A stretch of 64,000 nt of DNA from NCBI GenBank assembly GCA_964188305.1, contig OZ076902.1. One strand, written 5' to 3'. Below the pieces are notes generated by a model. That model saw only the letters and a list, made by a program, of their open reading frames with translations. It had not been told where the DNA came from and did no database searches. Positions within the stretch are counted from its first letter, which is position 1; each line of letters starts with the position of its first letter. This document shows positions 1 to 64,000 of the stretch, piece by piece. Source of the DNA: Podarcis bocagei. Lineage: Eukaryota. The translations under genes and the position numbers were made by a program.

Positions 1-1259
1 CTTGTCTTCATCCCCACCCCATCCTTACTCTAATTAAACTGAAATAACCAAAGGGGGTTGGGGAAAGCTTATGTTGTGGCCTAAAGTACCGTTGTGCTGC
101 CAGTGTGGCTGGGCTACAGCTGTCGGCTGGTACAGAGAGGCTGAGCCGCAGCTGGAAAGATAGCAGCAGGTGGCATTTTAAGCAGTTGACACCATGTGAG
201 ACAGATGAGGAGAGTGAGGTTAGGTTGAGACAGTGTTAGAATTGGATTGCGGTCGGGGAGGAAGCGATGTAGATTGGGAGGGGTCAGAATGCGATAATGA
301 AAGCTGCTGATGTTGTCCATCCTCACCGTGAAATCCTCCCTAGGCACCGTAGCCTTACGAAAAACTTCCTTTGTTAATCAAATGCTCTCTGGTCTTCCCT
401 GCCTAGCGCTGCAGCTGTTACCAGGCTCATGCGGTTGGGGTTGCCTGGATCCTCTTGGATCGTTTCCAAAAATGGGAGCACCAGTTCAAGGGCAGACTAT
501 CGAGACTCAGCATCTCCCCCCCCCCCCAAGCCACGTTGTGTAGCTGGATTAGCATCGGTTAGTGCAGCTGCTTAGGCCCCTCTATTTCCTCAACAGATGG
601 TGAGCTTGCGAGGAATCCCAGATAATTTCACCCTCCTCAAAGGAGCACAGTGTGAGGATGGCCATACACAACCCTAAAAAATCAGAAAGCTTTTAACCAG
701 CTTAGGCTGGCTTACCAGCTGCACCCTTTCTTGAAGAAGATAGACCTCACTGCTATCATTCAAGCATTTGTAATTCCTGATTAGAAAAGAGTCGGGGAAA
801 CTTCAACTGGTCCAACTCTGATACTGCTGGAATTTGGAGTGCAGCTGGTTGGCTGGAGCACAACGTTGTTCCATCACCATTGGCTAGTTAGTTACTTGCT
901 TCTGGGCCCAGTTCAAGGTACTGGTTGTTATTTCTAAAGCCCTAGATCCTTTTGCTACCTGCGTTTAAGCAGTCAGGGTGTTATCGGTCATGGCTCCATT
1001 GTTGTGGAAAGTCCTCCCCAGAGAAACCCACCTGGCCCCATCACTTATAGTCATGTGGTTAAAGGCCTGTCTTTTTCAGAAGGCTTTTAATTATTGATTC
1101 TGCTGCTGCTGCTGCTGCTAAAGTTGGAGGGTGTGTTTGTACTACAAGTTATCTTATTTCATCTGCTCAAACCTATGTGGCATATATGTATTTAAAATAA
1201 GTGGAAAAATGAAAATCCGAACCTACTTATGCTTCCTGATGTTTCTTCTCCTTCTCCAG

Positions 1260-1962
1260 TGGCCCCGCTTCCTTCACGAAGTACAAGGCTCGGGACTGCA
1301 GTGGAAGATCCTGTGGATAATCTACTGCAGCGCATGGCTCAACATGAAAGCCAGGGTGCCCTGGACAAGACCCTTGAGGCCGTCATGACGCACACACCTG
1401 TTCTGCCCTCAGGTAGCCCCAGCCGAAGTCCCAGCAGGGAGAAGAGCAGCGGGCTCTTGATTCCGGGCAACGCGGGTGGCGATGGCATCTCGCTCCTTTC
1501 AGACCGGTTGTTGAGCGGCTACTCTCCCCATCACCTCAAGAGGAGCATGGTGGAAGCCATGCAGTGCCAGGCGAGGAAAATGTGCAATTACGACAAGCTT
1601 TTGGCCACTAAGAAAAACCTGGACCACGTCAACAAAATCCTCAAAGCCAAGAAGCTGCAGAGGCAGGCGCGGACTGGCAATAACTTTGTGAAGCGCCGGC
1701 CCGGCCGGCCCAGGAAGTACCCCTTGCCCTCAGTGGTTTCAGTCCACGCCCTCCAAGTGAGCCGCTTTGTCAGCCAAGAACTGGACGGCGGGGGCCAAGG
1801 CTGCTTGCTCCACCGCAGTCCTGACACGGTTACTGATGCCATAGAATCGGTGGTTCAGGGGGTTAACGTGAAAGGCTGGAAGAGGAAGAGGTGGCTGGAG
1901 GAGGAGCAGGCCAGGAAAAGGCAGAAGCCTCTACCAGATGACGAGCAGGAGAGCAATAAAAG
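1260..1962 (+). CDS. ASH1L: ASH1L exon with AT-hook (KRRPGRPRK)
   Basis: ttctccag|TG acceptor, AG|gtaatc donor; [50 protein letters not shown]. Confidence 0.93.
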
Positions 1963-2860
1963 GTAATCCCTCTGCATGTGAACACTACTGGTTGGGCTTC
2001 GGCTGCACCAGGTGTGGGGAACCTTTGACCCTCCCAGAGTTTGCAGAACTACAACTCTCATTAGCCCTAGGAAGTGTTGCCTGATGGCCACGGGTGATAG
2101 GAGTTGCAGTTCAGCAGCAACTGACGAGGCCAAGGGCTTCCCGTATCTGAGCTGCATGGAGAATCTGAGCTGCACAGAATTGTTGTAGGTGTGCATAAAA
2201 GTTTCTAGTCCTCATGATCCATACAGTATAAAATAAAAACAAAGACAGCATCGTGACCACTGAGGAAGGGAATTATGCAGCAGCTGACCTTTGAACACAA
2301 AGCTGCATCAGACCATTGGTTTTTGGGCCCATTCTTGCCTACTCTGGCTGGCAGCAGCTCTCCCAAGATGTCAGGCAAAGGTCTTTCCCACAACTGCTGT
2401 CAGATATTGAACCTGGTATCATGGGCAAGTAAGGCCTTGGCTATGACTGCCTTTCTGACCAGGTGTCCTCCAGATGTTTCTGGACTATAATTCCCTTGCT
2501 GGCTGCGACTTATGAGAGTTGTAGTCCAAAACATCTGGAAGGCACCAGGTTGGGGAAGCCAGAGCTGTTGGAGCTACTCTGGGCACAGTTTTTGCAGAAG
2601 CGGCATACAGATGATGATGACTGGCCCATCTAGTACAGTTTCCCCTGTTCTGACTGGCAGCCACCTCTCCAAGGTCTCTGCTAGGCAACCAAAGTAGCTT
2701 GAACTGGAGATGCCAAAGACGGAACCTGAGACCTTCTGCATGCAGAATGCATACTCTGCCGCTGAACGATCATACTCCCTGCATAATTTTTCTCCTGCCA
2801 TACTTGCTGCTGGTCTGCTCACCTTTCCTGGTTTCTCTCTCCCCCCCCCCACCTTTCCAG

Positions 2861-3040
2861 CTTTTCTGAGACAACAACTGAGTCCCCTCCTCCTGATGAG
2901 GCGATAGTGAAGCCGCGTGAGCTGGAGAATGTTGAGCAGCCTCTGACGTCCCTTGTGCAGCGTGAGAAGAAAGCTCCGCGCCCCCCAAAGAAGAAATATC
3001 AGAAGGCAGGGCTCTACTCTGATGTGTACAAAACCACCGA
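2861..3040 (+). CDS. ASH1L: ASH1L exon (..[27 protein letters not shown])
   Basis: ttccag|C acceptor, GA|gtaagt donor; not in the ORF track, translated by hand. Confidence 0.95.
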
Positions 3041-6000
3041 GTAAGTTGGACCTACTGAAATGTCATAGCCTGCTAGGTCAGTCCACAACCTCCCCCTGAA
3101 TGAGGACACTTGGAACCATAAAAATTGAAAATGCAGGCCTGCAATGACACCTTCGCAGACCTTCCCAGGTAACCCTGGTCTGAGAGAGACCTCTAGAAGT
3201 CTTGGCCGTGTCGCTCAGTTGCCATCCTTGAAGAAGCTCAAAGTTATAAAGCACATTAAAAAAAATAATTATTTTTTTTAAATTACATCTACATTTTAAA
3301 ACTTTGTTATTGCTAAAAAAGAAAAGAATCTCCCCAGCTACCCTTCCCTGCCCTTTCAGGTCAAAGATTAGATGGAAAGAAAGAAAGGGAAGATAGTACT
3401 GGAAATAAAAGCAAATTGGTACCGGGGGTGGGGAGCATTTAGCTCCAGGGTTGGAAACATTTGTGAGCACATCTGGAATGTTGAGAGTGCCTTGGATCCA
3501 TATTTTTCTACCATGTTATTGATGGAAAACACTGGCACTTTGGGGGCCATTTTGCCCAGGATGCCTCACTCTGAGCAAAGACCCCTGTGGCCCTTTCTCA
3601 AAGTGTCACAGGAGGAGGAAAGCCATGCAGAGGCATTGCCAAGGCAAGGCTTCTGTGGATATCTGGTAGTGGTGGGGGAGGCATGTTTGAGTGCCAATTT
3701 GCTGTGACTTCCACCTGAGACAGTTGTCTCAATTTGCCTTATGGTTGGGCAGGACCTGCTTTCACTGACCTAGAAGACTCACTGCATTCAGAAACTCAGA
3801 TATATAAACTAGGTGGCAAATGGCTCCTTAAACCAAAGTTACAGTCGCCAAAACAGAATATCTAGTTGCAATTTTGGGTCAAGACCCTGCTTAAAGTCAT
3901 ATTTTTCAAATGATGGACTGGCTGGGATTGATTCTCAGCTAAACATCTGGCTAGTTCAGTTGACAACCTTGAGCTAGGTTAAGAGCTTTGAGAACTTAAA
4001 GAAGAAAAGTCACTTGATCCAGGGACAGTCCACATATTTACTGGCCTATTATATGACCTCTTTTTCTTAATGGTGACTGTTCCTGCTCGGTCTGCACAGA
4101 AAAAACATTTAGGTTCCAGAAATTCATTTTGATTGTGCAGATAATATATAACAGATAGAATTCTACAGGGTGGGGTGAAATTCTACAGGGTAGTGTGTGA
4201 AAACAGTCCACATCCAATGATTCCCAGGCATGCACCTCCAGATAGTGGAGATCTCAAGTGAAGATCTCATCCTGGTGCCTAGGCATCTTCACTTGATCAC
4301 AAGTGGTCGAAAACCAGGTGCAAAATGCAGCTAGTGCCTGGTTAGTTTCAAGCACTGCCCATGAGTGTCCCACTTTAGCAAGCGTAATGCTGCACTCTGA
4401 TCCATTGAGAAAATGAGAGTGGAGTGTGGTTGTAGCATGTGGAAGAAGAATTTCACAAGGCCACAGGGACAGTCCTGATCTTCTGACCGTGTAGCTTCAC
4501 GTGCTCATCCTGGCAAGAGGGCAGACTGATGTTGGGCTGGCTAGTCCAGAGAGACACTAAAGGGGAAGCCCCTCTTTATTGTTCTCTTGAGGCAGGTTTT
4601 GGGAATCAGCTGCTTCTAAACAACGACATAAAGGGGCACTCGGAAAGTGGAGTACTTTCCTCTCAGTCCTATTTAACCGGTTTCCCAAACAGCGCATAGC
4701 AGTGGAGCCCCGTTGAGTGACTGATTTGCCCACGGTCCCATTTTCAGGAGGAAGTGGGCTGAGGCCCAGTGGCAAATCCTGTTGCCGCCGGGTGTGTGCT
4801 TGTAACATACCTTGAGAACATAGGGAAACCATTAGAATATGATTCACATCAGGTTGGCACGTTTGGACCCCACCATCCCCGCAACATGAGTTGCTGTAGT
4901 TTTCGTACACCAGTTGGCACAAACCTTGGTTTTTTTGAGCCTGCATTAGCCCAAGGGAGACAGCCAGTGCAGGCATGCAGTTGCTCTGGGATGCAATCTG
5001 ATGCAACTTTTCATCTCCTCTCTGGAGCCCACACGCAAAATTCCTGAATGGTAGCCAAGTTAAAGAATACTTTGCTCACAAGATGTGTGACTCATCAGCA
5101 TTTCCTTTCCTTTCCTTTTTTGTTTAAAGGACGGATTGGAAGCATCTCCTCTTAAGACCAGGGAGCGGCTTACTCTCCTGAGAACCCTTTTGGCAGCTCT
5201 GCTCGCTCTCATAAATTGCTTTTCCCCAAGTGAGGAAGAATTTTGCCACTTGGCCTCTGATTGTTCTTTGGCGATGGCAGAGTTTTCAGGGAGAAAGGTG
5301 TTCCATGGGAAGTGAACTGAGTCTGGGATGAATTGTTTCTGCAAAAGTAAAAACACGGGGAGCTTTTAGCGGTGCATTAACCCGAAAACATATTCTCCTT
5401 TTGTGAAAGATATGCAAATTGGAAATTCCTCAGGGTTGCATTAAAAGGAAAAACAAACCAAAAACCATGCACTTTGAAATCACATCTCCTTAAAAAAGAT
5501 CCTAACATTGAAATGACACATTATAGACACAGACATTCATAGAAATAAAAATGCCAAATGTTTATCAGTCAGCCTTCTGTTTCCAAAGGCAACTATGTCA
5601 GCATTTCACAAACACTTGAGCAGAATTCTGATATTTGAAATGCAAACCACTGTATTTTTAAGTTATTGATGAGGATAAGTCTCATCAACATGATATTTAT
5701 GGCTCCTGATGAAGAGTGAGTGCCGGGGAAGCTCTCTTTTCTTCGGTAAAATGAGCAAATCTAAGGCATGCGCTTTCCACGTGTTCACTTAACACTGATA
5801 TGTTGGAGGTATCCCCAGCATTTATAGGTAGGGCTGGGAGAGAGCCCTGCCTGACACCCTGGACAGCCTTACTGATCAGTATAAGAGACAGTGCTGAGCT
5901 ATTTGGACCAGTGGGTCTGTATCCGGATAAGGCAGCTTCCCATGAGATAGAGCTCATCCACAAATAGCATCACAAACGCAGACCAGAAATGCTGTTCAGT

Positions 6001-6229
6001 GCAGATAATTGCGGGGTGGGGGGGTGGAAACAGGACTCTTCGCTCGAAAGTAAGGCTGTTGGTGTAGATAAAGAAATATTGCTTCATTGATTTTATTTGG
6101 TTATCAGATTTATTACCTGCCATTCACATTAAGATCACAGGGCGGGTTGCAATGGCACAAATAATGCAATTCGAAACCAAATAAAAACCTGATAAATTAA
6201 CAATTTGTAGGTAGATAACAGAAATACTT

Positions 6230-6830
6230 TTCAGCTGTCAAAGGCCAGGATAAAGAGAGATGTCTTCAGCATTCAATAAAGCAGAGTAACGATGACACTA
6301 GATGTAGCTCTACAAGGATGGAATTCTGTGGTTTTGGCACTGCCACAGAGAATGCTCTCTTGCCGGCTCCCAGCCTCTGAGTCTGGGAAGATGGCAGGGC
6401 AACTGTGAGGGCCCCCTTCTGCTGATGTTAATGGCTGGGAAGGTCTGCAGGAAAGGAGGTGGTCTCTCACATATTTGAGACCTTAAGTCAGTCTTGTCTG
6501 TGAACACCTTGAATTGGGCTTTGAAACGAACAGGCAACCAACAACTGCTGCTATAAAACAGGAGTTCTAGATGGCACCCCAGCCTGTAACTTGGCTGCTG
6601 CATTCTGGACCATGGGACAGTCCCACGTAGAGCACATTACAATAATCCAGAGGCTGGAGTACATTGGCCCAAGTCAACCTGTCCAAAGCAGGCTGCAGCT
6701 GGCAAGCTAGCTGGACTCACTTGCAGCCACCAAGACCACCTGGCCCTTGAATGTCAAAGTTGGGTTCCAGAAGTACCCCAGGTCTCTGCACCCGCTCCTT
6801 CCATGGGAGTGCAACCCTGTCCAGAGTGGG
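6230..6830 (-). mobile_element. Degenerate L2-like LINE 3' fragment
   Basis: Resembles the L2 RT C-terminal and 3' region; boundaries approximate. Confidence 0.45.
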
Positions 6831-6995
6831 ACTGCGAGTTTTACCAGTCAGCAGATTTGTGGAGAGCTAATAATTAAATGATTTTTCTGAAGGGGGAAAA
6901 TGTGCATATGTGGCACAGCAGCAGCTGGTCTCAGGAGTGGTCTATCTTCCCCCTAAGAGAGGATGGTGTCTTGCCACTGGAGAGTTTTGCAAGTA

Positions 6996-7233
6996 CAGTC
7001 GCACCTTGGAAGATGAATGGAATCCGTTCTGGAAGTCCATTCGACTTCCAAAACGTTTGGAAAGCAAAGCTCGGCTTCGGATTGGTTGCAGGAAGGTCCT
7101 GCAGCCAATTGGAAGCCCCGTCGGGACATTCGGATTCCAACGTTTGCAAACTGGAACACTTACTTCCGGGTCTGTGGCGTTCGGGAGCCAAAACGTCCAA
7201 GTACCAAGGCGTTCGGGATCTAAGGTACAAGTG
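6996..7233. mobile_element. Tc1/pogo(Tigger)-type MITE
   Basis: Degenerate CAGT..ACTG TIRs, TA flanks; related to the 15910 copy. Confidence 0.7.
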
Positions 7234-8763
7234 TACTTCTGTTAAAAACTGTGTGCGTTTTTGTGCCCTCTGAAAAGCGTTTAATAAGTGTCGTCTATTA
7301 AACCTTGAGGCCCTCCTTAAAAGCTGGGTTTTTTTCAGACTGTCGGAACGGAACTTCATAAACGGTTTTGCTTGCTGTGCGAGAGGGCGGAAAAAGCTGC
7401 CGTGGGTGGATGTGACCTCCATCCCAGTCGGACAGAGGTTGTGATGGTGCAAAATGGGGCCCTGACCCCTCTCAGGACGTCCAGAGCAATGTACCCCCCT
7501 TGGCCCTACCAGTGTTTGCTGCTTGTTTGGGGTTGTGCTGGAGAAGTTTTGGGCCTGCACACCTAATTATTACAATGGTACAGTACCCTCTTGTGGCAGT
7601 ACAGTTTACTGCTGCGCTGGCAGTATAGAGGCTTGTTGAAAGTAGGTCAGCAGAGGGCAGTTCTATCAGCCAGTATGTGCTGCACACACTGAAAATAAAT
7701 TAAGAGCTTTAGGACCACTCCTAATTTGCAGGTTTTAGTTACATGCGGCTGGCTAAATCTGCAGGCCTTTTATCGTGAACGTGCCAGGTTGAAGTTAGTG
7801 GATGTAGTGCCCTGTGGCTGTACAGTATTACCATTCAGAGAGTGTTTCTTTAATAGATTATGAACCTGACAATGGAATGTCGAGGTTAGGCTTGGTTTAT
7901 TTTAATGTCAGTTTGCTCCTCTTTCCTCTACGAAAATGACCTTTGCACATTTCTCTGTAATCATTAGCACTGGAAGCTTGTGATACTTTGAGGGTTTTGT
8001 TGTTGTTTTTTTTAAAAAAGAGAGAAATTCTCATCAGCTGCAGAGAGGTATCGCTGCTCTAAGTTCCAGTCCAGCTACCAAGCTCCCTTTAACCATGTCA
8101 ACTCATTTATGGCGATGGTCGTGTTTTGAGCTATCGCTTTGGGCTGTAGCAGAATGGCACTGTTCCACAAGCATATAAACCCCTTCACCAAAACTGAGCT
8201 TGGCTGGCTTTGGAGTGAGTCTTGAGATTGCTCAGCAGTAGTTATTACCTCACCCTCTTATCCCTGCCGGAAAGAATAGCTTACCTATAGCCAGTTGTGG
8301 CTGGTGCCCATTGGGACCGGTGGGAAGGAAGGCAAGTGCCCAGCAGGTAGTGGAACCAGTGCCAATGACAGGCAGAACCAGCTAACTGTAGCCTTGTCCC
8401 CATCCTCCTCCCTGCTTAGTTCTGTGGGGCAACTCTGAGGCTAAGGAGGAGGAAGCTGACAAGCATTGCCACCCACTGATTGTAAGGAAGAAGGCACGGC
8501 CAGGTGGTGGGGATAGCTGAGGTCAGACCGAAGTTGGTGTGGCAGTGCCCCCATTCACCTTAATGGACCAGCCTCTGCTGCCTAAAGCCGCAAACGGAAT
8601 TCAAAACAGAGGGAAGATTCCAAGCGGAGATTTGCGGCTCACAGGTCACACTCTCCCCTGTTGTGCTACGTTGCTTCTGGAATGTGGTGAAGGGTGCAGA
8701 CCCCGGTGACACGGCGCAGTCTTCTACGATCACTCACTTGCTTCTTCTCTCTTCCATCCCCAG

Positions 8764-8858
8764 CCCCAAAAGCCGACTGATCCAGTTGAAGAAGGAAAAA
8801 TTGGAGTACACTCCTGGGGAGCACGAGTACGGATTGTTCCCGGCACCTATCCACGTGG
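8764..8858 (+). CDS. ASH1L: ASH1L exon ([32 protein letters not shown])
   Basis: cccag|C acceptor, G|gtgagt donor. Confidence 0.96.
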
Positions 8859-9954
8859 GTGAGTGGGTTCTCTGTGCATGCTTTGAATGAGCCCTGCATG
8901 CGTCCTCTCAGCCAGAGGAAGTGAATGGCCCCCAGGTTATCATTTGGGTACTTGCGGGGCAGGGAGTGGGTGCTTGAATCGACTCCCAAAGGAGGAAATT
9001 CCTAGTATGGGTTCAAGATCCTTGTTTCTGGGCCAACGGAGAGCCACTCATTAGGGGAGGGAGGTCGTGAAACCCTCCTCTAAAATGCTGTAGGTCATGT
9101 GCAGCCGAGAGGGATTTTAGAGACTGCATTGTAAAATAGCTCATTTACTTTCCTGGCTTGTCACTTTAAAGTCCTAGGGGTGCACCGCTTTGCTTTTTTG
9201 GGAGCAATGCAAGCCCATACTAGTCCAATATTTGTGTGCTTGGATTTGTGCTGGAAATAAGATTGACAGTTGTACCATGTGCTGTGGAGTTCAGCTTTCC
9301 CACCCCACTCCTGGTCTGCCGCAAGACAGTGGCTGAAGTTACCTTGCACTTTTCAAAGCTTGCTTTGCAGGTGTGACAGCTGAAACTTGGGGACATTTTG
9401 CACTGTAGTGGTGATCTTTTTGTTTTCCAATGCATGTCTTATCAATAAAAAAATTCACTGTGGTGCGAACAAATTTCTATTCTTAAAGTGTGGCCCACAG
9501 AAAAAAGTTTGAGAACCACTTCTATAACGGGGTAGCTGTGCTAGTCTGTAAAAGTGAAAAGGCAGAAAGTTCAAGCATCTCGCTTGTTTGTGGAGAGACT
9601 CGAGGAGAAAGGTTTATTTAGTCCCTTTAACTTGAGCAGCCTTGTTAGTGATCCAGCTTGAGCGTATTCCAACCCCAGGGACCGTTTTTTCCTTATTTAA
9701 GGGTTGAGACTTGTTTGTGCCTTGGGCTTGCGCTCCTTCCCCGCCCTGCCCCCCCCCAATCCCTCGCCAGGTCACGGCCCTCCAGTTTATTTGCGCCAGG
9801 AGACACAAACAAACATGTCCTATTAAGATAAGGCAGCTTTAATGACTCTGCCTGGCGTAAAGGCAGAGCAGTCTCGCCTCCCCAATCATGTTAGGAGGAT
9901 TATTTCTCTGCTGGGCTAACTCCTTGTCTGGGTGCCTCCTTTTATTGAGGTGGG

Positions 9955-9985
<31 letters not shown>

Positions 9986-10522
9986 CACTCCCTACTCTCT
10001 GGGCTGGCTGCCAGGCCCTTGAAAGAGCCTTTTGTTTTAGCCAGTGAGGTCATAGAAGTGAAAACAGATTCCCAGTGGACTTTGCTGCTTCCTGGAACTC
10101 GCCAAGCACAACTTGAGGCTTTGAAAAATAAGAACAAATTTTAAGAGCAAGTTGTAAAGACAACATGACAGCTGCTCTTCTCTCCCCACCAACACCCCCC
10201 CCCCGCACAAAAAAATAGTTTTTCAGAAGCGAGAAGAGGTGCCTGCAGCATCAGAGGAAAGCCAAGGCCAGGAGCACCCTGCTGGCCCCTCTGGGCTTTG
10301 CTTGCCTCCCTTTGCTCTTGCATCCTAACAGAGGGTGAAAGATGGCTCTCTCTTCTTCTTAAGCTTAGCAGTTTGTTTTTGTTTGAGCTCATTTGCCTTG
10401 CTTATCTTGGCATGGTTCAAACACCGTGAAACTCCTTGCCACCTAATGCCTGCTCAGACAAGCTTACATGTGTCTGTTGTCTTGAAAACATTCAGGTTAC
10501 AGCACTGGTGAACCTTCAGAGG

Positions 10523-10672
10523 AGGAAGCTGGGTAGCTCAGTTGGTTGGAGCGTGGAGCTGATGAATGCCAAGGTTGCAGGTTTGATCCCCGTAAGGAAC
10601 AGCTGCATATTCCTGCAGTGCAGGTGGTTGGACCAGATGATCCTCAGGGTCCCTTCCAACTCTATGATTCTA
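10523..10672 (+). mobile_element. tRNA-head / CR1-tail SINE (Squam2-like)
   Basis: A box gtagctcagttgg, B-box-like ggtttgatccc, tail ggtcccttccaactctatgattct; related copies near 43560(-), 51365(+), 57850(-). Confidence 0.75.
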
Positions 10673-10905
10673 AGTTAGGAGCTGTAATCTCTGTTATCTT
10701 TGAAGGTGGGTTGTCTGGGACTTTGAGGTCTGAGATGAGAATGTCCTGGTTGGGGACTAAGGCTGCGTGCACAGCATACATTTAAAGCACATTCCCCTCC
10801 ACCTCAAAGAATCCTGGGAACTTAGTTTGTTCAGGGTGCTGTGGATGGTAAACTACGGTTCCCAGGATTATTTTGCTGGGAGGGAGGGAGAATGTGCTTT
10901 AAATC

Positions 10906-11372
10906 ACAGAATTGTTGAGCTGGAAGGTACCCCAAGTGTTCTCTCGTCACAACCACCTGCAATGCAGTCATCACAGCTCAATAATCCTTGACAGATGATC
11001 ATCCAAGCTCTGTTCAAAAACCTCCAGTGGAGGAGACTCCACCACCTTCAGAGGTAGTCAGTTCCACTGTTCAGCAGCTCTTACCGTCAGAATCTCCTTT
11101 CAGGACATTTGAATCCATTGGTTTGGGTCTTACCTTCTGGAGCAGCAGAATACAAGCTTGCTCCATCTTCTGTGTGACAGCTTTTCAGATATTTGAAAAT
11201 GACTATCATGTCACCTCTCAGCCTTCTCTTCTCCAGCCTAAACGTACCCAACTCCCTCAACCATTCCTTAGAAAGCTTGTTTTCCATATCTCTTATCATC
11301 TTGGTCGCCCTCCTCTGCACACCCTCCAGCTTGTCAATATCCTTGAGCTGTGGTGCCTGGAACTGGACACAG
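10906..11372 (-). mobile_element. CR1 LINE 3' fragment
   Basis: QRRATKMIR..LRELG..LEKRRLRGDMIVIFKYLK, typical CR1 ORF2 C-terminus, plus CR1-type tail. Confidence 0.85.
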
Positions 11373-11392
11373 CAGTGTTGAGCACAGCCTAC

Positions 11393-11641
11393 CAGGGGTC
11401 AGCAAACTATTTCAGCAGGGGGCCGGTCCACTGTCCCTCAGACCTTGTGGGGGGCCGGACTGTATTTTGAAAAAAAATATGAATGAATTCCTATGCCCCA
11501 CAAATAGCCCAGAGATGCATTTTAAATAAAAGAACACATTATACTCATGTAAAAACATGCTGATTTCTGGACCGTCCGCAGGCTGGATTTAGAAGGATTG
11601 GGCTGGATCTGGCCCCCCGGGCCTTAGTTTGCCTACCCATG
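11393..11641. mobile_element. hAT-type MITE
   Basis: caggggtcagcaaact / agtttgcctacccatg ends. Confidence 0.7.
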
Positions 11642-12621
11642 GCCTAAGCCTTCCCAGTTCAGGATAGTGTCTCTGCAACTTTCAGGACTCTCTTCAGCGA
11701 CAGTGGGGAAAGGATAGTGGCACCCGGGCGGCATGAAGTCTCTGTATCTGCCAGGCTTGTTATAAATAACTATGGGTCGGTCCTCCTGTCTTGTCTGATC
11801 AATACAGTGCATCATATATTATTTTCCCTGGCTTTGCGAGCTTTCAGTTCAAGTGCCACTTTCTGGCAAGCAGCCTCTGGAAACGTGGGCTGGAGCAGTG
11901 GAGCACGCTCTCCAGGTCTTAGATTGCGAGATGGCTGCTCATAGCCCAGTCATTGCTGAACAAAGTGCATTTGCTCAGCCTGCAGGAATGTGGATGTTGG
12001 TTCTCAGTCCAGGGCTCAGCTGCTCACAAAACGGCACCTTGGTCTGTCAGAAGCCAGCATGGGCCATAGAAGAAGACCAGCCCTATGAAAAACTAACTCT
12101 CAGTGCTGTTGTGGTGTTGTTCTGTCTAGTTTAGAAGCAGGTGTGGATATCCTCTTGCCCTCCAGATGTTGCTGAGCTACAACTCCCATCAGCTTTAGTA
12201 TGCATGGTCAAGAATGTTGGGAGTTGTAGTTCAGCAACATCAGGACGGCCAAAGGTCCCCACATATACTTCAGGGGGAAGATGGCTGCAGAAAGGACATG
12301 ATAGAGTAGGGCCGAGGAACTTTGTGGTCCTCTAGACATTGATGGACTCCAATTCCCATCCGTGCCAGCTAGCAGGTCCAGTGGCCCAGGGATGATGGGA
12401 GTTGCTGGCTCATCAGCATCTTGGAGGGCTGCAGGTTCCCCAGCCCTACAATTAGAGCTTTACAAAACCGCACAAGGCAAAGGGAGAACTTTGTTTTCCC
12501 TTCTCTCACATATAGTGCCTGTTCTTTAGGGTTCCCCAGCGAAACCTGCAGGGGGAAAGTGCTTATTGACATTGATGTATAGACTTGGCTGCTGCCAGAG
12601 ATAGCGATGGCTCCCCACTCA

Positions 12622-13086
12622 CCGTATTTTCGCCCTATAGGATGCACTTTTTCCCCTCCAAAAATGAAGGGGAGATGTGTGTGCGTCCTATGGGGCGAAT
12701 GCAGGCTTTCGCTGAAGCCTGGAGAGCGAGAGGGGTCGGTGCGCTCTCACTCTCCACGCTTCAGGAAGCTATCCGCAAGCCGTGGGAGAGCTGCGCGACT
12801 TCCCGCCAGGCTCCCAAGGCTTGCGGACAGCAGCCTGCAGCCCAAAACCCGGGGAGCGCGCCCTGGACTTTGGGCAGCTCTCCGCAAGCCTTGGGAGCCA
12901 GGTGCAACTTCCCGCCGGGCTCCCAAGGCTTGCGGACAGCAGCCTGTTCTGGGGGCTGGGGTCGGGGGAAGCTCGGGCTGGGGGGAATTTAAACTTTTTT
13001 TCCTTTATTCTCCCCCCCCCAAAAAACAACAACAACAACTAGGTGCGCCCTATGGGCCAGTGCGTCCTATAGGGCGAAAAACACGG
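12622..13086. mobile_element. pogo/mariner-type MITE (CCGTATTTT TIR) with internal repeats
   Basis: ccgtattttcgccctataggatgcac / gtgcgtcctatagggcgaaaaacacgg. Confidence 0.82.
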
Positions 13087-13644
13087 TAAATTGAAAGGGT
13101 GGAATAGGAGAAACTGCAGAGATGGAGAAGCCCCCCCCGGGCTGCTAGCTGGGCTGTTCTTATGAGTACATGGGTCCTTGCAAAGGATTATAAAAATCCA
13201 CAGGGATAGGCTTATCGGTGGCCATTTGCTCCAGGGCTAAAAAAGCATCCACATTCAGAGACAGCTGAATAGCCATTGGCTAAGGGACAGGAGAGGACTG
13301 TTGCCTTGATGCCCTGCGCTTTCCCAGAGGCGTCTGGTAGGTCACTGTGTGAGGGAGGATGCTGAAGCAGGTAGTCCCGTGGTCTGATCCAGCCAGGGCC
13401 GTTCCGTTCTTCCACTTTTCCTCTTCATTTCAATTAAGAGCTGCACTAGGACGAACTTCACTGGTGCATTTTACACCTGGTTAATTAGCATGTGTGGCAG
13501 GGACCTTTGTATTTTCTGCCTCAGTCGTCAAGACGTCTTTGGTCTGCTTCTGCCAGTCAAGCTCTGTTCATGGTGTGTGTGTTTAGGAAAGAATAAATGC
13601 ATGACTTTTGTATTTCTTCTTCCCTCCCCCTCCCCCCACTGCAG

Positions 13645-13718
13645 GGAAATACCTACGCCAAAAGCGAATAGACTTCCAGTTGCCTTATGACATTCTTTGG
13701 CAGTGGAAACATAATCAG
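13645..13718 (+). CDS. ASH1L: ASH1L exon ([24 protein letters not shown])
   Basis: tgcag|GG acceptor, CAG|gtaggg donor. Confidence 0.96.
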
Positions 13719-13795
13719 GTAGGGGACTATCTTTTTTTAAAAAGTCACATCCTTCCAAGGCTGCATTCCAAGATGCTTGAGAAGAATCAAATGGT

Positions 13796-13797
<2 letters not shown>

Positions 13798-13852
<55 letters not shown>

Positions 13853-13863
13853 TGCTGCTGCTG
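13798..13863. repeat. (CTG)17 CTC (CTG)4 trinucleotide repeat
   Basis: Direct reading. Confidence 0.97.
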
Positions 13864-14493
13864 CTCACTGATACTAGCTGTGCATTCAGGAGTCTTTTGC
13901 TGATGTTGCAGCTGAGGGAGGAGGCTGGGTGGGTGGGAATCCTTGAATATATATTTAATGCAGACAATTTCCATTGCCTCCCTCCATCCTTCTTCGCCTG
14001 CACACACATGCACCCACAGAGAGAGCGCTGCTTTCAAACTAGCAGCAGTTTTGCTTCTCAGAAAGCGTCCACCCTTAATCCTACCAGGGACTCTTATTCT
14101 GATAGCGCCTGCCTGCTTCTGCTTCTGGGATCTTGTGTTGTTTTTTTGACACGCCTCTGGAGAATTCAGATGTTCTGCCAGCAGTGCTGAAAAATTTCAG
14201 GCCTTATTTTTCTTGGACCCAGTCCCGAGCAAAGAGAGTAGAGGTTTGGTTTATTTTTGTTATTGTTATTATTATTATTATTCCAACTAGAAGCTGATGT
14301 TTGGGGGTCAGAAGGAATGCACTGAATAGCCCGCCTTGGGTTCTTTCCAAAGAGCTCCCTCATTTGTCCATGGGGTAGGCTAAAAATAGGGTGGTGTTCC
14401 TTCTGACAAAAGGTTTCCACCAGAGGTTTTGCAGTGGGATTTTGCCTATCCTCTGCTCTTACTCCAGATCAGTGGACTTGAGTGGGCCTAAAC

Positions 14494-14631
14494 CAGGCTT
14501 CCTCAACCTTGGCCCTCCAGATGTTTTTGAGACTACAATTCCCATCATCCCTGACCACTGGTCCTGCTAGCTAGGGATCATGGGAGTTGTAGGCCAAAAA
14601 AACTCCGGAGGGCTGAGGTTGAGGAAGCCTG
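14494..14631. mobile_element. Palindromic hAT-type MITE
   Basis: TIR caggcttcctcaacct; 8-bp TSD gcctaaac. Confidence 0.9.
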
Positions 14632-15909
14632 GCCTAAACCCAAGACCCACCTTTGACTCACAACCTGCAACATGGGACCCACTTTCACATTTTCACTTTT
14701 GATTTATACATAATAATGCTGATGCACATTATTAATCCTAAAATGGTGATGCACTGAGAAACATACCTCAGCATTACTACTAAATGAAAAGCAGCGCTCC
14801 AGCTCAGGGTTCCAGCCAGCCCTGCCCTCTCCCACTGGGCTCCACACCTGCATGGTGGGGTTAATAACACCAGCTTCCCTTTGAGGACTGTTTTTAGGAT
14901 TACTGAGGATTAGTGGATGTGCAGCACTTTGAAATCCAGGGCTGCATACACACCCCGTGCATTTGAAAGCACATGGCTCTTCCCCACAAAGAATACCATG
15001 AACTGTAGTTTGTTGAGGGTGCTGGGAATTTTAGCTTGGAGTAAACTGCAGTTCCCAGGATTCCATGTACTGGGCTGTATGTATGCACTCCAGAAGGGAC
15101 AATGTGTGTTATAATTAAGCACCTGCTTTTCCCCGTTGCCCACTTTATTTAGCAATATGCTATAGAAACAAGGAATTGTTCCCACCCACCCCATTCTGTT
15201 CAGTGATTCAGCCCCCTCTCTAAAAAATACATATTTTTACTAATTGCAAAGCTTGCGTGGTTTACAGTTTACATTTCCTCATTTCACATTCCTAACATGT
15301 TGCGGGGAAACTCCATAATGAGATCTACAGGCGTCTTTAAGTATTGTCAAAAGGAGCAGATAGTACCTGGTTCCAAGCACGTCTGTCTCTGACAAAACTG
15401 GTTTTGGATTCTGCTGCTTCTTTTTAGAGGGAATGATGTCTTTGCCCCAAAATAGGCCGTGCTGATTTTAGTCAAGAAGCTGCATATTTGCTGGATTCTT
15501 TGATATGGCGCTCAAAACGAGTATAAGCGTCTGTCTATTTTTTGCTGAACTGCTCCAGAGGTGCTTTATACTAGGGTTGTCTAAAAGCCTTCCCCATGTA
15601 GACAAAGCTGCGAGGCCTTGGGAGCCCCATGGACACTCTGGGACCACCTGGTCCCGCAACATTTCTGAAACTGAAGTTAGTATAGAGCTGGTTGCTCTCT
15701 TGGATTGGGGAGCCCTACCGTTAAAATAGGGAAATGAACATTGTGGCTTGGGTCCACAGATCCTCTTCAGTTGGCATTGAAGTCTGTTCCACTCCCGTAG
15801 CTCAGGGCAGAGCATGCACAATCCCGGCATCTCCAGGTAGGGCTGCCTGAAACCATGGGGAGCTGCTGCCAGTCAGTGTCCTAGATGGACCCGATGGTCT
15901 GACTCAGTA

Positions 15910-16151
15910 CAGTGGTACCTTGGTACTCGAATGGCTTGGCTCCCGAACAAATCGGCTCCCAAACGCCGCAAACCCAGAAGTAAGTGTTCCTGTTTGCAAA
16001 CGTTTTTTGGAAGCTGAATGTCCAACACTGCTCCCACTTAAGTGCAGGAAGCTCCCGCAGCCAATCAGAAGCCACGCCTTGGTTTTTAAATGGTTTCAGG
16101 AGTCAAACGGACTCCCAGAATGGATTAAGTTTGAGAACCAAGGTACCACTG
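15910..16151. mobile_element. Tc1/pogo-type MITE nested in a SINE
   Basis: TIR cagtggtaccttgg / ccaaggtaccactg, TA TSD; interrupts the SINE tail gactcagTA..TAaggcag. Confidence 0.88.
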
Positions 16152-16956
16152 TATAAGGCAGTTTCCTGTGTTCCTAGAAGGGCTGCCTCTGAGCGTTGCC
16201 CGAAAAATGATGGCAACCCAGAGAAGCTCTTCCACCTGCGCAATGTGTTGTGCAAAACTTTGCACATACATAATTTTATTTGTAGATCGCCTTTCCACAG
16301 TTCAAACCATGTTCAAGGCAGCTTACAACATGAAAAAAATTCATGACTACGACATAACGAAAGTGGTCATAAGCAATAAATAAAACGTTTTAAAAATACA
16401 CAACCAAACTTAATGGTTTCCACGTGAATCACAACAAGATCTAAAATAAAGATATAAAAGAATAACAGCAACACCTCTCTCTGCAACAGCAACACCCCAG
16501 CTCAAGAGTCTCCCCAGCAGTCTCAGCTTTTTGTAGCTGGAGTCAGCCAGGGCTCTCCCCTCCCAGGCCTGGTGGAAAAGGCCTGCCAGGCAGGGAGCAT
16601 GTCTTCCAGGACTCCCATGCCCTTTTCAACATCATCTTAATGGCCCCCTGGATTCTATGTGCCACATCTTTGTATCTTCTGTTTTCCATCACAAGTGTAA
16701 CACACTGAACAGCGCTAAGAAATGTTCTCCTTCCCCTCGTGGCTCTTTGGATCCAGGCCAATAAATGTTTACGTTTAAAAACACACACAAAAAAAAATAA
16801 GATCAAAACCGTCCTCTGGTGCTCTTGTAACAAAGGCTTTTCTTCATTAGGCTCTGTCAGGCATAAATCAAACCTTCCTTTCTGGGAAAAATGCAAATTT
16901 TTATTCTGCTGTTGTCTTGCAAAGCGATAAAGAACACTTATTTCTTTTCTTTCCAG

Positions 16957-17002
16957 TTGTATAAAAAGCCAGACGTCCCGCTTTATAAAAAAATCCGTTC
17001 TA
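16957..17002 (+). CDS. ASH1L: ASH1L 46-nt exon (LYKKPDVPLYKKIRS)
   Basis: ttccag|TTG acceptor, A|gtaagt donor. Confidence 0.95.
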
Positions 17003-17259
17003 GTAAGTAGCTTTGTGTTTATATAGCCCTGGTTTTATGGTTTCCTCAATTGTGGAGCCTTGCCAGCCTTTTATCTCCACTTGACCGCACCCTCTTTGAC
17101 CTCCTGGCAGTAGCCCCGCTCCTAGGCTGCCGCCTTTTACTCTTTTCTCTATGGACTGAGGTCAACGGGGTGGGCGAGCCGAGAGAGAGGTTTGTAGACT
17201 GGGAGGAGCTCTGTTTCAGAAGCTGATAGATACTTTTCACTCCTCCTTTCCCTCTGCAG

Positions 17260-17368
17260 ACGTCTATGTGGATGTGAAGCCTCTTTCTGGCTACGAGGCC
17301 ACGACCTGCAACTGCAAGAAGGCCGAGGATGGCAACAGAAATGGCTGTTTGGATGACTGCTTGAACAG
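17260..17368 (+). CDS. ASH1L: ASH1L exon, start of AWS domain ([26 protein letters not shown])
   Basis: tgcag|AC acceptor, AG|gtgagt donor. Confidence 0.96.
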
Positions 17369-17974
17369 GTGAGTTGCAGGGCCGCAACATAATTAATGCT
17401 GCAACCGAAGACATGTCCGTGCGCACACACAGAATCACTGGAAATTAAAGAGACCTGCTTCTCACAAGTAGCAAGGTGAGACAGCCAGCATGCATTGGGT
17501 GCACTATTTTCAGACTACATAAAAAGCCCTGGGTGTCCAAACCCTCACTTCAGCCTTAACTTAAATACTGCTAAGCCCTACTCACGGTATAATCATTGAG
17601 ATTAATGGGCAGGCTTAATTTAGGTCCGTTAATTTAAGCTGGGAACATTTTTGAGCTGGATACAAAACTGCATACCCGGCCATGGCTAATTGTCAGGGTT
17701 TTGTTTGAATTCAGTCCAACAACAACAACAACAACAACTTATTTATTATTTTTATGCCACCCATCTGGCTGGGTTTTATAATTTCCAAAAAATTACAAAA
17801 CCACAGTAAAACATCACACATCAAAAACTTCCCTACACAGGGCTTCCTGACCTACCTCGCAGAGTTGTTGTTAGGGAAATGTGGGCAGCAGAGAACCATA
17901 TGTACGGCGCTGAGCTAGTTGGAGGGGAGCGTGGATAAAAACGTGGTTTTTTTTTTAATAAACCCTGAAAATGA

Positions 17975-18537
<563 letters not shown>

Positions 18538-18800
18538 TAAGGGCTCCAGAGGGGGTCGCCTTGCTAGTTTTCATTGCTTTTGCTATGGCAACAACAGAGC
18601 CTTTTAGTACCTTTATAAAACTGATGGCCTACGCTTGTGTGCATCCGCGTGTACAGCACTTGGTTTATTTTAAAGTGCTGCACACAGAACCCTAAAAGAA
18701 CAGTGTCTGCCTGAAGGTTGGGGTCCCTCTTCTTTCTCCCCTGCCTCACTCTCTGCCCCAGTTCTGAGTAGAGCTGTCAACCAGTTTAGAGGGTGTAGAC

Positions 18801-19062
18801 CGGGGGTAGGCAACCTAAGGCCCATAAGCGGCTCATGGGGGTTTAACTGGCCCATGAGCTGCCCCCGAACTGAGCCGCCCTCTCGGCGAGTCCCCGCGTG
18901 CTGCGCTAAACCGGCGCAGCGCAGGGACTCACTTCCGTGGTGCCGGAAATCATGTCTGCGCAGGCACCAGAAATTGTGGGGGCGCATGCTCACAATCCGG
19001 CCCACAGAGGGATCTCCGCTGGAGTGAACCGGCTCAGGCGAGGTAAACCTTGCCGGCCCCTG
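18801..19062. mobile_element. hAT-type MITE
   Basis: c(g)ggggtaggcaacc..ttgccggcccctg; 8-bp TSD gtgtagac. Confidence 0.85.
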
Positions 19063-19262
19063 GTGTAGACGGACACCATCTCCCATTCCAGCTGGTCATC
19101 TTAAGAACAGTTGTGTCACTTTTTAAGATCTGATGCCTGCTGCTCTGTCAGACCCAGGGAAGCTGTGGTTACAAGCGGACTGAGCCACAATTCCACCCCT
19201 TTCCTGAAGCACTGTTTTTTTTGGGGGGGTGGGGGGGAGATTGGTTTCCAACTGAGGTATAA

Positions 19263-19538
<276 letters not shown>

Positions 19539-20067
19539 TAGTCCCTCCTTATTGGTACAAGTTGGAGGCACAAATGTATGAGATGCCCCGTGAGATCACT
19601 TTGATCACCTGGGAAATTCAGTTAATGCACCCTGCAGACTTTCATGGAACGCTTGCCTAAAAAGGGCCCCTCAAATTATAGCAGCCAGTATACCAAGACA
19701 CCTCATTTAAGCAGATGTAGACACCCAAGATACCCAGCTTGACCCCGCCGTTGGCCCTAACATCTGCTACTGTCGCCCTGCCAGGAGCAGGCGGTATGGT
19801 GGAGTCAGGGAAGGGCAAAGGTGAGGCAGAGGTGCTCACCCAACAGCAGCAATGGCAGAAAGCTTCTCACCTGAGAGAAGGAGCCCCAGTTTGCCCATAT
19901 ACAGAGTGGGCAGGCCAAAAGTCCAGGGAATTAGAACACCTAGCACCATAAGACATGCCTCTTATTTGAGCACAGTAACAGGATCTTAGCTCACCAGAGA
20001 GTGGCCATGAGATCCCCACATAATCCTCCATGCGTAAAGGATAGATCCACTCAGGTTGTCAAATTGA

Positions 20068-20547
<480 letters not shown>

Positions 20548-20709
20548 TGAGTGTGGTTGAGAGCTCGTATTTGGCGTGCAGAAGGCGCCAGGTTCAATGT
20601 CCGACATCTCTGTTTTAAAAAGCATAGTGGGTAGCAGTGGTCTCATCTAGTGCGGGACCACTTCATGTGCCCAGTTTGTTTGACTTTTCTTTCAATAATC
20701 TGGTTGCTA

Positions 20710-21163
20710 CCCTGTTTCCCCGAAAATAAGACAGTGTCTTATATTAATTTTTGCTCCCAAAGATGCGCTAGGTCTTATTTTCGGGGGATGTCTTACTTTT
20801 GGGGAAAGACAGTAATTGTGAGTCAGCCAGACTCCGTCAGGGCAGAGTGAGCAGCAGGCGGCAGTTTGTCCTGGCAGCAGCGTGGGCTCTCTGATTTAAA
20901 GAGACCTCGCATTGCCTGAACAGCTCCAGCTGTGCTGCGGCCAATCAGCGAGCTACGTGGCAGCGCCTGCCGCTACGGTCCAGAGGAGTCAGACGCCTTA
21001 CAGTAGCTTATGGGGCGTTATATTCCGGGGAGGCCTTATGTTCGGGGGAGGCTTTATTATCGGGGAGGTCTTATTTGGGGGGAGATGCCTTATATTACAG
21101 TGAGAGGCAAAACGGGAAGTAGGTCTTATTTTGGGGGGATGTCTTACTTTCAGGGAAAGACAG
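20710..21163. mobile_element. Tc1/pogo-type MITE with duplicated right end
   Basis: cctgtttccccgaaaataagac / gtcttactttcagggaaagacag, TA flanks; second right end near 20790-20813. Confidence 0.75.
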
Positions 21164-22085
21164 TACTTGTGGCAACGATCTAACGCAGGGCGGCCCAACT
21201 TTCCATACCAAGTGTGCCTCAAGAGTAGTTGTGGCATGGAACCCATGGGCTGCACTCTGCCTTGTCATGTATGGGGAGAGAGCAAGCCCAGAATTCGGTG
21301 CCCCCTCCCCAGCCCTCACGCTGCCTTCCCGAAGCTGGGTAAACACTGCACTTGGCTTTGGGAAGGAGGAGGGAGATCTCTAGGACCCTGTCTGAGCCCT
21401 CACACCTCCTTCCTGAAGCCCAGGGCCTCAGTTACCTGGATTTGGGAAGGTAGTGTGAGGACTTGGGGAGCATCAAAAGTTGCCGGTGACCTCCAAAAGA
21501 GGCATGAGGGCATTGGACCACCCTGATATAGTCATGCAGGAACGGGGAACTTAATACTCTCTCGGAAAAAAACTTGGGCTCCCCCTTCCAGGACATCTCT
21601 TCACTCATGTTACTGCTCACCACCATAGGGGGTCTCTCTTCCTCACCAGCTGGGATGCTTCTGTCCACCATGATTGGACAGAATCAGACTTTACAAAATG
21701 AGGGTGGGGTGGGATGCGCATGTAACACGTGCTTCCTGTTCTGCATGCTTCTCCACCCAGACCCAAATCAACCTCCTGCTGGTAATGAGAGAACAGCATG
21801 GACATGCCCATTCCAATAATGGTTTTGAATGAGAGGAACAAAGTGGGGGGCCCCCTCTTGCTTCATGTACTTACCTTAACTTCCACCCTCCCCTCCCCTC
21901 TTTATTATAAGCATTTAAGCCCTGAAAGGGAAAGAATCTTGCCTGCGTTGGGCAGCTCAGCTATACACTGAGTAGGGATTTGAACCTGCCCGACCCAAGT
22001 TCAGGATTCTAACCACTGTCTTTTTGCAGTTGGCTTTCTTTGTTCTTGGATTCTCTTCTCAAGAGGGGTTTGTTTTGTTTTGCAG

Positions 22086-22180
22086 AAGGGTCACGTTCCT
22101 GAGGAGCCCAGTGAAAGCTCAAGTACCCCGACTCGGCTGACACCGCAGCTCCAAATGAAGCCCATGTCCAACAGGGAAAG
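22086..22180 (+). CDS. ASH1L: ASH1L exon ([24 protein letters not shown])
   Basis: tgcag|AAG acceptor, AG|gtgagg donor. Confidence 0.94.
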
Positions 22181-22255
22181 GTGAGGAAGAAGGGCAGCTT
22201 CATTCCCTTGTCTCTTCCCAACAAGCTTCCCTCCCCCAGGGGGCATGAGCTAGAT

Positions 22256-22395
22256 CAGGCTTCCTCAACCTCGGCCCTCCAGATGTTTTTGGCCTACAAC
22301 TCCCATGATCCCTAGCTAGCAGGACCAGTCAGTGATCAGGGATGATAGGAATTGTAGTCTCAAAACATCTGGAGGGCCGAGGTTGAGGAAGCCTG
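22256..22395. mobile_element. Palindromic hAT-type MITE
   Basis: Same TIR; 8-bp TSD agctagat. Confidence 0.9.
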
Positions 22396-22545
22396 AGCTA
22401 GATCTTCCCCAAAGCTGCATTTTGGCTCAGTTATTTCATTTTGATGTAAGAAATTTCTTCCCTGCCTTTTGTCATCAGAAAGTAAGAATAACCTATCATT
22501 AGAGTCCTTTCCAACTCTGAAATTCTATGATTCTATGAAACTACC

Positions 22546-22788
22546 TCCTGCCAACCTAGCAGTTCGAAAGCACATCAAAGTGCAAGTAGATAAATAGGTA
22601 CCGCTCAGGTGGGAAGGTAAATGGCGTTTCCATGCGCTGCTCTGGTTCGCCAGAAGCGGCTTAGTCATGCTGGCCACATGACCCGGAAGCTGTTCGTCGG
22701 CTCCCTTGGCCAATAAAGCGAGATGAGCGCCGCAACCCCAGAGTCGTCCGCGACTGGGCCTAATGGTCAGGGGTCCCTTTACCTTTAC
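22546..22788 (+). mobile_element. Sauria SINE, 5' truncated
   Basis: Same body and tail as the 34900 copy; 13-bp TSD ctatgaaactacc. Confidence 0.9.
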
Positions 22789-24065
22789 CTATGAAACTAC
22801 CACAGGATGGTTTGCAACATAATAGCATAAGCAACTTCATTTATTAGATTTTAATTTTTTTACCCACACTTTATCATATATATTTTTATTTAACAAAATG
22901 TATATACCACTTGATTGTAATGATACCTTGTAAGCGGTTTACAGGAAATATTAAAATTATGAGTAAAAACAATAAATTATCAATAAAAACATTTAGAAAA
23001 CTGTTAGCATCAACAGTAAACTAAAAAGAGATTGAAACATATCACCATCCACATTTAGACTTGCCCAAACCAAAGTGGTTTCAGCAGGTCTCATAAGGTC
23101 CCAGGGCAGGTTACAGCAATAAAGTGCACACTTGTAAAACAAATGAAATAGTTACCACCGTAAAACAAGAAAATTGTAAAAACTAATTGAAACAGTTCCA
23201 TGTATTGAAAGCAGTGCAAACATTTGAAAACAATTCCATATATAAGAACAGTTAAGATAGTCCCAGTACAGATGCAGACTGTTTGCAAATACAGTACAAA
23301 AATATGCATTCAGTATTCTCTCTCCCTCTCTCTACATAAAAACCTGTATATATAATTTCATAATTATTACTGATAATAATCACTAATACGTGATATCAGG
23401 TAATACACAGTAGTACGTAATACATGATGGGCAATACTTAACAAGCAGCTGTGTGAAATTATTCACACCTCATGCCATCCCACAATTGAGAAAGCTTTAG
23501 CTATGACTTTGCACAATGTTCTAAACCATGGTTTGCAAACGGCTGGCCAATAAGGATTTTTTAAAAAAGTGGTTTGGTGAGATGTTAGAATTGACAAACC
23601 ACAGACTCATTGCTGCCTCCCCAGAGACAACTGCATTATATAAAAGCTGAATGGGTGGGGAAATGGAAGCAGACAAGCAGGTCTAAATCATGGCTTTATT
23701 AAGATGCTCAGGCTGTGATTATGTGTTCCAAATCACGATCAGAACGAATCATGGATTGGTAGGTCTGAGTCGAGCCTTTCTACAGAAATGGCACAACCCT
23801 TGCTTTTAACCTGTGCCTCCCTGGCATCTGTCTGAAGCTTCCCCTACTTGGTCTTTATTCCTGACCCTTCCTCCTCCTCCTCCTCTTCCCAGTCTGATCT
23901 CGTGTAGATTCCAACCCCTTAGAGCAGGGATCTCTCACTACTAAGCTGTGGCGATGTGCTGCAAATATCCCGCAGCAGCCAACCTCGGAAGGCGAAGAAA
24001 GCCTTTTATTTCAGCCCCCACCTCTTCTCTTCCCCATCCCTCATCTTTATTTGTGCTTCCCCAAG

Positions 24066-24223
24066 GAATTTTGTGCTGAAGCATCATGTTTTCTTGGTGC
24101 GCAATTGGGAGAAGATCCGGCAGAAGCAAGAGGAGGTCAAGCACGCCAGCGACAACCTTCAGTCCGCCTCGTTATACACCCGCTGGAATGGGATGTGTCG
24201 GGATGATGGCAATATAAAATCTG
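24066..24223 (+). CDS. ASH1L: ASH1L exon ([24 protein letters not shown])
   Basis: ccaag|G acceptor, G|gtcagt donor. Confidence 0.95.
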
Positions 24224-24799
24224 GTCAGTGCCCCTGTTGCAACTGGTGTGAATCTCCCAGCCTTTCTCCATGTCTCCTGGATAAGCGATAAGCATTCCGT
24301 GAACCTTAACCTTTCTGAAATCAGTCTTGCAAAAAGTTGCCATCCTGTCTGTCTCAGATATTTGTGACCTAATGAACCAAGCTTGAACCTCCTTTTCCGA
24401 GTCGCCTAAAAGCGATTCTGCCTTGCCACAAGCAATTGGACAAGCAGTGCCCTGACCACATTTTACCCTTTGCGTTGCATTCAACTAAAATTTGATATCC
24501 AGCAGCAGTGGCATGATATATTCAAAGCCCCCACTCTGTACAATGAGAGTTGCTGGTTTTTAAGTCCCTCAGACATACATGTTGTTCAGAGGAGAGGAAA
24601 TGGGAAGGTAGCTCAGTAGCAGATCAGGAAGTCGCAGGTTCTCTAGTTAGCTGCCTCCCAGTAGGGTTGAGAAAGACGGAAACCCTGGAGAGCTGCTGCC
24701 TGTCAGCGCAGACAAAACCAAACTAATTGGGCCGGTTGCTTCCTGTGTTCCTGCGGGCTTCGACTAAAGAGGCGTCTCTTCCTCCCCTCTCTTTTTCAG

Positions 24800-24952
24800 A
24801 TGTCTTCATGACACAGTTCTCTGCCCTGCAGACTGCCCGCTCAGTGCGGACACGGCGGCTGGCTGCGGCCGAGGAGAACATCGAAGTGGCGCGGGCCGCA
24901 CGCCTCGCGCAAATCTTCAAGGAGATCTGCGACGGGATCATCTCGTACAAAG
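24800..24952 (+). CDS. ASH1L: ASH1L exon ([20 protein letters not shown])
   Basis: ttcag|AT acceptor, G|gtgatg donor. Confidence 0.96.
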
Positions 24953-25801
24953 GTGATGGCTGCCAAGGAGCTGATCATTTGACAGGCTCCACAATCCTGT
25001 GTTGCTGGGTTTCCAGAGGGAGGAGAGCTTGAGTGTAGGATTTCAGGGGTTCAGTGATGAGTGGCTCATGGGTGAGAGCAGAAGCTACTTTGGGGGAAGG
25101 CTTTGCATCCCTGGCATCTTCAGATGGGGCTGGGAAGGACCCCGGTCTGAAAAGCTGCAGAACTGCTGCCCAGCCAGTGTCAGCAGTGACACTGAGCGAG
25201 GTGGACCCAGTGGTCTGATCCTGTATTAGGCAGTTTCTCATACACTTCCTTGGCTTTTGCAGCATTTGCTGTGGGGTGGCCAGCCTCTGTCTCTCCGTCC
25301 GTCACCCATGAGGACTGTCCAGTGTTTGATACACATGCTGCTCCCACCTCCTTAGTCTTGAATTGTAAAGAGCTGTAGCAGAAGGGGCTGTAGCTCTAGA
25401 AGTAGTGGACAGAATTTGAGGGAGGGGGGAAGGGAGTACACAGCGGGTGGAGGAAATTCATTGGAACACCAGAAGAGCCTGTCTGCTGGATCAGACCAAA
25501 AGGCCCATCTATCTTGCCGTGGCCCCACCTGAGCCCACAAGAAGGGCATGAACTCGAACAGCACTTGCCAAAAGGGCCCATTTTAAGAAACGGTAAATTG
25601 CATTGCCTCTTAATTTTGGCTTGTGATGTAGCTGTGACTTAGGCAAGTCAGGGACTAAGGGGCACGTGCTTCTTTCCCACATATAGTTCCTCATAATTTC
25701 TCCTTCCAAATAACGCCCACCCACCCCAAAAACTACCCAAGACCAACCATACTGTAAAACCCCTGTGGCAACTGCTCTGCATCCCTCTGCTTCCCTTACA
25801 G

Positions 25802-25856
25802 ATTCCTCCAGACAGCTGCTTGCAACTCCTTTGCTGAATCTTCCCCCGAAGAAAAA
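25802..25856 (+). CDS. ASH1L: ASH1L exon, bromodomain (DSSRQLLATPLLNLPPKKK)
   Basis: tacag|AT acceptor, AA|gtaggt donor. Confidence 0.94.
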
Positions 25857-25983
25857 GTAGGTTTTTAGCATTCTCCGAAGGGGGAGTGGTGGAGAATCTG
25901 TGATTTTACAAATAGATTTCATGTCATTCCTCAAATACGGGCTTATCAGTAACCTTTCACATTTCCACCCCTGCCTGGTATAG

Positions 25984-26116
25984 AAACGCAGATTACTATG
26001 AGAAGATCTCCGACCCCCTTGATCTCACCACCATCGAGAAGCAGATCTTGACAGGCTACTACAAAACTGTGGAAGCTTTTGACGGCGACATGCTGAAGGT
26101 CTTCCGCAACACCGAA
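25984..26116 (+). CDS. ASH1L: ASH1L exon, bromodomain ([24 protein letters not shown])
   Basis: tatag|A acceptor, GAA|gtgagt donor. Confidence 0.96.
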
Positions 26117-26628
26117 GTGAGTTTGCTGTTGTGTTGGCAGAGGAAGGCACTTGGTTCTAGCAGAGGGTCCCAGCTGGTCCTTTGAGAGTCAGGGTGTATT
26201 CATTAATTGCCTTCAATACAATTGTCTCTGAAATGCTCAAGTTCTGGGGTGGAGACCTTGCGACACCAAATAACATAGTAGAGGAAGGGCCTCAGGGGAG
26301 TGCCTTTCCACCACCCCACTCCTGAGAACCCCGCCTAACCCTAGTGAACTTATACAACTCCCATTCGAGGCTGGGCGGACTCTTGAATCAGAAGCCCTTG
26401 TGTCTTGCGGATACGCTGTAATGTTCTGTTGCAGTGCCCACTTGTTACTTGTGCTGGAAGAAAATGAACCAAGCTGGGAGGGACTGGTGGGTATGAAGGA
26501 GAAGGTGATGGGACCAGGGCAGAGGACGCCTATGTCAGAGTTTTATGGCAGCAAAGATTGGAGCAGAAAGGGCATTTCAGTGGGGCTGGGAAAGGCTCTG
26601 AGTTTCTGGACTTTTGTCTTCTGCGCAG

Positions 26629-26877
26629 AAGTACTATGGCAGGAAATCCCCGATTGGGCGGGACGTCTGCCGGCTGCGGAAGGCCTACTACAACGCCCGC
26701 CACGAGGCAGCTGCCCAGATCGATGAGATTGTCGGAGAGACGGCGAGCGAGGCGGACAGCAGCGAGACCTCCATGTGCGAGAAGGAGAGCGGGCACGAGA
26801 AGGACGAGGACGTGATCCGCTGCATCTGTGGCTTGTACAAGGACGAAGGGCTCATGATCCAGTGCGACAAGTGCATG
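26629..26877 (+). CDS. ASH1L: ASH1L exon, end of bromodomain / start of PHD ([30 protein letters not shown])
   Basis: cgcag|AAG acceptor, ATG|gtgagg donor. Confidence 0.97.
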
Positions 26878-27411
26878 GTGAGGGCAGGTTGTGCGCTCCT
26901 CTCCCTCACAAGACGGGGCTGCGTTCTTGCTGAAGATGAGACACGTGCTCACATGTAGCCCCTGTACCTGGCCCTGTTCTGTCAAAAAGCAAGGTCCAGA
27001 CCAATGGCTGGATTCCCTCCTCTGTAGCAGCCTGGTATTGGTGGGCCAGAGGAATCCGAACCTATTAGAACAGAGGTGAGCCCCCTGAGGCCCTTCCTCA
27101 TGCGCCTCCTCCACAAGAGGGCTGGAGGGTAGCAACACGGGAATGGGCCTTTTCTGTGGTGGCTCCCCATTCGTGGAACGCTCTCCCCAGGGAGGTTTGA
27201 CTGGCATCTTCATACACCTTTAGACGCCAAGTAGAAATTTCCTCTTCAACCAGGCCTTTGGCTAATTGACATTCGATGCCCTTTTAAATGTGTTGTGCGA
27301 GGGAGCAGTATTGGTTTGTTGATGGTCTTACCTTTACTATGAATTTTGTAGTTTTTATATTGTAATTTTATGTTGTGAACCACCCTGAGATCTACGGGTG
27401 AAGGGCGGCAC

Positions 27412-27462
<51 letters not shown>

Positions 27463-27490
27463 TAATAATTAATAATAATTAATAATAATA
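27412..27490. repeat. (AAT)n microsatellite
   Basis: Direct reading; similar tracts at 36120-36197 and 43155-43211. Confidence 0.95.
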
Positions 27491-27749
27491 TAGAATGAGT
27501 CAGACCACTGGCACATATGAGTCAGTATTTTCTACTCTGCTTGACATTGACTCTCTGGCATCTCAGGCAGAGAGCTTTATCCATCCCTGAGAATCTCTGA
27601 TTTTAAGATGCTGTAACATTGTTTTTAGGCTGCATTATTTGAGTTAAAAAATCTCAAAACTGTTCAGAAATGCTTTAAAATAAATAAAACTCATCTTCTG
27701 ATGCTTTGGGGTGGATCTCCTTTTCTAAAGTGTATATTTTCTCCTGTAG

Positions 27750-27836
27750 GTCTGGCAGCACTGTGACTGTATGGGGGTGAACTCTGACGTCGAACACTAC
27801 TTGTGTGAGCAGTGTGAACCTCGCACGGTGGATAGG
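27750..27836 (+). CDS. ASH1L: ASH1L exon, PHD ([25 protein letters not shown])
   Basis: tgtag|GTC acceptor, AGG|gtaagc donor. Confidence 0.97.
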
Positions 27837-28123
27837 GTAAGCCACCTTCGCTTGCCCAGAACTGGGCAGGGTGACTTTGAAACCCTCACGCCATTGGCCT
27901 CTTTATTTTTCACACAGCTGGGCTGTTTCAGTGGCTTTCTCCTCTAAGGAAGCCTGGGAATCATAGCCCTCCAGCGTTCAAGTGTTCTTCACAAAACCAC
28001 AGGCCCTAGGGTTCCATGGAGGGTGCAGGCTTTATTAGTGCTGCGTCTGCGTTCATCTTGGTTTCTAAACGTAGTCAGGATGACAAGACGTGTCAACGCC
28101 TTTTGCCTTTTTCTTTCTCGCAG

Positions 28124-28214
28124 GAGGTTCCTATGATTCCCCGACCTCATTACGCCCAGCCTGGCTGCGTTTACTTCATCTGTCTGTTACGGGACGATCT
28201 GTTGCTACGTCAAG
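28124..28214 (+). CDS. ASH1L: ASH1L exon ([30 protein letters not shown])
   Basis: cgcag|GAG acceptor, G|gtgagt donor. Confidence 0.96.
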
Positions 28215-29468
28215 GTGAGTGTGTTGACTTCCTGGGGGGCGGGAGGGAAATTCATAATATTCAAAGTTTTTAAGAAGGCAGCCAAAACAGGCTGTAGCCA
28301 AGCAGAAGCATAGGAACATAAACTATACATAAAAATAATACATAAAGATAAAAACTTGACCTATACAATAAATAAAGCTTACATAAAACAGGAACCTTAA
28401 ATCTCAAGGGCAGTCACATAGATTGTCTAATTTTAGCAGCCTTCTCTGCAAATTTAGCTGCGTTGAACATTACAGACTAGTCTGAACCAGACAACAGATA
28501 CTTAATCCTATCCATATTACTGAGGATTGGAGTCGCGGCTGAAGATTTCTAGGTGTTTCATACAATTCACAGTATAGCATAGAGTGCCCGGTGCCCTCTC
28601 CCCTCCAGGGACTACCTCAGACACAAAAGCACTGATTCTGGGGATTTGGATTAATTAAGAGGCAGCCGAGAGAGTCCTTTGGGACATCCATCCCCTCTCT
28701 CATGACTGCTGTTTGTCAAGGTGCTTGAGCCTGCCTCGCTCACTGATTCAGGGTATCAAAATTAAAGGTGAGACATTAAGCGAGTTAGAAATCTTGGGTC
28801 ACCTAAGCACTGGGGCCACCTGGTCCGACTGGCAGCAGCTCTCCAGGTTGTTTCTTCAGCCTCTGAAATCGGGGCTCTGTGGTGGTAGTTGGGTAGGAGG
28901 AAGGGAATTAGGCAGCTTTTATGGAAAAGTCATGGTATTGGAATCTCAGAATCGTAGCGTCAGAAGGGACCCCATCTTGTCCAACCCCCTTGCAATGCAG
29001 GAATCTCAGCTAAAGCATCCATGACAGATGGCCATCTGACCTCTGCTTAAAAACCTCCAAGGAAGGAGAGTCCACAACCTCCCGAGGGAGACTGCTCCAC
29101 TCAACAGCTCTTAGCCACAAAGACTAAATGGGCCACCCCTGTTCATTGGCAGGATGTCTCTGAATGCTTAATTGTTCAAAACCAAACAGGGGAGACCCAT
29201 TGCCCTTAAGCCCCTGCTTTGTGGGCTTCTACTTAGCCACTAAAGGAAACGGGATGCTAGACTGAACAGAAGTTTGGTCTGATCTAGCCGGCTTCCTAGT
29301 TGGAGACGCCATTTCAGTGAACCTGGCAGTTCTTCTTACACGCAGCCCATGCTTGCAACTGCTGAGCCACCTCTGCTACCGCCACTCAGTTTGTTAGGCT
29401 TCTGTAAATCCACCCTGCTGGGGTATGAGAAAGCCGCTTTGATACGCCCTTCCTCACCCCATCAACAG

Positions 29469-29607
29469 GTGACTGCGTGTACCTGATGAGAGACAGCCGA
29501 AGGACCCCGGACGGCCACCCTGTCCGGCAGTCGTATCGCCTGCTCTCCCACATCAACAGAGAGAGACTCGACATCTTCCGTATCGAAAAGCTCTGGAAGA
29601 ACGAGAA
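29469..29607 (+). CDS. ASH1L: ASH1L exon, BAH ([24 protein letters not shown])
   Basis: aacag|GT acceptor, AA|gtaagt donor. Confidence 0.97.
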
Positions 29608-30181
29608 GTAAGTCCCAGCCCCACCTTGCTTAAAAAAGCGGAGCTCCATCTCACTGACCTTTGGTGGGAGACCAGCCACATTGGACGTGTTATCAGAGAA
29701 TTTTCCCATCCCTGTCCCTCCCATGCATGAAAGTAGCAGGTGGTGGCAGTTCATGAAGCCGTAAGATTTTCCCACCTCTTTTCCTGTCGTGAGCAAACTA
29801 AAGAGGTGGGTAACCTATAACTAACACACACATCAAATGTTGCTGGACTCCCATGATCCCCAGCAAGAATAGCCAGCTGCAGTTGTAAGCCAGCAAGACC
29901 TGGAGGGTTGGAGGACATCATTCATTGGGTGACATCATTCTCCTCCTTTGGTGGATGTGTCCAATGCAGACAGGAGGTTCAGCTAAGCCCTGTCTCCAGA
30001 GACCAATGAGAGGTTCACAGGATGTCGTCATGCTCCTCTACTAGTGTGCTCTTACTGCACTGAGAAATGGCTGCAGTTCAGATCTTTATCTTCAGTCTTA
30101 GGCTTGGCTGGTCTGAACTTCAGCACTCATCACCCATAAATATATTTGTTATTTATAATATATATTTATATACTTATGCCA

Positions 30182-30221
<40 letters not shown>

Positions 30222-30853
30222 GTGTGTGTGTGCCATCAAGTTACACGAAATATTATGGTGCATGTACAACAATCTACAAGTTCGGGAAAGCATAAAATGC
30301 CATAAAAGCCAAATCATTAAAATGAATGGCTAATCAAGAAAGTTTAGACATCTGTCTAAATCATTCAGCATAAAAACATCTTTGAGAGATGCCTAAAAGC
30401 TGAAAAGTAGGGTGCCTGCCAAATCTCTGCTGTAAAATCGTGTTTTTCCGCATGGCAATGATCAATTCCCAGCTTCTAGTTGAGGCCTGGCAACGAGTAC
30501 ACACTTAAAACTTAATTATATTTAACAGCGATCGTATTAAGCTCCTCCGTAAACACAGATTCATTTGCAGGCAACCAGGAGGGAGAGGAATAAAAGCCAA
30601 GCTCCCTTACTGAGGTCACCTTGGGTCTGGCTGGGACTCTCATGAGTCAGTGCTCCATCGTCAGCATCCAAACCACCTCTCCTCTCAGCTCACCTATTGT
30701 GTCAGAATCCCAGGGCTTGTGGCTGTCAGCCTAGCAAAAGGGAGCAAATTCTGTAGAGGACGGGGAGGAAGAAGAAGAAGTGTGTGGGTGCGTTGGGTCT
30801 GTCATCTCGGCTCCAATGGAAACACCTCCTTCCTTTTTTCCTCCTTATATCAG

Positions 30854-31026
30854 GGAGGAACGGTTTGCCTTCGGCCACCACTATTTCCGTCCGCATGAAA
30901 CGCACCACTCCCCGTCCCGGAAGTTCTACCACAACGAGCTGTTCCGGGTACCGCTGTACGAGATCATCCCCTTGGAGGCCGTGGTGGGCACCTGCTGCGT
31001 CCTGGATCTCTACACCTATTGCAAAG
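30854..31026 (+). CDS. ASH1L: ASH1L exon, BAH ([24 protein letters not shown]); GC donor
   Basis: atcag|G acceptor, AAG|gcaagt non-canonical donor required for the CK-G-RPK junction. Confidence 0.95.
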
Positions 31027-31839
31027 GCAAGTCAACGCTCCCGGCGGCCTGGAGCCACTTGGTTTTTCTTTCCAGGGGGACCTATGATCCCAGGCTGTTG
31101 TGCTCCCCAGCACAGTGCCAGGTGTAAATAGGTAAAGGCTCCTGTTTGAGCCCTGAAATACCCCCTTCAGCAGCCTGTACACACTCTTCACAGTTCTGGT
31201 TGTGTCCTGTCTAAAAAGGAGATGCTAGAGCTGGGAAAAGTGCAAACCATAGAACAATAGAACCATTAAGAGTCATCTAGTCCAACCCTCTGCAGCGCAG
31301 GAATATTTTTGCCCAATATGGGGCTTGAACCCCCAACCCTGAGATTAGGGAACAACAAAGAAATGATTGGGGCAAAGATGAGGATGAGCATCTTCCTCAC
31401 AGGGAAATCCAAAGCATTTTCTTTTTAACGGTCAGGGAGGAGGCACCATCAGGAGTTTATAAAATTATGCACAGTGTAGAGAAAATGAATGTAGAGAAGT
31501 GTTTTTCTTTCCCTGCTGCTTCGAGCTCCGGAGAGTCACCCATTTAAATCGCTCTTGACGGTAAAGGCCAATAAAGGAGGATTCTGGACCAGACAGGAGG
31601 TATCTGCCTAAAATTCACAGGAGGATCGTTGAAATTAGTGGAGCAAAAGCTGTTCATGCCCATTAATTTCAGTGGTTCTGCCACCGTATCTGATGATGGA
31701 TCGTGGCTCTCAGGTGACATTAAAATAAGATGGCTGGTAGACCTCTGTGAAGCTTCTGTCAACAGCTGCTTATAGCTGTGATAATTGAATGGAATCTCTG
31801 AACGCCAGTTGCTGAGAAGAGGGGGTGGAGGACACAGCC

Positions 31840-32263
31840 CAGACATTGGCAACCTAAGGCCCATGGGCCGGAAGCAGCCCATGAGGGTCGCTTAACCGGC
31901 CCATGAGCTGGCCCCAAACCAAGCTGCCTGCTTGGTGAGTCCCCACGCGCTGCGCTAAACTGGCGCAGCGCGTGTGGGGACTTTCTTCTGCGGCTCCGGA
32001 AATTGCTTCTGCACATGCCCAGACACCGGTAATTGCTTCTGCACAAGCGCAATTTCCGATGTCTGGGCATGCACAGAAGCAATTTCTGGCACCACGGACA
32101 TGAACAGATGTGATTTCCTGCATCTGGGCATGTGCAGAAGTGATTTCCGGTGCCACGGACATGTGCAGACGCGATTTCCAGCATCGCACTGCGCCATTCT
32201 GGCTCATGGAGGAACTCGGCGGGAGTGGTCTGGCCCATGCCCAGTAAGCCTTGCTGACCCCTG
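31840..32263. mobile_element. hAT-type MITE related to 18801, with an internal ~30-bp minisatellite
   Basis: Shared ggcaacctaaggcccat start and gccttgctgacccctg end; repeated gcatgtgcagaag..atttcc units in both orientations. Confidence 0.75.
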
Positions 32264-33091
32264 ACACATTCTGTTACCTTCAAGCTGTGCCTCTGGTCTA
32301 CCCAGGAGTATCAGCTTGGTCCTCTGTAGAAAACTGGCTGCTGGGCCCTTTTGGTCTCGTCCAACAGCACAGACTTAACTTCCGTTCCCTGTAGAACACA
32401 GACCACAGAAAGCTGCCTCATGCCGAGTCATTCCTTTCTGCATCTTACTCAGCGTTGTCTACCCGTTGACTGGCAGCATCAGCAGCTCTCCAGGGATTCA
32501 GGCAAAAGTCTCTCTCAGCCCTACCTGGGGATGCCAGGGATTGCACCTGGGACCTTCTGCATGCAAAGCAGATGCTCTGCAACTGAGCTGTGGCCCTTCC
32601 ATACATGTATCTGTGCAAGGTTCACTGCTTTAGCCTGGGCGCCAGCACCTGCAGGAGGCAGGCAGTCCTTGATGCGTCTATGTGCTGAGGGTTAAGTGAG
32701 CCAGTTTTAGCTACTCACCAGGCAGACACACACAGCAGAATTACCTGCCCTCGGATGTGGCTAACCTGAAAGCGAATTGTGCTGAAAACCAGAAGGTTGG
32801 CCCCCAATTCTTAACCACTTCCACATGCTAAACCTTCATTTGGAGGTAAGAATAAAGAAGGAGTTGTTTTTCTTTTTAAATGCAGGGACAAACATTTGGT
32901 TCCGTCCAGGGAAAGTTACAGTAACAAGGATCCTGCAGTTTTGCGAGGGTGGCAAGTTCCTTTAGTTTTTAAAAACCCTCTCCAGCCCTGCCTGGAGGAA
33001 TTTGGAACAGCTAAGCTCCGTAGTCGTGCTTATTTTGATTCTTGGCACGCTGCCTCACCTGATATTCTTGCTGTGCCAAAACTCCCTACAG

Positions 33092-33258
33092 GAAGGCCAA
33101 AGGGGGTGAAGGAGCAGGATGTCTACATCTGCGACTACCGCCTCGACAAGTCAGCCCACCTTTTCTACAAGATCCACCGGAACCGCTACCCAGTCTGCAC
33201 CAAGTCCTACGCCTTCGACCACTTCCCCAAAAGGATGACGCCGAAAAGAGACTTTTCG
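33092..33258 (+). CDS. ASH1L: ASH1L exon, end of BAH ([25 protein letters not shown])
   Basis: tacag|GA acceptor, TCG|gtgagc donor. Confidence 0.97.
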
Positions 33259-33925
33259 GTGAGCGGCTCCACGACTTCTCTCTCTGGCATCGAGGGGAAT
33301 CCTAACCCACACGCTAAAACTCTGCTTTCATTTAGTTTGTTACAAGCGAACATCAGTAACCACAAACTGGTTGTTCCTACGGACACAAGGGTGGAATAAT
33401 AAGGTTAAGCCACAGGCAGCTCCAATCAGAGCATCTCTCTTAAGTTGCCACCCTTTGCAGGAAGCTGCCATCTCCCGGATGAATTCAGACCTGATTTCCT
33501 TTGACTTCAGATCTGATTTCCTTTGCAGCAGTGGCAAGAGTGGGGGGGGGGTCTTCCAAGCTGTACATTGATAAGCACCTGCATTATAGCATAATCACAT
33601 TCTCCTCCCCTCAATTCCACATACTTTACCACTGAGCTTCAAGTAAAATAACCTAAGATGCCAGCTCTCATGCTGCTGAATATATAGGGTGGAATTAAAG
33701 AGGAGCATGGGAATCTGCCCCCTACCATGTCAGACGATTGGTTCAGCTGTGTTGACACTGACTGACAGCAGGTCTCCTGGGTTTCAGACAGGGAGTCTTT
33801 CCTAGCCCTGCCCAGGGATTTGAACCTGGAACCTTCTGCAAGCAAAGCAGGTGCTATTTCTCTGCGCTTACAGCATTAAGCCTCCTCTGAACTTTCACTT
33901 GGTTCTCTTTTACTCTCCATTGCAG

Positions 33926-33966
33926 CCTCATTATGTACCTGACAACTACAAGAGGAATGGAGGCAG
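33926..33966 (+). CDS. ASH1L: ASH1L 41-nt exon (PHYVPDNYKRNGGR)
   Basis: tgcag|CCT acceptor, AG|gtgagt donor. Confidence 0.95.
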
Positions 33967-34590
33967 GTGAGTTGCCTTAGCTTCTTTTGGCTCCTTTTTT
34001 CTTTTTCCTTTTTTTTTAGGGCCTTCAGTGTGGTGGGTGCTTCCGCAGAGACCTTTTTGGAGCTCCTGCACTCAGTTGCTTAACTGCAGCACAAATGGCA
34101 CTTCCCTTGCCTTCCTTTGAATTAGACAGGATGGGAGCAAGAGCAGCTTAGCTTGCCTGCGACACTTAAGCAGTACAGAGAAGGCATCCTGCAAGGCCGC
34201 TAGCAGAAAGCTGAGGCAGCATGCAAGTGGGGTGTGGTGCTCCCTCAGTAGAAATGACTCTGGGCAGTTCAGGGACAGGATCATAGAAAGAGGGGCTTTG
34301 TCCCTCAATCCCCCCCCCCCAAAGCTGATAGGATGGTGGTAATAAAGTGAGGCATGCCATAACCCAGGATTCCCACAACTCCCAGAACTCAGGGTCACCA
34401 GTGGAACTTGGCAGCAAGTTGACGGCAAGCAAAAGAAGGTGTTTTCACTATACTTATACTTGTTTAAAGGATGTTTGCTCTGCTCTTGAGCAAATTTTCA
34501 AAAACCTCCCAGAGCAGTAGTGAGGCAGCCACTCTCAGAGGTCTGGAAAAAAATCACTGCTCCAAATGGAGCAGAGGTGACACATCTGCC

Positions 34591-34631
<41 letters not shown>

Positions 34632-34899
34632 TTCTTTCCTCCAAGCCCCGCTCCCCAGTGTGGTGTTCCTCTGAGGAGCAGCTGCTGCCTTAAACAGAGT
34701 GAGACCATTGACTCCTATAGCCTGGCATTGTCCACAAGGACTGGCAGTGGCTCTGCCAGGTTTCACGCAGGGGTCTCTCCCAGCCTCACCTGGAGATGCC
34801 ATTGGGGCTTGGAGTGTTTTCTATGCAAAAGCCCAGAGTGCTGTACTAATAATTAATAATAATAACAATTTTTTATTTATACCCCACCCTTCCTGGTCA

Positions 34900-35250
34900 G
34901 GGATGTGGGTGGCGCTGTGGGTTAAACCACAGAGCCTAGGACTTGCTGATCAGAAGGTCGGCGGTTCGAATCCCCGTGATGGGGTGAGCTCCCGTTGCTC
35001 GGTCCTTGCTCCTGCCAACCTAGCAGTTCGAAAGCACGTCAAAGTGCAAGTAGATAAATATGTACCGCTCCAGCGGGAAGCTAAACGGCATTTCCGTGCG
35101 CTGCTCTGGTCACCAGAAGCGGCTTAGTCATGCTGGCCACATGACCCGGAAGCTGTACACCGCCTCCCTCAGCCAATAAAGCGAGATGAGCGCCGCAACC
35201 CCAGAGTCGGTCACAACTGGACCTAATGGTCAGGGGTCCCTTTACCTTTA
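34900..35250 (+). mobile_element. Sauria SINE (Squam1), full length
   Basis: tRNA-like head (gtggcgctgtggg..ggttcgaatccc), (ACCTTT)n tail, TSD-like ccttcctggt(t)cag. Confidence 0.92.
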
Positions 35251-35638
35251 CCTTCCTGGTTCAGAAAACCGGGCTCAGGGTGGCTAACAACAAATTTAAA
35301 ACACTACTGAGACACACACACTGCTCACAACCTGAAGTAGTGCAGCCCAGAATTTTGCCGCTTCATTTCTGTGCAGTGCCTTGAAAAGGTACATTCTCGA
35401 TTGGTTTCTGTGACCTCTTATGTAGGAAGACTGGGGGTATGTGGCAGGGGGGGGGGATTGCCTCCCAAACATGACCCCTTTCAGAGATCTAGAGAGGAAG
35501 GACAGGGAGCCCTCAGCACAGGAGTGCAAGCTGCAGCAGCAGTGTGCATCCCTCCCGTGTGTGTGTGTGAGAGAGAGAGAGGGAGGACCATGTTGGAAGG
35601 TTCTCCCCCTGACATGTGGCTGACATCTCCTTTCTCAG

Positions 35639-35943
35639 GTCATCTTGGAAGTCTGACCGTTCCAAGCCCCAGAACAAAGACCTGAGCCAAGAGGAGGACC
35701 CCCTGCCGCTGATGGAAGACGTGATCGTGAGTCAGGACCAGGCTCCCAGCGAGCCGGCGCCCGGCCTGGAGGAGCCAGAGAAAGAGGCGCCCCCCCAGGA
35801 GAGTGGCGAGGCGGAGAAGAAGGTGGAGGAGAGCAGCCCCGTCCCCAGGCGGCCCTGCACCCCGGAGGAACGCAGGCACATGCAGCGAGAGAGGCTCAAC
35901 CTCATCCTCCTCACCCTCCTAGAGAAAATCCCAGGGAAAAATG
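35639..35943 (+). CDS. ASH1L: ASH1L penultimate exon ([18 protein letters not shown])
   Basis: ctcag|G acceptor, G|gtaaga donor. Confidence 0.96.
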
Positions 35944-36115
35944 GTAAGAGGCAAGAGCGCAGCCCCCCCTCTTCTCCCCCCCCCCCATTCCCCTCTCCAG
36001 AAACCTCTTTTAAAGTTAGAGGATTGTTAGTAATGTGTAGCTCCCAACTTTTTTGGGAGTGGGGGAGCTCGAGTAAAGCAGCCCAGATAATCATCACACC
36101 AAAAGCTAGCCCAGC

Positions 36116-36170
<55 letters not shown>

Positions 36171-36199
36171 CAATAATAATAATAACAATAATAATAATT

Positions 36200-36570
36200 T
36201 TTATTTATGCCCCGCCCTCCCCAGCCAAGACTGGGCTCAGGGCGGCTAACAACCAATAATAAAAATAAGTTGATTAAAATACATTAAAACATTAAGATGC
36301 AGCCTCTTCACAGGAGGAGAAAGGAAAAAAGAGAGAGGGGAGGGAATCAAACTGAATCTAAGCCCAAAGGCCAGGCGGAACAACTCTGTCTTACAGGCCC
36401 TGCGGAAAGAAATCAGATCCCACAAGGCCCTGGTCTCATAAGACAGAGCGTTCCACCAGGCAGGAGCCAGTGTTGAAAAGGCCCTGGCTCTGGTTGAGGC
36501 CAATCTAACTTCCTTAGGGCCTGGGACCTCTAGGGTGTTGCTATTTATGGACCTTAAGGTCCTCCGTGGT
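36200..36570 (-). mobile_element. L2-like LINE 3' end next to (AAT)n
   Basis: Minus frame [33 protein letters not shown], typical L2 C-terminus. Confidence 0.7.
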
Positions 36571-36733
36571 ACAGAGCAAGGCTGGTGGGGGGCATGGGCT
36601 GAGGGAGAGAGGCGTCTGCCCCCTGGGTCTGAGGTTCTTCACCAAGTAGCAAAGCATCTTTCTTTGGTTCCAAGAGCGTTTGCTCTCTTAAGTCCACACT
36701 GTTATTTCTCTTTGGTGCATGTGTCTCTTCCAG

Positions 36734-36825
36734 CCATTGACGTCACGTACCTGCTAGAGGAAGGTTCGGGGAGGAAGCTGCGGCGGCGCACTCTGGTTCT
36801 TCCCGAGAGCAGCTTTCGGAAGTGA
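36734..36825 (+). CDS. ASH1L: ASH1L last coding exon ([30 protein letters not shown])
   Basis: tccag|CC acceptor; TGA at 36823-36825; matches the ASH1L C-terminus. Confidence 0.97.
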
Positions 36826-39780
36826 CGCTGTGCCCTGGGGACAGAGGCTGCAGCCTGGAGTTTTCCGCTGTTGGATTGTGCGTGAGACGGACTTGGACGG
36901 GCGAGGCTTTGCCGCCTTCCTGTGCCTCTGCAGTGTGCGTTGAGGGCATCAGGTGGGCAAGAGGAAACTGACACACACACACAAAACCCCCCACAGTTCT
37001 GTAGCACTTAGAAGAAACGGTTGGGCAGGCGTGCCACCCTGCCCCTTCACCCGCGGCCTGCCTGGCAGTGGTCTTACGATGTGTGTGGTGTCGGGCGTGC
37101 CTTGTTGTCAATGTTGAGGTACTAAGGAAAAAAACACACCTTGTGGTTCTTTGTCCAAGACGGTCAAATTTTAGTTTAACTTATTCCCCTCCACCCTCCC
37201 TACCCCAGCGTCCCTGCGCCAGAGGGAGGGGAAAGGGGGGTGTACAAGGTGGGCGGGTTGGTGAACCGGTTCGGAACCACGCTCTTTCCGGAGGAACCCA
37301 CATCGTTTCTCCTTCAGCTGGCGCAACAGTCTGATTTGGGAAGTTGTTTGGGAGGGCGGAGGTGACGGCATGAGGAAGTGTCCGGGCCCTGAGGGGCCGA
37401 AGATGCAGGGGGGGGCAAGATCTTCGATTTTGCGCAAGATGCAACAGAGGAAGTGTGGCGCTCTGAGCGTGAGGGGGCTGTCAGACATTCTGTGTGGGAA
37501 GCGCCCCATCGCCACGGACTTGAAATGAAAGCACTTGGTTCTGCGTTCTGCACCTCGGGGTGGGGGTGGGGTGGGCAGTCAAGGAGAACAACGGTGGTCT
37601 TAATTTCTCTCTCTATCCCTCCCCCCCCTTTTATTTTGCTGCAGAAGATTTTTTATAAAGCCAAGTCCACCCTGTTTTACTTATTTTTCGTTTTAGTGTT
37701 TTCGGTTGGGTTTTATATATAAATATATATATATATATATATAAGAAAAAAGAAAAAAATTAAATAAGCTGTGGTTCTTGTGTGTCCAGTGCATTGTGAA
37801 AACTTTCAAAGACAAAAAACAAAAACAAAGGAAAACTGTCAAAACAACAAAAGCAAACAGACAAAAACCAACCTTTCACTACACGAACCGTCAAGCAGTA
37901 TTTTCTGAGCGCGTATTTGTTGTGAAACTGTAGACTATTATCCACTGATTAACACTACTCTTTGTGTTTCTTTTTTTTTTTTAAGAAAAAGAAGAAAAAA
38001 ATATATAAAACCTGTACAGCTTAAAAGCGTCCCGTCTCTTAAAGAGACAGTGTATTTTATTCTTCCCGCCTCTCTCTCTGCCCTTAATCCAAGGAGGGGG
38101 GGTGGATTAAAAAGACACAAGTGTTAACTCTCGTCGGCTGCAGCAAAGGAACCGTTTCCTTGCTTTTGACGTAGTGGGGTGTTCAGCTGCCCTAGTTGCT
38201 GTCGTCCGGTGCCAGGCCCAAGGGAGGGGCGTCACTCCGTGATGACGTACCACATGTCCCCCTCCCTCCAGACACCAGCAACTTACGGGCAGATGCACGG
38301 GCAAAGGGAGCTGGCAGTTAGGCATACACTGGCCCTTTAAACGTGGCTTTGCTCTCAGTCTCTCTTTGGCGTTCATATGCATATTATGGTCCTGTTTTAG
38401 ATGTCCTTACGAAAGAATCCCGTTTTTAAATGTGCCAAGTTGTATATATCTTAAATCTTCCTCTCTCTTCCTCCCCCTTCCTTTGCTGTGTGGTTGTAAA
38501 GCAATATGGTAGCTCTCTCTCACAATCTCTCTCCGTGTTCCTTCCCGACGGACCAACCTTTGTCCTGATTGTACATTCTCGTCGACTATATAATCCTTAT
38601 TTTACTCTTCGTTTGGAACAATAACAACAAAAGGGTCCATTCCATTCAAATTTTAACCTGGCGATTTAAAAAAAAAAAAGTTTGGGGTGGGGGCGGGGGG
38701 GGCAAGAGAGGGGTGGGAAAGAGGAGGAGGAGGGGGGGAAAGCATATTTTATTAAAAAAAAGAGAAGACAAATAAGAAAATAGTTTGGAATATTTTCTTA
38801 CTGTAGAGAAGCATTGTACAGGAGAACCCTGAGTATTAAATACTCATGTGTGTCGTAGGGGGGAAAAAAGTTTTAAAAAAATCGCATGTCTGAAAAATCT
38901 TTTGAGTCGCTCCATTTAGTTCAAAACGGGGGGGAAATCATCATCTCAAAATGGTGTTAAACACTAAAAAAAGAAAGGAAAAAACATGAGAAGTCCTTTT
39001 AAAGAAGAATAATGCAAAGCTTGCCCTGATGCGAGACACTAGCTCTGCCATTTTATCTTTCTTTCGTTGAAAGACTAAAAACAATGTTTTTTAGACAATC
39101 AAATTCTAGGTAAGTGCGAAGAATTTGTTGGTTTTGGGTTTTTTTTAAGTTTTTGGTTTTGTTTTCTTACTGGTGTAGAAAATTACTGACTTTTTAAAAA
39201 AAATTCTGGGTGGGTGGGTGGCTTATTTTGTAATATTAACTGAGGAGACTGGCAGCGTTTCACCTGACCGCTGATGGAAGCCCAGGAAAATGGGGAGGGA
39301 AAAGCACTACGTTTGTTGCAAATATAGATACGAACTCTTTTTAGTCTGCATGGGGATAGGCCGTGTGGTTGCTGAGGAGAAATGCTGCTAAGATATTTCC
39401 TTTTTACAAGAGCATATCTAAATAGACCATTGTTTTGATGTTAATCTTTGTAAATTATGTATTACCAATTTTAACATTGGATGTAATTGCATAAAAGGCC
39501 TGCATCTCAAATACTGAGAGATTCTAGTATTAAATGGAAAAAAAAATGTTTCCTATTCAATGGCTTGGGTGTTTTTCTTTTTCACTTGTTCTGCACTTTT
39601 GTACACAAACATGTATCTTCCTATACACATAAAAATGTAAGGTTGTTGTCACGTTGCAGTTCACACGGCTGCCAGTAGGTGGTACATGACTCATCATGTT
39701 ACATCCCTGGCCTTGTGTGGAGAAATGCCTTCTTTTTTATTTGCTAAGTGGTTTCATTAAATACACATATCTAATTGGCA
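36826..39780 (+). other. ASH1L: ASH1L 3'UTR (end approximate)
   Basis: About 3 kb with no recognised TE and AU-rich tracts after the stop; ATTAAA candidates near 39528 and 39756. Confidence 0.6.
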
Positions 39781-41058
39781 CAGAGAGTCACATCTCCGAA
39801 GCTCAGATTTTATCTAAGCCTTTGTCATATCTTCGCTCCCTGGATTTTATTTTATCTTTCTTGATGTATTAAGAAATCAAACAAGCCTCTTTAATATTTT
39901 CTCATTAGGGAAACAGGTGGCACCTTTTATGGATTTTATTTTCCCAAAAGGAGAATCATAAAAGTATGTACAACAGAACTCCACATTTTTTGAAGGTTTT
40001 GTTTCAACATATGACCACAAGGGGGAGGTTCTGGTCTTTTGACAGACACACACGTCAATACTGTAAAAAGTGCATCCAGTCTGTTCATTGAGCTTTCCAT
40101 CTGGATTTGTTTGCAAGACGACATTGACTATTCAATGCACATTCATTCTGGTTTGCCCCAAAGGTTGGATGCTGCAACATCAAAACAAGCGTGTCATCCC
40201 ATGCTCTCCAGTGTGTTCCTGCCTGAACTTTCTTTCCTGCAACAATTCCAAACTTTTGGGGAAGCTGGTTTGTTGTGCAAGACCCTCCCTGCATACTAGA
40301 ATTACACAACTTGGATTGGCCAGTGTGTGATTGAATCCTGCCCATAACTAGTGACCATTCCCCTTAGTGTTCCTAGCTCAGCTTTGGAAGTGGCTGTGAA
40401 TACAAGATGTTTGCGTTTAGATCTGCTAGAGCAGGGGGAATTGGGTTGATATTTATTAAAAGGGATGCCCAACAGCTCCAATTATATACCTGGCAAGATG
40501 CAGGTCACAGAAAGGAAATCTCGTAGCGTAGAAAGTACAGCCAGATGTGGCTGGGAGGCTAGCAGGCCTTGATTCACCGTTGGCTTATTGGGAGGGGAGA
40601 GGGAAAGTGGGATGGGCTGCAGCTCAGTAGTAGAGCATCTGATCTGAATGTAGAAGATCCTAGATTCAGCTTCCTCCATCTCTAGGTAGGGCCAGGAGTG
40701 TCCCCTGTCTGAGACTTTGGGGATGCTCAATGGGAGAGCATCTGTTTTGCAAATAGAAGGTCTCAACATCCAAGGCTAGGAAAGAGACACACACACCCCT
40801 CTGGATCCCCAGAGAGCTTTTGCCAGTCAGCATAGGCAATACAGAGCTACCTGGACCAAGCAGTGTTTCCCATACTTGGGTCTCCAGTTGTTTTTTGACT
40901 ACAACTCCCATCATCTCTAGCTAGCAAGGATGATGGGAATTGTAATCCCAAAGCAGCTGGAAACCCTAATTTGGGAACACTGGACTAAGAGTCTGAAGTC
41001 TGCACAGTATAAGCCAGCTCCTTCCTAGGTCCGGAGTCTATTTCTATCCTGTCTAGGC

Positions 41059-41264
41059 GCAAAATGATCCATGCTGGATCCAACCAAAGGCCAGAATCTA
41101 GCCCCATATAGAAATGGAAAACCAGAGCATGAGAGCATCGTTTCTCGCCTGCTCTTGCTCCCCAGCAACTGGTGTTCAGAGAAATGATGCTCTCAAACTC
41201 TGGTTTTCCATTTCTATAAGGAACTAGAGTGGCCTTTGGTTGGATCCAGCAGAGATCATTTTGC
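41059..41264. repeat. Imperfect inverted repeat, ~87-bp arms, 32-nt loop
   Basis: 41059-41146 is the reverse complement of 41179-41264 with few mismatches. Confidence 0.9.
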
Positions 41265-41821
41265 AGGTAGGCAAATGGGAGCTGATTGAGGGCAGATCGA
41301 GGCTGCTGGGACAGTGACCCATTAACTCTTAAAGGGCTGGCCTCCTTTGAGTAGCAGCTGGGGGAACTCAGAACTACAGTTCAGAAAGGTTGGGCAAAGC
41401 CAGTGTGGATTTCTGCCCACACCATATTGCAACCTGCTTTGAAACTCGTTTCAAAAGCCACTTGCCACACAGCACTGTGGGGAAGGGGTCAGGCAAGCCG
41501 ATCAGTGTTGCCCGACCCCCTGATAACAGCTAGACGCACCATTCCTTGCCTCCCACCCAGCAAATTAAAACTGCAACCCTCACCCACACTGACCGCCCAT
41601 GCATCCTTTGGCCTCGCTGAATGCCAGATGTCTTGATGCAGGCTTGGGAGCAATGGCAAGGGGGGTGGTGAAATGGAGTATCCTGGGAGGGGGCTGCAAC
41701 ATTTCATTGGGGCCCCCGCTTGCCAACCAATCTTTCTCAAGCCGCACCCTTTGGAGACGTGCAGCCTGCAGCAATTCAATCTCACACGGTGACGCCTCTT
41801 TGCTTGTCTTTTCTCACAACC

Positions 41822-41827
41822 TTTATT
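41822..41827 (-). terminator. Probable RUSC1 polyadenylation signal (AATAAA)
   Basis: First minus-strand AATAAA I found downstream of the RUSC1 stop, about 810 nt away. Confidence 0.55.
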
Positions 41828-42640
41828 TCCCTCCCTTCTGCACAGTCTCTTAAGAGAGCGTGGATGGTGCCCGTCTTCAGACAGGAGCCATTTCTGCCGT
41901 GGTTTTGGGGCTGGGTAGATGTTCAAGAGGGGGCTCTGTAGGGACAGCCAGACGGGTCCCGATCCACTTGGCTGGTGACCTATACCGCAAGGGGTTGGAC
42001 TAGATGCCCCTCAGGGGTCCCTTCCAAGTCTCCAGTTCTACGATCGACATCACTTCAGGGTGGGGAGGGGAGAGAGACGTGAGGATCGCCGGCAAGACGA
42101 AAGCAGCAGGAAAGGTGAAATATATAATATTATATATATATATATATATATAGGTATGTATATCTACACAGATATATGCAATATACAGATGAGAACCATA
42201 GTTTGGCCGACAGTGTGTGTGTGTTACACGATCGTGGAAAGCAGCAAGCACAAGCGGTTAAACGTGTGATTCGGGGGGGGGGGGGAGAGCAGAAGGGCAG
42301 TTGGCCAAGTCAGGCGAGAGGCAGGAGAAGAGTTCGAAAGAAGGAAACGGTGAGGCGGTGGGAGCCCTGCCAACCCCCTGCGGCAGAATTTGCACCCACA
42401 GCCGGGGCGGAGGGGAGAGGAACAGAGACATCGGCTTGGGGTTCATGAGGCTAACCAGGATGCAATCTGGGCGGGGGGAAGTAGGCACCCTCAGCTTCTT
42501 AGTGTCCATGTCATTTTGTTGAAATTCCTTCAGCGGTGCGTTTATAAAGTGTGTTTGTGTGTAGGCAGGAGTGGGGTGATCCTCTGGTGTGCCCCACTTC
42601 CCCCCACAACAGCCGCAGCCTTGCCATCTCCCTGCGCAGT

Positions 42641-42809
42641 TCACAGGATGAGAGAGGTGTAGCCGACGGGGACTAGGCCTCGGCGGTCTCCGTGGCAACA
42701 CTGGATCCAGTCTTCGTCCACCGTGTCCAGGACCCGCAAGACGTCGCCTTTGCGGAAGCTGAGGTGGTCGTCCCGGCTGCCGGCGTGGTCGCAGAGAGCG
42801 CGAACGGCC
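42641..42809 (-). CDS. RUSC1: RUSC1 last exon, SH3 domain (AVRALCDH..LSFRKGDVL..DEDWIQC..GLVPVGYTSLIL*)
   Basis: tccag|G acceptor on minus strand; SH3 motifs; stop at 42641-42643. Confidence 0.96.
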
Positions 42810-42903
42810 CTGGATGGAGTCAGAGGGACGACACAGACTGAGCAGGGGGCGACATACGACGAAAACACAGACGGGTCTCCTTTCAAAGTGCACATCCCTT
42901 AGG

Positions 42904-43041
42904 CAGCGGTTCTCAACCTGTGAGTCCCCAGATGTTGTTGGACTACAACTCCCATCATCCCTGAGCTCTGGCCTTGCTAGCTAGGGGTGATGGGAGTTGT
43001 AGTTCAACAACATCTGGGGACCCACAGGTTGAGAACGGCTG
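42904..43041. mobile_element. Palindromic hAT-type MITE
   Basis: cagcggttctcaacctgtg / cacaggttgagaacggctg. Confidence 0.8.
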
Positions 43042-43154
43042 CTAGGGGAAGGGGCACGAAACACCACCATTGCATGCAGAAGGTTCAGTCCCCAATGGCA
43101 CCTCCGGATAGGCCTGCCTGAATCCCTGAAATGTCACTGCCAGCCCGTGTAGCC

Positions 43155-43212
<58 letters not shown>

Positions 43213-43937
43213 TATTATTTATTCCCCAGCCACTCTGGGCGGCCTCCAGCAAAACACTAAAATACAATAGGATAGCTGCTTATTTCCTTCACATCTGAAG
43301 GGAGGGTGTTCCATAGGGTGGGCGCCACTACCGAGAAGGCCCTGTGCCTGGTTCCCTGTAACTTTTTGTAGCGAGGGAACCGCCAGAAGGCCCTCGGAGC
43401 TGGACCTCAGTGTCTGGGCAAAACGATGGGGGTTGAAACGCTGCTTCAGGTATACTGGATGAGGCCATGGTCTGACTAGATATGCATCAAGCTTCCTGTA
43501 AGTACCGTTGCTTTAAGTACCCAATATGGCCACTCAGAAGAATTGGCAGATTCAGGGAATCTAGAGTTGGAAGGGACCCCGAGGGTCATCCAGTCCAACC
43601 CCCTGAAATGCAGGAAACATTTGCCCAACGTGGGGCTCGAACCCACGACCCTGAGGTCAAGAGTCTCATGCTCTACCACGCCAAAGTCTTTGCAGAAGTA
43701 CCAAGAAATGTTTAGGAAAGGAAACGAAAATCCGAAGGAGGACACATCTCCCTCTTCCTAGCCCAAGGAGTACTGAGCATGCTCAGTGGGCACAGAATAC
43801 GGACTGAGGGGGGGTGGGACTGATGGAAAACCCAGAGCGGGAGGGGTAATAGAGTGGCGGGCCTGAAACCCCCAGCAGAAGCCCTTCACGCTGCAACACT
43901 TTGTTGCAGCCCTGGGCACGGGGAGAGGATGGCTCAC

Positions 43938-44066
43938 CTGTACGGCTGTTGTGGGCTTGGTGGGACGTCTTCCCACGATTCCTCTGGCCAGCTCTTCTCG
44001 GCCGGTGCCCCCTTCATCACCACAGCCAGGATGTTCATGGTGGGCGGCAACCAGCTTGACGGGCGC
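43938..44066 (-). CDS. RUSC1: RUSC1 exon (RPSSWLPPTMNILAVV..QPYR)
   Basis: aagcag|G acceptor, AG|gtgagc donor; RRPSSWLPP motif. Confidence 0.94.
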
Positions 44067-44769
44067 CTGCTTGGATAGGAAAGAGAATATACCTGACCCA
44101 CGAGAAAAACCCACTTTTTTGCCATTGGGGGTGCAATTTTAATTAGAGACATTTAGGAAAAACTGCCTGAAAGTTGGGCACTTGGTTGGAGTATTAGGCA
44201 GGGGACAGTCCTAACCTTTGAGTCTAGAAGGTTCGAATCCCAGTTTTTCAGGCAGAGCTGTGCCTTTGTCCCTTCTGGCAAACCAGGAGTTCGCTGGGAA
44301 AAATTAGGGAGAACCACGCTGCCTTCAGGGCACAAGTCTGTCTTACTTGGCTAATTCTGACTGCTGGCAAGGACCAAGTTCGCAAGCGGGAGATGGCGGG
44401 AATAACTTGCCTTATATATTTCCTAGGGAGCTGCTACTTCTGACCAGATCGCTTTAAACTCAGGGGCAGAGAAGCTTTTTCCAGCTTGAGGGCCACATTC
44501 CCTTCTGAGGGCAACCTTCCAGGGGCCGCATGAATGTAGTGGGTGGGGCCAGAGGCCAAAGTGGGTGGAGAAACTGATGTAAATATTTCCTTTGTACGGG
44601 AGATTAGTTCTCAAGGGATCCCAATTTCAGACAAGCGAAAATGCTCTAGGAGGGTGGGAAGCAGGGCTGGTGAGGGGTGTGCCCTGGAAGAAGGGGCGTG
44701 GGCTGAGGGATAGTTCCAAGGGCCACATAGAAAGGCTCATAGGGCCGCATTTGGCCTGCTGGCTTCAGG

Positions 44770-44990
44770 CATAGCTGTCAACTTTCAGATTTGAAAATAA
44801 GGGATCAGCAGCCTCGAAAATAAGGGATCAGCAGCCTCACCTGTCCCGGGGAGCCTCGAAATTTAAGGGAACAGCCGCCTCACCTGTCCTGGGGACAGTC
44901 TACGGGATATCTAACAATCTGGGATAGCAGCGGGAAGCGGCTCTGGAATAAGGGAATTTCCCGCAAAAAAAGGGAAGGTTGACAGCTAAG
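44770..44990. mobile_element. MITE with 9-bp TSD
   Basis: TIR catagctgtcaac / gttgacagctaag; flanking ggcttcagg at 44761-44769 and 44991-44999. Confidence 0.82.
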
Positions 44991-45023
44991 GGCTTCAGGT
45001 TCCCCCGCTGGCCATCCACTTAC

Positions 45024-45897
45024 CTGGATTTCGACAGGTGAGAATCGGCCTCGTTGGCGCATCCTGGAGCGGCTGCTCCGAAGAGCCACCCAAGCCAATT
45101 TCCCTTTGCAGTTCCAGCGCCCTCAAGCTTTTCGGCTGCCTCCTGGGCATCAGGCAAGCAGGTCGCCTCTGGCTTCCCTGCAGCTTCCCCTACGGGTGAG
45201 CTGCCTTCTTCGCAGACAGCGGGTGCCTGCCTTGGGCTCTCCACTGAGCTGCTTCCTCTGGGGCTGGGCGCTTGGGGCAGCACGTCGGGGCTCACGCTGG
45301 CTTCTCCAGCCCCGCTGTGGGCCGCCTCCACAGCTTCTCCCAGAGCCGCCCTCAGCTTGGTCCAGTGGGTGTGAGGGAAGCCCTCCTGCTTCGGGGGCTC
45401 GCTATAGACCCCCGAAGCCCGGCTCAGCTGCTCCCACCAGCTTTGTTGCTTCTCTTCGCTCTCCTGGCAGCTCCCTTCAGCACCCGCCTCCGCCTCGGGG
45501 GCTCCCTCGCCGCCTCGGAAGGTGTGGCTCAGCCGGTCGCCCCACCGCAGGAGTCTCTGGTGCAAAGGCGGCCCGGCCTGGGGCTCGTGGAGCGGGCTAG
45601 ATTGGGCCACGGGCCCTTCCGCCAGGCCGGCGAGAGGAGGCGGGCGTTTGGGCAAAGTGACTCGGCTCCCTCCCCGAGCCTTCTGGGAACCGGCCAGCAG
45701 CTCAGTCGGTGTGGTGGGACGCCGGGGTGGCGGCCGGACGTCGAGTGGCAGGTGCTGGTGCTCGAAGAGGAGGTCCAGCTGGAAGGTCAGCATGGAGAGC
45801 GGTTGGAGCAGCAGGAGGAGCTCATCGGCCCAGCGGCGGCAGAAGCCTTGGCTGAGTACCAGGAAGGCGGTGGGCAAGTACAGCGCCGAGATCAGCT
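45024..45897 (-). CDS. RUSC1: RUSC1 large exon (ELISALYLPTAF..ELLLLLQPLSMLTFQLDLLFEH..SWWEQLSRAS..WLGWLFG..KSR)
   Basis: cacag|AG acceptor, AG|gtaagt donor; 874 nt, phases fit. Confidence 0.95.
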
Positions 45898-46133
45898 CTG
45901 TGGGGTTGGGAGACGGCATGAACAGGTCAGAAACGCATCCTTCTAAGTCTGTCTCAACTTTGCTGTTGGATTACAAAGCCACTTCTGACCTCAGGAGGAG
46001 GTGGTGTTGCGGGCTCATGCCCCAACACCCGCACAGCGCAGCCTGGGATCTCCCTCTTTGGCCACTCAGCTTTTTAGGTTTCCCGCCCGCCTGCCCTTCA
46101 AGGTTTCCTTTCTGACCTTGCTCTGGACCTCGG

Positions 46134-46645
46134 TTGGTCGCCGTTAAGGGGCCTGGTAGGAATTTTTTCCACTTGGCAAATTGGCACTGGCCATTTGGTT
46201 TTTCGCCTGTCTCGTAGCAAATCGTCACAACTTCCTTGGTTTTGGCTGTTAGGCATTGGTAGGGGTATTGTTATGTAGATGTGTTGGGAGGGAGGAGCGC
46301 CATCACCTCCCCCAAATATTGAAGGGTAGTCTGGTAAAGGATTCCGGGGGGGCGTGGCCTCGTCCGAAACCTAGGGAGGTCAGGGCCTAAAGTGTGCCCC
46401 CGAGCAGTGACCCCAGGGGAGTCCCTAGTTGATGTGCATCAGCAGGGCTCCCCCTGCTGGTGTTAACCCTTCCCGGTCTTCAAGCAAACAGGCTGAAGCC
46501 GGAGAGTTGGTTAGGACCAATGCCTAAGCCAATACCGCTCTTTACCTATAACCAATAAAGCTGTGGCCTATTTTAGCCCATTAACCTAAATACTTGTGTC
46601 ACGTGTCATTATTTCCTACTGGTGGGAGGCGGGAACTCGCCACGC
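46134..46645 (+). mobile_element. Probable retroelement terminal fragment (DIRS/Ngaro-like)
   Basis: Repeat-like segment with aataaagctgtggcc near its end; family call from memory only. Confidence 0.3.
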
Positions 46646-47026
46646 AACTCCCAGCATCCCCGGCTACCAGGACCAGTGGTCAGGGATGATGGGAGTTGTA
46701 GTCCAACAGCAGTTGGGGACCCCAGTTTGAGAAGGGCTGGCATGCAGGGAGTTGGACTAGGTGATTCTTGGGGTCCCTTCCAAATGTACAATTCTGTGGT
46801 TTTCCAGGAGCACTGGGTGGGGGAGAAGGTAGAGGGTGTGACACCAGGGAGCAGAATTAATCTTCCATTTTCACTTTTTAAAAGAACCACCACCACCAAG
46901 TTTCTAATTCTTGTGTATTTAAAACCCCCCACAAGTGAACCTAAAAAATTTAAAGATATAAATAAAAACCAGAATTCCCTCTCCCTGCCCCCTGCAGTTC
47001 CAAATATAAAAGCTTATATTAAAATA

Positions 47027-47886
47027 TAGTGGTGCCTCGCAAGACGAAATTAATTCGTTCCGCAAGTCTCTTCGTCTTGCGAGTTTTTCGTCTTGCGATG
47101 CACGGTTTCCCATAGGAATGCATTGAAAATCAATTAATGCGTTCCTAGGGAAACCGCCTTCAGACCAGGTCCGGGGACAGTCTGTCCCCGGACCTCTTCT
47201 GAAGGCTGGGGGGGGGGGGGACAAGGGCTTTTCTTCCCACCCCCAGCATTTTAAAAAACCCCGGGACAGCGGAGGACTTCTCCGCTGTCCGGGCGATCTT
47301 AAAATGCTGGCGGGCGGCATTTTAAAATCGCCCCGGGACAGCGGAGGACTTCTCCACTGTCCGGGGCGATTTAAAAGCCCCTGGGAAGGCAGGCAGGGGG
47401 GACAAAGACTTTTGCCCCCCGCCTGGACCTCTTCTGAAGGCGGGCGGGGGGCGAAAGTCTTTGCTCCCCCCGCCTGCCTTCAAAAGCCCGCCGGGACAGG
47501 CAGGCAGGGGGGAGCAAAGACTTTCGCCCCCCGCCCGCCTTCAGAAGGTGTTCCCTCCCCGCCGCCCGGCTTCGGAACGATGCTCCGAAGCCGGGCGGCG
47601 GGGCAGGTGTTCCCTCCCCGCCGCCCGGCTTCGGAGCATCGTTCCGAAGCCCGGCGGCGGCGGGAGGAGGCGTTCCCGCCCCACCGCCCGGCTTCGGAGG
47701 AGGTCTGAGGACAGTGGGGAAGACGCGCTGCGCTTCCCCGCTGTCCCGGATATTTCCCTATGGGCTGTCGTCTTGCGAAGCAAGCCCATAGGGAAATTCG
47801 TCTTGCGAAGCGCCTCCAAAACGGAAAACCCTTTCGTCTAGCGGGTTTTCCGTCTTGCGAGGCGTTCGTCTTGCGAGGTACCACTG
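47027..47886. mobile_element. Long Tc1/pogo-type non-autonomous element with GC-rich internal repeats
   Basis: TIR (t)agtggtgcctcgcaagacgaa / ttcgtcttgcgaggtaccactg, TA TSD. Confidence 0.85.
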
Positions 47887-48091
47887 TACGTGCCTGTGTT
47901 AAGATTCCTGCACTGCAGGGGGTTGGACTAGATGACCACAGGGGTCCCTTCCAACTCTATGATTCTATGGTAGGCGTGCTTAAACAAAAGAGGGTTTTAG
48001 CAGGCACCAAAAAGAGTAATGCACAGGCACTTGCCTAATATCAGTACGTCGTGGAGGTGCTAATAAAAAACGTGGGGTGCCCCAAATTTAC

Positions 48092-48138
48092 CTGAGTTCC
48101 GCTGCAGGTTGGCAAACCACTGCTCCAACTGCTTCATG
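48092..48138 (-). CDS. RUSC1: RUSC1 47-nt RUN exon (NMKQLEQWFANLQRNS)
   Basis: cgtag|C acceptor, G|gtaaat donor; aligns with recalled human NTKQLELWFSSLQEDA. Confidence 0.92.
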
Positions 48139-48145
48139 CTACGGA

Positions 48146-48969
48146 GATAAGATAGATGAGATAAAACTTTATTCGCATTAGCCAATGGCCATAGCAACAG
48201 TAAAACATTACAGTATACGCAGAAAAGGAAATGTGATATAAGAGCACAATTTAAAGTCCTGAATCAGCAGTCAGTTAGTGGCCCTTATTCTGACTGCCCC
48301 TGCTATGAACCTAGCAAGCTTTGCTGTTATCTGCTCATTTTGATCTGATAGAAGAAAGGAGATTGTGGCAGTGGTTGAGCGCCCTGGGATGGTGAGTACG
48401 AGTGGGGTGATGATCTGGTTCCTCAGGTCTTTGTAGAGAGTACAGGACAGGAGGACGTGTGCCGCTGTTTCGGTGCTACCATCTCCACAGGGGCAAAGGC
48501 GTTCCTCAGACGGGATCTTTTGGAATCGACCCTCAAGTACCGCAGATGGCAAAACATCCAGTCTTGCAAGTGTGAAAGCACGCCTGTATTTTGGAATACA
48601 GTAATAAGTTTGTGCAGATATGGGGCCAGAGAATCAAAATGGAGAGGTGGGAAATGAACATACCAAGGGCAGAATTTCCTTCTAGTGGCCAGGTTGTTCT
48701 GATGCTCAATATCTTTTAGACGTTGACCAATTAGACTGCTTGCTTTAGTAGGGCCCACAGTGAGTAGGTGTTGCGGGGATAGGCCACAAGAGTGAAGTTT
48801 TTGATAGACAGTTTTAAGCCAGGCACTTTTATGGGAGTCTTGAAGTGCTAGGGATAGCAAACCGGGGGGATTTGAGTTTAGGCGGAGCCAGAAGTTAAGA
48901 GTTCTTTGCCAAGTCCGTACTTCTACTGAAGGGAGACTTGCCTCCAGTCTCAATGATGCGTTTGGGACA
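48146..48969 (-). mobile_element. 5'-truncated non-LTR retrotransposon (RTE-X/L1-like ORF2 C-terminus) with 11-12 bp TSD
   Basis: Frameshifted ORF ending in a CCHC knuckle (ERLCPCG..ETAAHVLLSC); AATAAA and (TATC)-like tail; TSD tcatgctacgga at 48134-48145 and 48970-48981. Confidence 0.85.
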
Positions 48970-49442
48970 TCATGCTACGGACGAACAGGCCAAGACAAAG
49001 GGTTTTAGCATCAAACGTAGCAATGCCTGAAAGCTGCCTTGTAGAATCAGACCTTTGGGTCTACCTGGCTCAATACTGACCGGCAACAGCTCTCCAGGGT
49101 TTCGGGTAGGGATCCTTCCCCCCTCAGGGAGGTTGTAAAGGTTGCAGCTGAGACCTTTGGGCATGCAAAAAGGAAACGCTCCATCACTGCGCTATGGGCC
49201 TTGGCCCTAAAAAGAAAGCAAGACCCTAGTCCTCATGGATTTGAGTAAAGGGCTGATTTAAGTTGCCTTGCAGGACGAATACGCCTGCTGGACAAATTCA
49301 GAGGCTGTTAAATATAAATGAAGGATCGACACTGGAATGTTTCGTTGGAATTACCTGGATGAATTAGGGAATGCAGCACAATGTGAGATCATCATTCCCT
49401 GAACTTCAGAGCATGGGGAGTCAACCAAAGATTTATAAAAAA

Positions 49443-49790
49443 GTAAAGGTAAAGGGACCCCTGACCATTAGGTCCAGTAGTGACCGACTCTGGGGTTGTG
49501 GTGCTCATGTCGCTTTATTGGCTTAGGGAGCCGGCGTACAGCTTCCAGGTCATGTGGCCAGCATGACTAAGCCGCTTCTGGCGAACCAGACCAGCGCACA
49601 GAAACGCCGTTTACCTTCCCACCGGAGCGGTACCTATTTATCTACTTGCACTTTGACGTGCTTTCGAACTGCTAGGTTGGCAGGAGCAGGGACCAAGCAA
49701 CGGGAGCTCACCCCGTCGCAGGGATTCGAACCGCCGGCCTTCTGATCGGCAAGTCCTAGGCTCTGTGGTTTAACCCACAGCACCACCCGC
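49443..49790 (-). mobile_element. Sauria SINE
   Basis: Reverse complement of the 34900 copy. Confidence 0.9.
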
Positions 49791-50115
49791 ATTATAATTT
49801 GGCATAAAATTTGGACTGTTTGATTGCATTATAATTTGGAATGTTTCCAAAGTGGCTTTTATTGGCTTGTTAAAATGGAAAACATAATAAATATTATTCT
49901 AAGAAAAAAAAAGAAGATTTAAGTTGCCTTGCACCGTGTGATATGCTTGGTCAATATTGTCCACACTGACTGGCAGCAGCTCTCCAGGGTTTCAGGCAGG
50001 GGACATTCCCAGCCCGACCTGGAGATGCCATTGGGGACTGAACATGCGGGAACCTCCTGCATGTAAGGCAAATGAGTTACAACAACCCACCCCCCACCCA
50101 ATGTCTTCTACTCAC

Positions 50116-50221
50116 TTCAGGAGGCCCAGGATGAAAGCGTGGAAGCGCTGCTGGTTGCTGCGAAGCGGAGCCAAGCGCGATACCCGCCAGTACAAGGCGT
50201 TCAGCGATCGAGCGTGGGGAC
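50116..50221 (-). CDS. RUSC1: RUSC1 RUN exon (GPHARSLNALYWRVSRLAPLRSNQQRFHAFILGLL)
   Basis: cccag|GT acceptor, AA|gtgagt donor. Confidence 0.95.
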
Positions 50222-50955
50222 CTGGGCGAGAAGCACATGGAGAAACACCAGCAGATACCTTCACTTAGGGCCACATCCCAGCTCCCCGCCCCTGCCCCAA
50301 AAGACCCACAGGAATGAATGAGCAAGCCACGGCTGCCCAAAATACGAGAGCTCACGGAATCCTTATGGAGCAGGAGTGCGCCTAGCCAGAAAGAGCCTGC
50401 CTCAATCTCCCATTTCTATTATTTCGCTGGTTCTTGAAGACACAGTCTTTGTAGACAAATGTGCATGCGCACGCACACACACTCCGATCTCCTGACATGA
50501 ACCTCCTGCTTTCACTGTTTTAATTGCAGGGCGCTTTGTTCTATTTATTTAAAAGCATTTCTCCGCCACTTGATGTCTCAAAAAACATCTTAGCGGTGTG
50601 CAGCTTGAAACAAATGCACGGCACAGCGTGGAAACAAGAATGCCACCCGAAAAAACCAGGAAAGCAGCTGTATAAAAACACATAAAAATAAATGAATAAG
50701 GAAATAAAATGTAAATTTCAGAAGATTCAAATGTGTACAAAGAGTAAGCTTTACGGTCCTTAAGGCTGCTTAGGTGGGGTGGTTGAACTTCAGCGTGCAA
50801 CATCACTTTTCATCCTGTCCCCTGGGCCAGAAGAACCCATTCATTCATACATTCCTTAAAATTCTTATAACACATTCATTCATTCCTTTCTATGCTGCTT
50901 TTCACTCCCACGAGTCACAAATTGGATCACAAACAAAATATAACAATAGCATAAT

Positions 50956-51306
50956 AAAGGTAAAGGTAAAGGTAAAGGTAAAGGTAAAGGGACCCCTGAC
51001 CATTAGGTCCAGTCGTGGCCGACTCTGGGGTTGCGGTGCTCATCTCGCTTTATTGGCCGAGGGAGCCAGCGTACAGCTTCCGGGTCATGTGGCCAGCATG
51101 ACTAAGCCGCTTCTAGCAAACCAGAGCAGCGCACGGAAACGCCGTTTACCTTCCCGCCGGAGTGGTACCTATTTGTCTACTTGCACTTTGACATGCTTTC
51201 GAACTGCTAGGTTGGCAGGAGCTGGGACCGAGCTCATGGGAATTCGAACTGACGACCTTCTGATCAGCAAGTCCTAGGCTCTGTGGTTTAACCCACAGCG
51301 CCACCC
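50956..51306 (-). mobile_element. Sauria SINE with expanded (ACCTTT)5 tail
   Basis: Reverse complement of the family; small internal deletions. Confidence 0.9.
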
Positions 51307-51814
51307 TAGAACATCACAATTACAACATAAATAATCTAGAACAATTAACGAATCATCTGTAAAACGATAGCTCAGTTGGTCAGTGTGGTGCTGATAATGG
51401 CAAGGTTGCAGGTTCAATCCCCATAAAGGGCAGCTGCATATTCCTGCAGTGCAGGGAGTTGGACTCAATGATCCTCAGGGTCCCTTCCACATCTACAATT
51501 CTACATATCAGCAATAAAACAACCACCTTCTATAAATCGCTAAATGAAAGAACTGAAAAGATAAGCTAAAGGGCACAACCGCAGCAAAAGATTCACAAAG
51601 CACTACTATAGCACTCACAAGCCACAAAACAATATTAGCAACGTTAGAGAACTCACAACCAACCAATTATGCAAAATAAGCAGATTTATCCTACCGGCTT
51701 TAACCAGGAAGCTCTGCAAAATGTGGCCATTTGGGGTGCAGAATCAAGATTTTTGGAAAGGAAAACGACCACCAAACCAACCCGCCTCCGGCCTCTCTGA
51801 CGCCTCCTTCCTAC

Positions 51815-51989
51815 CTGGCTTGGCTGAGGCTTCCACAACGCTCCACGGGGAACTGGGTCTCTGGCCCGTGATGACATCTTTCTGAAAGGGCTTCAGGCCG
51901 TCGCCCACCAGGGCTCGCAGGGCAGGGCACAGAGTGGTCAGAACCACGTAGCCGATGTCTGGGCTGAGACGGCTGTCTCCCAGCTGGGT
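51815..51989 (-). CDS. RUSC1: RUSC1 RUN exon (TQLGDSRLSPD..SPWSVVEASAKP)
   Basis: cgcag|ACC acceptor, G|gtagga donor. Confidence 0.96.
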
Positions 51990-52220
51990 CTGCGCAGGAG
52001 GGAAACGGCTGGGTGTCAGCTGCTGGCAGGCTGGGGAGAGAAAACAACCAACGCCGCCCCCCTCCCCTTGCAAATTGGTAATTAGTGCTTTCTAATTAGC
52101 CTCCCTGCACACACCCGACCCTCGTAAGCGCAGAGGGCTGCTCCTTTTGCCACTCCTTGCCAGGCAGCCATTCATACTCCCCCCAAACACCCACTTTTTA
52201 TCTCTCTTTTTTAATATATA

Positions 52221-52477
52221 CCGTATTTTTCGCTCTATAAGAGGCACCAGACCACAAGACGCACCTAATTTTTGGAGGAGGAAAACAAGAAAAAAAAATC
52301 TGAATCTCAGAAGCCAGAACAGCAAGAGGGATCGCTGCGCAATGAAAGCAGCGATCCCTCTTGCTGTTCTGGCTTCTGGGATAGCTGCACAGCCTGCATT
52401 CGCCCCATAAGACGCACACACATTTCCCCTTACTTTTTAGGAGGGAAAAAGTGAGTCTTACAGAGCAAAAAATACGG
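52221..52477. mobile_element. pogo/mariner-type MITE (CCGTATTTT TIR)
   Basis: ccgtatttttcgctctataaga / tcttacagagcaaaaaatacgg, TA TSD. Confidence 0.88.
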
Positions 52478-52479
52478 TA

Positions 52480-52850
52480 TTTTTATTAGTTTTTTAACAT
52501 ATCATTCCCAACAATCATTTAACATATTTTCTTATACAATATTTTGGACTTCCATCGGCCACATCTGAAGATTTTTCAATCTTTATCACTTTGTCTACAT
52601 TTCTTAATTTCTCTATTACTTTTCATCGTCCTTAACTAATAACTCTCTTCATAGTCTTCATTGCAATATTTCGCACAGTCCTCCTTACAAATCTTCTTGC
52701 AGTCCTACTGGCGTAATCTGTTTATTACAATTGCTTTTCAAATGGTTCAAATATTTACTCCAGTCCTCTAAGAATCTCTGGTCCCGCAGGTTTCGGATCC
52801 TTCCTGTCACCTTATCTAATTCTGCATAGTCCAATGCACTTTTGTATCTC
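52480..52850 (-). mobile_element. L1/Tx1-like 3' fragment
   Basis: A-rich minus strand with a Trp/Lys-rich degenerate ORF end; approximate. Confidence 0.4.
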
Positions 52851-52852
52851 TA

Positions 52853-53754
52853 TGTCAGTGTGGCATAGCGGTGAGAGCGCCAGGGACCAGGAGAAACCAG
52901 GTATCATGGACTGGTTGGGGTGCAGAGGAATGATGGGGGGAACCAGCTGGGGAACCCCCAGGGGAAGAAGGCTCGGAGCCCAGGGAGTGGTGGTGGGACA
53001 ATGATGAGTGGTCAGAAGGAGAACAGGGAGGTGTTGGAAACTGAAGAGGCAACAGGGCTTAGTGAGCGGGGAGAGTCTGTGGCAGAGAGCAGCCCAGAAT
53101 CAGAGGCAGAAGCTGAAGCTGAAGAAGGAGTGGAGGGAGACCAAGGAGCAGAGAGGATCTGGCTGGCGAATAGTCACAGGTGTCTCTCCCTCCTGCTGCG
53201 ATAAGCTCCTCTCCCCCTCCCCCCTGGTCTCCCAAAACTAGGCAAGACACTAGGAAAATGGGGAAGGAGAAATTGGCATCATGCAGGTACAGTCTCAGAT
53301 TGCTTGGGGGAAACCTTGGAGAGGAAGGTACTTGGACAGCAGCAGGAAGACAAGCACCTTCAGTCTCTGCAACTGCTCCATGGGGGCAAGGCCTGCTGGA
53401 GATGTTGCTGTCCACATTAGGCCTGACACCCCTATGTAGATTGTGTTTTTGCTAATACAGTGGTACCCTGGGTTACATAAGCTTCAGGTTACATACGCTT
53501 CAGGTTACAGACTCCACTAACCCAGAAATCGTGCTTCAGGTTAAGAACTTTGCTTCAGGATAAGAACAGAAATCATGCTCCGGCGGCGCGGTGGCAGCAG
53601 GAGGCCCCATTAGCTAAAGTGGTGCTTCAGGGTAAGAACAGTTTCAGGTTAAGTACGGACCTCCAGAACGAATTAAGTACTTAACCCGAGGTACCACTGT
53701 ACACATTTAACTCCAACTTGCAAGGCATGATTTATTGCTGGCTCGCTCCTGACA
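52853..53754 (+). mobile_element. Possible solo LTR (TGTCAG..CTGACA) interrupted by a MITE
   Basis: 6-bp inverted TG..CA termini; no TSD seen. Confidence 0.4.
53458..53699. mobile_element. Tc1/pogo-type MITE
   Basis: cagtggtacc..ggtaccactg TIRs, TA TSD; close relative of the 63421 copy. Confidence 0.88.
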
Positions 53755-54359
53755 CCGGGGTTCAAATCCCCACTCTGCTGCCATCTCACCTTGGAGCAGT
53801 CGCTGCCTCTTAGCCTACCTCAAAGGGTTGTTGTGGGGGTGAATTGAAGGGGGGGGGAAAGAACCACTATGCCACTTTGAACTCCTCGGAGGAAAGGGGG
53901 GGGGTAATAAATGCAGGGTGTGTCTCTCTTCCCCCGCAGAATCTGAACCCGCAACCAGCTGCAAGGGTAGTGGCAGAGGAGCAAGAGCCCTATCTATGCT
54001 GCCTTTAGCTTATTGGAGGAAAGGGGGGGGGATATAAAATTAGTGGAAGCTGGCTTGTTAGGGCAAATGGGGCAGCGGCCGACCAACGCTCGGTCTGCGT
54101 TCAGCCAGCCCCCACCTTCCTGCCCTCTTTTCTTACAGCCAGACCAAGGGGTCGCCCCTGCTCTCAGCTTCCTCCTCTTCAGTCTCAGTGTTGCCCTTAC
54201 AGAAATCAGCTGGGGGTGGGGAGAAAGATGGGGGGAACCAACAAGGACTGGGGATTGCCCATCATTGGCTCTGTGCCGCCTGGGCTCCCTGCCTTCCGCC
54301 CCACCACCCACAATGGAGCACCAGCTGTTGGCTGCATAAAATGTAACGTCAAAACAAAC

Positions 54360-54436
54360 CTTCTGAACGAGGTTCCGGGCTGTGCTGAAATGAGCGACAA
54401 TCTTGTCCACGGAGGCACTGACTGCCACGAGCAAAG
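54360..54436 (-). CDS. RUSC1: RUSC1 exon (LLVAVSASVDKIVAHFSTARNLVQK)
   Basis: tccag|CT acceptor, AAG|gtttgt donor. Confidence 0.94.
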
Positions 54437-54800
54437 CTGGAGGAAAGCCGAGAGAAGAGAGAGGATTACCGGGGGGGGGGCATTGTTTGCTTGCGCTTCG
54501 GGGGCTGCCGTCCAGAAGTTTTGATTTTGAATTGTTTTTAGAATGAATTGATTTTAGAATGCATGTCAATTAATTGATTGTGATTTTATATAAACTGTTA
54601 CTTTTATTGTTGTTAGCCGCTCTGAGCCCAGCTTCGGCTGGGGAGGGCGGGATATAAATAAAATTTTATTATTATTATTATTATTAAGTCCTTTCTGGTT
54701 ATGATTTAGGCTTATGGTGGTATCGGGGCAGTTGCGAGCGATCATGCTGCTTGCACCTGCAAACAATATCAGGGCAGACCGCCCGCTTCTTTTCCAATTA

Positions 54801-55040
54801 CAGTGATACCTCAGTTTTCAAACGTCTCCGTTGACGAACATTTTGGTTTTTGAACGCCGTAAACCCAGAAGAAAATGCTTCTGTTTTCAAACGCACCTCA
54901 GAAGTCAAACTGAAAACACAGCTTCCATATTGAGTTTTCCGTATTGAGGCTTCTGTACGGAGTTTTCAGTTTTCGAGCCTTTCGGAACTTGAACGGTCTT
55001 CCGGAACAGATTGCTTTCAAAAACCGAAGTACCACTACAG
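54801..55040. mobile_element. Tc1/pogo-type MITE (degenerate)
   Basis: cagtgatacctc..gaagtaccact ends. Confidence 0.7.
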
Positions 55041-55457
55041 TATACAGTACACATGTCATAGCTTCCTGCTGAAATACTAGCACCATCCGGGAGGCTTGCC
55101 TGACACCATCATTATATATCTTTAGGTGCCAGGCAAAAATGTTCCTCTATAGCCAAACCTTTGGCTGATTAAATGGTCGGTTTGCTTTTATTATGTATTT
55201 TGTGTTCTCGTTTTGTATTTTTGTGTTGTGAGCTGCCCTGTGGTCTTTGGATGAAGGCTGATATACACATTTAATCAGTGCTTTTTTCTTAAAAAAAATG
55301 TTTAGGGGTACTCTCATTTTCCTACTCATATTGAAATACTGGCCCTTAATGAGGCCAAACCTAGATTCACAAAATGTTTAGGGGTATGCGTACCCCTGCG
55401 TTCCCCCAGAAAAAAGCACTGCATTTAATTAATCATCATCATCTGAGCTATACATTC

Positions 55458-55908
55458 AAGGTAAAGGTAAAGGGACCCCTGACTATTAGGTCCAGTCATG
55501 GCTGACTCTGGGGTTGCGGCGCTCATCTTGCTTTACTGGCCGAGGGAGCCGGCGTACAGCTTCCAGGTCATGTGGCCAGCATGACTAAGCCGCTTCTGGT
55601 GAACCAGAGCAGCGCACGGAAACGCCGTTTACCTTCCCGCCGGAGCGGTACCTATTGATCTACTTGCACTTTGAGGTGCTTTCGAACTGCTAGGTTGGCA
55701 GGAGCAGGGACCGAGCAACGGGAGCTCACCCCGTCGCAGGGATTCGAATCACCGACCTTCTGATCGGCAAACCTATTTATCTACTTGCACTTTGACACGC
55801 TTTTGAACTGCTAGGTTGGCAGGAGCAGGGACCAAGCAACGGGAGCTCACCCCGTTGCAGGGATTCAAACCGCCGACCTTCTGATCAGCAAGTCCTAGGC
55901 TCTGTGGT
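55458..55908 (-). mobile_element. Sauria SINE with ~120-bp internal tandem duplication
   Basis: Segment cctatt..ctgatcggcaa repeated at 55651-55771 and 55772-~55892. Confidence 0.88.
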
Positions 55909-57099
55909 TACAAATCAGGAGTGGGAGTCCTTAAGGAGGTTGGATGGCGCCTTGTACGCCTCCAGCAACTCCTGCAGCCAAGCTGGTGCCAAACGTATTG
56001 CTCTGCTTTCCTTTGGATTACATCAGCGAGGCTGAAAAGGGGCCCCAGGTCCTCCATACACACTGCCTGCCTTGCACCCCAGAAAGGCCACTTTGGTGCC
56101 ACTAACGGGGCAAAAACAACATGGGAGGCAGCAGTTATGATTTACCAGACTCTGCAGCCACAGCAGGCACTGCGATTCTCCAGCGGTTTGACGCCACCCC
56201 CAGAGGCACACTCCTTTGTCTCTCGAGACAGACAGACAGATGCCAGCAACAAAAACATTCAAAGCGCTATTATACCACTCTAAGCAGCCGCGGCTTCCCC
56301 CAAGGAATCCTGGGAACTGTAGTTTTTTATGGGTGCTGAAAGTTGTGAGGAGGCCCCCTTTCCCCTCCTAGAGCGACAATTCCCAGAGCTTCCTAGGGAA
56401 AGGAACTGGTTGTTAAACAACTTGTTGCTCTGTGAGGAGAAGGAGGGTGTCTCCTAACCCCTCTCAACGCCTTTAACAAACAGTATCTCCCAGAATTCTT
56501 TGGGGGAAGCCATGACTATTTAAAGTGGTATTGCTGTGCTTTGAATGTATAGAGTGAATGGGGCCTCACTTTCTTTCTCTTTTAAATGAAAGCTGGGGAT
56601 CTGGAAACTTATGTTTCATACGTTTGCCCCCCTCTCCGCTGGATGCCCATGGGGGTGCCGATGGAAAAGAAGGTGGCAGACCCTCCCTGTCTCTCTCTCT
56701 TTTCAAATCTTCCTGGGGTTTCCTGTGAATACAACACGTTTCCATGGAAATCCTCATCTCTTTGGCCTCCCTTCAGGTTTTCAAGAATTAAAGGTGCCAG
56801 GAGAGACATGGGTTGCCATGGGAACGAAGAAGGCCTGAATAGGAGTTGGGAAGAGTTCCCAGATATTGAAGGTGTTTGGGTGGCTTTTTGCATCTCTCCC
56901 CCCTCGCCCGAGTTTCCCTCCTTCCTCTCCTAACATGTCCATCACCCCAACCTCTAAAGTTGAACACTTTTGTCTAATTTGTTAACACCATGAGGCTAGA
57001 CATTTCCTAGCACGTCGCAAGCAGTAAGCTCAGTATTGTCAACAATGAAAAATAAGAATTATTAACCAATCGTGATCAACAATTATTGATGATCAATAG

Positions 57100-57141
57100 T
57101 GATAGATGATAGATAGATAGATGATAGATAGATAGATAGAT

Positions 57142-57178
<37 letters not shown>

Positions 57179-57232
57179 TTGATAGGCAGATAGATAGATA
57201 CTGTAGATAGTTAGACAGATAGATGATAGAGA
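57100..57232. repeat. (GATA)n microsatellite
   Basis: Direct reading. Confidence 0.95.
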
Positions 57233-57257
57233 GATATAATGTGTTTTAAGATTGTAC

Positions 57258-57356
57258 CTTTCTTTTGTTCTCGAAGTTGGGCATAGACTCGGTCAGCATC
57301 GGCCCCCCACAGATGGCTAGTATTTGGGACCCCACCAAAGGACTGGGAATGTCTGA
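57258..57356 (-). CDS. RUSC1: RUSC1 exon (RHSQSFGGVPNTSHLWGADADRVYAQLREQKK)
   Basis: ttccag|TC acceptor, G|gtacaa donor; aligns with recalled human RSSWSFAGVPGAQRLWMAEAQSGTGQLQEQKK; not in the ORF track. Confidence 0.88.
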
Positions 57357-58691
57357 CTGGAAGAAGATGGGACAGAAAGAAGGGAAGTCAACATATGGAG
57401 GACAAGAAGGTATCTAGTTTCTCTGTGGATGCCAGGATTTTCATTTATTTATTCCAGTTATTAGCCAAGCCCTCACAAAGTGAAACGAAGAAAAAGAAAT
57501 CTTTTTTTAAAACACACACAGAGAGAGAGAGTATGAAGTATTGGGCAGATTCAGACAGTCGTGGCTTGAATTAGATCACCTAAACCCTAATAATAATTAT
57601 AATAATAATAATTTATTTGTACCCTGCCCATCTGGCAAGGTTTCCCCAGCCATTCTGGGCGGCTCCCAACAGAATATTAAACACATGACAAGACATCAAA
57701 CATTAAAAACTTCCCTTTAGGAAAGGGAGAAGTGCAGGTCCTGGATCTCAGCTGAAATGAAAATCCTGTGCCCCTCCAGGTATTGCTGGGATCCAGCTCC
57801 CATCAGCCCCAGCCAGGATGGTCAGAGATGATATACACCTGGGACTGTTCAACTGGTGCAACATGAGACTCTCCATCTCAAGGACATGAGTTGAAGCCCC
57901 ACGCTGGGCAAAAGATTCCTGCATTGCAGGGGATGGGAGTGCATATCCCTTGTGGTCCCTTCCAACTCTATGATTCTATGAATATATGGACCAAGGGAAC
58001 CTTTCAGTGATGGAACAGCCTCAGAGCACTCATCAAACCCAGGTTGGTGCTTGCAGACCAGACCTGGCACTCAGATGTTGGGGAGCAAGAGGGTTGCTTC
58101 TACAGATGTTTTGAGAGATCGTGCTTTGGCATGACAACAAGGAGGGATCCACCTTACTCAGGCAGATGTGCGTCCCCTCCCCGTCACTCTTCCTTTCCCA
58201 CACATCTCCCATCTCCCTGCTCCCCCCAAAAGCAAGATACCTAGATCATTTCGCCACCAGCCCCTTGTGGAATGCCACTTAAAACCAGAGCTTAGAAAGG
58301 TTTTATGATTATTATTAAATGAACTTGTTCTAGTTGAAGATGTCCACACACACAAAAAGGAACTACATGCCTGTTCAGGTTCATCCTTTTACAAAACAAA
58401 CTAGTTCAGTTCTCAGTTTGAGTCCATTCAAGTTATCCACATCAAAAAGAGAGAGGGAAAAATCAACATTCAGAATGTGGCAAGCTGCAGTGCTACGATA
58501 TAGAACACACTGTACTTTCAAAGATGAAGAAAACATCAACACACAAAGCAGAATGTGAATGGTTTCATTTACTTTCCCCAACAATATATATATATATATA
58601 TATATTTGCTTTCGTAGATTTTCACGGGTACAGGAATGCAGGTTTTGGTGTCTTCGGGTGTCTTCCCGTGTAAGAGTTGGGGTGTCTAGGC

Positions 58692-58725
58692 GACGTTTCG
58701 ACGAGGTCTCACTCGTCATCTTCAG
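58692..58725 (-). ncRNA. Minimal type I hammerhead ribozyme motif (left pLTR)
   Basis: Minus strand CTGAAGA-T-GACGAG-tgagac-CTCGTC-GAAAC-GTC. Confidence 0.75.
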
Positions 58726-59603
58726 GCTGGTGCTTTCGGCTTCTTGTTACTGGAACAGAGCAGGATCTCAGTGTTTGAGTTCCTATAAATACTGTTGAGG
58801 GGGTGTGGTGTATAGCATCCAACGTTCTGGGCAGAGAGGAAGTTCCCAGGTTAGTGTGCCTTTTCTTCTTTTGTTCATTAATTACTTGAGGGATATCTTG
58901 AGTGATTTCTTGAGTGATATTCTGAGTACCACTTAGGAGGGTCATTAGGTGTGGATTAGTTGCTAAAGCTTTCGTGTCTTGACCTCTTGAGCTTGTGAAG
59001 AGTTTTTCTGAGAAGATGGCTGTACTGCAAATAGTTGTGCTCTGGCTTGGCTTCGTGTATAGGGGCGAGCTGTGGTTTTGTGCCCTGTGCCAGCCAGATC
59101 TGTGTAGGGATTGCAGGGGGGTGCAGCATCCGGAGGTGCCACTATGGTTTGGCTACTGGATGGTGTCTGTAATTTATCTGTGGAGAGGGTCTGGGTTTGG
59201 GTCTGGTGTGGTTGATTGGAGATGGCGTTCTGTGTGCGTTGATGGCGTTGATTGGAGATGGCGTCCCTATACACGAAGCCAAGCCAGAGCACAACTATTT
59301 GCAGTACAGCCATCTTCTCAGAAAAACTCTTCACAAGCTCAAGAGGTCAAGACACGAAAGCTTTAGCAACTAATCCACACCTAATGACCCTCCTAAGTGG
59401 TACTCAGAATATCACTCAAGAAATCACTCAAGATATCCCTCAAGTAATTAATGAACAAAAGAAGAAAAGGCACACTAACCTGGGAACTTCCTCTCTGCCC
59501 AGAACGTTGGATGCTATACACCACACCCCCTCAACAGTATTTATAGGAACTCAAACACTGAGATCCTGCTCTGTTCCAGTAACAAGAAGCCGAAAGCACC
59601 AGC

Positions 59604-59637
59604 CTGAAGATGACGAGTGAGACCTCGTCGAAACGTC
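59604..59637 (+). ncRNA. Minimal type I hammerhead ribozyme motif (right pLTR)
   Basis: CTGAAGA-T-GACGAG-tgagac-CTCGTC-GAAAC-GTC. Confidence 0.75.
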
Positions 59638-59674
59638 GCCTAGACACCCCAACTCTTACACGGGAAGACACCCG

Positions 59675-59812
59675 NNNNNNNNNNNNNNNNNNNNNNNNNN
59701 NNNNNNNNNNNNNNNNNNNNNNNNNNNNNNNNNNNNNNNNNNNNNNNNNNNNNNNNNNNNNNNNNNNNNNNNNNNNNNNNNNNNNNNNNNNNNNNNNNNN
59801 NNNNNNNNNNNN
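59675..59812. other. Assembly gap (138 N)
   Basis: Run of N. Confidence 1.
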
Positions 59813-60049
59813 CGCACCAGACCACAAGACGCACCTAGTTTTTGGAGGAGGAAAACAATAAAAAAAATATTCTGAATCTCAGAAGCCAGAACAGCAAGAG
59901 GGATCGCTGCGCAGTGAAAGCAGCAATCCCTCTTGCTGTTCTGGCTTCTGGGATAGCTGCGCAGCCTGCATTCGCTCTACAAGACGCACACACATTTCCC
60001 CTTACTTTTTTGGAGGGAAAAAGTGAGTCTTATAGAGCAAAAAATACAG
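59813..60049. mobile_element. Same MITE family as 52221; left end hidden in the gap
   Basis: Near-identical to 52243-52477. Confidence 0.88.
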
Positions 60050-61348
60050 TATATAGTATATGTATATATGTATGTATATGTATATGTACACAGACACGCT
60101 GTATATGCGCCAATGAAGCTGTGGGCAGGAGGCATGCAGGTATGGTTTCCCATCAGCAGGAGGATGAACTTTAGTGGTCCCTCTATAGCTCTTTGAATTG
60201 CACCCTCCTTGAAGGAGCTCTCCCCCTGTATTTTCCCGGCAAGGTATATATCCTGACTTAGGCAACCAGTCTGGACTGGAGATGATCAGAAACACGCGAC
60301 TATTAGCCTCCTCTCAGGGTGGTTAATTCTTTTTCTAGCACAGGTGGGGGAAACCTCCAGTTGTTGCTGGACTACAACTCCCATCATCCCTGGCCATTGT
60401 TTACACTGGCTGGGGCTGATGGGAGCTGGAGTCCAACCAAGTTATTTGTCAAAAGCATTTTTTACCCAGCTCTTCAGCCCAAAAACACCTCCCAGAGCGG
60501 GTTGCAGTGATCAATAATAAGAGAGTCTAGAGAGCATTGGTTCCCAATGTGGCTGGTACCACCTCCTGGGGGGCAGTGTGATTACTTGTGGGGTGGGTGC
60601 TAAGAGGCAAGAGGGCAATGTAAATGACGATCAGATTTCGAAAAGCTGGTATCACTGGATGAAGTTCATCTATTTAGTTGCTTTAATTAATCTAAAGACA
60701 GAGACCAATTTGCTATGTTCTGGACCCCCCCATGCAGGTCACCAGGGCCCCCCCCCCGCTCTGTTCTGTCCCCCCATCCTGTTCCACCCCTTTTTGCGAT
60801 GTTTTCAGGGCACTTCTGGGTTCAGCGCAATGCGCATGTGCGCAATGGCACACATATCCCCTAAAACAGTCGCTGCCTGCAAATAGTTTTCATTGGATTC
60901 TGAATGAATGTGCAATTGGTTGTTACAGTTTTGTATTTCACTGTGTTATTATCCCCCTTAGAGGGCCGTGCAAATCGCAGTTCTGCGTAATGCTTTTTAG
61001 AGATGGGGGGGGGGACCACTGGAGCTGAGTTTACAGAACCAAGGGGCCGGTGGCACAAAAAGGCTTGAGAACCACTGGTCTAGAGGACCTCGAGTTCCCC
61101 TCCCAGTTGCACACACCTGATGCCAAAGGGCAGGAATAGCCGTACCCACAAGAAGCTGATTGGATGAGGCCAGAACGGCAACTCGCACAGAGTTGCAACG
61201 GGCAGCCTCTGTCTCTGTGCGGACAGCTGCTTTGGCCTCACAGCCTTCAACCAAATCCCTCAAGGAGGCGCACAGTTTGGGGAACAGGTGACGGAGGCAG
61301 GGAAGGTGGGAAGGAGAAGGAGGGAGAATGAGGGGAGAGGCGGCTTAC

Positions 61349-62010
61349 GTTGCTTGGGAGCTCCCGGCTCTCTGGCTTCCATACTGCCCCAGGGCACTCT
61401 CCCGAGCCCTGCTCCAGCCTGGCTGTCAAGGGGGGCGCGGCGGGCTCCAAACGGCCGCTCGGGCACCTGGCGGGGTGGGAAAGCTAAGGCGGGGAAGGTG
61501 CGGCTGCGGGGGAAGAGGGGTGAGAACAGCACAGCCAAGTCGGGGCTCTCCAGGAAAGGCAGGACGCTCCTGGCAGGGGGGGAGTAGGCCCCGATGGGGG
61601 AGAGGCGGATGGGGAGCAGCTCCTCGGGCGAGAGGGTGCCCAAGACCTGCCCCTGCCGCCCAGCCAGGAGGCAGACCTCCTCGCAGGACAAGGTCTTGAG
61701 CCTGGGGCAGAAGGCCGGGGCAGGAGGGGCAGGGGAGCTCAGCCCCACACTCTCTAAGCCAGTGCAGAGTGAGGGGTGCAGGGGTGCCGGGCCGTCCACC
61801 ACAGAGAAATGGACCAGGAGAGGTGGGTAGGGCAAATTTTGAGGTCTGGAGGAGCGGGCAAGGAGGGCGTCAGCTGCAGGCCAGAGCGAGGGCAAGGGGG
61901 CCAGGAGGTCGTGGCAGCAGGACCAAGGAGCGAAGCCAGTGCAGAGCGAGGGATGGATGGATTTTGGGGGGGGGGAGCACGTGAGGTCGACAAACCAGTG
62001 AGAAATGCAT
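61349..62010 (-). CDS. RUSC1: RUSC1 probable alternative 5' coding exon (..IRLSPIGAYSPP..SPDLAVLFSPLFPRSRTFP..); 5' end uncertain
   Basis: GC-rich open frame; strong donor C|gtaagc in phase with the next exon; motif resembles a recalled mammalian RUSC1 isoform-specific segment. Confidence 0.65.
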
Positions 62011-63420
62011 GGAAGCCAGACAACGAGCCAGACCAGCGTGATTGATTGATTGATTGATTGATTGACATGGGAAGCAGGACGGGGGTGTGGGAGGGGGAGC
62101 CAGAAAGAGGTTTTGGGTGGGGGTGAAGAGCAAGGAAGGAGAGGAAGAGGAGAGAATATGAAACAAAAGAAAACAAAACAAAGTTATTTCCAGAAGTCAC
62201 ACAGCAGACAACGAACAAACATAATGGTCATGAGACACGCAACACAAAACAATCCCGACGCCAGAAACACCCAACCTCGTTTGGAGAAGCTGTGTGTCTT
62301 CAGCTGGGAAACGCAGGACCTTAATCCAGAGTTGGGGGGCTCTTCCCCACTCACTCCATACATGAGATACCATGTTAAGCATTCATGGCGTCCCCCCCCA
62401 AAGGATTCTGGGAGATAAAAGTTCATCAAGGGCGCTGGGAGTTGTCAGGAGGCCCCTGACCTACGATTCCCAAAGCGGTTTTAACAGCCAAGCCCTTTTC
62501 ATGGGGGACTCTGGGAACTGTAGCTCTGGGAGGGGAATGAGGGGTCACCCTAATAACTCTCATCACCCTTAACAAGTGGCACCTCCCAGAATTATTTGGG
62601 GGAAGCCATGACTCTTTATAGTGCTTTAAATGCATGGTGTGAATATGGCCTGAGAAGCCTTCTGTTTGTTGCTTGACTTCCAGCTCCCATTTTCCCTGAC
62701 TGACCACTGGCCTTGTTGGCTGGGGCTGAGGAGAGTAGAGAGACGGAAAATGTCTTGAGGGTCACAAGCTTGCCCTGTCTGGTGTAGGAAAAGTTCTTTT
62801 GAATTAAGATGGCAGAACTGAATCTTCCAAAACTGCACTGATTTTAACCACAGATGTCAAAACTGTGCTGATTATTTGTTTGTTACACTTCCCGGGCGAT
62901 TCCAGGTATGAGACTGCTAATGCTTTCTAATCTTAATTTATTTAACAAAATGTATAGACTACTTGCTTGTAGTAAAGCCTCTCAGTGGTTTACGAGAAGG
63001 TCCCATGTTTTCAACTCCCAGCATCTTCAGGTAGGATTGGGAAAATACCCCCTGCCTGAAGACCTGGTGTGTGCTGCTGCCAGTCAGTGTAGACATTACT
63101 GAGGTAGATGGAGCAGTGGTCTGATCTATAAGGTAGCTCTCCATGTTCTCCAGGTAGGACTGGCAGTAGACACTGTCTCAAACTCTGGGGAGGGCCATAG
63201 CTCAATCGAAGGTCTCTGGCTCAATTTCCAGCATCTCAGGTAGGGTTGGAAAGCCTGGAGAGCTGCTGCTGCTGCTGCTGCCAATCAGTGTAGACAGCAC
63301 TGAGTGAGATGGACCTGTGGTCTAACTCAGCAGAAGGCAGCTTTCTATGTTCCAAAGCCCCATATCCAGAACAGAAATGTAGCAAGTTTGGCTTGAAGTC
63401 TCACAAAGTAATCCACATTA

Positions 63421-63651
63421 CAGTGGTACCTCAGGTTACATACGCTTCAGGTTACATACGCTTCAGGTTACAGACTCCGCTAACCCAGAATTAGTACCTC
63501 AGATTAAGAACTTTGCTTCAGGATGAGAACAGAAATCGTGCTCCGGCAGCAGGAGGCCCCATTAGCTAAAGTGGTGCTTCAGGTTAAGAACAGTTTCAGG
63601 TTAACTACGGACCTCCGGAACGAATTAAGTACTTAACCCGAGGTATCACTG
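63421..63651. mobile_element. Tc1/pogo-type MITE
   Basis: cagtggtacctc / gaggtatcactg TIRs, TA TSD. Confidence 0.88.
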
Positions 63652-64000
63652 TACTATCTGAAGAGAGCACACAGACCTCAATCCACAGAAGACTCTGAAG
63701 TCCAGAGTCTAAAAATTTCCTAAGTGCACCGCTGCCACGATGACGTGGGCCGTTGAAGTTACATTACCTTAAAAACAAAAACAAATGATTCTCTCCAAAC
63801 CAGGAAAAGGCAGCCGATTATAGCTCCACAGTTGCCCCCACACCTTGCCCCGTTTTAGGGGTGGGTGGAGTGGAAGGGGCAAGGCTCCAGTTTGCTTCCG
63901 GGGAAAGAGAAAGAAAGGGAAAGTACTGCAAAGGTTGTCAGCCCAGGAAGACAAATGCAAAGTGGTTATCTGCTTCCTGCTTCCTCCTGCTAACAGAAGT

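Follow-up and report, generated by a model that had tools for sequence, protein, structure and literature searches.

A retrotransposon that lands exactly on a splice acceptor, and in doing so copies that acceptor to its other side, raises the question of how the exon behind it can still be spliced, and whether the gene that depends on the exon can still function. The question arises in a 64-kb stretch of DNA from Podarcis bocagei (here the window, at its full length), in which the initial annotation had described a fragment of a long interspersed element (LINE) at the boundary of a short exon of RUSC1 and had offered two outcomes, either a hypomorphic or null allele or the exaptation of LINE sequence as a splice signal with a poison-acceptor switch. 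All of the coordinates given there, including the positions of the repeated 12-mer, the reading frame and the CTAAT motif, hold when recomputed from the sequence.

RUSC1 and its 47-nt exon

The gene on the minus strand of the window is RUSC1, an AP-4 accessory subunit with RUN and SH3 domains. Protein searches returned matches named RUSC1 across reptiles and birds, with the RUSC1 isoforms of Podarcis muralis the closest; human RUSC1 was among the matches too. A splice-aware reconstruction places the last nine coding exons of the gene on this strand, at 61874-61349, 57356-57258, 54436-54360, 51989-51815, 50221-50116, 48138-48092, 45897-45024, 44069-43938 and 42809-42641. Spliced together they give 734 residues with no stop, 716 of which are identical to P. 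muralis RUSC1, and the same procedure reproduced exactly the annotated RUSC1 proteins of P. muralis, P. raffonei, P. lilfordi and Zootoca. The lacertid RUSC1 proteins were retrieved by a word-based protein search with a 750-aa Varanus query. The last exon of the window carries the SH3 domain (Pfam, E 1.6e-11), and in the P. muralis orthologue the RUN domain spans residues 793-926 (Pfam, E 6.7e-21).

The exon at issue is 47 nt long (48138-48092, minus strand), encodes (N)MKQLEQWFANLQRNS and falls within the RUN domain (residues 869-883 in the numbering of P. muralis RUSC1). It reads CATGAAGCAG...GGAACTCAG followed by the donor gtaaat, and is without variation among the four Podarcis species. 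The preceding exon (50221-50116, minus strand) ends in CTGAA with the donor gtgagt after 50116, whilst the following exon (45897-45024, minus strand) is large and, from the reconstruction and the protein matches, holds the end of the RUN domain and a linker.

Two annotated variants of the P. muralis protein touch on the structure of the gene. Isoform X3 (1099 aa) is an annotated alternative in which the 526-nt exon at 61349-61874 is skipped, joining ...SFVE to VRHSQSF. The UniProt entry A0A670JM00 begins with MPSPDPT, which is intronic and lies just upstream of the large exon (window 45898-45919), with the 47-nt exon and all upstream parts absent; Anolis has a similar truncated entry. This truncation probably reflects a habit of annotation, or else a short isoform, and not an effect of the LINE.

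A duplicated splice acceptor

The window has two copies, and no more, of the 12-mer TCATGCTACGGA, at 48134-48145 and 48970-48981. By chance 0.12 matches would be expected with one mismatch allowed, and two or more were found in 1 of 100 shuffles. Read on the minus strand both copies give tccgtag/CATGA (the stroke marks the splice boundary), which is the acceptor of the 47-nt RUN-domain exon, so that the 12 bp take in the AG of the acceptor and the exon's first five bases. The upstream junction reads ...ctttgtcttggcctgttcg tccgtagcatga / tgtcccaaacgcatcattgagactgg on the minus strand and the downstream junction ...aataaagttttatctcatctatcttatc / tccgtagcatga agcagttgg. An insertion point at the intron/exon boundary with a duplication that includes the AG is a duplicated acceptor of the type known from the dog Merle allele.

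The copy that lies upstream in the sense of the gene (48970-48981, minus strand) is an exact 12-mer, identical in the four Podarcis species; the acceptor AG in it, at 48976-48975, is orphaned and still stands in the intron context of the ancestor. The downstream copy (48134-48145, minus strand) has its AG at 48140-48139, and every annotated Podarcis gene model takes this AG as the acceptor; in P. muralis the annotated exon begins right after it (position 20410 of the P. muralis locus sequence). From the upstream AG the frame runs AA/C ATG ATG TCC CAA ACG CAT CAT TGA and meets its stop at 48952-48950, which bears out the claim that only the downstream copy gives an intact reading frame.

The inserted LINE

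Between the two copies lies an 824-bp segment (48146-48969, minus strand) that is the 3' end of a 5'-truncated LINE in the sense of RUSC1, as had been proposed and as is evident from the target-site duplication, the empty sites in Lacerta and Zootoca, homology to ORF2 protein and a gradient of copy number. The exact 12-bp repeat stands directly at both of its ends, and the insert has no second copy elsewhere in the window. It holds two ORF pieces in different frames, the second with a C-x-C-x9-H-x4-C motif and followed by a stop, an AATAAA (48173-48168) and the tail ...tctatcttatc.

The identity of the element was settled by an exhaustive protein search. For the ORF piece at 48953-48423 the match is to residues 597-712 of a P. 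muralis protein of 821 aa (E 5e-37, 59% identity), a region downstream of the RVT_1 domain of that protein (254-507), and the weaker long protein matches contain Exo_endo_phos and RVT_1. The likeness to the APE-type non-LTR retrotransposons of lacertids lies in the part that follows the reverse transcriptase domain. Pfam returned nothing for the two ORF pieces at E 0.1 and at E 10 a sub-threshold zf-RVT (E 0.18) as its sole hit, given by the motif of the second piece, a PDB sequence search with the LINE piece gave no match, and the ESM Atlas gave for it unnamed clusters and a weak zf-RVT lead. The depth of DNA words along the insert from 5' to 3' is 587, 2539, 4403, 3985 and 11422, against 12-27 for single-copy sequence; as it rises towards the 3' end, it forms the kind of gradient in copy number that a LINE family prone to 5' truncation would leave. 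It is apparent that the insert is an APE-type non-LTR retrotransposon made by target-primed reverse transcription.

Membership of the L1 clade was considered and is not supported. Unlike L1, this copy has no poly(A) tail, and a related full-length protein is similar to human L1 ORF2p in the reverse transcriptase domain alone (E 1e-25), little closer than it is to R2 (E 1e-20).

Empty sites and the age of the insertion

The RUSC1 loci of five lacertids were compared with the window: P. muralis, P. raffonei, P. lilfordi, Lacerta agilis and Zootoca vivipara. The last two have an empty site, with a single copy of the target and the 824-bp segment absent, as the initial annotation had suggested could be looked for in related lizards. 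Their alignments to the window break exactly at 48970 and 48146, the two sides overlapping by the target sequence, and the empty site reads ...CTGTTCCTCC(A/G)TAGCATGAAGCAG... (the continuation is also given as TAGCATGAAGCAGTTGG). In P. muralis, P. raffonei and P. lilfordi the insert is present (820-829 bp), with identical junctions and both copies of the repeat, and the orthologous inserts differ by 1.3-3.3%.

The duplication is also found in independent read data. The contigs of another individual of the window species (X3) cover 47968-48187 with 0 differences and 48940-49464, crossing both junctions, and both are likewise crossed by contigs (X12) from a P. muralis-like organism, here organism F, which has 22 of 30 exon variants in common with P. 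muralis; the junction-crossing contigs carry at least 30 LINE letters on the LINE side. The insertion is real, retrotranspositional and old. As the site is empty in Lacerta and Zootoca and filled in Podarcis, the comparison of sequences makes the insertion later than the divergence of Podarcis from Lacerta and Zootoca and earlier than that among these Podarcis lineages. The major Podarcis clades split about 16.7-9.8 million years ago (PMC8114931), and if the four species span the early Podarcis splits the insertion is probably more than about 10 million years old.

Splice signals at the two acceptors

The insertion pushed the native signals 836 bp from the exon. The orphaned branch-site and pyrimidine-tract region (48982-49031, minus strand), which aligns to the end of the intron in L. 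agilis and Z. vivipara, now lies with its branch site and tract more than 850 nt away, with 44 AG dinucleotides between. Branch points in vertebrates are mostly 18-50 nt upstream of the 3' splice site and the first AG downstream is the one chosen. Signals more than 850 nt away behind 44 AGs thus cannot serve the downstream AG.

The sequence that now stands beside the exon is the last 50 nt of the LINE (48146-48195, minus strand), a putative new branch-site and tract region on the basis of its sequence and a heuristic comparison of acceptors. Within its last ~45 nt there are yUnAy matches with the A at -40, -24 and -19. The first is the CTAAT at 48181-48177, with its candidate branch A at 48178, 40 nt ahead of the exon, and the others are candidate residues at 48162 (TTTAT) and 48157 (CTCAT). 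From -20 to -5 the downstream acceptor has 13 pyrimidines of 16 and no G, where the other RUSC1 acceptors have 12-14; the orphaned tract upstream of the first copy has 12 of 16, with 4 G. Judged by composition, the tract of the LINE tail would be at least as good as the one it displaced. Among the four Podarcis species 1 of 50 positions varies in the LINE tail, 3 of 50 in the orphaned region and 4.4% in the rest of the LINE; with so few sites the difference between 1/50 and 4.4% is not significant as conservation of the tail against neutral sequence, and the upstream copy of the duplication with its old tract shows no conservation above the neutral level in the same four species.

The two acceptors also differ in the donors that follow them. 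By an approximate weight matrix the downstream AG has a good donor 47 nt away, and the upstream AG is followed only by a GC donor-like site, 33 nt on, and by a weak GT, 311 nt on. The same scan would delimit a hypothetical, stop-containing exon of 33 nt (48974-48942, minus strand), from the upstream acceptor to GAG/gcaagt. Recursive splicing through the upstream acceptor was considered and set aside, as AG/CATGAT regenerates no donor.

Function of the gene and RNA depth

The RUSC1 reading frame is open in all four insertion-bearing Podarcis species. For the window against P. muralis, P. raffonei and P. lilfordi dS is ~0.08, which places its wall lizard near these three species and apart from them; pairwise dN/dS among the Podarcis species is 0.10-0.21, and each pair has 0 non-synonymous against 8-15 synonymous differences in the RUN domain. 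The annotated RUSC1 proteins of the three references that have the insertion all include ...GLLNMKQLEQWFANLQRNSELISALY, the 47-nt exon being entered at the downstream acceptor, with the caveat that such gene models may lean on protein homology rather than on RNA.

The RNA runs come from organism F and not from the window species. The large exon (45024-45897) is covered in the sense orientation by reads with organism F's own variants. In the run X24 sense depth is ~1-6x in the bins of the large exon and 1.36 over 177 nt in the bin that contains the 47-nt exon, which fits ~4-5x on the exon itself. Over the 3' half of the LINE the depth is 1.4-1.6x, with paralogues counted in; being below the depth of the exons, it argues against routine retention of the whole LINE, as far as depth rather than junction data can tell.

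A pile-up of sense reads at 48540-49070, reaching 163x in X24, is a separate matter. Differences such as 48682 C>A and 48955 G>T are fixed in these reads, and the Podarcis references do not have the change at 48955. The source of the pile-up appears to be a paralogous LINE copy that is expressed from another locus, and it was rejected as evidence on the RUSC1 locus.

Proposed mechanism

The explanation that we favour, with a probability of roughly 0.8, begins in an ancestor of Podarcis, where a 5'-truncated LINE was inserted by target-primed reverse transcription at the boundary of the 47-nt exon, the 12-bp duplication (tccgtag/catga) copying the acceptor AG together with five exon bases. The upstream copy kept the old branch site and tract, now leading into the LINE and after eight codons to a stop, and the downstream copy kept the exon and its donor 47 nt off and gained the pyrimidine-rich tail of the LINE as its upstream neighbour. 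The spliceosome would pick the downstream copy, probably by exon definition that pairs it with the nearby donor, with the last ~45 nt of the LINE supplying branch site and tract and the upstream copy left as a mostly silent decoy. The insertion was tolerated and went to fixation, and RUSC1 stayed functional.

Within this explanation the use of acceptor 48138 in RNA is suggested by depth, annotation and evolutionary constraint. If that acceptor is used and the old signals are too far away, we infer that the branch site and tract can only be those of the LINE tail, and any of its candidate nucleotides may be the branch point. Of the two outcomes first offered, exaptation of the LINE as a splice signal is therefore the best-supported reading, with the annotated transcripts using the downstream acceptor and the role of the LINE tail itself reached by inference. 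Probably the insertion replaced splice signals, was tolerated and did not break the gene.

Alternative explanations

Both acceptors might be in use, with a sizeable share of transcripts spliced to the upstream one at 48974 and RUSC1 lowered or regulated through nonsense-mediated decay, as in the poison-acceptor switch of the initial annotation. The products would be an exon of 883 nt or one of 33 nt ending at the GC donor-like site at 48942, with a stop in both. The upstream AG, its tract (12/16) and the ancestral branch region are indeed intact in all four Podarcis species, and GAG/GCAAGT stands 33 nt downstream with the stop at 48952-48950 before it, although the donor score comes from an approximate matrix. 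No such isoform is present among the annotated proteins, however, the X24 sense depth of the LINE 3' half is below that of the exons even with paralogues and so speaks against common retention of the whole LINE, and the upstream copy and old tract are not conserved beyond neutral. Use of both acceptors on this scale appears unlikely, and it is rather less likely still that the retained acceptor, with either the GC donor-like site or the native donor, forms a LINE-born poison exon that tunes RUSC1 by nonsense-mediated decay. Were this true, a regulated switch would have been created in a single step by the target-site duplication.

The native branch site and tract lie 836 bp from the exon and the upstream acceptor leads to a stop, and it might be assumed from this that correct splicing was destroyed, leaving a null or strongly hypomorphic allele of a gene that is decaying or dispensable in the lineage. 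However, the insertion is common to four species whose clades split roughly 10-17 million years ago if the early splits are spanned (PMC8114931), the frame is intact in all four at the low dN/dS reported above with a RUN domain free of non-synonymous differences, and transcription in the sense orientation is seen. A long-fixed null allele should decay, thus the intact frame and low dN/dS leave this reading unsupported, and the hypomorphic or null allele proposed in the initial annotation does not stand for an insertion shared by at least four Podarcis species and two further individuals, in an intact gene under purifying selection; we consider it very improbable. A further suggestion would have the downstream acceptor served by the distant ancestral branch site, with the LINE a mere spacer. 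The ancestral branch region is retained, but over 850 nt and 44 AG dinucleotides now separate it from the AG, where the usual distance is mostly 18-50 nt. The Merle review likewise gives a distance of ~20-50 bp from branch point to acceptor (PMC7349775), and such long-range use is decidedly unlikely. Least credible of all is an assembly artefact or a structural variant private to the sequenced individual, for which no supporting points were found, as three independent reference assemblies show both junctions, and so do contigs of another individual and of another organism.

Comparison with known systems

The closest described case is the Merle SINE in dog PMEL (SILV), in which a 15-bp duplication includes the original acceptor, element sequence serves as the pyrimidine tract and the acceptors compete (PMC7349775). 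The two are alike in that a retrotransposon sits at an intron/exon boundary with a duplicated acceptor (15 bp there, 12 bp here) and that element sequence stands beside the exon as a tract, a role which is predicted for RUSC1. They differ in that the Merle element is an antisense SINE with an oligo(T) tract, recent, polymorphic and with a phenotype set by the length of its tail, whereas that of RUSC1 is the tail of a sense LINE without poly(A), common to several species, in a gene under purifying selection, and apparently harmless.

Transposable elements such as antisense Alu are known to supply intronic pyrimidine tracts and cryptic splice sites (PMC7349775), and the use of element sequence as a splice signal is a likeness to exonization. 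Exonization usually makes a new and mostly alternative exon, whereas the RUSC1 LINE appears to replace the upstream signals of a conserved, frame-critical constitutive exon and adds no exon sequence. In disease insertions of LINEs and SINEs too, an insertion near an acceptor can disturb exon recognition; the dog FAM161A SINE near a 3' splice site is a disease insertion with exon skipping (PMC3976383). Such insertions are deleterious alleles, whilst that in RUSC1 is fixed and tolerated.

The locus can be regarded as a clean test, set up by nature, of the requirements of a vertebrate 3' splice site, the branch and tract region having been swapped in one event and the old signals remaining as a decoy 836 bp upstream. 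It suggests that an insertion that looks destructive can be neutral, probably through exon definition that favours the acceptor adjacent to the donor, and it advises caution in calling loss of function from the position of an insertion. The filled Podarcis site and the empty sites of Lacerta and Zootoca are a ready minigene pair. It opens no new kind of mechanism, and as a tidy example it will not surprise specialists.

Other features of the surrounding introns

The introns around the exon hold further elements. At 47027-47886 there is an 860-bp insertion, GC-rich, rich in inverted repeats and very high in copy number, that is found in the window species only; P. muralis, P. raffonei, P. lilfordi, L. 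agilis and Z. vivipara have no break at the orthologous point. With this insertion 206 nt downstream of its donor, the 47-nt exon has, in the window species, young insertions on both sides. Genomic word depth runs into the millions for a SINE-like element at 49439-49791, which the Podarcis loci have and L. agilis lacks; Z. vivipara is without 49272-49917.

In organism F a contig (X12, record 6) joins 49219 to 50101, so that ~881 bp of intron (49220-50100) are missing, to within 15 nt of the donor. The P. muralis reference has 49220-50100, and the gap in organism F could be a deletion allele or a mis-join of the contig. Further upstream in the gene, 58605-59812 is occupied by an inverted-repeat element with a run of N at 59675-59812, which the initial annotation had flagged as Penelope-like with hammerhead motifs.

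Follow-up and report, generated by a model that had tools for sequence, protein, structure and literature searches.

Insertions of Penelope-like elements (PLEs) are marked by strong 5' truncation, an inverted 5'-truncated neighbor and a one-sided tail of 30-40 bp (Evgen'ev & Arkhipova 2005; Craig et al. 2021, PMC8557442). PLEs are biased toward microsatellites, and their structures trouble short-read assemblies (Craig et al. 2021, PMC8557442). Their minimal hammerheads have been defined by four traits, including the catalytic boxes, a G10.1-C11.1 pair, and a palindromic segment at 15.2-16.2, and dual minimal hammerheads on opposite strands, 100-700 bp apart, have been reported (Cervera and de la Peña).

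One such element is Poseidon_Ac (PAc), a Penelope/Poseidon-clade PLE of the green anole, Anolis carolinensis (Frangieh et al. 2024, PMC11167929). When its consensus is joined head to tail, it reads CUGAGGA-U-GCCUGC...GUGGGC-GAAACGUC (PMC11167929). Two internal RT start sites bound an optional tail of about 34 nt (nt 85-119; starts at 111-118), and the targets are AT-rich (PMC11167929). The purified PAc protein cleaves and extends both target strands in vitro (PMC11167929). PAc is the closest described relative of the element we describe here.

We analyzed a long inverted repeat in the window, by which we mean the whole 64-kb stretch of DNA under study. From left to right, the locus consists of an (AT)11 microsatellite, a tail, a 630-nt antisense copy of a PLE, a 27-nt filler, a sense copy that is 410 nt or longer, and an assembly gap (Table 1). 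Direct comparison of the two arms found exact reverse complements over 410 nt with 0 mismatches, which bears out the mismatch-free repeat proposed by an earlier sequence-only reading; an exact inverted repeat of this length cannot be due to chance. Beyond the 410 nt, pairing resumes after one mismatch (59065, G versus A) with two further matches, and a repeat search placed the inverted arms at 58655-59067 and 59262-59674. The center without pairing is thus 194-200 nt long. What had been described as a 200-bp spacer is indeed unpaired but consists of 173 nt of element sequence plus the junction filler. No further copy of the element was found elsewhere in the window.

Table 1. Features of the inverted PLE pair and its surroundings (positions in the window).
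Feature	Position	Strand	Basis or remark
(AT)11 microsatellite, AT-rich insertion target on the left side	58584-58605		Sequence; other family copies also adjoin (TA)n (34 contigs, 4 runs)
Optional tail, about 28-30 nt	58606-58635	minus	Left copy ends about +112 to +114 nt past the element's AUG
3' part of the left copy, unmirrored in the assembly since the gap truncates the right arm	58636-58654	minus	
Left arm, tail of a Penelope-like element, sense on minus	58655-59064	minus	Repeat search and direct comparison
Minimal hammerhead motif, left copy	58689-58725	minus	C3 at 58725, AUG at 58719-58717, predicted cut after 58692
5' continuation of the left copy, which is the longer one; makes up most of the spacer	59065-59237	minus	High-copy family depth
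Junction filler, 27 nt, between the two 5'-truncated copies	59238-59264		Partial re-copy of 59204-59228; depth dip
Right arm, second 5'-truncated copy, cut by the gap	59265-59674	plus	Repeat search and direct comparison
Minimal hammerhead motif, right copy	59604-59640	plus	C3 at 59604, AUG at 59610-59612, predicted cut after 59637
Assembly gap, 138 N	59675-59812		The right target junction, like the 3' end of the right copy, is hidden here

The right arm stops exactly where the gap begins, and the gap is the only run of N in the window. The length of 410 bp is therefore a lower bound, set by the assembly rather than by biology. The stretch that we compared with public contigs ended at 59674, before the gap.

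Directly to the right of the gap, at 59813-59960, lies another repeat, a hairpin whose 35-nt arms (59876-59910 and 59920-59954) are 94% complementary, so that the gap has repeats on both sides. This hairpin scored below threshold against several miRNA-precursor models (mir-3156, 45.6 bits versus a gathering score of 76) and is probably transposon-derived. The mir-5408 model matches a further hairpin at 60368-60435, within 60354-60440 (52.4 bits versus a gathering score of 90), which has a related copy at 57773-57816; the two look like a squamate repeat that is also the source of annotated miRNAs.

Each arm carries the same 37-mer, CTGAAGATGACGAGTGAGACCTCGTCGAAACGTCGCC, which reads as RNA CUGAAGA-U-GACGAG-UGAGAC-CUCGUC-GAAA-CG-UC. 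The strands on which it lies show that the left copy is in sense on the minus strand and the right copy on the plus strand, with both 3' ends pointing outward, as the sequence-only reading had stated. Searches with Rfam covariance models returned no hammerhead match (over 4 kb with E up to 1, and over 135 nt with E up to 10), so we assessed the motif from its sequence by published criteria. All four traits of Cervera and de la Peña can be read at 59604-59637 and in the mirror copy. The start codon of the element lies within the hammerhead, where stem II begins: A9 and G10.1 with an extra U between them form the AUG; the predicted cut falls 25 nt past it. The palindromic 15.2-16.2 segment is ACGU, by published criteria the basis for action as a dimer. 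When two hammerhead segments were cofolded without constraints, the dimer helix at ACGU was not recovered, a 4-bp helix being too weak for such a test. Helix I has two clear pairs, and because of this and the silence of Rfam we call the structure a hammerhead motif rather than a proven ribozyme.

We compared the locus with contigs assembled from four public runs. Across the arms, the summed depth of these contigs is 1e5-1e6 versus 13-70 in the unique left flank (10^3-10^4 times), and it is as high as in the arms over 59065-59237 (1.8e5-1.1e6). Depth sums do not equal copy numbers, and we therefore say only that the family to which the arms belong is very abundant. Past 59237, the family goes on with other letters in all four runs, which places the 5' truncation of the left copy at about 59237. 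Most of the spacer is thus the same repeat as the arms, and the left copy is longer than the right. The filler that follows repeats part of the adjoining sequence in direct orientation at 88% identity, which looks like template switching, and the depth bin that holds it (59232-59287) shows a dip of about ten-fold.

The same contigs hold more than 50 other head-to-head junctions that join left-arm to right-arm coordinates on one strand, so that the joined element copies are oppositely oriented. Their breakpoint pairs vary, which indicates that head-to-head pairs are common in this family; the locus itself likewise shows 5' truncation with an adjoining inverted copy. Among the contigs listed, none bridges the filler or joins both arms to unique flank, and so the reads give no confirmation of the inversion junction here.

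In run X1/X3, which bears the same species label as the run that best contains the stretch, the sequence at 58114-58253 is represented by two haplotype contigs, one identical to the window and the other with 6 substitutions and 1 indel. The variants of this second haplotype are those found in run X4, which carries another species label. The sharing could reflect ancestral polymorphism or introgression.

Contigs from all four runs also define where copies of the family end. Most copies stop at 58636, about +84 nt past the AUG, and in 34 contigs this end abuts (TA)n. The left copy runs on to about 58606-58608 (about +113), carries a tail of 28-30 nt, and then meets (AT)11. These two observations identify (TA)n as the target and not as the element's own end, which overturns the earlier view that the element itself terminates in (TA)n. 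The tail form is multi-copy, since a 60-nt contig of run X4 spanning 58619-58678 has a depth of 360 versus 17 in the flank. The left copy thus bears the classic one-sided PLE tail. The family thus has 3' ends at internal RT starts with an optional tail, and it meets AT-rich or microsatellite targets both on the left side of this locus and at many other copies; the right side is hidden by the gap.

The reading we favor, and hold with good confidence, is that the two copies are a real pair, produced when a Poseidon/Penelope-clade PLE retrotransposed in a single event into a (TA)n microsatellite, probably within an intron of RUSC1. The GIY-YIG endonuclease of the element would have cut both strands of an AT-rich target, and each 3'-OH would then have primed reverse transcription at one of the internal starts, about +84 or about +113 nt past the AUG. 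Synthesis of each cDNA would have gone back past the hammerhead motif and ended early within the upstream region, after 630 nt on the left and after at least 410 nt on the right. Joined head to head through the re-copied filler, the two cDNAs would give an inverted repeat with outward 3' ends. Purified PAc acts on both strands of its target, by cutting and by extension, and inward priming of two cDNAs at a single break is thus a direct mechanism. The anatomy, the abundance of the family, its usual ends and the recurrence of head-to-head junctions are observed; priming on both strands, a single event and the age are inferred. Both arms would derive from one template at one time and so would have been identical at the start; since then they would have gained no measurable divergence.

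The insertion is probably young. At an assumed mutation rate of about 1e-9 per site per year, the lack of any difference over 410 nt would point to an age below about 4 Myr, provided that the arms have not homogenized each other and were not collapsed in the assembly. This part of the sequence-only reading holds up, as does its assignment to a 5'-truncated, head-to-head Penelope-like insertion, while the separate non-autonomous element that it proposed is not shown. The copies are dead-on-arrival truncated tails of a very abundant family, and neither is mobile because they contain no RT or EN. The assembly gap was likely caused by the hairpin structure, probably in combination with a further (TA)n tract.

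An assembly artefact would account for several of the same observations. It supposes one PLE copy, or a cluster built in some other way, with the second arm added when an assembler or gap-closer turned back through the collapsed high-copy repeat at a contig end. The halt of the right arm exactly at the gap fits this account, as do the lack of a bridging contig among those listed and the difficulty that PLE structures pose for short-read assemblies (Craig et al. 2021, PMC8557442). The excess of family depth over the flank makes for ambiguous paths, shared graph nodes could inflate the identity of the arms, and perfect identity is what a collapsed graph gives. However, a fold-back is recognized as a palindrome at a contig end with no center or an adapter-sized one; the contig end is present here, but the center measures 194-200 nt. 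Such an asymmetric center, of which a simple fold-back would lack even the shorter 194 nt, is made of 173 nt of family sequence and a specific filler, and it excludes the simple form of the artefact. At 59512 the two arms share a T in place of the G found in essentially all aligned contigs, so the arms were not simply built from the majority path. Head-to-head junctions are, moreover, real and common for the family in four independent contig sets. We therefore regard an artefact as unlikely.

Alternatively, the hairpin as a whole might be mobile, as a non-autonomous hairpin or a retrozyme-like PLE derivative that is copied as such rather than formed during insertion. Animal retrozymes have been reported as non-autonomous PLE sequences, which lends this idea some appeal. 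Against it, the inverted junctions in the contigs show many breakpoint pairs rather than one fixed unit, and depth in the filler bin falls about ten-fold below that of its neighbors. Retrozymes are also tandem arrays of short units with a type I hammerhead (the non-LTR retrozyme pattern), and the locus has no such array, only two inverted copies. We consider a mobile hairpin highly improbable. A DNA transposon of the fold-back or MITE type, bounded by terminal inverted repeats of 410 bp, is barely credible, for although the long inverted arms and short center resemble one, the ends obey PLE rules (internal RT starts, optional tail, (TA)n), the arms hold an oriented hammerhead and AUG as in PAc, and the 5' truncation points vary among copies.

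We also considered what the locus might encode. An open frame ending in KTRKL* had been noted through the spacer; it is present as a minus-strand ORF (58963-59334), and because of the palindrome it is mirrored on the plus strand (58995-59366). Two further frames, at 59252-59620 (plus) and 58712-59152 (minus), run from upstream into the hammerhead, the longest reaching 147 codons. With 66% A+C, the sense strand is expected to hold long open frames; the 147 codons of the longest frame were reached in 58 of 2000 shuffles. Pfam found no domain in any open frame of the locus, including the KTRKL* and 147-codon frames, so the existence of the KTRKL* frame stands but coding by it is not shown. The same search agrees with the earlier statement that no RT or GIY-YIG domain is present, and this is expected of copies truncated upstream of the hammerhead. 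The plus-strand frame at 59252-59620 stops at a UGA in loop II (59618-59620), and the next frame begins at the AUG 8 nt earlier.

We also searched the 147-aa frame that ends in the hammerhead against 1.84 billion representative proteins by profile search (HMMER). There were two matches only, and the search linked no RT or EN to the family. One match (P0002) is a 268-aa gene model of the translin family (PF01997) whose last 95 residues are 95% identical to the translation of the PLE tail. Either a repeat copy was annotated as the last exon of this TSNAX-like gene or it was truly exonized there; no contig record encoding P0002 was found. The other match (P0001, 2657 aa) was rejected as a relative, as it is the translation of a 249-bp satellite and a spurious match summed from many weak ones. 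At the DNA level, its locus (L001; GCA_031841145.2) does not resemble the element, and it lacks a hammerhead motif. That locus (4929-20422; CM063346.2) is a 15.5-kb array of the satellite, with 62 units that are 99% alike, called as a protein.

The position of the insertion was judged from protein matches in the window. On the minus strand, the RUN domain of RUSC1 gave the best PDB matches, at about 54.4 kb (chain residues 10-36) and at 45.0-45.9 kb (RUSC1 residues 145-193, E = 1e-10, better than RUSC2/iporin). The insertion lies upstream of these RUN exons. ASH1L-like SET-domain exons are found on the plus strand at about 18 kb. On the other side of the insertion, a proline-rich minus-strand ORF at 61263-61895 gave no usable match in a protein search and may be a large 5' exon of RUSC1. 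The insertion site is thus likely to be within a RUSC1 intron, as had been proposed: the downstream side of that claim has direct matches, while the upstream exon is a matter of inference.

Folding of the minus strand, which is the sense strand of RUSC1, pairs the arms completely, and necessarily so. A stem of this kind in RUSC1 pre-mRNA would be a physically plausible substrate for ADAR or Dicer. The same idea would fit thousands of similar hairpins in the genome equally well, and none of the public runs that contain the stretch is recorded as RNA. A bolder version holds that the stem of at least 410 bp is transcribed in RUSC1 pre-mRNA and that it and thousands of sister PLE hairpins feed the lizard dsRNA pathway, by ADAR hyper-editing or endo-siRNA, with the hairpin's own hammerhead locked in the duplex. 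We think this quite unlikely. If it held, PLE hairpins would rank among the main sources of endogenous dsRNA in lacertid lizards, and one uncharted until now. The filler is specific to this locus and so offers a unique tag for asking whether the hairpin is edited or diced in vivo.

By itself, the locus carries little weight, being one of very many copies of a known insertion type. The architecture has already been described for PLEs, and its novelty is low. Its modest use is as a clean natural example: a single locus displays both PAc RT start sites along with the priming on two strands known from in vitro work. It also carries a warning: this assembly tends to break at such hairpins, and arm lengths that adjoin a gap should therefore be taken as minima.

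PAc and the present element both have a minimal hammerhead of the form CUGANGA-U-G...C-GAAACGUC, in which A9-U-G10.1 makes the start codon, and the cut falls 26 nt past the AUG in PAc versus 25 nt here. Insertions end at about +85 and about +111-119 in PAc versus about +84 and about +113 here, and the targets of both are AT-rich. By eye, the tail peptides are also alike (ESLRQHI in PAc versus ENLRKQI here). The loop and helix II sequences differ; by eye, the changes from PAc to the present element are paired (C-G to A-U, U-G to G-C, G-U to A-U, and C-G to G-C), so that the helix stays intact. Upstream of the hammerhead the two part ways, as at least 512 nt here have no visible similarity to the 126-nt untranslated region or the EN domain of PAc. 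Unlike in PAc, the open frame runs into the hammerhead loop, and no RT or EN was found linked to the family.

The locus resembles PLE insertions in general in its 5' truncation, adjoining inverted copy, tail at one end, microsatellite bias and the trouble it gives to assembly. It differs from them in having no full-length unit and no direct pseudo-LTR, only two inverted truncated tails.

Two better-known inverted arrangements of retroelements invite comparison. In L1 twin priming, reportedly set out by Ostertag and Kazazian in 2001, two cDNAs are said to start from opposite strands of a single target and to be joined by microhomology, giving an inversion. The product is said to be an inversion with a deletion inside one copy, with a poly(A) end. 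The origin that we favor for the PLE pair is similar in that two cDNAs would be primed on opposite strands of one target; in contrast to L1, the result here is two overlapping copies of one 3' region and hence a true long palindrome. Inverted Alu pairs in primate introns can form long dsRNA in pre-mRNA and consist of two independent, diverged insertions. The PLE pair is, like them, an inverted retroelement pair, apparently intronic, that can fold into long dsRNA, whereas here a single event would have given perfect complementarity.
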